Shown here one piece after another: positions 1 to 64,000 of a stretch of DNA of 64,000 nucleotides. The DNA is taken from NCBI GenBank assembly GCA_024679065.1, contig JAGIQG010000020.1, positions 8,680,001 through 8,744,000 on the forward strand, read 5' to 3'. Below the pieces are notes generated by a model, which made no database searches, was not told the origin of the DNA, and was given only the letters and a program-made list of their open reading frames with translations. The DNA comes from Sphyrna mokarran. Lineage: Eukaryota. The stretch's first letter is position 1. Every line of letters begins with the position of its first letter. A program made the position numbers and the translations under genes.

Positions 1-1309
1 GGCTTCCTTCTGCACTGTAGCGATTCTATAGTTTTCAAACTCGGGAAGGATGTATTAGTCTTGGAGAGGGTGCATAGCAGCTTCATCAGAATGGTACCAT
101 GACTAAAATGGATAAATTATGAGGACAAAGTGGATGGATTAGACATGTATTCCCCACAATACAGTAGATTAAGAGATAATCTAATTGAGGAAATGTAATT
201 AAAGGTGGAAAAGAGAAACACTTTCCTCTGGTAGGAAAGTCCAAGATAAGGAGGTGTAGTCTCAGGTTTGGAGCTGCCCACTCAGGGGTGATGCGAGGAA
301 ACATTTTTTCACACAAAGGGCAGTGAAAAGCCTGAAAACCAGATAAAGATGGCACAGGCAGCACAGTGGTACAATAGTTACCACTGCTGCCTCACAGGAC
401 CAGGGACCTGTATTCAATTCCCGGCTTGGGTCACTGTGCAGATTCTGCACATTTTTTCCATGTCTGTATGGGTTTCCCCTGGAGTTCTGGTTTCCTCCCA
501 AAAATGTGCATGTTAGGTGGATTGGCCCTGCTAAATTCTCCCTCAGTGTACTCAAACCAATGTCAAAGCGTGGTGACTCGGGGATTTTCACAGTAACTTC
601 ATTGTAGTGTTAATGTACGACTTAAATAAACTTTAATTTTAGTACAGTAGGTTTCCTTCCCTAAAGGACATTAGTGAACCAGATAGGTTTTTTCAGACAA
701 TAGCTTCATAGTCTTCAGTAGATTCTTAATTCCAGATTTGTTTTATTGGATTCAAATTGCACCATCTTCTGTGGCAGGATTCAAAACTGGATCCCCAAAA
801 CATTAGCTGAGTTTCTGGATTAATAGTCTAACAGTAAAACCAGTGGACCATCAGTTCGAATATGTTATTTCAAAACTTAAATTGATTGATTTTTGTTAGA
901 CAAAGATGCTTGGATGGCACAGACCAACCGTGATGTAAATGAATGGCTTGATGGGCTGAATGGTCTACTCCTGTGTTAAATACTATTTATAGAGCATATA
1001 TTTGACCCAATGGGTCTGTTCTGGTGTTTATGCTCCACATGAGCCTTTCCCGCTTCATTTGAATTTATTACCATTTCCTTTTAGTTTCTTCCCTCTTCAA
1101 GTACTTGACTTCCTCCTTAAATACATCTACGATATTTGTCTCAAGTATTCTGTATGGTAGCAAAATACACATTCTAAATGCTCTCCAACAACATTTCTCT
1201 TGAATTCTTCAATGAATTTATTAATTATTAGAATTAATCATTTAGAATGTTGCTGGAGTATGGTGAATGTGGAGATATATTTGAGCATTGCTTAAAAATA
1301 ACACATGGA

Positions 1310-1720
1310 GCATGCTGGCTAAGCTTTCATCTTGCACTTGTCAGGTTAGGTCACAAGATTACTCACTGTGAAGGGAACAATTTATATTGCATGAGAAGAG
1401 AGTGCTGAGTGTTTGGCGAGTGCATTCTGATTGCTCAAGGCAGTGCCATCGATAATGTAGTAGGGAACAGTAAACTACCAGGCTAGTGTTCAAATGCAAA
1501 CTAGGCAGCTCAACTCTGATCAAGGCATCACCATGGGAATGAACCAGTAAATGGCTGAACCCCCAGTCTTTTTGTTTGGTTGAAAATAGCACAATGCCTA
1601 GACATGCTCCTTCTGTCTGCAAAGGACAAAGCCCTACATACGAATATATGTGGTTTCTCGCATGCCACCCTGAGAGCCCGACTGATGATATATAGCAATA
1701 TACATTGGTAGTACACAAGC
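1310..1720 (-). mobile_element. Decayed Penelope-like element 3' end
   Basis: Minus strand reads IISRA...ETTYIR..G.VLCRQKEHV (resembles a GIY-YIG C-terminus) and ends in a decayed hammerhead-like CTGACAAGTGCAAGATGAAAGCTT. Confidence 0.55.
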
Positions 1721-2691
1721 CAGGCTTTCATATTTATTTCAGGATTTATACAAGAAGTGTCACTGATATATATCAGCATTCTATGTTTGAAATGTCCACA
1801 TAGAACATGAATAAAGAAGCTCGGATTACACCTTGTTCTATTTATGGAACTTGTGTGCAGAAAAATTATGCACCTCAAACTCTGTGCTGTAAATAGCATC
1901 CATCATACGTAAAAAGGAGCAGGAGCAGCTCATTCATCCAGGGACAGCTGGATGATATGATTTCAGAATTAGAAGTTCTGAAGCATGAATTAATTTTCTT
2001 TTTCACTTGGCAGCTTCATGCTCTTTACAGTTTCTCTTGGTTCACCATTTAAAAAAAAGTTTTAATGCAAATAATGTGATGCTAACACACATTCCAAAAA
2101 GAATCATGTTCACATTGTACTATTAAAACAGGCACTGGTTAAAGAAAATTAAAAATTGTAAATGTCCCAGTGCTCCTTTTTAGCTGGCCACAAATTGTAA
2201 CAAAACATAGTAAAAATAAAAAAAATTTAAAATTGAGGTGATAATATCACTTCCTGTGTTTACCACAGGTTCTAGTCCCTGTGGTCTCTGTGAATTACAA
2301 TTGGCCTCAGCTCTCTTTCCAGGGCCATCAGATGAATGTACAATCACAAACCTATATTTTGTTTCCAGTTGCCATTCAGTGTCATGTTTGTCTTCTGGCT
2401 TGAGACACAAATGGGTTATGTAGGGTAGGATTTTTTCTTCCAATATGGAGTGGAAATGCAGGCAGACAGACACAGAATTTCCTGATGCAATCCGGCATAC
2501 CAGTTCCCTATCATAGTTCCAACACCCAGCCATTTTCCTGGCGATTGGATTGGACATGGAGAGGCCACCCAAAATTGGTGATGGGTACTATTTTAAAAAG
2601 GTATTCCATTGATGAGAGGGCCACAGATGCCTGGTGTCTGACCAGCGGGCCATCACTTCAGAATCACTTAGACACTACTCTCCCTGTTAAC

Positions 2692-3213
2692 GTAAGAACA
2701 TAAGAACTAGGAGCAGGAGTAGCCCCTCGAACCTACTCCGCTGTTCAATAAAATCATGACTGATCTTTTTGTGGACTCAACTCCATTTACCCACCCGCTC
2801 ATCACGACTCTTAATTCCTTTACTGTTCAAAAATGTATCTATCCTTGCCTTAAAAACATTCAATGAGGTAGCCTCAACTGCTTCAGTGAGCAGGGAATTC
2901 CACAGATTCACAATCCTTTGTGTGAAGAAATTCCTCCTCAGTTCAGTGGTAAATCTGCTTCCCCTTATTTTGAGGCTAGTTCTAGTTTCACCTGCCAGTG
3001 GAAACAACTTTCCTGCTTCTATTTTATCTATTCCCTTCATAATCTTCTAAGTTTCTATAAGATCTCCCTTTATTCTTCTGAATTCCAATGAATATGGCCC
3101 CATTCTACTCAGTCTCTCCTCATAAGCCAACCCTATCAACTCTGGAATCAACCCAGTGAATCTCTTCTGCACCCCCTCCAGTGCCAGTATATCCTTTGTC
3201 AAATGAGGAGACC
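2692..3213 (-). mobile_element. CR1 LINE 3' fragment
   Basis: MKGIDKIEAGKLFP...FFTQRIVNLWNSL; (TAAGAACA) tail. Confidence 0.85.
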
Positions 3214-4022
3214 ATAGCAGTCAGATCAATATTGGCCACTGATCACAATTAGATGTTGCCATAGCAGCCAAATCACTACATCAGCCACAGACCACTCAAT
3301 GGAGAGATTGTTCTTTTACAAAGGTGGCTGGCGGCTGTGGTCATTTTTCGTTTCAAATATTTAAAAAGTGCGGAGAGGGCACCTCAAGATGGAAATGCCC
3401 TCTCTCTTTCCCTTACCCACAATGGCAGGCTGCAGAGCCTCATGTGGGAAGGCCTCCTATCATACCCCAGCTTTGAGAATCTGCCAGCTCTGCAAAAATC
3501 GCTCAGGGATTGACGTGGGTCAGGACTTGCATTTGACACCAACATTGGTGCCCTGACTCCAAATGGGAATCACTGCCCATTGCCTGGTTGCTAAAAGAAG
3601 TGGAGGGAAATCGGGAATGTAGGTCAATGAGTGAGGCGGGAACACAGGCGCCACAGCATTCGTGGGAGATGGACTAGTGACGGATAGAGAAGACTTGGTG
3701 AAACAAATGGTTTAGACCTGCTCTATACCCTTTTGAGTTCCTAAATATAGAGACATTGGCTGCAGCGCTACTTATGAGAACGTAACAAAGATTGCTGAAT
3801 TAGGTAGATGGCAGTTCAAATTTGGAAGGAATGGGTTCTGGGGGCCGAATGGCCTCATCATCTTCTTTTGCTTTCCTACATTCTTAAAGCAAACTCAGAT
3901 TGTCCAGGGGCAGTGCACGTTACAACTGTGATGCAACTTTGCTGAATATTGTAGGCTTACTTAGCAATAAAGCATGAGAACTCTTTGATTCCAGCCTCTC
4001 CTCTCCCCCTCTTCTGTTGCAG

Positions 4023-4157
4023 CTGGAAGCCCATAGCCGATTACATCGACCAACAGTTTGAACAGTATTTCCGAGATGAGAGTGGCCTGAACAGGAAGAA
4101 CATTCAGGATAACCGAGTGCACTGTTGCCTGTATTTTATCTCTCCTTATGGACACGG
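4023..4157 (+). CDS. SEPTIN5: Septin-5 internal coding exon (GTPase domain); gene is 5'-partial in this window
   Basis: ag|...|gtaag; encodes [45 protein letters not shown], matching SEPT2-group septins. Confidence 0.95.
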
Positions 4158-5032
4158 GTAAGAGGAAGAGTTGGACTCAGGGATAATTGTATCGTTTTTC
4201 TATCAGTTCTTCCTGTTGCTGAATATGTTAACTAAAGATAGGAGCATAATGATGCTGTTATAGGATGTAGCGGAGGACGCAACATATTCCTACTAGCCCG
4301 AGAGGTGCCTGGACCTAATGTTAATTTAGGGTTGATATTCCTCGCTGTAGGAGCCACGATTGGCAGAACAAAGATTCATAGAATGCGAAGCTCATTCAGC
4401 TCCCCAATCCTTCAACAACAACAATCCCATCCAGGCCCTAACCCCACACATTTAATCCCCCCTGACACTAGAGGACAATTTTAGCATGACCGCTCTCCCT
4501 ATCTTTGGAGTGTGGGAGGAAACTGGAACACCCAGAGGAAACCCACGCAGACAACCTGAAACTCTGCACAGTCATCCAAGGTTGGAATTGAACCTGAGCC
4601 CCAGGCGCTGTGGGGCAGCAGCGCTAACCACCGAGCCACCATAATGAACTCCAAGCTCCATTTGTTCTTTCGGCACTGAAGGGCATTCGGAGAAGGTTGA
4701 GTTTCTCTTGGTGAGTGAGACAAAGATTTATTTTTCTTTCCTTCATGAGATATGGGCTTCACTGGCTACACCAGTATTTTTATTGCCGGTCCCCAATTGC
4801 CTTTGAGATGATGGTGGTGAGTCACTTTTTGATCTGCTGTTGTCCACACATTTCTGTATGCCTTGGGGCCCTTTTAAAATTTGATGATCCCAGCTTGCAG
4901 AAGAGTGTTGTACTGCCTCTATCTGTTTGGATACATTTTAGGCTGTGTACATGGAATGGGAAGTCTGATTTGATCTGCCTGGGGAAAAGGTTTCTATTAC
5001 TCTGATATTGGATGGTGCTAGATCTGCCTTAC

Positions 5033-5305
5033 AGGGTGGCACAGTGGTTAGCACTGCCGCCTCACAGCACCAGGGATCCAGGTTCGATTCCTGGCATAGG
5101 TCACTGTCTCAGCGGCGTCTGCACTTTCTCCCTGTGTCTGCATGAGCTTCCTCTGATTTCTTCCCACAGTCCGAAAGACAGGCTGTTTAGGTGCATTGGC
5201 CGTACTAAATTCTTCCTCAGGGGCCGGAGAGTGGCGACTAGGGGATTTTCACAGTAACTTCGTTGCAGTGTTAATGTAAGCCTACTCGTGACACTATTAA
5301 ATAAA
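5033..5305 (+). mobile_element. V-SINE variant with a different 3' tail (second copy at ~352-632)
   Basis: Same head and core, but tail gtggcgactaggggattttcacagtaacttc...gtgacactattaaataaa. Confidence 0.75.
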
Positions 5306-5674
5306 CTTTGGTGTAAACTTTGGGGGCCTGAAGATCCATTGTGGTGGGTGGAATGCACAAACTTATTCCACACTGGAAGTGCTTGACAATTATATGGGTA
5401 AAAGTTCCTCCAGAGACACCCCCTGCAAGCAGCAGAAACAGGAGTTTTGTTCCATGCTTGGAGCAATAGTGGGTTGATCAGGTGCCTTAATTAAGCAGGA
5501 ATTTGCAGACAAATAAAGAGGACTGCTCGAGGTTGCCATTGGAAAACTAAATTTGTACGTATTTACTTAGTTTATTGTGGAGCCAGGAGGAGGAAGAGCA
5601 ATATTCTTCCCAACACCACATTAAATCCTACATAATCTAACCATGTCCTGAGTGCAATTTGTATTCCTGTACAG

Positions 5675-5915
5675 AGGGATGATTAATTTCTAAGGGGCAA
5701 TTTATTTTTCCACACATAAAAGAGGATGATTTATCTGTGGGAGGACTTGTTTCTCTGACTGTGGGGAAAGTGAGTTATTTCCGAGATGATTTATTTCTGT
5801 GTCTGTGGGGAAGGGTGATTTATCTGTGGGAGGATCTGTTTCACTGACAGCAGGAAAGGGTGAGTTATTTCTAAGGTGATGTGTTTCTCTGCGTGTGGGG
5901 AAGGGTGATCTGTCT
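5675..5915. repeat. Degenerate minisatellite with ~90-bp period
   Basis: gatttatctgtgggagga..tgtttc.ctgac...gtgagttatttc...gat.t.tttct...gtggggaagggt repeated about 2.5 times. Confidence 0.7.
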
Positions 5916-5992
5916 CTCGGGCGAGTTTCCCTTTATCTGAAGATGGAACGTGCCTGTCTCAGGAGTAATTTATTCCCTCTGCCTGGGTTAAG

Positions 5993-6110
5993 GTTGCGGC
6001 CACTGGACACAGAGTTCATGAAGGCATTACACCAGAAAGTGAATATCGTGCCAGTGATTGCGAAAGCCGACTCACTCACACCTATGGAGGTGAAGAAGCT
6101 CAAAGAGAGG
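5993..6110 (+). CDS. SEPTIN5: Septin-5 exon containing the G4 motif AKAD
   Basis: ag|G TTG CGG...GAG AGG|gtgag; [39 protein letters not shown]; phase compatible with the previous exon. Confidence 0.95.
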
Positions 6111-6423
6111 GTGAGAAACATCATTCATAAGATAACAGTTGTGAGTTGAATACAAGAGTATTAAATTCAGTCCCGTCAATATTATTGGCCTTATTTTAAT
6201 AGCCAGGGAAATGTGTCAGGAACTATGAGACACACGTAACTATAAATCCAAATAGTGTTGTTAATGGACCATGTTTTTTGATTTAATGACAAGTTGAAAA
6301 CTTTGATCAGAATTGAACGGCATTCATTCATTGAGTAGATGCAATCTGCAGTACAGCCTGTATTAATGCTGATAGAGAATTAGTCTTTCCTGTACCTGCT
6401 CTGTATGCTCTCTGCAATGCATA

Positions 6424-8870
6424 ATAGAACATAGAACATAGAACAATACAGCACAGAACAGGCCCTTCGGCCTTCGATGTTGTGCCGACCAAAATAAAAA
6501 GCAATGCCCCTCCTAACTAAACCATTCCCTTCTCATCCATATACTTATCAACTAACCTCTTAAACGCCACCAAACTTGGCGCATCTACAACAGCTGCAGG
6601 CAGGGCATTCCACTCCCTAATCACTCTTTGAGTAAAGAACCTACCTCTGATATCCGTCCTATAACTCATACCCCTTAATTTAAAGTTGTGTCCCCTCGTG
6701 CTAGCTTTTTCCATCCTAGGAAAAAGGCTATCACTGTCCACCCTATCCAAACCTCTAATTATCTTATATGTTTCAATAAGATCCCCCCGTAGCCGCCTCC
6801 TTTCTAACGAAAACAACCTCAAATCCTTCAACCTCTCTTCATAGGACCTGCCCTCCATACCAGGCAACATCCTGGTAAACCTCCTCTGTACCCTCTCCAA
6901 TGCCTCCACATCTTTCTTATAATGTGGCGACCAGAACTGCACACAATACTCCAAGTGCGGCCGCACTAGAGTTTTGTACAGTTGCAACATGATGCTGCGG
7001 CTCCTAAATTCAATCCCCCTACCAATAAAAGCTAAGACTCCATATGCCTTCTTAACAACTTTATCCACTTGACTGCCTACTTTCAGGGATCTATTGACAC
7101 ATACACCAAGATCCTTCTGTTCCTCAACACTATTAAGAGCCCTACCATTAGCCCTATACTCTACACATTTATTGTTCCTGCCAAAGTGCATTACCTCACA
7201 CTTTTCCACATTAAACTCCATTTGCCACCTCTCGGCCCAGCTCTGCAACTTGTCCAAGTCACTCTGTAAACTATAACACCCCTCTTCACTATCTACCACT
7301 CCACCGACTTTAGTGTCATCTGCAAATTTACTGATCCATCCCTCAATACCCTCATCCAGATCATTTATAAAAATTACAAACAGCAGGGGCCCCAAAACAG
7401 ACCCCTGAGGCACACCACTCGTCACCGAACTCCACGATGAATATCTCCCATCAACCACCACCCTCTGTCTTCTATCTGCCAGCCAATTCTAATCCAATTA
7501 GCTAAATCACCCTCTATTCCACACATCTGCATTTTCTGTAGAAGTCTTCCATGGGCCACCTTATCAAACGCCTTACTAAAGTCCATATATACTACATCAA
7601 CCGCCTTACCCCCATCCACCTCTCTGGTCACTTTCTCAAAAAACTCAATGAGGTTAGTAAGGCATGACCTACCCTTCACGAAACCATGCTGACTATCCCC
7701 AATCAATTCATTTCTCTCTAAATAACTATAAATCCTATCCCTAATAATTCTCTCCAATACCTTGCCCACCACAGAAGTAAGACTCACTGGCCTATAATTC
7801 CCAGGAAGGTCTCTCTTCCCCTTCTTAAACAATGGGACCACATTCGCCATCCTCCAGTCCTCCGGAACCACACCCGTAACCAAACAGACCTGAAGATCAG
7901 AGCCAGAGGCTCTGCAATCTCCTCTCTTGCCTCCCAGAGAATCCTAGGGTAAATCCCGTCCGGCCCAGGGGACTTATCCAACTTCAAACCCTCGAGAATT
8001 TCTAACACATCCTCCCTATCTACTACAATACTCCCCAATTTGCAACCCTGTACCTCAGTGCTCTCCACAGCTACATTTCCAGCACTCTGCGTGAATACCG
8101 AAGAGAAATATTTATTCAGTGCCTCGCCAATCTCTTCAGGCTCCACGCACAACTTCCCACTGCTATCTATGACTGGCCCTAATCTTGCCCTAACCAATCT
8201 TCTATTCTTAACATATCGAAAGAAAGCTTTAGGATTCTCCTTAATCCTATCAGCCAACATCTTCTCGTGTCCCCTCTTAGCTCTCCTCAATTCACTTTTT
8301 ACCTCCTTCCTAGCTAATCTATAGCTATCCATTGCACTACCTGAGCCTTCAAGCCTCATCCTGACATAAGCCTCCTTTTTCTTCTTAACCAGCAAATCAA
8401 CTCTTTTCGTACACCAAGGCTCTCTTACTCGTCCATTTCCTCCCTGCCTGACAGGGACATACTTATCAAGGACTCGCAGCAGCTGCTCCTTGAATAAGCA
8501 CCACATTCCAGATGTTCCCAGTCCCTGTAGTTTCCTAGTCCAATCTATGCACCCTAATTCTCTCCTGATGGCCTCATAATTACCCTTCCCCCAGCTATAA
8601 CTACTGCCCCCAGCTTCATGCCTATCCCTGTCCATCACTAAGGTGAACGTAACCGAATTGTGGTCACTATCACCAAAATGTTCACTAACTTCCAAGCCTA
8701 ACACCTGGTCTGGCTCATTGCCCAGCACCAAATCCAATGTAGCCTCACCTCTAGTTGGCCTATCTACATACTGAGTCAAAAAACCTTCCTGCACACTCTG
8801 TACGAAAACTGACCCCTCTAACGAGCTAGAGCTATAGCTATTCCAATCAATATTAGCAAAGTTAAAGTCC
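6424..8870 (-). mobile_element. Young 5'-truncated CR1 LINE (ORF2: late endonuclease/linker region and RT) in a SEPT5 intron
   Basis: Three overlapping ORFs (7784-8794, 7422-7883, 6517-7461) with NYRPVSLTS, DFSKAFDKV, GVPQGSVLGP, FADD; (ATAGAAC)n 3' tail; two frameshifts. Confidence 0.95.
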
Positions 8871-10134
8871 CAAATCTACAGTGTTGTCGCATTTGTGCCA
8901 GTTTGGTCACCTATGGCAAGCTCGCTGCCTTCTATTCTTCACCTTTTTTTTCATCTTGATGTTCTCATTTATCATGAGGCCAATCACTAAGGGTATGCCA
9001 ATGACACTAAGCATCATCTCGAGGCAATGGCACAGTAGAACTATCACTGGTCCAGCAATCCAAAGACTGAGGGTAATGCCCTTGGGACCTGGGTTCGAAT
9101 CCCACCATGGTAGATGGTGAAATTTAATAAAAATCTGGAATTAGAAGTCTAATGATGAAGCCATTATAAAAACCCATCTGGTTCACTAATGCCCTTTAGG
9201 GAAGGAAATCTGCCTGGTTTGGCCTACATGTGACTTCAGACCCACAGCAAAGTGGTTGATTCTCAAATGATGGGCAGTTAGGGATAGGCAACAAATGCTA
9301 GCCCAGCCAAATTAATTTAAAAAAATTACTTTCGACTCCGTTACTGCTTGTGATACAATTTGACTGCCTGCCCAGCATCCCAATTGTGGCGAGCAAAGAA
9401 GGTTTTTCATCTTAACATCATGTAAGATCATGTCTTCCTTTTAATTTAATCAATTCTCAAAATGTGTGTGTTGCTGATAAGGCCAGTGTTGATTGTCCAT
9501 CTCTAGTTGCCCTGAGGTTTGATATTGTTTGTTAGATTATTTTAGAGAGCAGTTAATAGTAAACCACGTTAACTGTTTCTGGAATCTCATGCAGACCCAA
9601 CCCCTCTAAAGGACATCTGTGAGCCAGATGTTTGTTTCACAATCCAACCAGTTTCATTTTTACTGATGTTAACTTTTCATTGCTAGAATTGTTCTCAAAG
9701 TTAATTTGTGATGGGGTTTAAGCTCACATTGTCTGGGTTATTAGTCCAGATGTGAACATTAGTCCAATAGTGTAAACTCAATGCTACCATATCCTTTTTG
9801 GCTTAGGTGAAAAGTTTTATTTTCTAGCATTCAGTTGCATGTTTCTCACTGGCTTTTTGCTCGAGCTGTACTCAGCTTTGACCCTTTAATGCTCACATCC
9901 TATCCACTATCAAGTTTGACTGTTTTTGCCTGTATGAGTGTATTGGCTGCTACTTCTCCCTTCCTCATTATAGAATCCCTACAGTGCAGAAGGAGGCCAT
10001 CTGGCCCATTGAGTCTGTGTTGACTATAATCCCATCCAGGCCCTATTCCCATAACCTCGCATATTTACCCATCTAATCCCCCTGACACTAGGGTCAATTT
10101 AGCATGGCCAAATAACCTAACCCGCACATCATTG

Positions 10135-11340
10135 AACATAAGAACATAAAAACTAGGAGCAAGAATAGGCGATTTGGCTCATCAAGTCTGCTCCGCCATT
10201 CAATGAGATCATACCTGATCTTTTTGTGGACTCAACTCCACTTAACAACCTGCTCACCATAACCCTTAATTCCTTTACTGTTCAAATATTTATCTATCCT
10301 TGCCTTAAAAACATTCGCCTCAACTGCTTCACTGGGCAGGGAATTCCACAGATTCACAACCTTTTGTGGGAAGAAGCTCCTCCTCAACTTCGTTCTAAAT
10401 CTGCTCCCCTCATTTTGAGGCCAAGCCCCCGGTTCGAGTTTCATCTGCCAGCTTCTCTGCTTCTATCTTATCTATTCCCTTCATAATCTTATACGTTTCT
10501 ATGAGATCTCCCTTCATTCTTCTGAGTCCCAGTGACGATAGCCCCAGTCTACTCAGTCTCTCCTCATAAACCAACCGTCTCAACTCCAGAATCAACCTAG
10601 TGAATTCCTCTGTACTCACTCCAGTGCTAGTATATCCTTTCCCAAGTAAGGAGACCAAAACTGTACACAGTATTCCAGGTGTGGCCTCGCCAGTACCTTA
10701 TACAGCTGCAACATAACCTCACTGTTTTTAAACTCCATCCCTGTAGCAATGAAGATAAAATTCCTTTTGCCTTCTTAATTACCTGCTGCACCTGCGAATG
10801 AACTCCTTGTGATTCTTGCAGAAGTACATCCAGGTCTCTTTGCTCAGCAGCATATCGCAATTTTTTTACCATTTAAATAATAGTCCATTTTGTTGTTATT
10901 CCTACCAAAATGGATGACCTCACATTTAACACCATTGGACTCCATCTGCTAGACCCTCACCCACTCATTTAGATTATCTATATCCCTTTGCAGATCTTCA
11001 GCATCCTTTGCACACCTTGCTTTGCCATTTTAGTGTGTCAAAATTCACAGGTAACACTATGCTTGGTCCCCAACTCCAAATCATTTATGTAAATCGTAAA
11101 CAACTGCGGTCCTAATACTGATCTCTGAGGCATACTGCTAGTCACTGATCACCAACTAGAAAAACACCCATTTACCCACATTCTTTGCTTTCTGTTCATT
11201 AACCAATCCTCTATCCATGCTAACACATTATCTATAACACTGTGCACCTTTATCTTACATAGCAATCTTTGGAGTGGCACCTTGTCAAATGCCTTCTGGA
11301 AATCCAGGTACACCATATCCACAGTTCCCAATGTCCACTG
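10135..11340 (-). mobile_element. Degenerate CR1 LINE RT/3' fragment
   Basis: VYLDFQKAFDKVP through FFPQKVVNLWNSL, with frameshifts. Confidence 0.85.
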
Positions 11341-12879
11341 CACATGTAATGTTCTGAAAGAACTGTAGGAAGAAACCAGAGCATGGAGGAACTCACTTAC
11401 ACATGGGGAGAATGTGCGAACTCCACACAGACAATGACCTGAGGCTGGGATTGACCCCGGGTCCCTGGTGCTGTGTGGCAGCAGTGCTAACCACCATGCT
11501 GAATCATACTCAATGTAATCTTCAAGCTCAACATTCTCCAATGTGCTCCTGCCCAGCTTCCCCAGCTCCCCACCCGGACAAATTCCAACTCATTCAAAAC
11601 TCCAGATAGCTTGTAACTTGTACCAGCCTAGAGTTTACCAACTGTATACATGCATTGTCTCACAATCATATTGAAATCCTCATTATTTTGAGGTAATCCC
11701 TGATGGCCTTCCCATATCCGTCTAATCTCGCCACCATTTCTACAACATTTTCAGCTATTTTTCCATTGTTCTTTCTGACTCTGTACATTACGTTGGTCCC
11801 TCCTCCTGTCCCAGAATTATTTTCAGGATGTTTTTAATCATTATGCTTCCAGACTTTGGAATTCTTTTCCTCCACTTTCTCTTCTTCCTCCAACTCTTTC
11901 CAAAATCTACTCAAAGACAATCTCTTTGGTCACATGAAGGTGAAAGCAAAATACTGCGGATGCTCAACCCCAACACAGACTGGAGGAACATTGAGTTCAA
12001 CAGCTTCAGAGGGTGAACTCTCTCCTCTACTTTTGTCCCAATTCCATTTATTTTATTTCATTTTGTTTCTTCTTTTCATAAGACCATAAGATATAGGAGC
12101 AGAAATAGGCTATTTAGCCCATCGAGTCTGCTCCACCATTCAATCATGGGTGATATGATTCTCATCCCCATTCTCCTACTTTCTCCCCATAACTTCTGAT
12201 CCCCTTATAGATCAAGAATCTATTTATCCCTGTTTTAAAGACACTCAGTGACCTTGCCCCCCACAGCTTTCTGTGGCAACAAGTTCCACAGTTCTCTACC
12301 TCTGGCTGAAGAAATTCTCCCTTGTCTCGTTCAATCATTTTTATCATCCCTCTTGCTCATTTCAATTTTTCCACTTTTCCATTCCATCTCTTGCTTGTTT
12401 CTCCTCTTCCCCTTGCCCCCGCACCCATCTCACCCCACCCCAGGGTAACTGCCTTAACCATCTGTATCTCTGTTCTGCCATTCACACATTTGAATACTTA
12501 ATGGGCACTTTTAGCACCTTTCTCAGCCTTCTTCATCCTTATTTAATTCTAGTTACAGATACCCCCCCATCCTCATGATATAAATCTCTCCTGATTTTCT
12601 TTGTTCTTAGCTCTGACTAAAGATCATCCAGACTTGAAACTTTAACTTGATTCTCCCTCCACAGATGCTGTCAGAAGTGACGATATTTTCTACCATTTTC
12701 TGCTTTTGAATCTGATCACACAATTGTTTGACACTCTATCTTTGTGCTTAATCTATCTGTCTCTTTCCCTAAAGCTCATTGACATGCTTCACTATGATAT
12801 TGTCATCATGAATATTGCAGTACAGTAACCAGTTTCTTAATAACTTAACTTTGCCATGTTCATTCTTCTGCCAATGTAG

Positions 12880-12981
12880 ATTAGAGATGAAATTGAACAG
12901 TACGGGATTAAAATCTATCAATTTCCAGAGTGCGACTCAGATGAGGACGATGACTTTAAGCAACAGGACAAGGAACTAAAG
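12880..12981 (+). CDS. SEPTIN5: Septin-5 exon
   Basis: tag|ATT...AAG|gtgag; IRDEIEQYGIKIYQFPECDSDEDDDFKQQDKELK; 102 nt, phase 0. Confidence 0.95.
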
Positions 12982-13849
12982 GTGAGATGCAATTCCAGGG
13001 ATGTGGGATGCAAGGGAAGGGTAGTTCTGGAAGGAAGGAGTGGGGAGAGGAGATCAAATTGTTGGAATGAATCAGGAGTGGGATGCAAGGGAAACATTCT
13101 CTGGGGAGAGTCAGTGTTGTGATCAATATAATTATAGTTGAACTATTTTCAACATCAGTATCAACTCTGATCACTGATGTAATGGCAAGCACGCTGATTT
13201 TAATCCTGGTTAAAGACAATGGGATCACATCCAAACCTCAAACTGAGTCGAATACGTTCACACTTCAGAACTTTAATTGATTGACCAGTGCCCAAATAAA
13301 ACTTAATGGAGTAGAACCTCATCCCAACTGTAATTAGGTATCTGGAAATTAATAACAATCACATTTCCTAATAGCCATTAATGAGGAAAGCCATTTAGTC
13401 AATTTTAACTCATCGTTCAGAAACAATGTGTGTGGTATTGATCTTGATTGTTTTTGGAAGAAGGAATAATCTACAACTGAACACACGAGAATACAACACA
13501 AAGAAATGGAAGCAGGAAGAGGCCACCAGCCCCTTCAAACCTGCCCCACCTTTCAACATCTGATCTATGCTGACCTCCAACTATAGGGCACAGTAAATAG
13601 TGGGGTATTCAACCTGAGATCATCTTTATTTTCTGTCTCTGTTATATTTATTAATTAATCCCTGTTAGAGAACTTTCATTTTGAACGTCTAATTTGCTGA
13701 ATTTGGAGCACATCAATTATGGGGGAAAGACACTATGTGAGAAATGATTAGTCAAACATTATGAAATACTTTAGCCTCTCAATTCTAATAATCCTCTTTC
13801 ATATCAATCAAAGGATTGAACAATGTCAGGAGTCTGCTATCAATGATGC

Positions 13850-14296
13850 CTCTGTTGGTAACACTATTGCCTCTTGAGTCAAACGTTAGTTGACTCAAAT
13901 TGCAACTCAAGCATTAAAGTCAAAGCTAGTGTGGTACTCCAGGAGTACTGCACTCCCACAGTTGATGTTTTTGGATTAGACATAACGCCGAGGACCCATC
14001 TGCCCTCTCAGGTGAAGTTAAAAGATCCGCAGCACCATTTTGAAGAAGAGTAGAGGAGTTGCCCCCCACCCCCTCAACACACACACACACACACACAAAA
14101 CATCTCCCAACAATATTTATCCCTCAGTCAATATAACAACTCGGTCATTAACAAACTGTTGTTTCCAGGAGTTTGCTGTGTGTAAATTGGCTGTTTCATA
14201 TATTACAACACTTCAAAGGTACTCCATTGGCTAAAAAAATACTTTGGGACACTCAGTGGTTTGGAAAGATGCTGTACAGCCGCAAACCTTTTCTTT
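13850..14296 (+). mobile_element. Deu-domain SINE (SacSINE1/AmnSINE-like)
   Basis: gccctctcaggtgaagttaaaagatcc...gaagaagag...caatatttatccctca...gctgtgtgtaaattggctg resembles the Deu core; L2-like tail. Confidence 0.7.
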
Positions 14297-14315
14297 GATT
14301 CCTCTTCCTTTGTAG

Positions 14316-14412
14316 GAGAGCATTCCCTTTGCTGTCATCGGTAGCAACACTGTGGTGGAGGCACGGGGTCAGAGGGTCCGTGGGCGACTGTACCCCTGGG
14401 GGATTGTAGAAG
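14316..14412 (+). CDS. SEPTIN5: Septin-5 exon (RGRLYPWG motif)
   Basis: tag|GAG...GAA G|gtaag; [32 protein letters not shown]. Confidence 0.95.
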
Positions 14413-15717
14413 GTAAGACTGCCGTGGGAGGGGAACTGCAATCTACCTCAAAGCGACTGTTCAAAAAGGGACAAGATGTGTGAGACAACTTTTCATAAAC
14501 TTGAGAACTATGAGGAGAGCAATGTTTAAGCAAGACCTTTATTTCTCCTTGAACAGAATTATGTCCATATACAAAATTCCGTAAATTAGGATTGAATAGA
14601 AGTGTAAACGTCAGTGTGGTATGGCTGTGAATGTAAAGATAGATAAAAGAATATTTTCCAGTTAATCTGATATTGCACCAGATCGAGTCAGTTCCTTATG
14701 TAGTGTTAAGATAAAGAAATGAGAAGATACCAAGTTGAGTTTGTGGTGTGTGCTCAGTTAGCTGATCATAGCTGACTGGATCTACCATTGAGTTGGCATA
14801 ATTGCCCTTGGTGCAACTGTGCTTGGGAAGGCTTGCAATCTTTCTATTCTTTATTGCTATCCAGTGATCCTTGCTGTTGCTCTCGGCTGGGGAATTAGCT
14901 ACATGGATGGCCCTCCTGCGTCTTTAATGACTTTAGCTGTCAGAATGTGGTCAAGGCAGCTAGCTAGCGAACCCTATGATGCTTCTCAAACCGTTATACT
15001 CCATTTTGATTTGTATTGTACATTGCTAAATGAAATTGAATACAATCATGTGTATTGAAGGTGCCTTTGCTTCAGGCCCACATCAACACAGATGAATTGC
15101 ACTAAAGAAACCTGCACAGTTGAGTGAAAACTCACTCCAGCTCTGAATTCTTCCTGGAACTAAATGAGCTGTAGCATGATCATAGGATTAACCACCTTAT
15201 AATTTTAAAAAAAATCTGTTTGTGGGACATGGGCATCATTGGCTGGCCAGCATTTATTGCCCACCCCTAGCTGCCCGATGGGAGTTAAGAGTCACCCACA
15301 TTGCTGTGGCTCTGGAGTCATATGTAGGCTAAACCAGGAAAGGACGGCAGATTTCCTTCCCTAAAGGGCATTAGTGAACTAGATGTGTTTTTCTGATGAT
15401 GAATAATAGTTTCATAGTCATCAACAGATTCCTCATTTCACATTTTTTTTATTGAGTTCAAATTTCAACATCTGCTCTCGTGGGATTTGTACCTGGATCC
15501 CCAGAACATTAACTGAGTTTTTGGGTTAATAGTCTAGCAGTAATATCACTATGCAATCGCCTCCCTGAGCTGGTATAAAATTGCTACCGTGAATGGTACA
15601 TCCAGGTTGCGGTTTGCTAATCCTTCCATTACCTCTCATGTTCTCCATAGGAAGAGTGAATGTATGTACACACAACGAGCAATCAGTGAAGGTTTAATTT
15701 GTGTTTAATTTTGACAG

Positions 15718-15853
15718 TGGAGAATCAGGCACATTGTGACTTTGTAAAACTGAGGAACATGCTGATCCGAACACACATGCAGGACCTGAAGGATGTGACC
15801 TGGGACATTCACTATGAGAATTTCAGAGCCAGATGCATTCAGGAGATGACCAG
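15718..15853 (+). CDS. SEPTIN5: Septin-5 exon (septin unique element)
   Basis: cag|TG GAG...ACC AG|gtctgg; [45 protein letters not shown]. Confidence 0.95.
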
Positions 15854-16204
15854 GTCTGGTTTTTTTTTAATCTTTCTCGCACTCACCTTCTTGTAAGGAA
15901 TTCGATCTGAAGACTGAGTATTATCCTTTGAATGGGTGCAATTGCAGACAGTGTGGTAGCAAAGCATATTCAACCATCAGTACACAGGCCTGATTGAGAA
16001 GTGCACACATCCCAGCTCCCAGGCAACTGTTAACGTCACTCTGCTGTGTTGCAAATCTTGGAAACAATTCATTGTAGAAAGGTGCCAAAAAAGAGGGAAA
16101 GCAAACCTAAGGAATATTTGTTGGCAGACAACTTGTATGCCACTATTGACTGGTGGCTAATGAGCTGCAATTGGCTAAAAGCACTCAATCCACATTTCTA
16201 TTGC

Positions 16205-17801
16205 ATCTAGTGGAATTTTTTGAAGAGGTGACAAAAACGGTTGATGAAGGACAAGCTGTTGATGTCGTCTACATGGATTTCAGTAAGGCGTTTGACAAGG
16301 TTCCCCATGGTAGGCTAATAAAAAAGGTGAAGGCGCATGGGATACAGGGCCAGGTATGTAGATGGGTTGAGAACTGGCTTGGGAGGAGGAGACAGCGGGT
16401 ATTAGTGGAAGGCTCTTTTTCCAACTGGAGGTCAGTCACTAGTGGTCTGCCACAGGGCTCAGTACTAGGACCTCTTTTATTTGTGATTTATATAAATGAC
16501 TTGGAAGAGGGGGTAGGTGGTGTGATCAGCAAATTTGCTGATGACACTAAGATGCTTGGATTGGCGGGGACTGAGGAGCAGTGTCAGGCAATACAACAGG
16601 ACATAGATAGGCTGGTAGATTGGGCAGATAGATGGCAAATGGAATTTAATCCGGATAAATGCGAGGTGATGCATTTTGGCTGGAATACTGTAGAGGGGAG
16701 TTATAGGATAAAAGGTAAAACTATCCGGAGTATAGAGACGCAGAGAGACCTGGGGGTGCAGGTTCACAAGTCTCTGAAGGTGTCAGTACAGGTGGAAAAA
16801 GTGATAAAGAAAGCGTATAGTATGTTAGCCTTCATAGGAATGGGTATAGAATACAAGAGTAGGAGTTTGATGTTGCAAGTGTATAGAACGTTGGTTAGGC
16901 CTCACTTGGAGTACTGCGTCCAGTTCTGGTTGCCGTACTACCGGAAGGATGTGGAGTCCCTGGAGAGAGTGCAGAGATTTACCAGGATGCTGCCTGGTAT
17001 GGAAGGGCTGTCTTACGAGGAAAGGTTGAATGTACTGGGGTTGTTTTCCCTTGAAAGACATCGGCTGAGAGGGGATCTATTGGAGGTATATAAGATTATG
17101 AGGGGTATAGATAGAGTAAATGGTGGTAAGCTTTTTCCACCATTAGATTCAGATAGAACGAGGGGTCACGGCCTTAGGGTGAGGGGGGCTATGTATAAGA
17201 CTAATATTAGAGGGCATTGTTTCACACAAAGGGTAGTGGGGGTGTGGAATGCACTACCGAGTAAGGTGGTGGGAGCAGGCACGCTAGGGTTGTTTAAGGT
17301 CTCTTGGACAGCCACATGAGCGGTCTGCAGATAGAGGGATATAGGAGGACTGTTTAAATACTTTATTTGTTTCCACAGGTTATTCGGTCCACCTTGTTGA
17401 CCAACAAGGTGCATGCATTCGGCAGGTCGTGCGAGGGCTGCTCCTAGAGGTTACTTCAGGAGTGGCCTAGTGCTTCAAGTCGTTAGTGTATGCTTAAACT
17501 GGACCATCAGATGGGCAACATGACAGCTCAGAGACTATCGCTGTTCTGTGCAGACACATGGATTTGGGCCTGTGTCTGTGGGAGTTTGCGCGTTCTCCCC
17601 GTGGTTGTGTGGGTTTTCTCCGGGTGCTCCGGTTTCCTCCCACATCCCAAAAATGTGCTCTTAGGCTGATTGGGTAACAAATTGTCCCTATATTGGTCTC
17701 TATATGTCATTAAGACGTTAGGATGGCGGCGTGGGCTCGTTGGGCCGAAGGGCCTGTTTCCCGTGCTGTGTTGTTCTTTGTTCTTTGTCCTTCTTTGTTC
17801 T
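16205..17801 (+). mobile_element. 5'-truncated CR1 LINE with a V-SINE-containing 3' UTR (subfamily A)
   Basis: RT ORF with DFSKAFDKV, PQGSVLGP, FADD; long 3' UTR; (TGTTCTT)n tail. Confidence 0.93.
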
Positions 17802-19625
17802 CAGGTCCTGTGGCTTCTGTGCAGAAGTGGATGCAATTATGCAAGTCATGTCCAGCATTACAAATTGATTACTCATTAAATTTTAGGGCTGGTATCTTTG
17901 AGGGGAACAAATTCTCATGGTGGAATCGGGTTATTTTGTAATGATATATTTCAAAATAGCAAGGAGGCCATTCAGCCCATTATAAACTGTCAGTTCAGTA
18001 GTTAAGCTCTCCCAGCCTAGCAGCCATAGCATAGATATAATTTGCTAGAGAAATGATGAACATGGTGATTAACATTATTTCTCTAGGAGGTCCAGACATT
18101 TCCTGCAAAAGTGATGTCAGATCAGAGAACCATGGAAATTTCAGTCTTGTGGCTTTGCTATTTGTTATTCTGATTATATTGCAGACTTCATTTTTAAGCA
18201 CTTCTGAACTTATGCCATTTGACTTCATAGAATCCCCACAGTACAGTAAGAGGTCATTTGGCCTATTGAGTCAATACGATCCACAATCCCACTCAGGCTC
18301 TATTCCCGTAACCCACACATTCACCCTGCTAATCCCCCTAACACTAAGGTCAATTTAGCATGGCCAATCCACCTAACCTGCACATCTTTGGACTGTGGGA
18401 GGAAATTGGAGCACCCAGAGGAAACCCACACAAACACTGGGAGGAGATGCAAACTCCACACAAATAGTGACGGAATTGAACCCTGGTCCCTGGCAGTGTA
18501 AGACAGCAGTGCTAAGCACTGTGCCACCATGCCACCTAGTTATATTCACCAAGTTATATTTGTAATGTTGGGTCTAATTAATCTGCCAAATTATAGAGTC
18601 ATATTCAGTGTTTACCAGGCCCAAAATGCTTAATAATTTATTCACCTCCTGGAGCTTCCTTTAACCATCTTCCATGCAACTCAGAACATTTGGTAATTAA
18701 ATCTTTCCTCATGTTTCATGCACCTTAGACTGGCATCCTATTCTGGCTATTCCTAATGCTAAAAGTTCCATATCTCTCTGGCATTGTGGCAGCTGGAACT
18801 GTATACAATTCTTCAAGTGCAATCTGATCAGTATGTTGGAGAACCTGAACAGAACCTCAATAAATTAACTTTCCATTGCCTTGACTATGTGTCCATGCAT
18901 TCTGTCAGCTTTATCAATTGCCTCATTACACAATTGAGACATTGACAGTGACTAAGTTGTAGAAAGTCATAATTCTATTCTATTCATATTTTATATAGTT
19001 ATATCTATATATTGATCTATGTAATGTAAATTCATTTTGTATTTGCTTTCTTCTGTTAAATTAGATCAAAATCCAAGTCACGTTGTTGAGATTCCATCAA
19101 TGTGAAATCAATTGCAGAACTTTTTGGATGACTTGGCCAATTGCATTGAACTAAGCAAAAACCATTTAAAGCACGCAGCCCTCTGATAGTATTAACAATG
19201 TTAGACACTGACTCTCAATGGAAGTTCATACTACCTTTGTTGTGACAGCCACTTAAACCATTTCTCCATCAATCATTTGTCAACATGATTGGAAACCTCT
19301 TACAGGATGTTATTGATTGAAAGTTTGTTCTTTTCCATTGTTGATAGAAATTGACAATGTTGGAAATTCTCTGGGGGTTTCTTTTGTGCACCCATTATAA
19401 CTCTGGTGGGAAATTGGCAGAACCTTGGAGAACAATCACAGCTTAAGCAGTTTGCAGTATTTCTTTGGGAACTTGATTTGTTTCCATGCTTATAACTGGA
19501 ACCCAGAAATGTCAAAGCCTAAATATTTTTTATTCATTTTAAAATGTTGTTTTGAAATTGGGCCCTAGTTCATCTCAAAGTGATCAGACTAAAGCCAATG
19601 AATTTTTCTTTCTTGAACTTCGCAG

Positions 19626-19728
19626 TAAATTGACCCAGGACAACCGAGCAGAAAGTCCACTCCCCTTATTACCTGTGCCAACCCCAGATGCAGAGACAGA
19701 GAAACTCATCAAAATGAAGGATGAAGAG
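19626..19728 (+). CDS. SEPTIN5: Septin-5 penultimate coding exon
   Basis: cag|T AAA...GAG|gtggg; [35 protein letters not shown], which is SEPT5-like rather than SEPT4-like. Confidence 0.93.
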
Positions 19729-20854
19729 GTGGGTATTTGGGAAGCGCATGCCATGTTATGTGGTTGAATAGTCTGCAACCATGAGAAGTCTAGTGCTGGC
19801 CATCTGTGCGAATGGACTCATCAGTAAATATTCATTTCAGTGTTGTGACTTCAGACTTTAATCTAGTTGTTGATCATCCTTTTGCCTGATGTTTTAGTAT
19901 TGAATTGTTTCTGAAAGATGCCATCTTGTGACCATTTTCAAATCACGTGAGAAGGCACATTGCATCACTCAGTGATTAGCAATGCAATTAACACATTCCC
20001 AATTGACAGGCATTACCTATTATCTGTGATCATTTTTTGAGATTTTTCATTTTCGAGACTTGGCTAATGCTAACAATGCAAATTTATTATCGATCTCAAG
20101 TCTCCCTGGGCAGGCATGGGCTTTGTATGTGTGGTTTGGCTGAACACCAAATTATAGTCATAGAAACCCTACAATGCAGAAAAAGGCCATTCGGCCCATC
20201 GAGCCTGCACAACCGCAATCCTAGCAAAGCCCTACTATCTCTGTACTGCCAAATATTTACCCTGCTAATTTCCCTGACACTGAGGAGCAATTTAGCATGG
20301 TCAATCCACCTAACCAGTGGTTAGGTTGTGGAGGAAACTGAAACACTGGAGGAAACGTGCGTAGATATGGGAAAAAGATGGCAACTTCACATAATCACTC
20401 AAGGCTGGAATTGAACCTGGGTCCCTGGTGCCATGAGGCAGCAGTGTTAACCATTGTGCCACCGTGTTACAATCCCAGTTGATGATAAAACTGAATGGAA
20501 AGATTCTGGAATGGAATCAAAAGACTGAACTTGTACATTTTTTTATAAAACTTGGAGGAACGGAGTCCCAGTACCACTAATTCATTTTATCAACAAGAAC
20601 ATTTTTACTCCCCCCATAACTTTTCAAATACACACAGATTTTAAGATTAACACGCAGTATAAAGCCTTAAACTATAACTCCTTAATATAATATCCCTTTA
20701 CTACACATGATTTAAAATATGGATGCTTAGGTAAATCTTGGATGGATGGCTATTAATATGTAAGTATTGGTCTGCAACATTGTAGAGAATATGGCTATTC
20801 CTTGTCACTGATGTATACTGATAGCTGACAAGAGTTTGGGCTTTCTTTCTACAG

Positions 20855-20911
20855 CTGCGGAGAATGCAAGAAATGTTGCAACGGATGCAACAGCAAATGC
20901 AGGACCAGTGA
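20855..20911 (+). CDS. SEPTIN5: Septin-5 terminal coding exon (coiled coil)
   Basis: cag|CTG CGG...CAG TGA; LRRMQEMLQRMQQQMQDQ*, nearly identical to the mammalian SEPT5 C-terminus. Confidence 0.95.
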   Translation: MRRMQEMLQRMQQQMQDQ

Positions 20912-21228
20912 GTGACGGACTGACACTGAGTGAAGAACAAATACTCACCTCTTCAGCCAAATCCGATAGGAATGAAGAAGGCTGGACAAGACACAGGCCA
21001 CGCCTCTGGGGGAAATGCACTGTACAGAATGTGTTCCGTGTTTTCTGTTATACTCTAGAGACAGCTTAAGGGTGACCATGTGTCTGGCCTACTCTGTCTA
21101 GTGCCACCATATCATTTACATATCCTGCTTGTTTGTTTGGGTTTGTATTTAATATCTTGTCAGTACAATTGAAAGCCATTCAGCGACATATCTGCATTGG
21201 AATGCTTACGTGGAAAATACTCTTTACT

Positions 21229-21234
21229 AATAAA
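21229..21234 (+). terminator. Candidate SEPT5 polyadenylation signal AATAAA
   Basis: Canonical hexamer ~320 nt after the stop codon, followed by GT/T-rich sequence. Confidence 0.65.
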
Positions 21235-21411
21235 TGTTTTCAAATTGGTCTGACTTTAGATAGTGGGTTTTATTTAAAGGTGTCAGTCCGTTACTTGGTT
21301 TGTATTCCGTGACACAAGCCTGGATTTTTCTGAGTGGCGTTGCTCTGGAAAATTCCCCAAGAAATGATTAAAGTGACTGTTTAAGTTTTTCCTCTTGAGT
21401 TCAGCCCAATC

Positions 21412-22005
21412 TGTTGTTGCAATTATACAGAGCCTTGGTGAGGTTGCACCTCAAGTATTGTGTGCATTTTTGGTCTCCTTTTTTGAGGAAGGATGTTCTT
21501 GCTGTTGAGAGAGTGCAGCGGAGGTTTATCAGGCTGATTTCAGGAATGGCGGTACTGATGTGTGAGGAGCGATTGACTAGATTAGGATTGTTTTCACTGA
21601 AGATAAATGAGAAGGAAATCTCATAGAAACTTACAGAATTCTAACAGGACTAGACAGGGTAGATGCAGGGAGGATGTTCCCAATTTTGGGGAAGTCCAGA
21701 ACCAGAGTCACATCTGAGGATTCAGGGTAGAGCATTTAGCACGGAGGTGAGGAGATCTCTATCACCCAAAGAGTGGTGAGCCTGTGAAATTCATTACCAC
21801 AGGAAGTAATTGATACCAAAACATTGAATGTAGTCAAGAGGTGGATAGATATAACACTTGAGGTGAATGGGATCAAACGTAATGGGGAAAAGCAGGATTA
21901 GGCTATTGAGTTGGATGATCAGCCATGATTATAATGAATAGCAGAGCAGGTTCGAAGGGTCCAATGGCTTCCTCCTGCTCTTATCTTCCATGTTTCTATG
22001 TGTCT
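21412..22005 (+). mobile_element. CR1 LINE 3' fragment
   Basis: LQLYRALVRLHLKYCVHFWSP...RVQRRF; CR1-type tail. Confidence 0.85.
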
Positions 22006-22104
22006 AAGTAATCTCCTAACAAATTTACAGTAGGAGACTAGGACAAAGCACTTCCCTGGATCAGAATTAGACAAAGCTCAGGGGTGGTTCAAGTTCTGCC
22101 AAGT

Positions 22105-22427
22105 GTGGCAAGGTAGCACAGTGCTTAGCACTGCTGCTTCACAGCTCCAGGGACCTGGGTCCGACTCCAGGCTTGGGTTGCTGTCTGTGTGGAGTTTGCA
22201 CATTCTCCTCATGTCTGCATGGGTTTCCTCCGTTTGCTCCCACAGTCCAAAGATGTGTGGGTTAGGTTGATTGGCCATGCTAAAATTGCTCCTTCCTGTC
22301 CTGAGATGCATGGATTAGAGGATAAATATGTAAGGATATGGGGGTAGGGCCTGGGTAGGATTGTGGTCAGTGCAGATTCGATGAGCTGAATGGGCTCTTT
22401 CTGCACTGTAGGGTTTTATGATTCTAT
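22105..22427 (+). mobile_element. HE1-like V-SINE, representative copy (others at ~4380-4640, 18226-18535, 20160-20468, 23340-23685, 36720-37040, 43640-43908)
   Basis: tRNA-like head (gcacagtg.ttagcactgctgc..cacag, B-box remnant), V-core tgtggagtttgcacattctcc...ccacagtccaaagatgtg, CR1-type tail. Confidence 0.85.
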
Positions 22428-24084
22428 GGTCTGCTCCTATTATTGTGCTCTGACCGGATTGTTACTGAACCACAGTTTAGCATAAGATTGCAAATGCTTT
22501 CTTTGCTGTTCAGCTTAGGTTTTCACTGAAAACTCTGCCAGGTCATGTCTGTTGAGTGTTTCCTTGTGCTGCGCATGGCCTCTGACTCTAGTCCATTCAG
22601 ATGTTTATCAAGATAAATCAAACTTAGTGTTTTCCAGATACAAGGGCCCTGAAATTATGCAGGACTTCTCCAGGTTTCACTTTAGCAGAAATCACAGAGA
22701 AATGTCATAAATGGTTAGAAAGCTCTGTTTGAATCATTTCCAAGAGGTTTGGAGAATGACCTCACTGAAGCTACTGCAACAGAACAATTCATATGGTGAT
22801 TGTATTGGGCATGCTACACAGATTATATCCCAAGAACACTTTCCATTAGATGAAAGGGCTCTAGGATACATTGTGTTTCTGGGAGGGAACTTGCAATAAA
22901 TGCAAATTCTTTCTTTAATATGAGAAGAACTCACCATTTGGTATTTGAATTGCGTGTCAAGGCTAAAACCAGCTGGAAAGTGAGACAATTGACTTCAGAT
23001 AAGACCTTGACTCTAGATTCAAGCTCTGTGTTTGCTACTAACCAGGATGCAAAACTCTTTCTGTTGGAGCATGAATGCATTGTAAAGGAAAATGATTCTC
23101 CTCTGATAGAATATATTAGTTATTGCCCTTCCCTCTCTTGCTAATGATCTTTGAACATTGATATGTTGTGAATAAAGACAAGCTAACCATTCTTGGAGAC
23201 TCTCAAGCAAGAGTTGGTGCAGATTGCTACGCAGATAATGAAGGAGGGGTCAGTGGAAGGACTGGCGCTGGCAATTGTAACAGCAATAGTTTCCTCTTGT
23301 TGTAGGGTTGAAATGAGATGTTAATCACCAACATGGGGGATGCGGGTAGCACAGTGGTTAGCACTGCTGTTTCACAATTCCAGGGTCCTGGGTTCGATTC
23401 CTGGCTCGGGTCACTGTCTGTGTGCAGTTTGCACATTCTCCTCGTGTCTGTGTGGATTTCTTCTGTATACTCCGGTTTTGTCCCACGGTCCAAAGATGTG
23501 CAGGTTAGGTTGATTGACCCTACTAAGACTTAGTCCCTGGTCCCTTAGTGTCCAGGGACGCGTAGGTTAGAGGGATTAGTGGGTATAATATGTAGGAAAA
23601 CAGGGGTATGTCCTGGTTGGGATTGTGTTCGGTGCAGACTCAATGGCTGAAGGACCTGTTTCTGCATTGTTGGGTTTATGATTCTACGAACATAGTTCTC
23701 GATCTTCTTATTCACAACAAGATGCCTTGGATGTGCCCCCATTCCATATAGCAACATCTAGTTGATTGGGTCATCACCAAGTGGATGGGGAGACAAGGTG
23801 TGTTTGTAAAGAAAGCCGTATGTGACACTAACTGCTGGGCTGATCACAATTTCAAAGCTGAGCATCAGGATGTTACCACCCCCCCCCCCCCACCCCCCCC
23901 CACCCCCTCCCAGACATTGCCAGGGCATGGAGCCCCAGAGGTGTCTCAGTGTCTCAAGACATAAATAAAGGCAAAACTTCATAATGTTATTGACTGTGCA
24001 TCAAGTTACTCAGGCAAAAACCAAATTTGTCAGCCCATACTTCAGTTCATTTCATCACATTTATCTGATTCTGTATCTCCGTAT

Positions 24085-24770
24085 CATTGATGAGGAGTAC
24101 AGCAAAGAGATAGAGAATCTGGTGAACTGGTGCAACAACAATAATAATCTCTCTCTCAGTGTCAACAAAACAAAGAAGATAGTCATTGGTTTCAGGAGAC
24201 ATGCCGTTATCTACATCAATAGGGATGAAGTGGAAATGGTTGATTGCTTCAAATTTCTAGGTGTCCAGATCATCAATAATCTCTCCTGGTCCTTCAATGC
24301 TGATGCTATTGTTAAAAAAGTCCACCAGTGCCTCTATTTTTTCAGGAGGCCAAGGAAATTTGGTTTGTCTAACCTTTACAGATGCACCATAGAAAGCATA
24401 CTTTCTGGTTGTATCACAGCTTGGTATGGCTACTGCTCAGCTATGACTGCCAAAATCTACAAAGGGTCATGAACGAAACCCAGTCCATCATGCAACCCAG
24501 ACATACTCTCTTCCACCTTCTTCCATTGGGAAAAAGATATAGAAGTCTGAGGACATGTATTCAAGAACAGTTTCTTCCCTGTTGCACAGGCTTTTAAATG
24601 GACCAACCATATATTAAGTCGATCTTTCTCTATGCCCTAGATATGGCTGTAACACTTTATTCTCCACAATCTCCTTTCCTTCTCTATGTATAACATGTTT
24701 TGTATAGTGCCCAAGAAACAATACTTTTCACTGTACACTAATACATGTGACAATAGTAAATCAAATCAAA
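24085..24770 (+). mobile_element. Rex1/Babar-type LINE 3' fragment (related pieces at ~45620-46190 and ~63430-63655)
   Basis: EIENLVNWC..NNLSLSVNKTK, FKFLGV.I.NNLSWS, YRCTIESILSGCITAWYG; tgtgacaatagtaaatcaaatcaaa tail. Confidence 0.85.
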
Positions 24771-25789
24771 TCTGGAACTCAGTTGTTTTAACATGTTACT
24801 GATTTTACAATAAGTATTAACAGAAGCCATTTATAATGGTCACAATCATGATGGCATCATCTAGAAATCAGTTTACATTAAGTAGCCTTATATTTTAAAA
24901 ATTAATGCTGATAACAGAACCCCTGTTTCAGAGCTAAAGATTCAGGTGAAATACTGTTACAATTTCAACTTTACTATTAGATTTGTGGATACAGTCTAAG
25001 CTGAATCTCAAAAAAACATGGGCAACTAATAGAATCATGTACTGTGGAATTGCAGTATTAAAGGTACACTGTCTGTCTAGAGGTTGCTAGTGTTTCTGTC
25101 TGTCTGCTAGTGTTTACTCCAGGTGATCCGGTTTCCTCCGCCACAGTCCAAAGATGTGAAGGTTAGGTGGATTGGCCATAGAAAATTGCTCCTTAGTGTC
25201 CCAAGATGTGTAGGTTATGAAGATCGGGGAGGTATGTGGGGTTACGAGATGGGTTGCATTGCGTATTCTCTGCAAGGGTTTCCTCCTGGTCATTTGATTT
25301 CCTCCCACAGTCCAAAGATGTGCAGGTTAGTTGGACTGGCTGTGCTAAATTGCACTGTAGTGTAGACTAGGGAGATTATCAAGTTAGGTATGTGAGGTTA
25401 CGGGAGGGGGTGGGCCTTGGTAAGATGCTCTGTTGGACAGACAATGCAGATGCATTGGGCCAAATGGCCTCCTTCTGCATTGTAGGAATTCAATGATTCT
25501 GTATGACTATAGTGTGGGAAAATGGAGCAGCGGAAGGAAGTCAATTATATTGATGGGTTGATTGGCCTACTCCTTCCCCTGGTAAAGGTGCCATTCTCCA
25601 AACAGAATTAGCTTTTCATTAATATCTGCAATATATTGTAGAGAGTTGTAACTATTGAGGGATTAAGTTTAATGAGACATTTCTGCAAACTGATGATTTC
25701 TGAAATTTGTCAGCAATTCTGTACTTATTTCAAGAAATGAAATATATCATCTGTTCCCATCGGCTGTGTCTGGTCACTAAGAAAATATG

Positions 25790-26740
25790 GATACCTCAGT
25801 TTGAATTGATCCTCACTTTTTTACAATTCCTACAAATGACTTTGATGAAGGAAGTGAAAGTATGATTGCTAAATTTGCTGACGATACAAAGAGCGATAGG
25901 GAAAATAAGTTGTGAAAAGGACATAAAGATGCAATAAAAAGATACAGATAGGCCAAGGAAGTAGGTAAAAATCTGGCAAACGGAGTATAATGTGGGCAAA
26001 TATGAAATTGTCAACTTTGGCAGGAAGAATGAAAAAGCCTATTATTTAAAAAATGAGAGATTTCATATCTCTGAGATTCAGAGGTGTCTGGACACCCTAA
26101 TGCATGAGTTGTAAAAGGCCAGCAAGTCATCAAAGCAAATAGAATATTGTTTATTATGAGGGGAATTGAATATAAAAGCGGGGAGGTTATACTTCAGTTC
26201 TACATGAGAGTTGACCACATCAGGAGTATTGTGTACAATACTGGTGTCCTTACTTAAGGAAGATTACAAATGCATTAGCAGCAGTTCACAGAAGGTTTAC
26301 TAGACCAGGAATGGGCAGGTTATCTAATGAAGGCAGGTTAGGGTTACATTCACTACTTTCAAAGAGTAAGAGGTGATGATTAAGATTTCTAAAATCCTGA
26401 GGAATCTTGACAGAGTCAGTGCGGAGAGGAAGTTTCCTCTTGTGGGAGAATCTAGAATGAGTGATCACTGTTCGCAAATAAGAGGTGTCTCATCTAAGAC
26501 AGAGACAAAGTGTTCTTTTTTCAGTCGGTCTTTGACACTCTGTTCCTTAAAGGTAGTGGAAGCAGAGTTTTTGAATATCGTTAAAGCCAAGTTAGATAGA
26601 TTCTTGCTAAACAAGGGAATAAATTGTCATAAAGGCTTAGTGGGCAGTTTCAGTAAGATCAGCTATGATTTTATTGAATGGTAGAGCATGCTCAAGGGAG
26701 TGGGTGGTCTACTGCTGCCTTTAATTTATATTTGTGTATT
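25790..26740 (+). mobile_element. Old CR1 LINE fragment
   Basis: AAATTTGCTGACGATACAAAG (KFADDTK) and decayed C-terminal motifs. Confidence 0.8.
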
Positions 26741-29708
26741 CATCAAGATAGATATATGATATACAGTAAAACTTCTAAAGAAATGCAGTAGCTCTGTATG
26801 GAATCATATTATCATTTAAGTCTGCAAAAGCCCCTCAAAAGTAACACAAAACATTACTTCATGGCTGATTTTACACACATAGTTAACAAAAATGTACTGA
26901 ATACAAACTGGATCAAGGATTTTCTCTATGGAATATTTTGAGAGCTATCTATTTGAGAAACCTGTCTCAATTTTTGAAAGCCTTCTTTCATCAAACCTGT
27001 TTCTTGCAATTTAGCCAGAGGAAATGGACCCCATTTAATCTAAAATGTTAATAATGCAATAGGAAATATTGCAATAGACAACAAAAGAGCAGATTTGACA
27101 AGACGAATGATGGATTGGAGATAGGGGATCAAATGCACTAATGTTAGCTGAAATATCATCAGAAGTTTTATAGGTCACAATCTAAGTGTTGGAGCCATTT
27201 TGGTCATTAAAATATTTGACCACCCATGTAATGGTGATTTCTTAATGTTAGTTCTCAAGTGAAGGCAAATTCCATGGTCGACTAGACCATGCTCATATTT
27301 TACTCTTTTGAATATCTTAATGTAACCATAGAACCATTGAAAGTCATAATGTAGAGGGGGCCATTAACCTTAATGGGCAGGAATTTACAGCCTTGCTTAT
27401 CTGAAAACCATGAAGGTCCCATTGTCCATCCCTCACCCATTCTGATTCCTGTAGCTGGTAAGGGTGTAAAATTCCAATCAATGTGTCTGTGCTGGAAAGA
27501 AAGTGTAAAATGAAGCTAGCCATTCATTTTTATTTCCTTTTCCAGCACCTACTCTGTTGACTTGCAGTTTACAGCACTTCAGATGCAGGTCCATGGAACT
27601 TTTAAATATGGTGAGCATTTCAGCCTCAACCATCAATTAGGCAGTGAATTCCAGACACCCATCATTCTCTGGGTGAAAACCTTTCTCCTCATGTCCATCT
27701 TAACCTTTATACCAGTCACTTTAAATTCATGTTCGCAGTGATTGACCCTTCAAATAAGTGGAAACAAATCTTTCTTGTTTACCTTATTTAGGGGCCCCAA
27801 AATTTTGTACACTAAGGAGAAGCAACACTGAGCAGATACGAAATGGAAATTCCAGTCTGATTGCCAACGCTTTCAGCCGGACACTGTCCGATCAACCAAA
27901 AGCTAATATATCCTGCAAGCTGGTCCTAACTCCTGAAGTGTAAGGAGATCATCACAAACCAAGTGTACTGTCATGATTCACTCTGTCCATGCGTAACAAA
28001 ACTCTCTCTGGATCAGATGTATTAAATGTTCCTCAATAGGTGTTAAGTCCTTGCATGCCCCCATTGGTTAAACAATAATAAAATGAAACAAGCTGTTACA
28101 GAAGTAAAATACAGTTGGTGCTGGAAATCTGAAATAAAATCAGAAAATGTAAAAAATACTGAGCATTTGTTTCTGGGTTAAGCAGGTAGTCCTTCCATGT
28201 GAGGTTGAGTAAATTGGAACTATATGTGCTGAGGTTTAGAAGACTGAGAGGTAATCTCATTGAAAGATAGAAGGTTCTCAAGGTGTTTGAGATGGTAAAA
28301 AGTTATTAACTTGGTTGGGAAATATAGAACACGAGGATGTAATTATAGGGTAAAGGTACAATCATTTCCGATTGCAATGAAGCAAAATTCCTCCAATCAC
28401 AGAGTTGTGAATCTTTAGAATTCTATAACCTACTGGGCTTTGGACATCCCATTTTCAAATATCTTTAAGGCCGGGATATACAAATGTTTGATCACTCAGG
28501 AAATTGAGAGATATGGAAATTAGCTGGCAAAATTGAGTAGAGTCAGAAGATCAGGAATTTCAAAAAGAATGATGGATCAGTCTCCAAGGGCAATACAGTA
28601 TATCCCTAGTTTCTTTCACAGCATTCTACCATTTACCATTGTCTGATTTCACCTTCCTGTAATTTTTATTCCTTACTCAACTGCTAAAGTACTGGTCAAA
28701 TTCCATTTTTTTTCATACTATTCATGGGCACCCTTGGCAAGGTTGCCACTTATTGCCCATTCCTAATTGCTCTGGAGAAAGTACTGATGAGCTGTTTTCT
28801 TAAACTCTTGGTGTTTATGTGGTGTAGGCACATAGAGTGTTGGAAGAGAATTTTTATTTGACTTCTCTGAAGTGGTGTCATGCAACTGGCTTGATTTCAG
28901 AAGGCTCTGGGTCTGGATTTACATGTTATGTAGTGTGAGGACATCAAATATCCTCCCAGGATATGGTTGAAGATTATTAGTGAACTAGAGTGGATTTGAC
29001 ACTGACCACAACAATTATGGCTAGCAGAGCAAATCAGAGACCCCTGCAGTGAGTAACATATCTCCTGACTCTTCAAAACTTGTCCACCATCTACAAGGTG
29101 CAAGTCAGCACTTGAAGGAATTACCCCAAAAGGACTCAGGAAGCTCAATATGATCCAGGGAAAATCAGCACACTTGTTTGGCAACCCATTCACCACTAAA
29201 AACATTTACTCCTGCCACCACTGGTGCAGTGGGAGCAGCAGCTGCCAGTTGTGAGATGCAGTGCTGCAACTCACTAAAGTAGATATTAGCTTCCAAAGCC
29301 ATGACTTTTATACCACTTAGAAGGATAAAGGCAGCAGATGCATGGGAACACCATAATGTGCAAGTTAACTTCCAAACCACACACCTTGGAACTACACTGT
29401 TCCTTCACAGTCAAAATCCTGGATATCCTCCTGGACAATATGAAGGGATCAGCATCACATGCACTGGAGCTGGTAATGACGACCTCACCAAAACCTTCTC
29501 AAAGGCAATTAAGGATGGGCAATAAATGCTGTCCAGCTAATGCTATTCACATCCTGCAAAATAATGAAAAAAATATAATGACAGAAGGAGATATGGTTCT
29601 GTCAGCTGGCTTGGTGTATCTGCTCAGGAAAACCTTGGGTCAGACCATTCCAAAGTTTGAATGGGACACATAATTGGAAAATGTGCACTGTTTGAAAATA
29701 ATTGTCAT

Positions 29709-29968
29709 GATGTGGAGTTGCCGGCGTTGATCTGGGTAAAATACAGTAAGAAATCTCACTACACCAAATTAAAGTCCAACCAGTTTATTCGATAGTAAAC
29801 CCACAAGCTTTTGGGGTTTGCCCCTTCATCAGGTGACAAAATCTATAAATTTTAACTAAGCAAACTATTATGGCCTCACCTGAGGAAGGGGCAAACCCCG
29901 AAAGATTGTGGGTTTACTATCAAATAAACTGATTGGACTTTAACCTTGTGTTGTGAGACTTCTTACTG
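29709..29968. mobile_element. Penelope-like pLTR inverted pair with two minimal hammerhead motifs
   Basis: Arms 29744-29836 and 29876-29968 are reverse complements; CAC-CTGAGGA-A-GGGG caaa CCCC-GAAA-GA-TT-GTG at 29877-29910. Confidence 0.7.
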
Positions 29969-30279
29969 AAGGTGACTAACAGGCAGGAAACCTGTGTATT
30001 CAAGTGACAGTGGCAGGTTGATCTCCAAGAGACATTTTTGTTTTGAAAATTTGTATCCCAGATTTATTAATTATATCTAAACCCTCCCAGCTACCGCAGT
30101 GAGATTTGAGCTCAGGTCATCTGAACATTCAAACAGGTTTTAGGATTACCAGTCTAGTGACATTGCCACTGTGTTGGAAGGAGAGACACTACAAATCTAG
30201 CATTAGGGTAACAACAGAGACAATTGCTGTCATTTTTTTTTGCAAAAGGTCTGAAACTTACTTGCCAATGCTGCCTTGT

Positions 30280-30630
30280 CGAGCTGAGATAAGAGGCAAT
30301 TCCAAGAGGGAGTCAGAGATAACCCGGAAAAAATGACGCCAACTCATCAACAGTGGCCGGATATGCTATGCATCCGACCAAACCGATAAGCCTGTTTTTA
30401 GAAAGGGAGTGACGGCCCGAAGGAGCTTCACATCGATTCCTGCAAGCCACTGTGTCAACACCATGATTAAAGCGACCAGGGGGAAAAAAAGGGAAAAAAA
30501 GACGTCCAATTCAGTAAGAAAGGAATACTAAAGGAGGTAAATGTCTCATAAATAAAAAAGAGAGAATGCTCAGTACTCCAGGCGGCATCTGTGGAGAGAA
30601 CAGCTAGCTTTCACTTCCGTGACGTTATAT
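30280..30630 (+). promoter_or_regulatory. Candidate GP1BB promoter and exon 1 (GATA + ETS cluster)
   Basis: AGATAA at 30287 and 30317, CCGGAA at 30324, CGATAA at 30384, ACTTCCG at ~30613; donor-like gtaaga at 30514 and gtaaat at 30537. Confidence 0.5.
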
Positions 30631-30996
30631 TATCAAGCCGAAATGGTAAATATGCTTCTTGAATGTTAGCTGACCGACTGATTGTACCGAACTCTTCTAT
30701 TCTTATTTGCGGATTTGATTTTGTTGTTATTAAAAGGATTCGCAGTTTTGGGTCAGAGAAGGAGTTAGAGTGATAAACGGCATTACAGTATAAAAGAATG
30801 CATTTTGGAAATTGCAAGCAATGATGAAGGCAACTTCAATGATTTACATTTTAAGTGAATTTGCCAGGTTGCATTTCCCCTTCATGTCCCAAGATGTGAA
30901 GGTCAGGTATATTAACCATGGTAAATGTGCGAGGTTATGGGATAAGATGGAGGGGGGGGGGGAGATGGCGATGTGGGAGGTGGGCGAGGTTAATGG

Positions 30997-31204
30997 CAAA
31001 ATACTGCGGATGCTGGAATCCAAAACAAAACAGAAAATGCTGGAAAATACTCATCAGGTCTGACAGCATCTGTGGAGAGAGAACAGAGCTAATGCTGGGA
31101 CTCTGGATGGCCCCACATCCAGACTCGAAGCGTTGGTTCTACCCTTTCTCCACAGATGTTGTCAGGCCCGCTAAGATTTTCCAGCATTTTTTTTTGTTTG
31201 GATT
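30997..31204. mobile_element. Second Penelope-like pLTR family, inverted pair inside a SINE (related pieces at ~11941-12710 and ~33308-33460)
   Basis: aaatactgcggatgctgg...cagcatctgtggagag mirrored by ctccacagatg...ttccagcatttt; the 12-kb copy carries an NIEFNSFR ORF end and a decayed CTGA..A...GAAA motif. Confidence 0.6.
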
Positions 31205-32034
31205 GACGTAAGATGTTCTTTCGGAGAGTCACTGCAGATTCGATGGGCCGAATGGTCTCCTTCCGTACTGAAGAGATTCTATGTTTCTAATGCTCTTTGG
31301 TGCTGACTCGCGTTGTTTGGAATTGTTATCGGGACTAATTAATCCATAAATTTTAACTAAACAAGTATTATGATCCGCTTCTGCACTGTAAGGATTATAT
31401 GCCTATAACTCAAACGGTTAATAACTACAGAATTCAATTCATTAACAAATTTTTCTTGTGACTCGTTGCTTCGCTCCAGTGTATTCTCTGTGTAAGTCTT
31501 AACACGATATAAGGCTGGGTCTGCTTGTGTAAGCCAACGGCTGGTCTGTGCTTAATCCTATCCCTTTACCAGCTGGGACAGAGATCCCTCTCTTCGTCAA
31601 ACGTCGTCACCTCAAATTGAAAGAAAAGTGAAGGAATTATTTGAATTAGATCAATTTAAGATACTTGTGTCCGAATGTTGGATGTGAACTTGATCTCCCC
31701 TTAATTCAACTAATAGGAATAGGGATTATAGTGAAGGCTGATACATATCTATTGGAAGAAACTAAAGGGAACTGAAGCATTAAACCTAATAAATACCATG
31801 GCATGTGATATTTAGTCCATTTAAATTAGGATATTTTATGGCAGGTTTGAATAAAACATCTTGGCTTGTTGTAACGATAAGGAAAACGTGGTTGGCAAGG
31901 CGGTATAAAAATGGAATAAAGTATTGGATGGAATGGGTTGTTCTTGATTATATCCTGTTTGTAATATTTCTTGTGAAATTAAAAGTTAGCAAAAAGCATA
32001 TTCAAAGGAATATAACCATAATTCTTCGAGCTTA

Positions 32035-32292
32035 CCCTATATAGCTTTAAATTGAGGAATGATAAATATGGGATAGATGTCAGAGGTATGTTCTTTACTC
32101 AGAGGGTAGTAAGGGCGTGGAATGCCCTGCCTGCAGCAGTTGTGGACTTTAATGGCATTCAAATAGTCATTGTATAGACATATGGATAATATTGGAATAG
32201 TTTAGGTTAGAGGGTCATTAGATTGGTTTCACTGGTCGGTGCAACACCGAGGACCCAAGGATCTGTACTGCGCTGTAATGTTCTATGTTCTA
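32035..32292 (+). mobile_element. CR1 3' end abutting the GP1BB acceptor
   Basis: FFTQRVVRAWNALP-coding segment, then ctgtactgcgctgtaatgttctatgttcta tail. Confidence 0.85.
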
Positions 32293-32316
32293 ACCCTGCG
32301 AATTTTATTCCAGATC

Positions 32317-32904
32317 ATGTCAGTGCTGAGACACAAAGGAGTTCTCCTTGTGTTTCTCTCCTTAGTCCAAGTGGCGTCTCTCCAATGCTCGCAAACATGC
32401 AACTGTTCCCGGACCTCTATGGACTGCAGCGACCGGGGTCTGGATGAGAGCACAGTGCCCAAGCACATTGAGGCCGCCGTTACCGAAATCAAACTGAACA
32501 ACAACAGACTACCTTCCATCCCCAACGGCCTCTTCGACAACCTCAAAAACCTGAGATCAGTTACATTGGAAAATAATCCATGGGTCTGCGACTGCAACAT
32601 ACTGTACCTGAGGTCTTGGCTTCTTAAACAGGAAGTTCGAACCCAGTACAAGAACCTTAGGTGCTCGTCGCCGGCGGAGCTCCAGGGGAGGCTGATCTTA
32701 TATCTAACGGAGAATGAAGTTGCCTCCAGTTGCAAGGATTGGTACTGTGACATGGCTGTGATGTGCCAGATCGGGCTCTTCATCTTCATTATCATTCAGG
32801 CCATTCTTCTGATATTTGTGGTAATATTTCTGAGAAAATTCGAAACCTTTTCGAAGGAGGCGCTCCGAGCCCCCAAAGAGGATCATTTTCGGAATGCGAT
32901 GTGA
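32317..32904 (+). CDS. GP1BB: Platelet glycoprotein Ib beta chain (195 aa; signal peptide, LRRNT, one LRR, LRRCT, TM helix, short tail)
   Basis: Acceptor ttccag at 32313, then ATC ATG; CSQTCNC..DC, NPWVCDC, and YKNLRCSSPAELQGRLILYLTENEV..C...YC aligning with GPIb-beta [25 protein letters not shown]; lies downstream of SEPT5 as in mammals. Confidence 0.92.
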   Translation: MSVLRHKGVLLVFLSLVQVASLQCSQTCNCSRTSMDCSDRGLDESTVPKHIEAAVTEIKLNNNRLPSIPNGLFDNLKNLRSVTLENNPWVCDCNILYLRSWLLKQEVRTQYKNLRCSSPAELQGRLILYLTENEVASSCKDWYCDMAVMCQIGLFIFIIIQAILLIFVVIFLRKFETFSKEALRAPKEDHFRNAM

Positions 32905-33199
32905 AGAGGATTTGTCCAAAATCCTCCAGAATCCAGCGGGGAAATGTATTTGTCAGGAGTTGACATTTTAGCAGCGCCGCAGATATTGACAGTGAGTGCT
33001 TTGCAAACATTCCGGGCTGACATTATCACATCTCCAGCAACCTCACCAAGCTCATTCAGGGAAACTCCGGGAAACTGTCTTATTCTGCTCTGCCTTTCGC
33101 ACAAACGATGAATCCGTGAGCAAGCCTTTGTACATTCTGTCTTGATGATGGTTTATTAACGGCGACACTATCTGAAGTTGTGATTTAATACAGTTAAGA

Positions 33200-33205
33200 A
33201 ATAAA
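33200..33205 (+). terminator. Candidate GP1BB polyadenylation signal AATAAA
   Basis: Canonical hexamer ~300 nt after the stop codon. Confidence 0.6.
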
Positions 33206-34141
33206 TATTTGAAACGAGGGACCCCATTTCATTAATTCGACGGTTTGAATGGGAAAGCTTAATAGTACAGATACCTTTAGCTACTGGCAACTACATCACG
33301 AGCGAATTATTGCGGATGCTGGACTCTGAAAGCAAAAGAGAAAATGCTGGAAAATCTCAGCAGGTCTGGCAGCCTCTGTAAGGAGAGAAAAAAGCTGACG
33401 ATTCGAATCCAGATGATCCTTTGTCACTTTTGACTCTTTACTCTCCTGACAGTTGCTACATCAAGATCATATGCCAGAGAGACGCCTGGCAAAATATGTA
33501 CCCAGAACGGCAGCAATGATAAAGGAGGATAAACAGTTCTAACGAAGGAGGGTTGTTTGTATGTTAAAGCTTTAGAGTGTTGTTTACAACATGGTTGTTA
33601 ATGGTAATATTCTGAAATGTACACTGTAATTTTGTATTCCGATTGCTTTCTGATATACAGTTTAAAGTCTGCCACTGTAGTACTGAATACATTTGTGTTT
33701 TTCCTAATGTAGATTCTGTTGAGGAATTACTAAAATTTTCGTAGCGACTATATCATTGGAATTATTACTGGGAAAGCAATTGTAACCCGAGGAAATTAAT
33801 TAAAATTTCCGTTTATCGTGACCTGCTTTGTGATGTTCCGAGGCGTTCCGAGTAAAGATTAATATGTAAAATAATCGAACGAGATTAAATTACATTACAT
33901 TTGGAAACGAGGATAGATCTTTATAGATACGGGTGGAGAAGGAAGCTTGTCTGAATCTCCCCTTCTGCAACAGATTAAAAAAAAACTTTATTCCAATTCA
34001 ATCCAATCAAATCAAATCCAATTCAGAGTCTCAGCAAGTTGGGACATTCCCGATCCAAGCTGACAAGACAGAGTTCTCACCTCCTGTCTTGGGTTTTATC
34101 AACAAGATCCAAGCTGCTGAACGCATGACTTCCATATTTCG

Positions 34142-34303
34142 ATGTAGAGATGCCGGCGTTGGACTGGGGTAAACTCAGTAAAGTTTTGCAACACCAATTT
34201 AAAATCCAACCAATTTATTTGATAGTAAATCCACGAGCTCGTGGATTTACTATCAAATAAATTGGTTGGATTTTAAATTGGTGTTGCAAAACTTTACTGA
34301 GTT
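34142..34303. mobile_element. Penelope-like pLTR fold-back insertion containing a 132-bp perfect palindrome
   Basis: 34172-34303 is its own reverse complement; flanked by TTCCATATTTCG direct repeats. Confidence 0.8.
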
Positions 34304-37300
34304 CCATATTTCGTACAGGGAAGTTTCGGTTGTCTTAGGTACTTTGTTTTGTACTCAGGGCATAACAGTGCGAGGATATCGCTTTCACAATATGTATTCA
34401 TTTTCACTTCACCTGATATTCGATTCAATTGGTTTTTTTTTAGTTTAACTAGCGTCACCGCACTTGGAAGTTAGTTCGAGGTCAGCTAAAATTGCGCCAC
34501 AGCGACACTTGTTGATGACTGAAGGAAAAGCTCTTTCAGTCGGGCTCCCAGCCACGGTGACTGGAAGCAAAATTGTTCACTGTCCTTCCTACAGCTACAG
34601 GAGGCGTGATTCCTCAGCGAAATGAATGAAAATAATATAGGGCGCAGGTACAAAGAGATAATCTTAGGTGGAGATGAAATAAATATAATGCAATCACATA
34701 CTGGGATTTAAAATAAACTCTCAAAATGATTTGAAATTGATATCAATTATGGTTGCTGTATGGAATGTGATGGGAGGTGGCGTGATATAGAGGCGGCTTC
34801 TAACCAAAGCATAAATGAGGCAATATAATTCTGAAGTATACCTGTAAAATCATTTTCTTTAATGTATAAAGTTTTGCTTATGCTGAATAAAGTTTAATCA
34901 CCACACTAATCCAATTGATGTCATTGTCGAATCACTTGAAACCAAAATGTAAAAGAAATGAACACAACGAAATTTCATGAGTGGGAATTGTACCCTTACT
35001 GGCACTCATATTTTCAGAAATATATAAGCTAAGAAAATGTCCACATCTTCTGACATGGAAAAGGGGGCAGTGACACATTCTTAATAAGACATTCAATATG
35101 AAGGAGATGATGGTATCAGAAAATAATGAATAAACAGAGAAATTTCATTGAACTGTCCTAGTCTGATATAGGCTATCACCCAACAATGTGGCAGGAGCTG
35201 AGGACGTGAAAGGAACTTATAAGTAATAAATTAGAAGTTGCGGTAAATATTGGAAACATTGCTGTCAAGAAGTAACACATGCATTCGACTCTAATCAATT
35301 CTGGTTAATCTCGATTATTTGCTTTTGTCTTCAGTTTTGAATGAAATTATTAATATTGAATTGACACCTACAGCCGAGGTCGCTCTGTTCGGTCCTTCGT
35401 CAGCTTTTGACTCTCCACCTCAGGGTATCCATGTTATGTAAACAGAAAACGGTTCTATCAGATTCTAAGTAGTCATTTTGGAAATACAACTGATACCCAA
35501 TTTCTCATGAAAACTCGATTCCAATAAATAACGATTGTTATTGTACATAACTGCTACGGTAAACATCATGTAAGTTATTATTGACTTCATTAAATTAAAT
35601 TACCATTCATGCCACATAAACACAGTGGCTACAATGGCAAATTAGAAGTGAGGAATACTGGCGAGTAACTCACCTCCTGATTCTCTAAAGCCTGTCCACC
35701 ATCTACAAGGCACAGTTCAGGAGTGTAATGGAATATCCCCTACTTGCTTGGATGAGTGCAGCTCCAACAACAATCAAGGAGCTTGACGCTATCTAGGACA
35801 AAGCTTGCTTATTGGCATTCATCCGCAAATACCCACTCCCCCCACCATTGACGCTCAGTAGCAGCAGCGTGTACTATTTACAAGATGTACTGCAGAAATT
35901 CACCAAAGATTCTGAGACAGTACCTTCCAAACCCATGACCACATCCAGCTAGAAGGGTAAGGGCAGCAGATACATGGGAAAACCACTCCCTGCAAGTTCC
36001 CCTCCAAGGCACTCACCATCCTGACTTCGAAATGTATCACCCTTTCTTCGCGGTCGCTTTGTTACAATTCTGGAATTCCCTTCCTAAAGGCATTGTAGTC
36101 AACCCACAACACATGGACTGCATTGTTTCAAGAAAGCAGCTCAACATCACCTTCTCAAAGGCAACTTAGGGATGGCCAATGGATGTTAGCCAGCCAGCGA
36201 CTCCAATGAATTAAAGATCATCTCAGGTTATTGTTAAGCAGATGAAGGAATAGTTTAGAGGTGTAGACAACATCTAAATACCGAAAACTTTCTGTTTCCA
36301 ACTCTTTCTCTGTCATCACCTCAGTATCTTGGATTGGGTCATGTAACTACATCTCTTTTTGCTCTACTTGATTCCTAGTATCTTAAAGTGCGTACTTGGC
36401 AAATTCAGGAGACATTTCTAGGTATAACTAACTACTGTTCTGTATATGGATCTAACAAAAGGCCTTTTCCCGAAATGCTGCTGGGTTCATGAGCTAATCC
36501 ACATGGATAATGACTATAATGCTGCGCCATGCTGTCAACTTATAACATCAACAATTTACCACTAAATGGGAATACCCGCTATTGCGGCTAAATGTTCTTG
36601 TCTATTTAGAATTCATCACCAACAAGGGAAGAAGCCGTTGGGACATAGAAATTGTTCTCAACAAACAAGGGGGACACAAAAGGGTCAGGCAAACATAAAA
36701 AGAAATGTTCGCCCGAATAGAACATAGAAACCCTACAGTGCACAAAGAGGCCATTCAGCCCATGAGTCTGCACCGACAACAATCCCACTTATGACCCTAT
36801 CCCCACATTTTTACCGGCTAATCCCTCTAAGCTAGGCATCTCGGGGTTCTAAGGGGCAATTTAGCTTGGCCAATCCACTTAACCCGCACATCTTTGGACT
36901 GTGGGAGGAAACGGGAGCACCCGAAGGAAACCCACGCAGACACGGGCAGAATGTGCAAACTCTGCACAGGCAGTGACCTGAGCTGGGAATTGAACGCAGG
37001 TCCCTGGACCCGTGAAGCAACAGTGCTACCGTGCTACCCACAACGTAGTAAGTAAAAGTGATCAGATCGAGGCCAGGTTATCAAAAGTGTTAATAGTAAT
37101 TAATATATTCAATAGGCCTAAGAAAAGAAATAACATCAAAATCAGATGGAGAATTTCTTGTTCATGTTTGATCTGATTCCATGAGCCTTGGAGTGATCAG
37201 TGATCCTAACAGCCACAATGGCTGATGCCAGTGTATAATTCCCACCATCTGACAAGTATAAAACCTTTCACTCTGCATCTGTCTCTTAGTGAATTTCATG

Positions 37301-37519
37301 TTCTATAATGTTCCTGTGCTTTAAGCTCACGGACTTCAATTTTCCCAAAAGCCGATGATGTGATAGTTTATTGAACGATTATAAAAAAGTCTGATCTACA
37401 ATCTCGATATATCTACCCTCAGACCGATCAGGGTAAATAGTTAGCATTGATGATAAAATGACATTGCATGAGATGTAATTCCCTAGTGAAATTAATCTGA
37501 CTAAATGGGACAGACTTTA

Positions 37520-37698
37520 AAAAGTCTCGCAGCATTAGGTTAAAGTCCAACAGGTTTATTTAGAATCACTAGCTTTCTGAGCGCTGCTCCTTCATCAGCT
37601 CAGCGCTCCTAAAGCTGGCGATTCCAAATGAACCTTAACCTATTATTTTGAAACTTCTTACGATGACCATCCCAGTCCAATGCCGGCACCTCCACCTC
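37520..37698. mobile_element. Penelope-like pLTR inverted pair with a hammerhead motif on the minus strand
   Basis: Minus 37598-37567: CTGATGA-A-GGAGC agc GCTCA-GAAA-GC-TA-GTG. Confidence 0.7.
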
Positions 37699-38076
37699 AG
37701 GGACAGAATTTGTGACTGGGACAAAAATGAATGCAAAACATCACGGTGGATTCCTGGACTAGTTTTATTGGAGATGAAAATTCACTGACATTCAGTCTAA
37801 GCTGCCGCATGTAAGGGCTTGATTTGATGTTAAGATCAAGGATTAAATGATTCGGATTGTATTGAAAAACCAGCTCTGACCATCTGGGAACTGGACACTC
37901 ATTATGGAAGCTGTCATCTTTTGGGCACGCACTTGTGGCTTAATAAAAAAATGTACACAGCATTTCATTTTAATTATTATCAGAAATACATGTGTTGATT
38001 TGTCAGATTTTTTTCCCCTATGCTTTTGACGTAAATGATTTGGACTTGGAAACCAGAAGTAGAAATCAACATCAAC

Positions 38077-39981
38077 AACTGCAGAATAGCTAATGTTGTA
38101 CCGTTGTTTAAAAAGGGTGGTAGGGATAACCCTGGAAATTATAGGCCGGTGAGTTTGACGTCAGTGGTAGGGAAGCTGTTGGAGGGGATTCTTAGAGACA
38201 GGATGTATAGGCACTTAGAGCGTTGCAATCTGATTAGGGATACGTAGCATGGATTTGTTAAGGGGAGGTCATGCCTTACAAATCTGGTAGACTTTTTTGA
38301 GGAGGTGACAAAAACGGTGGACGAAGGGCGAGCCGTTGACGTTGTCTATATGGATTTTAGTAAGGCGTTTGACAAAGTCCCTCATGGGAGGTTAGTCGAG
38401 AAGGTCAAGGAAAATGGGATACAAGGACAGGTAGCTAGATGGATAAGCAACTGGCTTGGTAATAGGAGACAGGGAGTAATAGCGGAAGGGTGTTTCTCTA
38501 GCTGGAGGTCGGTCACTAGTGGTGTGCCGCAGGGCTCAGTAGTGGGATCTCTTCTATTTGTAATATATATAAATGACTTGGAAGAGGGAGTAAGTGGAGT
38601 GATCAGCAAGTTTGCAGACGATACAAAGGTGGCTGGACTTATGGATAGTGCGGAGCATTGTCAGTCAATGCAGCAGGACATAGATAGGCTGGTAGCTTGG
38701 GCAGACAGATGGCAGATGGAATTCAATCCTGATAAATGTGAGGTGATGCATTTCGGGAGAAAAAATGTATGGGGGAGGTATATGATAAAGGGTAGACCTA
38801 TTAAGAGTAAAGAAACGCAGAGGGACCTGGGGGTGCAGGTGAACAAGTCTCTGAAGGTGGCAGAGCAAGTGGAGAAGGTTGTGAAGAAAGCATATAGTAT
38901 GCTAGCCTTTATAGGAAGGGGTATAGAGTACAAGAGCTGGCCTTTAATGCTGCAGTTGTATAAAACGCTGGTTAGGCCTCATTTGGAATACTGCGTCCAG
39001 TTCTGGTCGCCTTACTACCGGAAGGACGTGGAGACTCTGGAGAGAGTGCAGAGGAGGTTTACCAGGATGCTGCCTGGTATGGAAGGTCTGAGTTACGAGG
39101 AGAGATTAGGCAAATTGGGACTGTTTTCCTTAGAAAGACGTAGACTTAGAGGAGATCTGATAGAGGTGTACAAGATTTTGAAGGGGATAGATAGAGTAAA
39201 CAGGGCTAAGCTTTTTCCTAGGATGGACTCAAATAGCACGAGGGGTCACGGGCTTAGGGTGAGGGGGGTAAGGTATAATTTGGATGCTGGAGGGAGTTTT
39301 TTCACACAGAGGGTGGTGGGGGTATGGAATGCGCTGCCAAGTAAAGTGGTGGAGGCAGGTACTCTGGAGTTATTTAAGAAATACTTAGATGGGCACATGA
39401 ACAGAATGGGAATGGAGGGGTATAGAAAACTGATTTAAAATAGGGATCATGAGCCTTGGGAGTCCCTGGGAAGTGTGCAAATAGATGATGATATTGATGT
39501 ACTTGTTTTTATCCTACACATGCTTTGGTCCACCTTGTTGTCTAACGAGGGGCATACACGCGATGGGTCGTGAGAGGACTGCTCTTGGACCTTTTTTGAG
39601 AGTATCCTACTGCTTCACATTGTTAGTGTACGCTTGACCTGGACCATCTGATGGGCAACACGACAGCTCAGTGACTATCGCTGTGCTGTGCAGATACATG
39701 GATTTGGGCCTGTGTCTGTGGGAGTTTGCGCATTCTCCCCGTGCTTGCGTGGGTTTTCTCCGGGTGCTCCGGTTTCCTCCCACATCCCAAAGATGTGCTC
39801 TTAAGCTAATTGGCAAAACAAATTCTCCCTAAATTGTCTCAAATTTGATTTTTAATCCATAGATCTATAAACATGGACAGGGATCGCGTGTAGAAGTGAG
39901 AACATCGAGGTGGCAGCAGGGGCTCGTTGGGCCGAAGGGCCTGTTTCCCGTGCTGTTTTGTTCTTTGTTCTTTGTTCTTTG
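38077..39981 (+). mobile_element. 5'-truncated CR1 LINE with a V-SINE-containing 3' UTR (subfamily B), nested in an older CR1
   Basis: ORFs 38035-38247 and 38305-39438 separated by one stop; the flanks rejoin as a decayed VNDLDLETRS..F.DDT.LG RT motif. Confidence 0.93.
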
Positions 39982-40829
39982 TATTTGTGAATGATACGAA
40001 TTGGGGGATTTAGTTAATATTGAGAAAATTGCGACAAAATACACGAACACATTAATAAACTTGTAGAATGGGCATATTAGAGGCTGAATGAATTTTCATA
40101 TAAATGAATGAAATGATTGGAGAAACAAGGAGGGTACAATGTCTGTGGAAAACAAAAGCGTAAAGAATCATTGGGCTGAGGGTTGTACGTTGATATAGGA
40201 CCATAGGAATGAGGAATAGGCTATGCTGTCCCCTGAGCCTGCTCTGATACAAAATTAAATTCTGGCTGATCTACTTCAACGCTATTTTTCCATACGACCC
40301 CAGATTATTTTTATAATTAATAATTAAGATTCTATCCGTCTATATCTGGAACGCACTCAATGACTGCGCATCCAAAGCCCAATGGTAAGAGAATATCATG
40401 ATTCACTAACTTCTGAATGAAGAGATTCCTCTTTATCTTAGTCCTGAGAGCTCTGCCTCTAATTCTGATTCGTTGGCCCAGAACCAGGGGGAACATACTC
40501 TCTGCATCTACCCTATTGAACCTTGTGATAATGTTGTTCTGTCTCAATTAGTTAATCTCTCATTCTTGTAAATTTAAGTGAATATTTAAATACTTTAAGT
40601 GAAATTCCCTCAATCTCCGCCATCCCAGGCATCAGTCTGGTCAACATTTGTAGCACAATGTATGACAAGTATACCCTTCTCACATTACTAAATGTAGCAA
40701 TACAAATAACCAAGAGATTAAAATATGAACTGTGAATTGATGTTCATTTTTGGAAGCATATAATTAAAAAAAGCAGGAAAGTTAACCGAACATCAGGCAG
40801 GTTAGACCACATTTTAGCGAATTATGCAC

Positions 40830-42421
40830 AAATGCAGGAACTTAGGGAAACTGATTGGGAACGGTTGTTCAAGGGTAAGTTCACGCTAGGCATGTGGGAC
40901 TCTTTCAAGGGAATACTGAAAATGTTGCAAGATAAATACGTGCCAGCCAAGAGGAAAGATGGGAAAGGTAGGATTAGAGAGCCGTGGATTACTAGGGATA
41001 TTGAGGACTTGGTTAGGAAGAAAAGAGAGGCTTATGATAGGTCAAAGCAGCTGGGAACCGAGACAGCGTTGAAGGAATATAGAAAGAGTAGGAGAGAGCT
41101 CAAATGGGGAGTTAGAAGGGCAAAAAGGGAGCATGAAATGATTTTGGCGGATAGCATTAAGGAAAATCCAAAAACTTTTTACTCCTATGTTAGGAATAAA
41201 AGGGTGGTTAGAGGAAAAATCGGACCTCTTAGGGACAGAGGAGGGGAATTGTGCTTAGAGCCCGAGGGAATGGCAGAGATCCTTAATGAATACTTTGCGT
41301 CGGTATTCACAAAGCAGCTCTGAGGGAGCTGTGGACCAGTTGAGAGAAATATCCATACCGAGGGAGGAGGTTTTAGAGCTTCTAGGTAGCATTAAAATTG
41401 ATAAATCTCTGGGGCCTGATAGTATTTATCCCAGGCTGCTTAGGGAGGTGTGAGGCGAAATTGCTGGGCCTCTGACACAAATCTTTGTCTCTTCCTTGGA
41501 CACAGGTGAGGTCCAGAGGACTGGAGAATAGACCAGGATGTTGCCTGGTATGGAAGGTCAAATTGGACTGTTTTCCTTAGAAAGACGTAGACTTAGAGGA
41601 GACCTAATAGAGGTATACAAGATTATGAAGGGGATAGATAGAGTAAACAGGGTTAAGCTTTTTCCTAGGATGGACTCAAATAGCACGAGGGGTCACGGGC
41701 TTAGGGTGAGAGGGGTAAGGTATAACTTGGATGCTAGAGGGAGTTTTTTCACACAGGGTGGTGGGGGTATGGAATGCGCTACCAAGTAAAGTGGTGGAGG
41801 CAGGTACTCTGGAGATATTTAAGAAATACTTAGATGGGCATATGAACAGAATGGGAATGGAGGGGTACAGAAAACTGATTTAAAATAGGGATCATGAGCC
41901 TTGGGAGTCCCTGGGAAGTGTGTAAATAGATGATATTGATGTACTTGTTTTTATCCTACAGGTGCTTTGGTCCACCTTGTTGTCTAACGAGGGGCATACA
42001 CGCGATGGGTCGTGAGAGGGCTGCTCTTGGATTTTTTTCGAGAGTATCCTAGTGTTTCATGTCGTTAGTGTACGCTTGACCTGGACCCTTTGATGGGCAA
42101 CACAACAACTCAGTGACTATCGCTGTGCTGTGCAGATACATGGATTTGGGCCTGTGTCTGTGGGAGTTTGCACATTCTCCCCGGGCTTGCGTGGGTTTTC
42201 TCCGGGTGCTCCGGTTTCCTCCCACATCCCAAAGATGTGCTCTTAGGCTAATTGGGAAAACAAATTCTCCCTAAATTGTCTCAAATTTGGTTTTTAATCC
42301 ATAGATCTATAAACATGGACAAGGATCGCAGGTAAAGGTAGGAAAATCGGGGTGACGGCGTGGGCTCGTTGGGCCGAAGGGCCTGTTTCCCGTGCTGTTT
42401 TGTTCTTTGTTCTTTGTTGTT
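40830..42421 (+). mobile_element. Internally deleted CR1 LINE (subfamily B)
   Basis: ORF2 linker region 40832-41531 is joined directly to the TRMLPG region, so the RT core is missing; same 3' UTR as the 38-40 kb copy. Confidence 0.9.
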
Positions 42422-42438
42422 TCTGCTTTTCTTTCCAA

Positions 42439-42754
42439 GCCGCGTGCCCTCTCTATCTTTCCGCCTTTATCGGATCAACTCAAAGAAAAAAGGCAAGCTC
42501 ACCTTGATGCATTTTATTAACGGCTTCAACCCGGGAGCTGCGGAGATTGAATGGACTGTAGATGGCAGCGTCAGAGGGAATGGGGTTGAGACCAGTCGGA
42601 TCCAGCAGGAGGCGGACAACACGTTCAGTGTGAGCAGTTATCTGACTCTGTCAGCCTCAGAGTGGAACTCACACGAGCTTTACTCCTGTCTGGTCAAACA
42701 CGAAGCTCTAGCAAACCCACTTATGACAGCATAGAGAGGTCTAATTGCATCTGA
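42439..42754 (+). pseudogene. Orphan Ig lambda-type constant-region pseudo-exon
   Basis: Aligns with the intact C exon; +1 frameshift in an A-run, first Cys codon replaced by CAT, 1-nt deletion near the 3' end giving TAG at 42732; no V/J exon recognised upstream. Confidence 0.9.
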
Positions 42755-43176
42755 CGCAAGAACCCTGGGTATTCTTCCTTGATATCATTAGTAAACTTCA
42801 ATTGAGCAAACCTGAATTTGTTAATTTTAGTTGCTCTACTTGAAATTATAAGAACAATGCCCAGCTAGTTTGTTTGTTTGATGCCATCCGGTTTACTTCG
42901 AAGATATGCTGCCTCTGCAGCCATTTCCTTTTCTTTCTGACATTGCACAGCAACACAAATATTGTTTCATTGTCTCATTCGACGCTTTTTTTGTTTTAGT
43001 TATTATCGAATTGTTGATTGGTTTTAAATGCTCAAATCGCGAGATTTTATTCTTTGTAATTTTTTTAAACTGTCAAACACTTGTAGAAATAACGAGGATT
43101 TTATAAAATGGGTTCGCAATCACCTGGTATCATGTATCAACAGCTAACGTGGATAAATTAGCTTTCTATATTGATT

Positions 43177-43313
43177 GAAGGTGGGGAAATTTTCCGGTCC
43201 CGCCCTCCACGGGAAAAGTCCCGGACGGGGGGACAACAGCAACTGAAAATTAAAAGGTTCATTGCTTCTGGCCGGAATTTCCGGACCCCAAGTGGGCGGG
43301 ACCAGAAAATCAA
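43177..43313. mobile_element. Short MITE-like inverted-repeat element
   Basis: 17-bp inverted repeats (43189-43205 and 43294-43310, one mismatch); flanking TCTATATTGATT direct repeat. Confidence 0.65.
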
Positions 43314-44261
43314 TCTATATTGATTATTGGCCCTGGTTGTACGTGGGCTCGGTGAGAAACTTTATTAACGCCAATTAACGTTGCATTCGGCGCGTTTTAA
43401 AATATAAATCGTAATCGTAAATCCCATAGAATAAGAATGTCAGCTAAAATGAAGTAAAAATCATAGAACGTTTCCGCATAAAAATCCACCCACTTTGAAC
43501 TTTTTGAAAGATACTTCCAAATTGTGCTGACCCTCTGTTCCTTCCTTTGGCATTGCAATGTTTTCTCATTCAAGGGTTGAACGGTTGCCCCAGAATTCAC
43601 GCTGGGTGCTTACAATTCCCAATTCTTCGTCAGAACAAGTCACAGAATCCCTGCACCGACAACGATCCCATTCTTTCCGTGTAACTCCACGTATTTACGC
43701 TGCTAATATCTCTGAAATCACTGGATGATTCAGCATGGCCAATCCACCTAACCCGCACATCTTAAGATTGTGAGAGGAAACCAGAGCACCCGGAGCAAAG
43801 CCATGCAGACACGGGGAGAACGTGCAAACTCCACACAGACAGTCAACCAAGCTGGGAATCGAACTCTGGCACTGTAAGCACTGCTAACCACTGTGCCACC
43901 GTGCCGCCCCTTCATTGAAAAGAGGCACACGAACACAAATAATGCAAATATTATTCTCTTGCGCATGAAACTATATGAAGCAAAAGGATTGCAAAACAAA
44001 GGAAACTCTTCAGAATTAAGTGTGCATGCATGCTAACTTGGAAAACACGACTTGAGGAAAATGCATTATTAGCAGATGTTTTGGGAACTATTAATGCTAT
44101 TTAAGGAAACTAGTTTAGTGACAGCGGAAAGTGCATGAATGATCCACTTGAAACCATTTTTATAAAGGACTTGAATCAAAGGATTGGAGCTGTGTGGTAC
44201 ATAGGAAGTTAGCAAAAAGGATAACAATTGAGTGGGAGCTTCAAGCGCAGACCGATTACAA

Positions 44262-44848
44262 CCCATAGGACCATAGAACCACAGAAAATTACAGCTCAGA
44301 AATAGGCCTTTTGGCCCTTCTTGTCTGTACCAAACCATTTTTTGCCTAGTCCACTGACTTGCACTTAAACCATTTCCGTCCACACCTCTCTCATCCTTGA
44401 ACCCACCCAAGTTTTTCCTAAATGTTAAAAGTGACACCGCATTTACCACTTTATCTGGCAGCTCATTTCACACTCCCACGACTCTCTGCGTGAAAAAGCC
44501 CCCCCTCCCTCTAATATTCCCTTTAAACTTTTCTCCTTTTACCCTTAACCCATGCCGTCTGTTTTTTTTTCTCCCCTAGCCTCAGTGGAAAAAGCCTGTT
44601 TGCATTCACTCTATCTCTACCCTTCAAAATCTTATACGCCTCTATCAAATCTCCCCTCATTCTTCTACGCTCCAGGGAATAAAGTCCTAAACTATTCAAC
44701 CTCTTTCTGTAACTCAGCTTCTCAAGTTCTGGCAACATCCTTGTGAACCTTCTCTGCACTCTTTCAATCTTATTTACATCCTCCCTGTAACTAGGTGACC
44801 AAACTTGTTTACCACTTTATCCGGCAGCCCATTCCACACTCCCACCAG
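44262..44848 (-). mobile_element. CR1 LINE 3' fragment
   Basis: QRRFTRMLPELEKLSY...RGDLIEAYK; (CCATAGAA) tail. Confidence 0.85.
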
Positions 44849-46554
44849 TTCAAAAACGTTCAGTTCAGTGGTCTGGTTTTGACCTGGTGATAACGATTTT
44901 AAAATTGATTCTGTTTGTCTCTCCAAGGATGCTGTCAGACTTGTTGCTTGCTTTTGGATTTTATTTCAGTTCAGCAATCCTTGTTTGCGAATCTGGACAA
45001 TTCTGAATGATTACTGTCACGCTCTGAAAACCGTCATATGTTCTATCGGTTGTACACCGCCAGTCAGTATTCTATTTTTGTTTTTATAAACGATAAGTAT
45101 TTGCTTGCCTTCTGACTGCACTCTCAATTATCAATGAACATCTGCCAACGTATCAATTACACATATATCTTAGAATCGGTCAACTATTTTGGAAAGGAGA
45201 GTTTTGGCAAGATGTAGGAAGTCCTAAGCAGCGGATTCCGAAGCTGATCACCATGAGAAAATGGGATTTAAAATAATTAATTTTAGGGATGTGAGCTTCT
45301 CTGGCTGGGCCAGCATTATTGCCCATCGCTTGTTGTCCTTCAGAGCTGACTTTTATGAATCCCTGCAGTTCCTGAGATGCAGTATACCCATGATGCTGAC
45401 AGGGAATTCCAGGATTTTAAACAGTGGAGGAACGGCACCAATTCTCAAATCAGCATGGCGATTTTCCCATCCATTTGATGTCCTTGCCATTCTAGATTGT
45501 ATTGGTTGAGGGTGTGGAGGGTTTTAAGTGCAGGAATTGAAGGCAATTTTAAGAAAATGTAGAATTTTTCAGAAATGCTTGATGAAGTCTACCTCTGAGG
45601 CATTCAAGTTAGCCGACTCTGACTTTTACGAGAAAGCCAAGTGATGATCTAAGGGGATCCATCAAAGATGCCAAAAAACAGAACTAGACCAAACTAGAGT
45701 TCGAGGCTAACCACACAGGACCCCAACTGGTTATGGCAAGGTCTCTAAGACATAATGGTTACAAGGTGAAGACATGCAAAATCACCAGCACCAACGCACC
45801 CCTCCCTGATGAGCTGAATGCATTCTGTGCTCGTTTTGAGTAAGAGGTCAGCCAGAGGACGCCCTCCACCCCGAAAGCCTGCGATGAACCTGTTTCTGAG
45901 GTCACCATTGCAAGCGTCAGAGCAGCTTTCTTGAAAGTGAACCACAGAAAGCAACTGGCCTGGATGGGGTATCTGGAGGAGTACTCAGATCCTGCGTGGA
46001 TCAGCTGGCAGGAATATTCATAAACATATTCAACCTCTCTTTGCGACAATCTGAGGTCTATATCTACTTCAAGAAGACGACTACTATCCCAATGCCAAAG
46101 AAAAGCCAAGCAATGTGCTTTAATGACCATCATCTGGTAGTTCTGAAATCCATCATTGTGAAATGTTTTGAAAGGTTAGTTATGACATGAAACAATTCCT
46201 GACTCTCAGATCCAGTGACTCTGAATAGGGCATTTAAAGGGCCTCAATAGGCTCAGAGATGGGTGTGCCGTGCAACGAATTTATTCTTCCTAAATGGAGG
46301 TGATTTCTGATCATCACAATAGAACAGATCTGTGAGGCGATGGTGAAGTAGAGCTATGTGCTTTCAGAGTGCATAAAGACCCTGATGTGCCTTGAGATGA
46401 TGCCTACAAGGGAGACCATGGAATGGAATGGAATGGAATGGAAAAAGAAGGGCGACCAGGGACATATATTTGAGTTCCTAGCATAGGAGCAAGAAGTGGG
46501 AGCAAGAAAATTCTGTGGATATTTGTTGATAAAAAAATTGTAGCCAGTTCAGGA

Positions 46555-47670
46555 GAATAACAACATTAGAACTAGGAGCAGGATTAGGCCATCTGGCCCG
46601 TTATGCCTCTCTACCATTCAATAAGATCATGGCTGATCTTTTCATGGATTCAGCTCCACTTACCCACTCGCTCACCATGACCTTTAATTCATTTACTGTT
46701 CAAATATTTATCTATCCTTGCCTTAGAAACATTTAATGAGGTAGACTCAACTGCTTCACTGGACAGGAAACTCCACAGATTCACAATCCTTTGTGTGAAG
46801 AAGTTCCTTTTTAATTCAGTCCGAAATCTGTTCCCCCTTATTTTGAGGCCAAGCTCTTATTTCTCGTTTCACCTGCCGGGGGAAACAGCTTCCCTGCTTC
46901 TATCTTATCTATTCCATTCATAATCTTATATGTTTCTATAAGATCTCCCCTCATTCTTCTGAATTCCAAAGAGTACAGCCCTAGACTACTCAGTCTCTCT
47001 TCATAAGCCAACCCTCTCAACCCCCTCAACTCCCGAATCAATCTAGTGAATCTCTTCTGCACCCCCTCCAGTGCCAGTATATCTTTTCTCAAGTAAGGAC
47101 ACTAAACTGTACACAGTACTTCAGTGTGGCCTCACAGCACCTATACAGCTGCAACTTAAACTCGCTGTTTTTAAACTCCATCTCTCTAATAATGAAAGCC
47201 AAAATTCCATTTGCCTTTTTAATTACCTGCTGCATCTGCAAACCAACTCCTTGCACAAGGACACCCAGGTCCCTCTGCACAGCAACATGCTGCACTTTTT
47301 ATCCAATTAAATAATAGTCCATTTTGCTGTTATTCCTACCAAAATGGATGGCCTCACATTTACCAACATTGTACTCCATCTGCCAGACTCTCATGTATTC
47401 ACTTAGACTATCTATATCCCTTTGCAGACTTTGCAAAGTGTCTTCTGCACACTTTGCCCTGTCACACATCTTAGTGTCATCTGCAAATTTTGACACATTA
47501 CACTTCGCCCGTAACTCCAAATCACATATGTAAATTGTAAACATTTGCAGTCCTAACACTGATCCCTGAGGCACACCACTCGTCACTGATCGCCAGCCAG
47601 AAATGCATCCATTTACACCCACTCTTTGCTTTCTGTTAGTTAACTAATCCTCTCTCCATGCTAATACATT
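46555..47670 (-). mobile_element. CR1 LINE RT/3' fragment
   Basis: GVPQGSVLG, KFADDTK and RGDLIETYK in successive frames. Confidence 0.88.
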
Positions 47671-49678
47671 TAATGGCAACTGGTTGAACAGTACCTGAGG
47701 AGAGTCAGCAGTTAATGATATCAGCGAAAGTGGAGACAAAAAAATAAAGTTAGATGATCAATAATTTAGTGAAAATATGGTCAACATGGGTCCAATGTAG
47801 AAAATGAGTTCTGAAAGCGAATGAGGGGGGCATACAAGGAAAAAAAAAATCAGATTCAACTATGATGCGTGCGAAATACTGCTTCCTCATTTCGCTCCTA
47901 TTTAGCCCCACTTTAATAAAAGAGTATGCCTTATTTTTCCTGGGTTGTGTTATTTGTGGAAATAATTTCTCTGGACCTATCATGTCACGTTCGTTGATCA
48001 TTTTAAATACTTTGATTAGGTAAATAGAGTGCAAGGGAAGGCAGACATTGAGTTGCTTTGAATGATTTAGCACAAAAATGTTACTGTTCCAATCTGTATT
48101 TTCATTAAGAGTTTTAACTCTTTTCACTATAAGCAGGCGGTTTAGCAAAGCCACACAAATTGTCGCTTCAGCCATAGCCTCATATCAATCAAGAAACAAG
48201 AAATCCTGAAACATTTTCAGCCACTTTTGTGCAAAATAACAGTGCTGGAAAGTCATGCCTTCTCAAATAGTTCGTGTCTCTGGCCGTCTGTATGTAAGGG
48301 AGTTCCAAGTAAGGGCAAAATTTAACATTTCTTGCTGAGCCAGTGTCCCTCCAGCTCATAATGGTATTAAGTATGCTTGCATTATGCAGCATTGTCCAAA
48401 TTGTCAGAAATGCTCTTGGCTCCATTTATCCTCAGGCGCACTATTTTAAGATACTGCTTCCACAACCCTTGCTAAAATAAAAACGCTTCTTTTAAAATTA
48501 CTGGATTGTAACTTTGGAAATATCTGAGTTTCTTTTAGTGCCTGGGGGAGGCACTCTCATAGGAGATTCACCAGGATGTTGCCTGGGTTATGGTTATTTT
48601 TCATGAAGCAAAGAAAGCTGAGGTGTTAACTCATCGAGGTGCACAAAATTATGAACGATGTATAGAAGAAGAAATCTTTCGCCTCAGTACAGGGCTCAAT
48701 AACTAGGGGGCATGAATTTAAGGTAAGGAGCAGGAGATTTGAAGAAATTCTTCTTCAGCCAGAAGGTGCTGGGAATCACTGTCTGAAAGGATGGTAGATG
48801 GAAGGAATTCTCAGGGCATTTAGTTTGATGAGGAATTGAAAAGTCATTGCATACAAGACTACTAGCGTAGTGCTGGCAATTGAATTAGAATAGATAGGTT
48901 TTGGTAATTGCAAAGAGACTCGTTGTGGGCTGGACACACCCTCCAGCTTAAAAGGGCGAAGAAATACCCAGCACGGACAACGGAAATGTCCCTTGACTTC
49001 GGGCAGAAATTTCCGGTCTCGATCGAGCGAGGCCGTAAAAATCCCGCAGCTTAATGTGAAAACCCAAATACAACACTCCACATGTGATCTGATCAAGGTT
49101 GTAGACAGCAGAAAAAACTACTTCCTCACTTTTGGATTTCAATGCCCTTGTGACAAAGGCGGGCATTCTGTCCGATTTCTAATTTAACTTCTCTTCATGA
49201 AGTTTTTAGTGACTTATGTACAGGAACCCCCAAATCGCTTTGTTCATTCAAAGCATATCGCCTCTTAAATTTAGGTAAATATTTCGAGCTACTCGCTTTC
49301 ATACCTTGGTCACAGAACCACAGAATTCACAGGTCCACTCACTTAGTTTATCTATGAAATTCTATCCAACAATCATCCAGCTTCCGGTGCCTTCTCAACC
49401 TGACCTGCCGACATATTTATGAAACTCTCAATCTGATCAGCAGAATGATCTCGTTCCAGAAATGATCCTCAGGAATCTGTATTTGCCAATACATCCAGCC
49501 AATCAGGGAATAAATCCTTTCTCAGTACTTTCTCATTAAGAGTTTTAACTCTCTTGCAGGCGGTTTAGCAATGCTACACAGCAAATTCCCGAACTATACG
49601 TTCAAATAAATTGATAAATAAATAAATAAATTCTCTCGCTGGGTCTGTTTTGTGTCTTCCTGTTTCAGGCTCACTCAG

Positions 49679-50283
49679 AACAAAGAACAAGGAACAAAAA
49701 AAAGCATGGGAAACAGGCCCTTCGGCCCAACGAGCCCACGCCGTCACCTCGATGTTCCCACTTCTACACGCGATCCCTGTCCATGTTTATAGATCTATGG
49801 ATTAAAAACCAAATTTGAGACAATTTAGGGAGAATTTGTTTTGCCAATTAGCCTAAGAGCACATCTTTGGGATGTGGGAGGAAACCGGAGCCCCCGGAGA
49901 AAACCCACGCAAGCACGGGGAGAATGCGCAAACTCCCACAGACACAGGCCCAAATCCATGTATCTGCACAGCACAGCGATAGTCACTGAGCTGTCGTGTT
50001 GCCCATCAAATGGTCCAGGTCAAGCGTACACTAACGACGTGAAGCACTAGGATACTCTCGAAAAAAAATCCAAGAGCAGTCCTCTCACGACCCATCGCGT
50101 GTATGCCCCTCGTTAGACAACAAGGTGGACCAAAGCACTTGTAGGATAAAAACAAGTACATCAATATCATCATCTATTTACACACTTCCCAGGGACTCCC
50201 AAGGCTCATGATCCCTATTTTAAATCAGTTTTCTATACCCCTCCATTCCCATTCTGTTCATGTGCCCATCTAAGCATTTCTTA
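49679..50283 (-). mobile_element. 3'-end-only copy of CR1 subfamily B
   Basis: Reverse complement of ~39375-39980 and ~41820-42420. Confidence 0.9.
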
Positions 50284-51233
50284 GTTGATCATGGTTGAAA
50301 ATATTTCTCTGTCACCCCGTATCACACCTTTTCCTAATATTAAACCGGCCAGTTACACCTCTGCATCTCCTCCCCAGAGAAAAAATATTCATTTTCCTGA
50401 TTGGTACATCGTCCCAATTCCAGTACAAATCTGGCAAATAGTTACTCCACTTTCTCCTGTCCCACAAGATCATTTTTGAGGCATGTAGACTATAGATGAG
50501 TACTATTCTATAAAAGTTTAATAAATCCCGGGATATTTTGGTTTGTTCTTCTGGAAGTGCACCAGCACTTTGTTTGCACTTTTTACCAACTGCGCAAGTT
50601 CTTGCTACTTTTAACAACTAATGTCTTGCAAGCCCAAATCTAACTGAAGAAATAAAGCAGCAATGTTTCAAAAGGATGTCCTATCGACTTTGTGATTCGT
50701 ATGAAGTTTTAAAAAAACCCTTTTATTCGGAGCTGCTTTGAGTCAATGCCTCACTGAAAATGCATCTAGGCAAGTTGACTTGTTAGTAAAGTGCTTGCTT
50801 CAGTATAATCATTATAGCCCAAGTAAAGCAATTAGATACTTAAAAAATGTATCTAATTGCTTTGTACCTGCATTGTATCGGGTGTATTAAAAATGAAGCA
50901 GTGACAGAATTTGCCCTGACTTTTTGTGAACAGGTGGTTTAACAAGTCTGTCGTTTAATGTATTTTTGTAAATCTCGGGACGTAGTTCAGCACTTTCATT
51001 ACAATGGCAGAATATAAGTAGACCATTTTTTTAAAAAATGTTGAAATATTACTTCATGGTATTAAATTAATGTCATCGATCTCTCCCTTGTTGCACATGG
51101 ATGTCACTTAGTTTAAATAAAATCACAATGATATAATCTCACTATTTAATTCCTTTTAGAATCTTGCAATTAATTGTTTTTAAGGGGAAGAGAGAGAATA
51201 ACAGAACATCGATGGAGATAACGGTATAATGAT

Positions 51234-51239
51234 TTTATT
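51234..51239 (-). terminator. Candidate IgL polyadenylation signal AATAAA
   Basis: TTTATT on the + strand ~190 nt beyond the C-exon stop. Confidence 0.65.
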
Positions 51240-51430
51240 ACACAGTAGTGTCAATGACATTACACGGAATCTTTGATTCAGGATGAACACAGTTAAATTG
51301 AAACTAAGTGAATCAACTGATCTGCTACAAACTGTAATGAACGGTTTGAAATGTTCCACTATTTGCCGATTTTTTTTTTCAAATGACACTTTACTAATGG
51401 CAGAATACAAAAATGCATTAAATGCATGAA

Positions 51431-51753
51431 TCAGATACATTTGGATCTGGAGACGGTTGTTTGAAGCGGGTTTGCTAGAGCCTCGTGTTTGACCAGACAG
51501 GAGTAAAGCTCGTGTGAGTTCCACTCTGAGGCTGACAGAGTCAGATAACTGCTCACACTGAACGTGTTGTCCGCGTCCTGCTGGATCCGACTGGTCACAA
51601 CCCCATTCCCTCTGACGCTGCCATCTACAGTCCATTCAATCTCCGCAGCTCCGGGGTTAAAACCGCTCACCAAACACACCAAGGTCGCCATGTTCTTCGC
51701 TTTGATTTGATCCGATGAAGGCGGAAGGAGAGACACAGTGGGGCTCCGTGGAC
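51431..51753 (-). CDS. Ig light chain constant exon, lambda (type II/NS3-like)
   Basis: tttccag|GT CCA; SPRSPTVSLLPPSSDQIKAKNMATLVCLVSGFNPGAAEIEW...YSCLVKH...SRSKCI*; C1-set Cys/Trp/Cys plus the penultimate inter-chain Cys. Confidence 0.95.
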
Positions 51754-53249
51754 CTGGAAAGTAGAGACAAATGATTGCACATCCATTAAAAATCCGCAAA
51801 AATCACTGAGTCGTTGTTTCACCTTCTTCAAATTGTTTCCTCAAAATCGGTATTATTCTACAAGAATGTATAAATTTTATATTGTGGAGTCTTATTGATG
51901 CGAAATGCAAAAAGGCCGGGACTCTGGGTTCTAGAATATATATAACGTGAAAAGGTCTTCCTTTTTTACCCTGAACGGACAGGAATATGCAAAATAAAAT
52001 CTGATCTGAAGGAAATAGTGGAGTTGTAAGTATTAAAGAGAAAAATAAGACGCGAGGATTTTGCATCCACACGTGAATTGAGGCAACGCAGTCCAAGCCA
52101 GCGTCTCAACTACCGACAATTTCAGAATAACGCTAATCACTCAGAATTTGGGGTCAATATTGGAACTTACACTGGATTGATATTTGGGTTTGTGAACTTT
52201 CTTTGCCGCCACTTTACACCGTGTCCCGCCCAGACCATCAGTGACGATGTAGGGTACATCTTAACAAATAACTCCCATGTCGCAGTGGAAATGTTTGGAG
52301 GCATTCTTTCGGAGTGGAGTGTCACAAACGATTTGTTACAGCTATGAGGAGGAGTTTCTAACAAACATTGTAAACAATTCTAATATATAGCAACATAACA
52401 TAATGATACTCCCAAATAAACCAAACATGTCCTCATAATTATTTATCTCTCCGACCTACTCGCCAAAGCAATTGAACTGTGAGATGTTATTGTGCTTAGA
52501 TAGGGAGCCATGATTCTGAGATTTGAAGAATGATTTTATTTCGCAAACACTTAATTGTTAGAATGTTCTGAGATCGTGGTCGGCGCTAAATCAACGCAAG
52601 TTTGCATTTTCTTTCCTTTGTCATTAGTCGATATTCGCAAAGCTGAAAGGGCATTCTAACAGAATCTTGTCTCATTAAGTGACCATTTACCGCTTAAGTT
52701 ACCATCTATCACAGTCAATGGGGAAACGCTGAGTAAATACGTTAAGATATTGTAAGGCATCGAAGAAAGGGTTCAGGTATGAATATTCATTTCAAATTAA
52801 AAGGATAAGACTAACCTTTTACAATTCGCCCTGACATTGAAGTATTATGTCGGCTACAACAACAGTATGAGTTTTGTCGCTGAAGGTGTAAAAATCGATT
52901 GTCCTTGGAGCTAGAAATTCGCGTTTTCTTTTTGGGAATGTAATTTGGATGTTGAAGCTGAGTCGGCAGACAAATGCCGGCAACTCTTACTTCAATGTTG
53001 GTATCGTTTTCCTGCGCCCCCGAGAGTTTCGCTGGATAATCTCAAATGTCTGCACCAATGAATTAGATTGAAGCTCAACTTCTATTTAAACGGCAGCGAA
53101 GTTAAGTGAATTATTGGTATACCGGCATTTTCATCAGATATGATTTCTTAAAGTAAAACTAAAATATTCAAGAGCAATTTTTCCCTTTTTGCCTCATGCT
53201 GGTCCATTTCACTGTAACATAGTCCAATAAACAAATGACTTGAAGAAGC

Positions 53250-54470
53250 AAATAATGAAAAAGGTAAAGTAAGATTGAGAAGGGAAGAGACCCTGACCAC
53301 AGATTTCCAATCGTGCCTGGAGCAGGCTTGGTTCTCGGAAATAGGAAGACAGATGAAATTGTCAAAGGGCGAAAGACTGGTAGCGTAATCATAGACCAGT
53401 GAACCTAATCTCACTAAAGGGAGAACAAATGGAATAAAAGCGGCATAATCAAATATAGCGATCATGACTTTGCTGGCAGAAAATCTTACCCCACAGCGCG
53501 AATTGGTATTTTTGAGCAGGGAGCATGAGCGACAATATTGTTGGTATAGTCTCCATGGATTTTAGCAAGGCTCTTGTTAAGTTCGCATATAGGATGAGCA
53601 GGTTGGATCCGAAATTGGCTCAGTGGCAGGAAACAAATTGTCCATATATCAATGAGTGCCTCTATGATTGTTGTTAGATGATAGAAATTTGGCGGTGCGG
53701 TTGCGAACAAGAAAGCTGGATAATACAGGAAGGCAACAATGGACTAGTCTGATAAATGCAACAGCGGCAAATGGGATTCAGTGAGGAAAAATGTGGGAAA
53801 CTGCATTTCAGGAAGACCAACAAGACAAGCGAGTACAATGCATAAATGGGAAAATGCCGAGAAATGCACAGCAACTGATTGAACAGAAAACGCATGTCCA
53901 CGGGTGTTGAAGGCGCCTGAGCAAGTGGATATGGCAGCAAAGGAGGCATAAGAGGCTTTTACAATCAGAAGCTGAGGTAGAGATTGTTAGAACTCGGAAG
54001 TTATTGCTGAAACTGCGAAAGATGCCTAGGAAAAATATAATTGTACGGGAGCGAGTACAGGGAGATCTCGAGTGACGTCGGCCGAAATGGAATATTTAGT
54101 TATTAGTAGTATTGAACTGTGCCTTTCTTTAGAACAGACGAGGCTGAAGGGAAATCTAGTTGAAGGCAAAATATTCTGAGGTGTGTGGGCAGAATGGATC
54201 GGAAAACAGTATTGCAAATGGTTGGGAGTTCGATAAGAAATGGACTTTGTCGTTAGAAATAGAAGGTTTAGCGGAGATTGGAAGGGAATAGTTTCACCCA
54301 GAGGATTTAGGGGATATGGAAACTACTGCCGGAAAAGCTGTTAGTGACAAATTAATGGCCACTTAAACGAACATACAATGTGTAAACTAAAGGCTAATGA
54401 ATAAATGTTGGATTGTTACTTGTGAACCAGTGCAGACACGATTGGCCAAGTAGATAGTAACAATGATGCA
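53250..54470 (+). mobile_element. Highly decayed CR1 in the IgL J-C intron
   Basis: Remnants of MDFSKA, KCGKLHFRK and RLKGNLVE motifs. Confidence 0.6.
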
Positions 54471-55943
54471 AAGATATACCATTCAATGATTCTGCGAATA
54501 TATTATATTGATTTCCTTCCTCACTGACGCATAGGAGCTACAGTGTGGATATCTATAAGGTAAATTGCTGGAACTCCGACAAGAGCTTCCAAAGCAGCCA
54601 TGTCTTCCACTGGAGGAACACATGGGCAGCAGATGCACGGCAGAATCACCAGTTGGTAAATCCCCCTCAAGTCATATAGCATACCAAAATAGAACTGCAC
54701 CATCTTTTCTTCACTGTCGCCTAGCCAAAATCTCTTAACTCCCCCCCCTAACAGTTCTGCAGTGTATCTATGATACATGGACAACATCAGTTTGAGAATG
54801 CGGCTTCACCATCTCTTTATCCGTGGATATTAGGCGTGGGGAGTGCAATGAATGTTACCTTTCTGATCAGGTTCCACGAATCAGTAATATTGGCAATAAT
54901 TCCATGCTTTGTTCTATTACTACGAACAGACAATCATAGAACCAGCAACAATCTGAACGAGTCCACAACAATACTCAAAAAACTGACAACCTATTCCGAA
55001 ATATTCCAAAACAACTGATTGGATGGAAAGAAAATGAACTGTAATTTCCGAAGAAAGCAAATATTCCACGTATCACTGATGCTTGTGTCTATGCGATCCA
55101 GAAACAATCAGGGTCTATTACTACTGGCGGAATTCCCGCAACAGTTTGGTTATTCTGGACACCCGGGATTAATGCGAAATATTAGGCTGAGAATCTTGTA
55201 CTGAATGTTTTTCAGTGAGTTTGGGGACTAGTGGGAATGAGTTGCCCCCAGTCACCACACTATCATTCCGCAGACTCAATGCAATCTTGTTTTTAATGGA
55301 AACAGCCTGATTTGAATGCAATTCTAACCTTTTAAACCAGATTATAGGGACAGCGAGTGAAAGAGCCTGAATCACTGTGTCCCTTCTTACAATCATGGAA
55401 TTATAGAGCACACTAGGGGGTTGAGAATACCTTGTAAAAACTTCCCTATTTAGCTCATTTCCATGCCTTTTTTCCACTTTTAAAATGTTTATCGTCTTGC
55501 TAATTATAATTCCGCTCGCAGTGTTCATACAGCAAGGGTACTCCACTCCTAACACTGGCTAAGCGAAGGAAAACACCCCATCTTTTTAACAGTCGCATTC
55601 AAATCATTTCCTCGCATTGCCGGCTGGATCAGATGGCTCAAAATTCTGGAAAGTTCTAGCAGATCAGACCGTAAGCTTCCAGTGAAATGAGCTTCACTCG
55701 TAATTAAAATGTTCCTTTGCTCTATCGCATAACTGCACACACTCCAGAAAACCGCCGAAGTTCTGAGCCCCGTTATCTCCGCAATATCATTTGCTGCTGA
55801 ACCAAAGATCTCTCATAAAAAATATTTTAGGAGAAATCATTTTGATTTGCACTAATTCAGTCCACTTATCCCACAGTTTCAAGTACATTTTATAATTTAG
55901 AAAGCGTCAGAAATGTTAGAGGGGAGTTAAGTGATTTACTTAC

Positions 55944-56288
55944 TGCCCAGATTCAACTTAGTTCCTCTCCCAAAGATGAATCTATATGGACTGCTAAGCC
56001 AAGCACCACAGTGATAATCTGCAGCGTCCTCCGATTGCACGTTGGTGATGGTTAAATGCATCTTGTTACTCGATGAGTCCACAGACCCGGCGAATCGATT
56101 TGGAATACCCGAAGCCATACCAGAGAACTGGGACCAAATAAGCACAGGGACGCTGCCGGGTTTCTGCCAGTACCAGCTCGGGTAGCTGCCAATGCTGCCC
56201 CCGGACATGGTGCAAGTGATGGTGACGGTCTTTCCCGGTGAGGACGAAATGGATCCTGGTTGGGTCAGGACAGGATCTGCAATTGCAC
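55944..56288 (-). CDS. Ig light chain pre-joined VJ exon, lambda (type II/NS3-like)
   Basis: cag|GT...GGC A|gtaagt; DPVLTQPGSISSSPGKTVTITCTMSGGSIGSYPSWYWQKPG...EDAADYHCGAWLSSPYRFIFGRGTKLNLG; V runs into FGxG in frame with no RSS. Confidence 0.95.
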
Positions 56289-56427
56289 CTGGTGAAATGC
56301 AAAGTATTGTCAGTCACACACTGTGAGATGTTGAATATAGCTTACAATTCATGTTCGTTAAAACACAAGCGCAAAAGCAGATAATGTGAAAAAATGAGCG
56401 TTACTTCAGGTTGACGCCCGTACTTAC

Positions 56428-56476
56428 TGTGGAAACAGAGTAGCAGGGCGGCGAGAACTCCAGTCGGTTGTGTCAT
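56428..56476 (-). CDS. Ig light chain leader exon
   Basis: caccATG; MTQPTGVLAALLLCFH + A|gtaagt; phase 1 joins the VJ exon; spliced CDS is 717 nt (238 aa). Confidence 0.92.
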
Positions 56477-56597
56477 GGTGAAGGCTTGGGGAGAGGTAGA
56501 AGGCAAATAAATCCTGACACGAACGCGCTTCTGAGTCCATTCCAATCTCTCCTTAAAAAGACTCAAACATCGCAGGGCAAATGAATATTAATTACGT

Positions 56598-56605
56598 ATG
56601 CAAAT
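56598..56605 (-). promoter_or_regulatory. Ig promoter octamer ATTTGCAT (light-chain orientation)
   Basis: Perfect ATGCAAAT on + strand, ~120 bp upstream of the leader ATG. Confidence 0.85.
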
Positions 56606-56989
56606 TTCCTGCCGCATGATATTAGGTGGAAGATCTCCTTTTCAGTATTGTCTGATATTTGCAGAATGAGCACGTCAGCCATTTTGGAAAAGAAGAAATA
56701 TAAATCTCCCAAGCTACAGAATAGCACGAAAAATGGCTTAATACCCAATCACCACCTCTCCCCCCCCCCCAAAAAAAGACAAACGATGCGGAGAAACATA
56801 AAATAGATTAAATTGATCGTGGCTTGATCTCTAGAAGCCTGCAGATTACAATAAATAACTGTTGCGGGCAGTAAGCTGTTTAATAGGCGTAACGTCCTTG
56901 GTGAATAAATTAGGGACGAAAAGTGTGAGTTGAGATTTTATGTGCCCACAGAGAGGCGTAAGGCCGCAGTCATAATGGTTTTCCGCGTT

Positions 56990-57210
56990 TGATGGATAGA
57001 TAGATAGATAGACAGACAGACTGATAGACAAAAAATAGATAGATCGACAGACAGACAGATAATAGAAAGATAGATAGATAGTTGGATGGATAGATAGGCA
57101 GACAGATAGATACGTAGATAGATGGACAGACAGACAGATGGATAGAGATAGATAGTCTGATAGATAGATAGATAGATAGATAACTATCTGAAGTGAATGA
57201 ATGATAGACA
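56990..57210. repeat. Compound (GATA)n/(GACA)n microsatellite
   Basis: Directly visible tetranucleotide array. Confidence 0.95.
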
Positions 57211-59039
57211 ATCCTCGAGGAACATTTTATTACCTACCTGGAATGTGATTGAGGTGCCAAAACTTTCCACTGAGCTTTATTCAAGTGTTGTAAAGCCACG
57301 GCATTCGCAGTGAGTTGAGCCTTGCAAAATGAAATGTTCTTGGAAACAAAGCTTTCGCATGAGTTTCGTTGTTTGATTTGAAGTGTACATTTGCTGTCAT
57401 AGGAAACAATGAGTTTGAAAATGTCAATGCATTTGCGGAATCGGAATGAGCTGAAAGTAGCAGATTTTAAAATCAGGTTTCTGATGACTGGTGACCCTCC
57501 CCCAGCACTAACCTCACCTCCCGCCGCAGGGCAGTATTACAGAAGCCATCGTACAATGTTTTATTGCTCTCTTATTTGAAAAGTTAAACAAAACCAAGCA
57601 AGCCCTTTGAATGTTGATAATGTTTAAGATGTGCGGATTAGCTTGATTGGCCATGCTAAGAAATTGCCGTTTAGTATCCAAGGATGCGTAGGTTAGAGGG
57701 ATTAATGGGTATAATATGTAAGGATATGGAGTAGGGCTTGCGTGGGATTGTGCTTGGTGCAGACTCGATGGGCCAAAGGGCCTCTATATGCACTATTGTC
57801 TTCTATGATTCTATGATTCTGTGAACATCAGCTTGTCACAAACCTTCACCCCATGTGTTCTTGAACCATTGGGAGAAGTAACATTTTGGTTATGCAGCTA
57901 AGGCGTACATAGGAGAACGAGAAAAAATGAATTAATTATTTCTCCTGGAGAACTGCCGATCGCAGATGCAGTTGCGTCAATATAAAAATTCGAGAAGGTT
58001 GATCGCAGAGAGAGGGCAATCAGCCCATGGCATCCATGTCGGATCTATAAAGGGGTGATAGAACTGGAATTTCTTTTTTGATCTTACTCCAGTTTTCGAG
58101 ATACTTTTCATCTTTTTGACAGGGTTTGTTAAATCCTCTGCCATTAGCCCTTGATCCAGTAGTCTCCAGCTCACTAAGAGTCGGAACTTATTTACCAACC
58201 ACCAGCCCTCTTCTATTCCTGTTCCTGTTCACAGATTATTTCAATTTTTTGCTTTCTGGTGATCAAAGTTCCCGACATTTGAATCAGTTCCTACTTTCTT
58301 TATCCAACACTTTTATAAACATCTTTATCGAATCTACTGCGCGGTTCTAAGGAAAACAACTCTAACGTTTCTGGTCTTTACTTCCAACTGAGGACTTTTA
58401 TCGCTGGAAACATGCAAATACACCTTGCTACACATTCTCCAACGCCTTGAAATACTTTCGAAGAATATCGTCAAGAACTGGATTAACGCTCTAGCTGGGG
58501 TCTAACAAAACTAAAAGGGTTAACAAATTTGCTTGCGTTTGGACTCGGTTGTTGGAATTTTTACTGACTCCTGCGTCGACAGAATGAAGGGTCGGGAAGG
58601 AATATTAAAATTTTACCATCAGTGGGAAAACTTCCAAGCAGCAGTCAGATAGAGGGATTAGGATCAGATAATTAAAGTTGTTAGGTTGAAAGAGATCGCA
58701 GGGTATTTACTGAAAGGATCTGTCTCAGATCCACGTCATGCAGTGCAGTCAGTACACGGGGAGTGAGAGGTTTAAGGCCTTGCCTGTGGGTGGAACGCAC
58801 AGAGTTGACATCTGCAGTGTGGAGAGAGGGAGAGAAACGGATACTAGTTCAGTTTAATGAAACAAGACAGTAGGAGCAAGAGAAGAACCACCCTCATTGC
58901 GTAAACGATTCGCATGGGGCCAGGAATGCAGGTTAGAGTTGACTGAAGACAGTATGCAGCTGAAATAACAGACAGAAAGCGGACCTCCTTCATGGAGATG
59001 TTGAAGTCCCAGCATCTCCAATGATTGCGTTCGACTGGA

Positions 59040-60700
59040 AGCAAAAGAGTAAAACTTTGCGATTAGTGGCAGAGCAGATGATTGGGAAGAATATAAAAAC
59101 CGACAAGGGTTGACAAATAAAATAACGACAAAAAAGAATTAAGAGTAAGAGTGAATGTTAGCTGGATATATTAAAAGAATGCAAGAATTTCTACGTGCTT
59201 TTAAAACAGAAAATGCTCACTAAAATAAGTGTGGTTACTCTGGAGAAGGAACGTCGAAAATTCATTATACGAAACGAGGAAATGGCGGAAGAATTGATAT
59301 ATTTTCTCTGCCTCCCTGTAGAATACTAAATAATGTCCCAGAAGTACTTGCAGGTGAAGAGGGAGGAACTGGCAGGGAGAAGGGAGCGAGGAACATCAAG
59401 CAATTACAACCACCAGGTCAAAGCTACTGAGAAAGCGGTCAGAACTAAAGGCTGCCAAGTCGTTAGGACACGATGGAGCTGGGTAAGATACTCTTAGGGA
59501 GAGTGGGTGCAGACGCGAAGGGCCGATTGGCCTTCTTCTGCATTGTAGTGATTTTATAATTCTATGAGATCTGGAAATAGCATATCTAACTCCTCTATTG
59601 AAGAAAGGAAAGAAATTGAAAACATGTAACTACACGCCAATTAACCTAACGTCTGTCAAAAGTTAAATGCTCAAATTAGAAGGTTATCAAATAGCACTTG
59701 CTATTATGTGGAGCCAACATCGTTTTGTATAAATGAAACCATAATGTTCTAATTTCTTAGACTTACTGGAGCAACTTATTTGTAACGTGAATAAAGAGGA
59801 ACCTGTAGACTTGGATTTCCAAAACGCATTTAATAAGAAACAATATTCATCACGAATCGAGGACGGGTTGCCTTACAGAAACAGAGAGGTGGGGTAACTG
59901 AGCCTTTTTTTGTGAGGGGTAACGAGGCAAACTGTAGCCGGCGGTGTATCACAGGATTACATCTGGAGCCTCAACTATTATCAATTTCTAGAAATGACAT
60001 GGATGATGGGATGGATTGATTGCAACTTTTTCTTCCGATTTTAATACAGGAGGAAAAGTAAATTGTGAGGTTGGCATAAATAGTATACAAAGGGATTTAA
60101 ATAGGCTACGTGAGTGGTAGAAAGGAGCAGGTGGAGTACGATGTGGTGAAATGCGAAATTCCTGCCATTCTTTCTTGGCAGGAAGAATGGAAAGCAGCAA
60201 ATTATTCACACGAAGGTGAGAGTGCAGAGATCTGCAACAGTTGGGGATCTGAGTACCCTGGAACGTGATTCATAAAACTTTAGCATGAAGCTGTAAGTGA
60301 CTAGGAAAGCAAATGCAATGTTGTCACCTATTGTAAGTGGGAGGGGATATGGAAGTAGGGAAGATTCGCCTTGTGGAGGGCACATCTAAAGTACTTTCCT
60401 GTTGGCCTGCGTGCCTCAGAACGGATGCAATAGCACTAGCAACAGTTCGGAGAAAGGTGCCCTCGTCAAATGAAAGGGATATCATATAGGGAATGGTTGG
60501 ACAGTTGGGACCTGTATCCATTAGAGTTTAGAAGAATTAGAGGTGATCCTGCTGAAATAACTACGATCCTGAGGGGAGTTGAGATGGTGAATGCTGAGGA
60601 AGTACTTCCCCTCTAATGAGACTAGATGGAGGGGAATGAATTAAAATAGAAAGTTTTCCAATTTAGATGGAGATGAGGAAAATTTCATTTTCTGTCTGCA
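59040..60700 (+). mobile_element. Highly decayed CR1 ORF2
   Basis: Remnants of NYTPINLTS, LDFQNAF and RIRGD motifs. Confidence 0.6.
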
Positions 60701-60714
60701 GAACTCTGTTTACC

Positions 60715-62330
60715 AGGAATATCGCATCGTGAATGGATGGATAATTAAGCAACTCACTGGAGAAGACATCACAAATGTCCCCATCCTCAATGAACATGAA
60801 AAAGGTAAGGCTAAAGCCTTCGCAACAATCTTTAGTCATATGTGTGAAGTGAATGATCCATCTTGGTCTTCTAAAGAAATGGTCAACATCGCGGAGATCA
60901 AGTTTCAGCCAATTCAATTCGCTCCACTTGATACCAAGAAATGTCCGAACGTGTTGGAAACTGCAAAGGCTCTGGGCCTTACCAATATTTTGTCGACAGT
61001 CCTGAAGACTTGTGCTCCAGACCATGCGGTCCTGCCAGTCAAGTTGTTTCAGTACATCTACAGCACTGGCATATACCCGTCAATGCAGAAAATTGCCTAG
61101 TTATGCAAAAAGGAGGGCAACTCCAACTTTATTCATCAGCCATCAGGCCATTCCAGATCATCAGCAAGTTGATGGAACGGGTCATTAACAGCCCAACCAA
61201 ACGGCAGGAACTTAGTAGGAACCTACTCACTGACACATAGTTTGGATTCCGCTAGTCACTCAGCGCCTGACTTCATTACAGCCTTGGGTCAAACATGGAC
61301 AAGAGTAATTGAATATCAGATGTGAACTGACTGCCTCTGACGCCAAGGAAGCACGTATGGAATTAAGGAGCTCGAGCAATAATGGAGTCAATTAGATTCA
61401 GAGGGAAAATTCTACGCTGGCTGGAGTCATACCTGGCACAGATGAAGAGTCTTGCTGTGGTTGGAGTTCAATCCTCTAATTTGCACACTTCTCTGTAGGA
61501 GTTTCTCAGGATGGTATCCTAGGCTCAACCATCTTCAGCTGCTCTATCAATAACGTTCCTCGCATCATAATGTCAGCAATGTGGATGACCGCATAGTGTA
61601 CACTACCATTCCCGCATCCTCAGAGAATGAAGCCATCCATGTCCAAATGCAGCACAACGTCCAAGCTTGGGTTGACAAGTGGGAAGTGTCCTTCGTGACA
61701 AAGTAGTGCCAGGAAATGACCATCTCCAACAACTAATCATTGTCTCTTGACATTCAACGGTCTTGCCGTCACTGTCGACATCCTAAGGGCGACCATTGAC
61801 CAGAGACTGAACTAATCTTGACATTTAAATCTGGTGGCTACAAGAGCAGGTCAGAAGGAATGAATCCTATGGCAAGTGCCTCACTTCCTTATTCCCTGTC
61901 CGCCATCTGCGAGGCAGAATTCAGAAGTGCGATGGAACATTTGCACTAGCCAGGAGAATGCAGCTTCTATGACTTTCAAGAAGCTCACGCCATCCAGGAT
62001 AAAACGTGACTGGCACATCTTCCACAAACTGCCTCCGTTACGATGAACAGTGGCAGTAGAGGTTACCAACTGGACGATGCATTGCAAAAACGCATCCAAT
62101 ATCTATAGGCAACATCTTGCAAAATCACATTTCTACGGTCCAGAAGGACATGTGAACACTCAGCGCTCTCCTCCAAGTCATTCGCAATCTGACCTGGGGA
62201 TATATTGCTTACTTAGGCCATAAGGACTGCGCTGATTCTACAAAGCAGTTCACCACCATCATCGTGAGGACATTTAGCGGTGAGGAATAAATGATGGTCT
62301 AGCCAGCGATGCTTACACCCCATTAAAAAG
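60715..62330 (+). mobile_element. Decayed non-LTR retrotransposon of a second CR1-group family (other fragments at ~29010-29560 and ~35620-36210)
   Basis: LKTCAP..A..V.KLFQY.YSTGIYP, QFGFR-like, GVSQ.GILG, and YKAQ.RSVMEY-type C-terminus. Confidence 0.7.
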
Positions 62331-64000
62331 ATGCAAAATTCGATAGATCCCTGATTGAAAAAAGGCCCAGAGAGCATATTGGTGGACCGAATGTGGGATT
62401 CCGCCCACGATCTCATCAGTCACGATCTTCGGCCTGATCTTCGTTCCAATTTATATGATCGTATGATTCGTATTTGTGCCCTTTTTATGTATTTTTATCC
62501 TATCAAATTTCTGAACCTTCGGATCCATAAATGTGGCGCTGGCAGCATTAGCTTTAGTGAATGACGAGGAAAGGAAGTGAGAGTAACACCTTTAGTGGCA
62601 CTGGGTTCTTACTGCTTCTAATCATTCAGATTTTCTGATGTGGGCATTCACCATTAAAAAAGGGAACTCATTGAACATCCAAATTAATTGACAATACCTA
62701 ATGAGAATATTCTGAAAACGACTTTTATGTCCGAATCCCTATTTTCCAAGTGTCCCTGTATTTTTGCCAGGAATTGATATTTTGAGGTCGTTTTCGCCGC
62801 GCACACACTCCATGTGCAATATTGCCATCTGCTGGTTCAGCCGCGAAACGCGCACAGGTTCATTGGGATTCGTTTTGGACTTCTTTCATCTATTGTGAGA
62901 AGTCCAATAGAAAGCAGGGAGAATAAAATGACAATTATAACATAAAATTTAGGATAAATTCGGGAGATCTGGTAGCACTTTTGAAGAGAGAAACACAATT
63001 TCTGCACGAGGGTTATTCGCACTGCTGTGTTCGGTGACACTGTGTTCAGTGTCTAGTAAAATAAGCGTAAATCCGGTTCGTACTTTTATGATGCATTTCA
63101 AACGTTTCGAAGACAGTTGGAGGCACAGCCTCAAACAAGGAAGCAGAACTAACACTGTAAAGCATGTCGACACTGTACTCCGGCGACTAATTGCCGGATT
63201 AGTATTGTAGAGTTCTGGAACAAGCAATGATTGTAAATCCTATCATGGTATCTGGCAATAAATATCGAACAAAAACATTTATAATAATGTTAACCATGAA
63301 ACTATTGAATTGCTGGAAAAAATCGTTTCATTGACATCATTCTGGGCAGGAAATCTGCCATCCTTATTGAATACATTTTTGTGACTCCACGTTTTCCATC
63401 GCGAAAAAGATATTGATGTCTGAGGACACGGATCAACCAAGTTAATAACAGCTTCTTCCCTGCTGCACTCAGACTTTTGAATGGACGTATCTCCTATTGA
63501 ATTGATGTTTCTCTAACCCCAGCTTTGACTGTTACACTATATTCTGCAATCTCTCCTTTCCTATGAACGGTATGCTTTGTCGGTAAAGCATGTAAGAAAA
63601 AATACTTGTCACTGTATAGTATTATATAAAACAATAATAAATCAAGTCAAATCATAAACATTTGTGCTGTTAGGGAAACATATCCACAATACGTGATCAG
63701 CCATATTGCTGACACGCTGTTAGCAGTTCTCTTGATAATGAACCTCCTGACCAGATTGGTTTACGTGTTACAGAAAAAGCCCGTTCACCTGAAATGTTTT
63801 CAAAAATAACAGCGAAGGGCAAAGCGGCAGTGGCGCAAGTTTTATTTCAATTTACGGAGGTAATTTCAGATGACATTTAGATGCCAGGAATGAAGGAGTT
63901 TGGGGGAAGAAGAGGCGAGTATTAGAGCGTATGTAAAACGTAGCAGAACGCAAGAACATAACTGGTACTATACTAAAAACTTACCATTACTTATATAAAT

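Follow-up and report, generated by a model that had tools for sequence, protein, structure and literature searches.

The exact palindrome near the middle of the window (the whole 64,000-nt stretch of Sphyrna mokarran DNA analysed here) belongs to a young, dead, 5'-truncated and inverted stump of an abundant Penelope-like element (PLE), predicted to be of Neptune type. Its two arms meet at AGCT, a junction that recurs at at least 16 loci. AGCT is a true recurrent junction, yet a secondary one: it is one of several inverted microhomologies used by the family, and not the commonest. We consider it rather likely that such insertions form from two cDNAs, one on each target strand and both derived from one source RNA, that are end-joined at a complementary word. 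Ribozyme cutting most likely played no part at the window locus.

The palindrome is exact over 66 + 66 bp (34172-34303, centred between 34237 and 34238), as originally predicted; the next longest exact palindrome within the 64-kb window has 9-bp arms. The flanking 12-mer has exactly two copies in the window, starting at 34130 and 34302. Both copies of the repeat described in the original prediction are thus present, but the left one is set apart from the palindrome by an unpaired tail of 30-31 nt (34141/2-34171), which is part of the element, and the right one shares 2 bases with the palindrome, which puts the true arm length at 64-66 bp. The suspicion that this repeat is a target-site duplication was justified, and its length matches the family range of 11-16 bp. 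The order across the insert is duplication, tail, arm, AGCT, inverted arm and duplication (Table 1). A one-sided tail, an inverted truncated copy and a target duplication are the marks of an insertion by an endonuclease-bearing (EN+) PLE, and all three are found here.

Table 1. Coordinates of the palindromic insertion and of the two older inverted insertions in the window.
Feature	Position	Strand	Remarks
Left target-site duplication copy	34130..34141	.	G34141 possibly element-derived
One-sided 31-nt tail	34141..34171	-	30-40-bp PLE tail in PMC3846280 and in parts of PMC8557442 and PMC11167929
Tailed arm = element 3' end (pLTR), 5'-truncated at hammerhead loop	34172..34239	-	Sense strand minus
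AGCT junction, 4-nt self-complementary overlap common to both arms	34236..34239	.	Equals 15.1-loop-16.1 of parent hammerhead
Tailless inverted arm	34236..34303	+	Ends at 34-36 on the family ruler (usual range 29-41); last 2 bases in duplication
Equivalent of predicted ribozyme cut (after GCTC)	34240..34241	+	Predicted from hammerhead consensus; 3 nt from palindrome centre; core absent
Mirror of predicted cut position	between 34234 and 34235	-	
Right target-site duplication copy	34302..34313	.	
Older inverted insertion, related family	29709..29968	.	Arms of 93 bp (89% complementary), each with one decayed hammerhead; spacer of 39 nt; tail on left
Older inverted insertion, more distant family	37518..37698	.	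Tail right; one hammerhead core on minus strand

The elements at 29.7 and 37.5 kb had been assigned to the family of the palindrome. They represent related families, not the same subfamily: the palindrome arm aligns to the 29.7-kb element with 80 identities, 19 mismatches and 2 gaps, and to the left arm of the 37.5-kb element with 50, 19 and 6, respectively. The hammerhead end claimed for the equivalent positions holds at 37.5 kb, where the loop is intact, but the core end is mutated in each of the 29.7-kb arms. Also present in the window is an imperfect inverted pair of another repeat family (31022-31195; 65-bp arms, 74% complementary, 6-nt spacer), of which a single copy lies at 33329-33415; this family is possibly a further Penelope-type end. 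Two diverged copies of a longer repeat (29051-29528 and 35663-36170; 74-84% in ungapped blocks) are probably LINE fragments, to judge by resemblance. A lower-copy repeat lies at 33996-34083, about 50 bp left of the insertion, and read depth is raised there.

A 35-letter pattern spanning the boundary of tail and arm occurs 2658 times, without mismatch, in the element's own 2.77-Gb genome; we fetched the 100 matches listed, all on contig C1 and corresponding to 99 loci. Several of these loci are collinear for more than 2 kb, and the tail and arm are collinear with RT-encoding copies of over 2.5 kb, which bears out the proposed Penelope-like origin. Frames of parent copies match the RT family of Pfam (PF00078) at 35-36 bits, above the cut-off of 29.6; no Pfam family was matched by the endonuclease part of these frames. 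In the translations of L131 and L104, the RT is followed by a CX4CxxC linker and then a GIY-YIG-type region whose motifs have two cysteines between them. Read against the description in parts of PMC8557442, these motifs correspond to a C-terminal GIY-YIG endonuclease with CCHH. An RT, a CX2-5CxxC linker and a GIY-YIG with CCHH form the layout given there for Neptune and Nematis. The parent is a putative Neptune-type retrotransposon, assigned by its layout, with a linker that is common to Nematis. Its partial tandem arrangement (pLTR) was identified in L192, where a 454-nt truncated copy lies directly 5' of the full unit and the following unit's open reading frame has its start codon directly at the tail end. 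L192 is a full-length partial tandem of the parent, with a unit of ~3.0 kb and one in-frame stop.

In 602 kb of fetched DNA, the parent pLTR yielded 163 matches to a minimal hammerhead core, 156 of them with a GC loop. The core comprises CUGAYGA, stem II and GAAA-GC-UH, and common types have a 6-bp stem I, a 3-5-bp stem II and a palindromic loop 3. With these boxes and stems I and II present, the parent pLTR is predicted to carry a minimal type-I hammerhead, and the placing of the junction at the AGCT of its stem-III loop in the original prediction was correct. The palindrome itself was considered as a ribozyme and rejected: of the hammerhead it retains no more than AGCUC and the stem-I 3' strand, and it is unable to fold into a ribozyme, since the CTGA.GA box and stem II are absent from 34130-34313, where the sole GAAA lies within the duplication. 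An Rfam scan of the window gave no hammerhead model, only sub-threshold miRNA matches that are due to the hairpin shape. At other loci (L009, L011 and similar), the junction runs through stem-I words, so that the hammerhead core survives intact and is closed off by the long inverted arms, which would make stem I much longer.

Junctions were placed on a coordinate ruler for the family, derived from 18 long copies, on which AGCT is at 98-101 and the predicted cut is between 96 and 97. The position sample consists of 97 loci, after removal of L048 (the same element as L047) and L021 (a segmental duplicate of L020), and is drawn from half of a single contig and a single young subfamily; the junctions of L066, L081, L088, L109 and L111 were set by eye. 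An inverted arm was identified within the fetched spans of 1.5-2.7 kb in 60 of the 97 copies, and three ran off the span. Arm ends range from ~70 to >2500 on the ruler. Their distribution is non-uniform, as the original prediction required, with a peak at 128-145 and a small bump at 96-101. The peak, just 5' of the ribozyme core, holds 32/154 ends (0.013-0.018 per nt at risk). Inverted and plain truncated copies alike stop most often in this zone (e.g., L020, L029, L036, L039 and L092), which could be the transcript 5' end or an RT stop. The bump holds 6/154 arm ends (0.007 per nt vs ~0.002 on either side), four of which belong to just two loci centred on AGCT, L125 and L066. Of the 34 non-inverted truncations, none ends at 96-101, at the loop or cut site.

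AGCT forms the junction in 2 of the 60 inverted copies sampled by position. Genome-wide junctions were counted with one pair of 12-letter outer anchors, which replaced earlier subfamily-specific patterns (3 and 10 loci); tallies were read by eye, and the counts are lower bounds. In the set of 174 loci whose gaps measure 26-56 nt, 15 of 19 anchored matches are AGCT-centred and the other four are different junctions of the same length. TCGA, five bases from AGCT, was found at one anchored locus. The ratio of 15 to 1 has a raw p = 0.0005, and is 7 to 1 (p = 0.07) in TCGA-carrying subfamilies, which were split by eye. Several other words are used. GCA-AA-TGC, at 130/135 just upstream of the ribozyme, accounts for 34 clean cases among 41 anchored loci, and for 107 matches without anchors. 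ATAGT/ACTAT, an inverted pair of 5 nt separated by a 19-nt loop, occurs 8 times (9 with a variant), vs 5 for AGCT, among the first 50 of the 174 loci, and an AAATTT centre occurs 3 times among the first 50 of 99 loci. Perfect spacerless palindromes are also centred on GATC, AGTACT, GTGCAC, AAATTT, TCCGGA, TTCGCGAA and TCTGCAGA; no spacerless palindromes of other families were found in a 602-kb scan. The AGCT preference is modest and partly unexplained, plain microhomology accounting for it incompletely. We attribute the use of AGCT to the presence of this palindrome in nearly every subfamily, as the ribozyme conserves AGCT, and not to ribozyme cutting.

We examined 16 AGCT-centred loci (the 15 anchored loci and L002). 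The tail is one-sided in every case, and 14 loci have a duplication of at least 10 bp. Their tailless ends differ, at least four arm haplotypes are represented, and the arms differ from each other at 0-6 positions. The AGCT-centred loci are independent events. In L149 (= L125), the AGCT centre is followed on the right by 40 bp of tailless arm, a short insert, a second AGCT-centred fold and then the duplication, making two folds within one insertion. A MITE or other self-mobile hairpin was rejected as an explanation, given the differences in haplotype and tailless end among the 16 loci and the continuous variation of junction positions across the family.

The 99 nt of tail and arm of the window copy have zero mismatches to 10 other fetched loci, which were partly chosen by patterns favouring its sub-lineage. 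Three non-majority bases common to both arms mark this sub-lineage, which is present at other loci. At family rates, the chance of no mismatch over 66 pairs is 0.15-0.21. Perfect arm identity reflects youth, and youth suffices. Of the two explanations first offered for this identity, recent origin stands, on the strength of the 10 identical loci, but arm-to-arm conversion is unneeded. There is no sign of conversion in arm-arm mismatch per site (2.4% in 17 symmetric vs 2.8% in 43 asymmetric copies) or in shared private variants per site (0.0006 vs 0.0015, respectively).

An assembly artefact (a fold-back chimera) is extremely improbable. None of the public reads or contigs compared spans the locus; the reads come from another sample (runs X1 and X8-X10; two samples at most) at a depth of <1x per run, with 0-2 reads per run on the unique flanks. 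No empty-site joint was found among the joints listed, in tables that are swamped by family reads and with the same low read count on the flanks. The argument for a real locus comes from the duplication at both ends, the one-sided tail, the canonical tailless end and the 15 other loci with the same centre, 14 of which have 1-6 arm mismatches.

The two ends of an inverted copy are coupled. Arm ends lie within 1 nt of each other in 12/60 copies (0.9 by permutation, p < 1e-4) and within 25 nt in 32/60 (8.4 by permutation, p < 1e-4); outside the main peak, coupling is seen in 8/44 (vs 0.3). Matching ends are found far into the element too (425/425, 558/545 and 2070/2094). The arms of an insertion also nearly always share one source haplotype: subfamily-diagnostic bases are discordant between arms at 0/57 in symmetric copies and 15/186 in asymmetric copies, where 38% is expected for random pairs. 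In a few long asymmetric insertions (L128 and L068), the arms are discordant at several diagnostic sites, as if they came from two source copies or from two units of a tandem. Coupled arm ends and a single source haplotype make it likely that the arms are two cDNAs from one RNA.

In the mechanism that we favour, the endonuclease would nick both target strands ~12 bp apart. Reverse transcription would begin outside the tail at one end and inside the tail at the other, and the template of both cDNAs would be a single RNA, or RNAs from a single source copy, with synthesis halting at comparable positions. The end-joining machinery of the host would then trim each 3' end as far as a complementary word before filling in. 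Target duplications are 11-16 bp in 43/48 inverted copies (mode 12), and tailless ends fall at 29-41 in 46/48. An overlap of at least 3 nt is present at 14/30 junctions without inserted bases (~5% at random). Inserted bases occur at 28/58 junctions, a few of which are possibly miscalls from stem-II variation. The tail may be on either arm, and is on the shorter one at 6/16 GCA-AA-TGC and 5/9 ATAGT/ACTAT junctions (12 of the 16 former loci are from the top of the list, and the nine latter are from the first 50 listed). L047 and L077 have a tail on both arms. The tailless arm is >25 nt longer than the tailed arm in 10/60 copies, with an extreme of 2426 vs 329. In vitro, as described in parts of PMC11167929, a Poseidon-clade PLE protein cuts and extends both strands and uses two start sites bounding the tail. 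Several points weigh against formation from two cDNAs: this in vitro support comes from a Poseidon-clade element and the parent here is putatively Neptune-type, the route from one RNA to two cDNAs is a proposal only, and a single symmetric locus fits two cDNAs, fold-back or later central deletion alike.

Coupled arm ends and a shared haplotype would also follow from fold-back self-priming, in which a cDNA ending at AGCT pairs with itself or with a twin and copies back, after which the endonuclease removes one tail. This was proposed for Penelope palindromic junctions (PMC3846280), and the commonest junction found here, GCA-AA-TGC, is a mini-hairpin. AGCT has no loop, however, and an intramolecular fold would be sterically poor. 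Extra steps would be needed for the tail on the short arm in 11/25 hotspot junctions, for tailless arms up to 2.1 kb longer than their partners and for the frequent inserted bases. The strand switching or self-priming at AGCT of the original prediction is a possible route, but not the best fit, and we regard it as unlikely.

The palindrome may instead have been a longer, two-hammerhead inverted copy whose central part was deleted, through slippage or repair, between two AGCT words; these words are repeats in direct as well as in inverted orientation. Nearly precise excision of Tn10 is an analogue of such deletion between short repeats. The same sub-lineage does include longer copies with two hammerheads (L004), and arms with internal deletions at short repeats were identified (L066). 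The window copy, however, is free of mutations relative to its ten sister loci, so there was little time for a later deletion; loss of the spacer would also lower the stability of the locus, and symmetric junctions with inserted bases are left unexplained. We judge later deletion improbable.

In its strongest form, the original prediction would give the ribozyme a special part in the junction: either template RNAs dimerise via AGCU loops or cleavage occurs nearby, so that both RTs stop and join there. Recurrence of the AGCT centre in at least four arm haplotypes and its excess over neighbouring 4-mers agree with this, as does retention of the GC loop in nearly all core matches; the palindromic loop and its proposed dimer function are described in parts of PMC4209133 and PMC6765202. 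This special link did not hold up. AGCT is not the commonest junction and is rare in the position sample, plain truncations do not stop at the loop or cut site, and the main stop zone is elsewhere. Ribozyme mutants of a Poseidon-clade element insert normally in vitro, according to parts of PMC11167929. Cleaved RNA was rejected as a template at the window locus: both arms run past the predicted cut, and the six bases GAGCTC between the stem-I strands, at least one of which every arm must contain, are missing from the 3' product of cleavage. This excludes cleavage as the source of the ends at this locus. A ribozyme-driven junction is thus very improbable. Elsewhere, CGCG-type and CG centres beside the cut account for 3 and 4 clear cases of 26 loci, and for up to ~11 if ambiguous or near-symmetric cases are included; both arms end within 2-3 nt of the cut site at about 7-11 of the 26. 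Some cleaved RNA may be used at such loci. We find it very doubtful that a ribozyme dimer organises a two-template complex, in which AGCU-joined RNAs would each be reverse-transcribed from one side of the cut and AGCT palindromes would be the footprint. If this were true, PLE hammerheads would gain a role that cleavage assays have missed.

In summary, the window locus is mostly ordinary in kind: the family has thousands of copies, and at least 16 loci share this form. The significance of the family lies in the countable footprints that it offers: coupled arm ends, one source haplotype per insertion, a tail that may sit on either arm, and hotspots of joining at short inverted words. Such footprints speak for two-ended priming rather than simple self-priming, and are suited to the published in vitro system.

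In LINE-1 twin priming, the second target strand primes a second cDNA, the junction has microhomology, and one duplication encloses the insert. The inverted part in LINE-1 is a different, non-overlapping segment, whereas both cDNAs here would start in the same 3' region and the arms duplicate each other. Palindromes at inverted PLE junctions were described, and self-priming proposed, in 2013 (PMC3846280), and the mechanism of PLE inverted insertions is still called undefined in parts of PMC8557442; parts of PMC8969392 served as background only. In the literature searched, an incomplete coverage of main texts, we found no paper linking an inverted junction to the hammerhead loop. The Adineta vaga elements Pen2, Pen2a and Pen3a (PMC3846280) are alike in having an inverted 5'-truncated copy and a 31-nt one-sided tail, as in the general scheme of the Fig. 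2 legend in PMC8557442, and also a short target duplication and a palindrome at the inverted junction. Unlike in those elements, both arms here are shortened to 64-68 nt, leaving an insert that consists of a spacerless hairpin and a tail; its junction palindrome coincides with the hammerhead loop, and duplications are 11-16 bp. With Neptune-type PLEs, as described in parts of PMC8557442, the parent shares the RT, the CX4CxxC linker and the two cysteines between GIY-like and YIG motifs. The predicted ribozyme of the parent resembles the minimal type-I hammerheads of metazoan PLEs described in parts of PMC4209133, of which the palindrome keeps only AGCUC and the stem-I 3' strand. Non-LTR retrozymes (bioRxiv 10.64898/2026.07.22.740005, in part) and MITEs are similarly small, non-coding, and pLTR-derived or hairpin-shaped. 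In contrast to these, the insertion has no tandem units and no intact ribozyme, and nothing points to the hairpin moving as a unit, because ends and haplotype are particular to each AGCT-centred copy.
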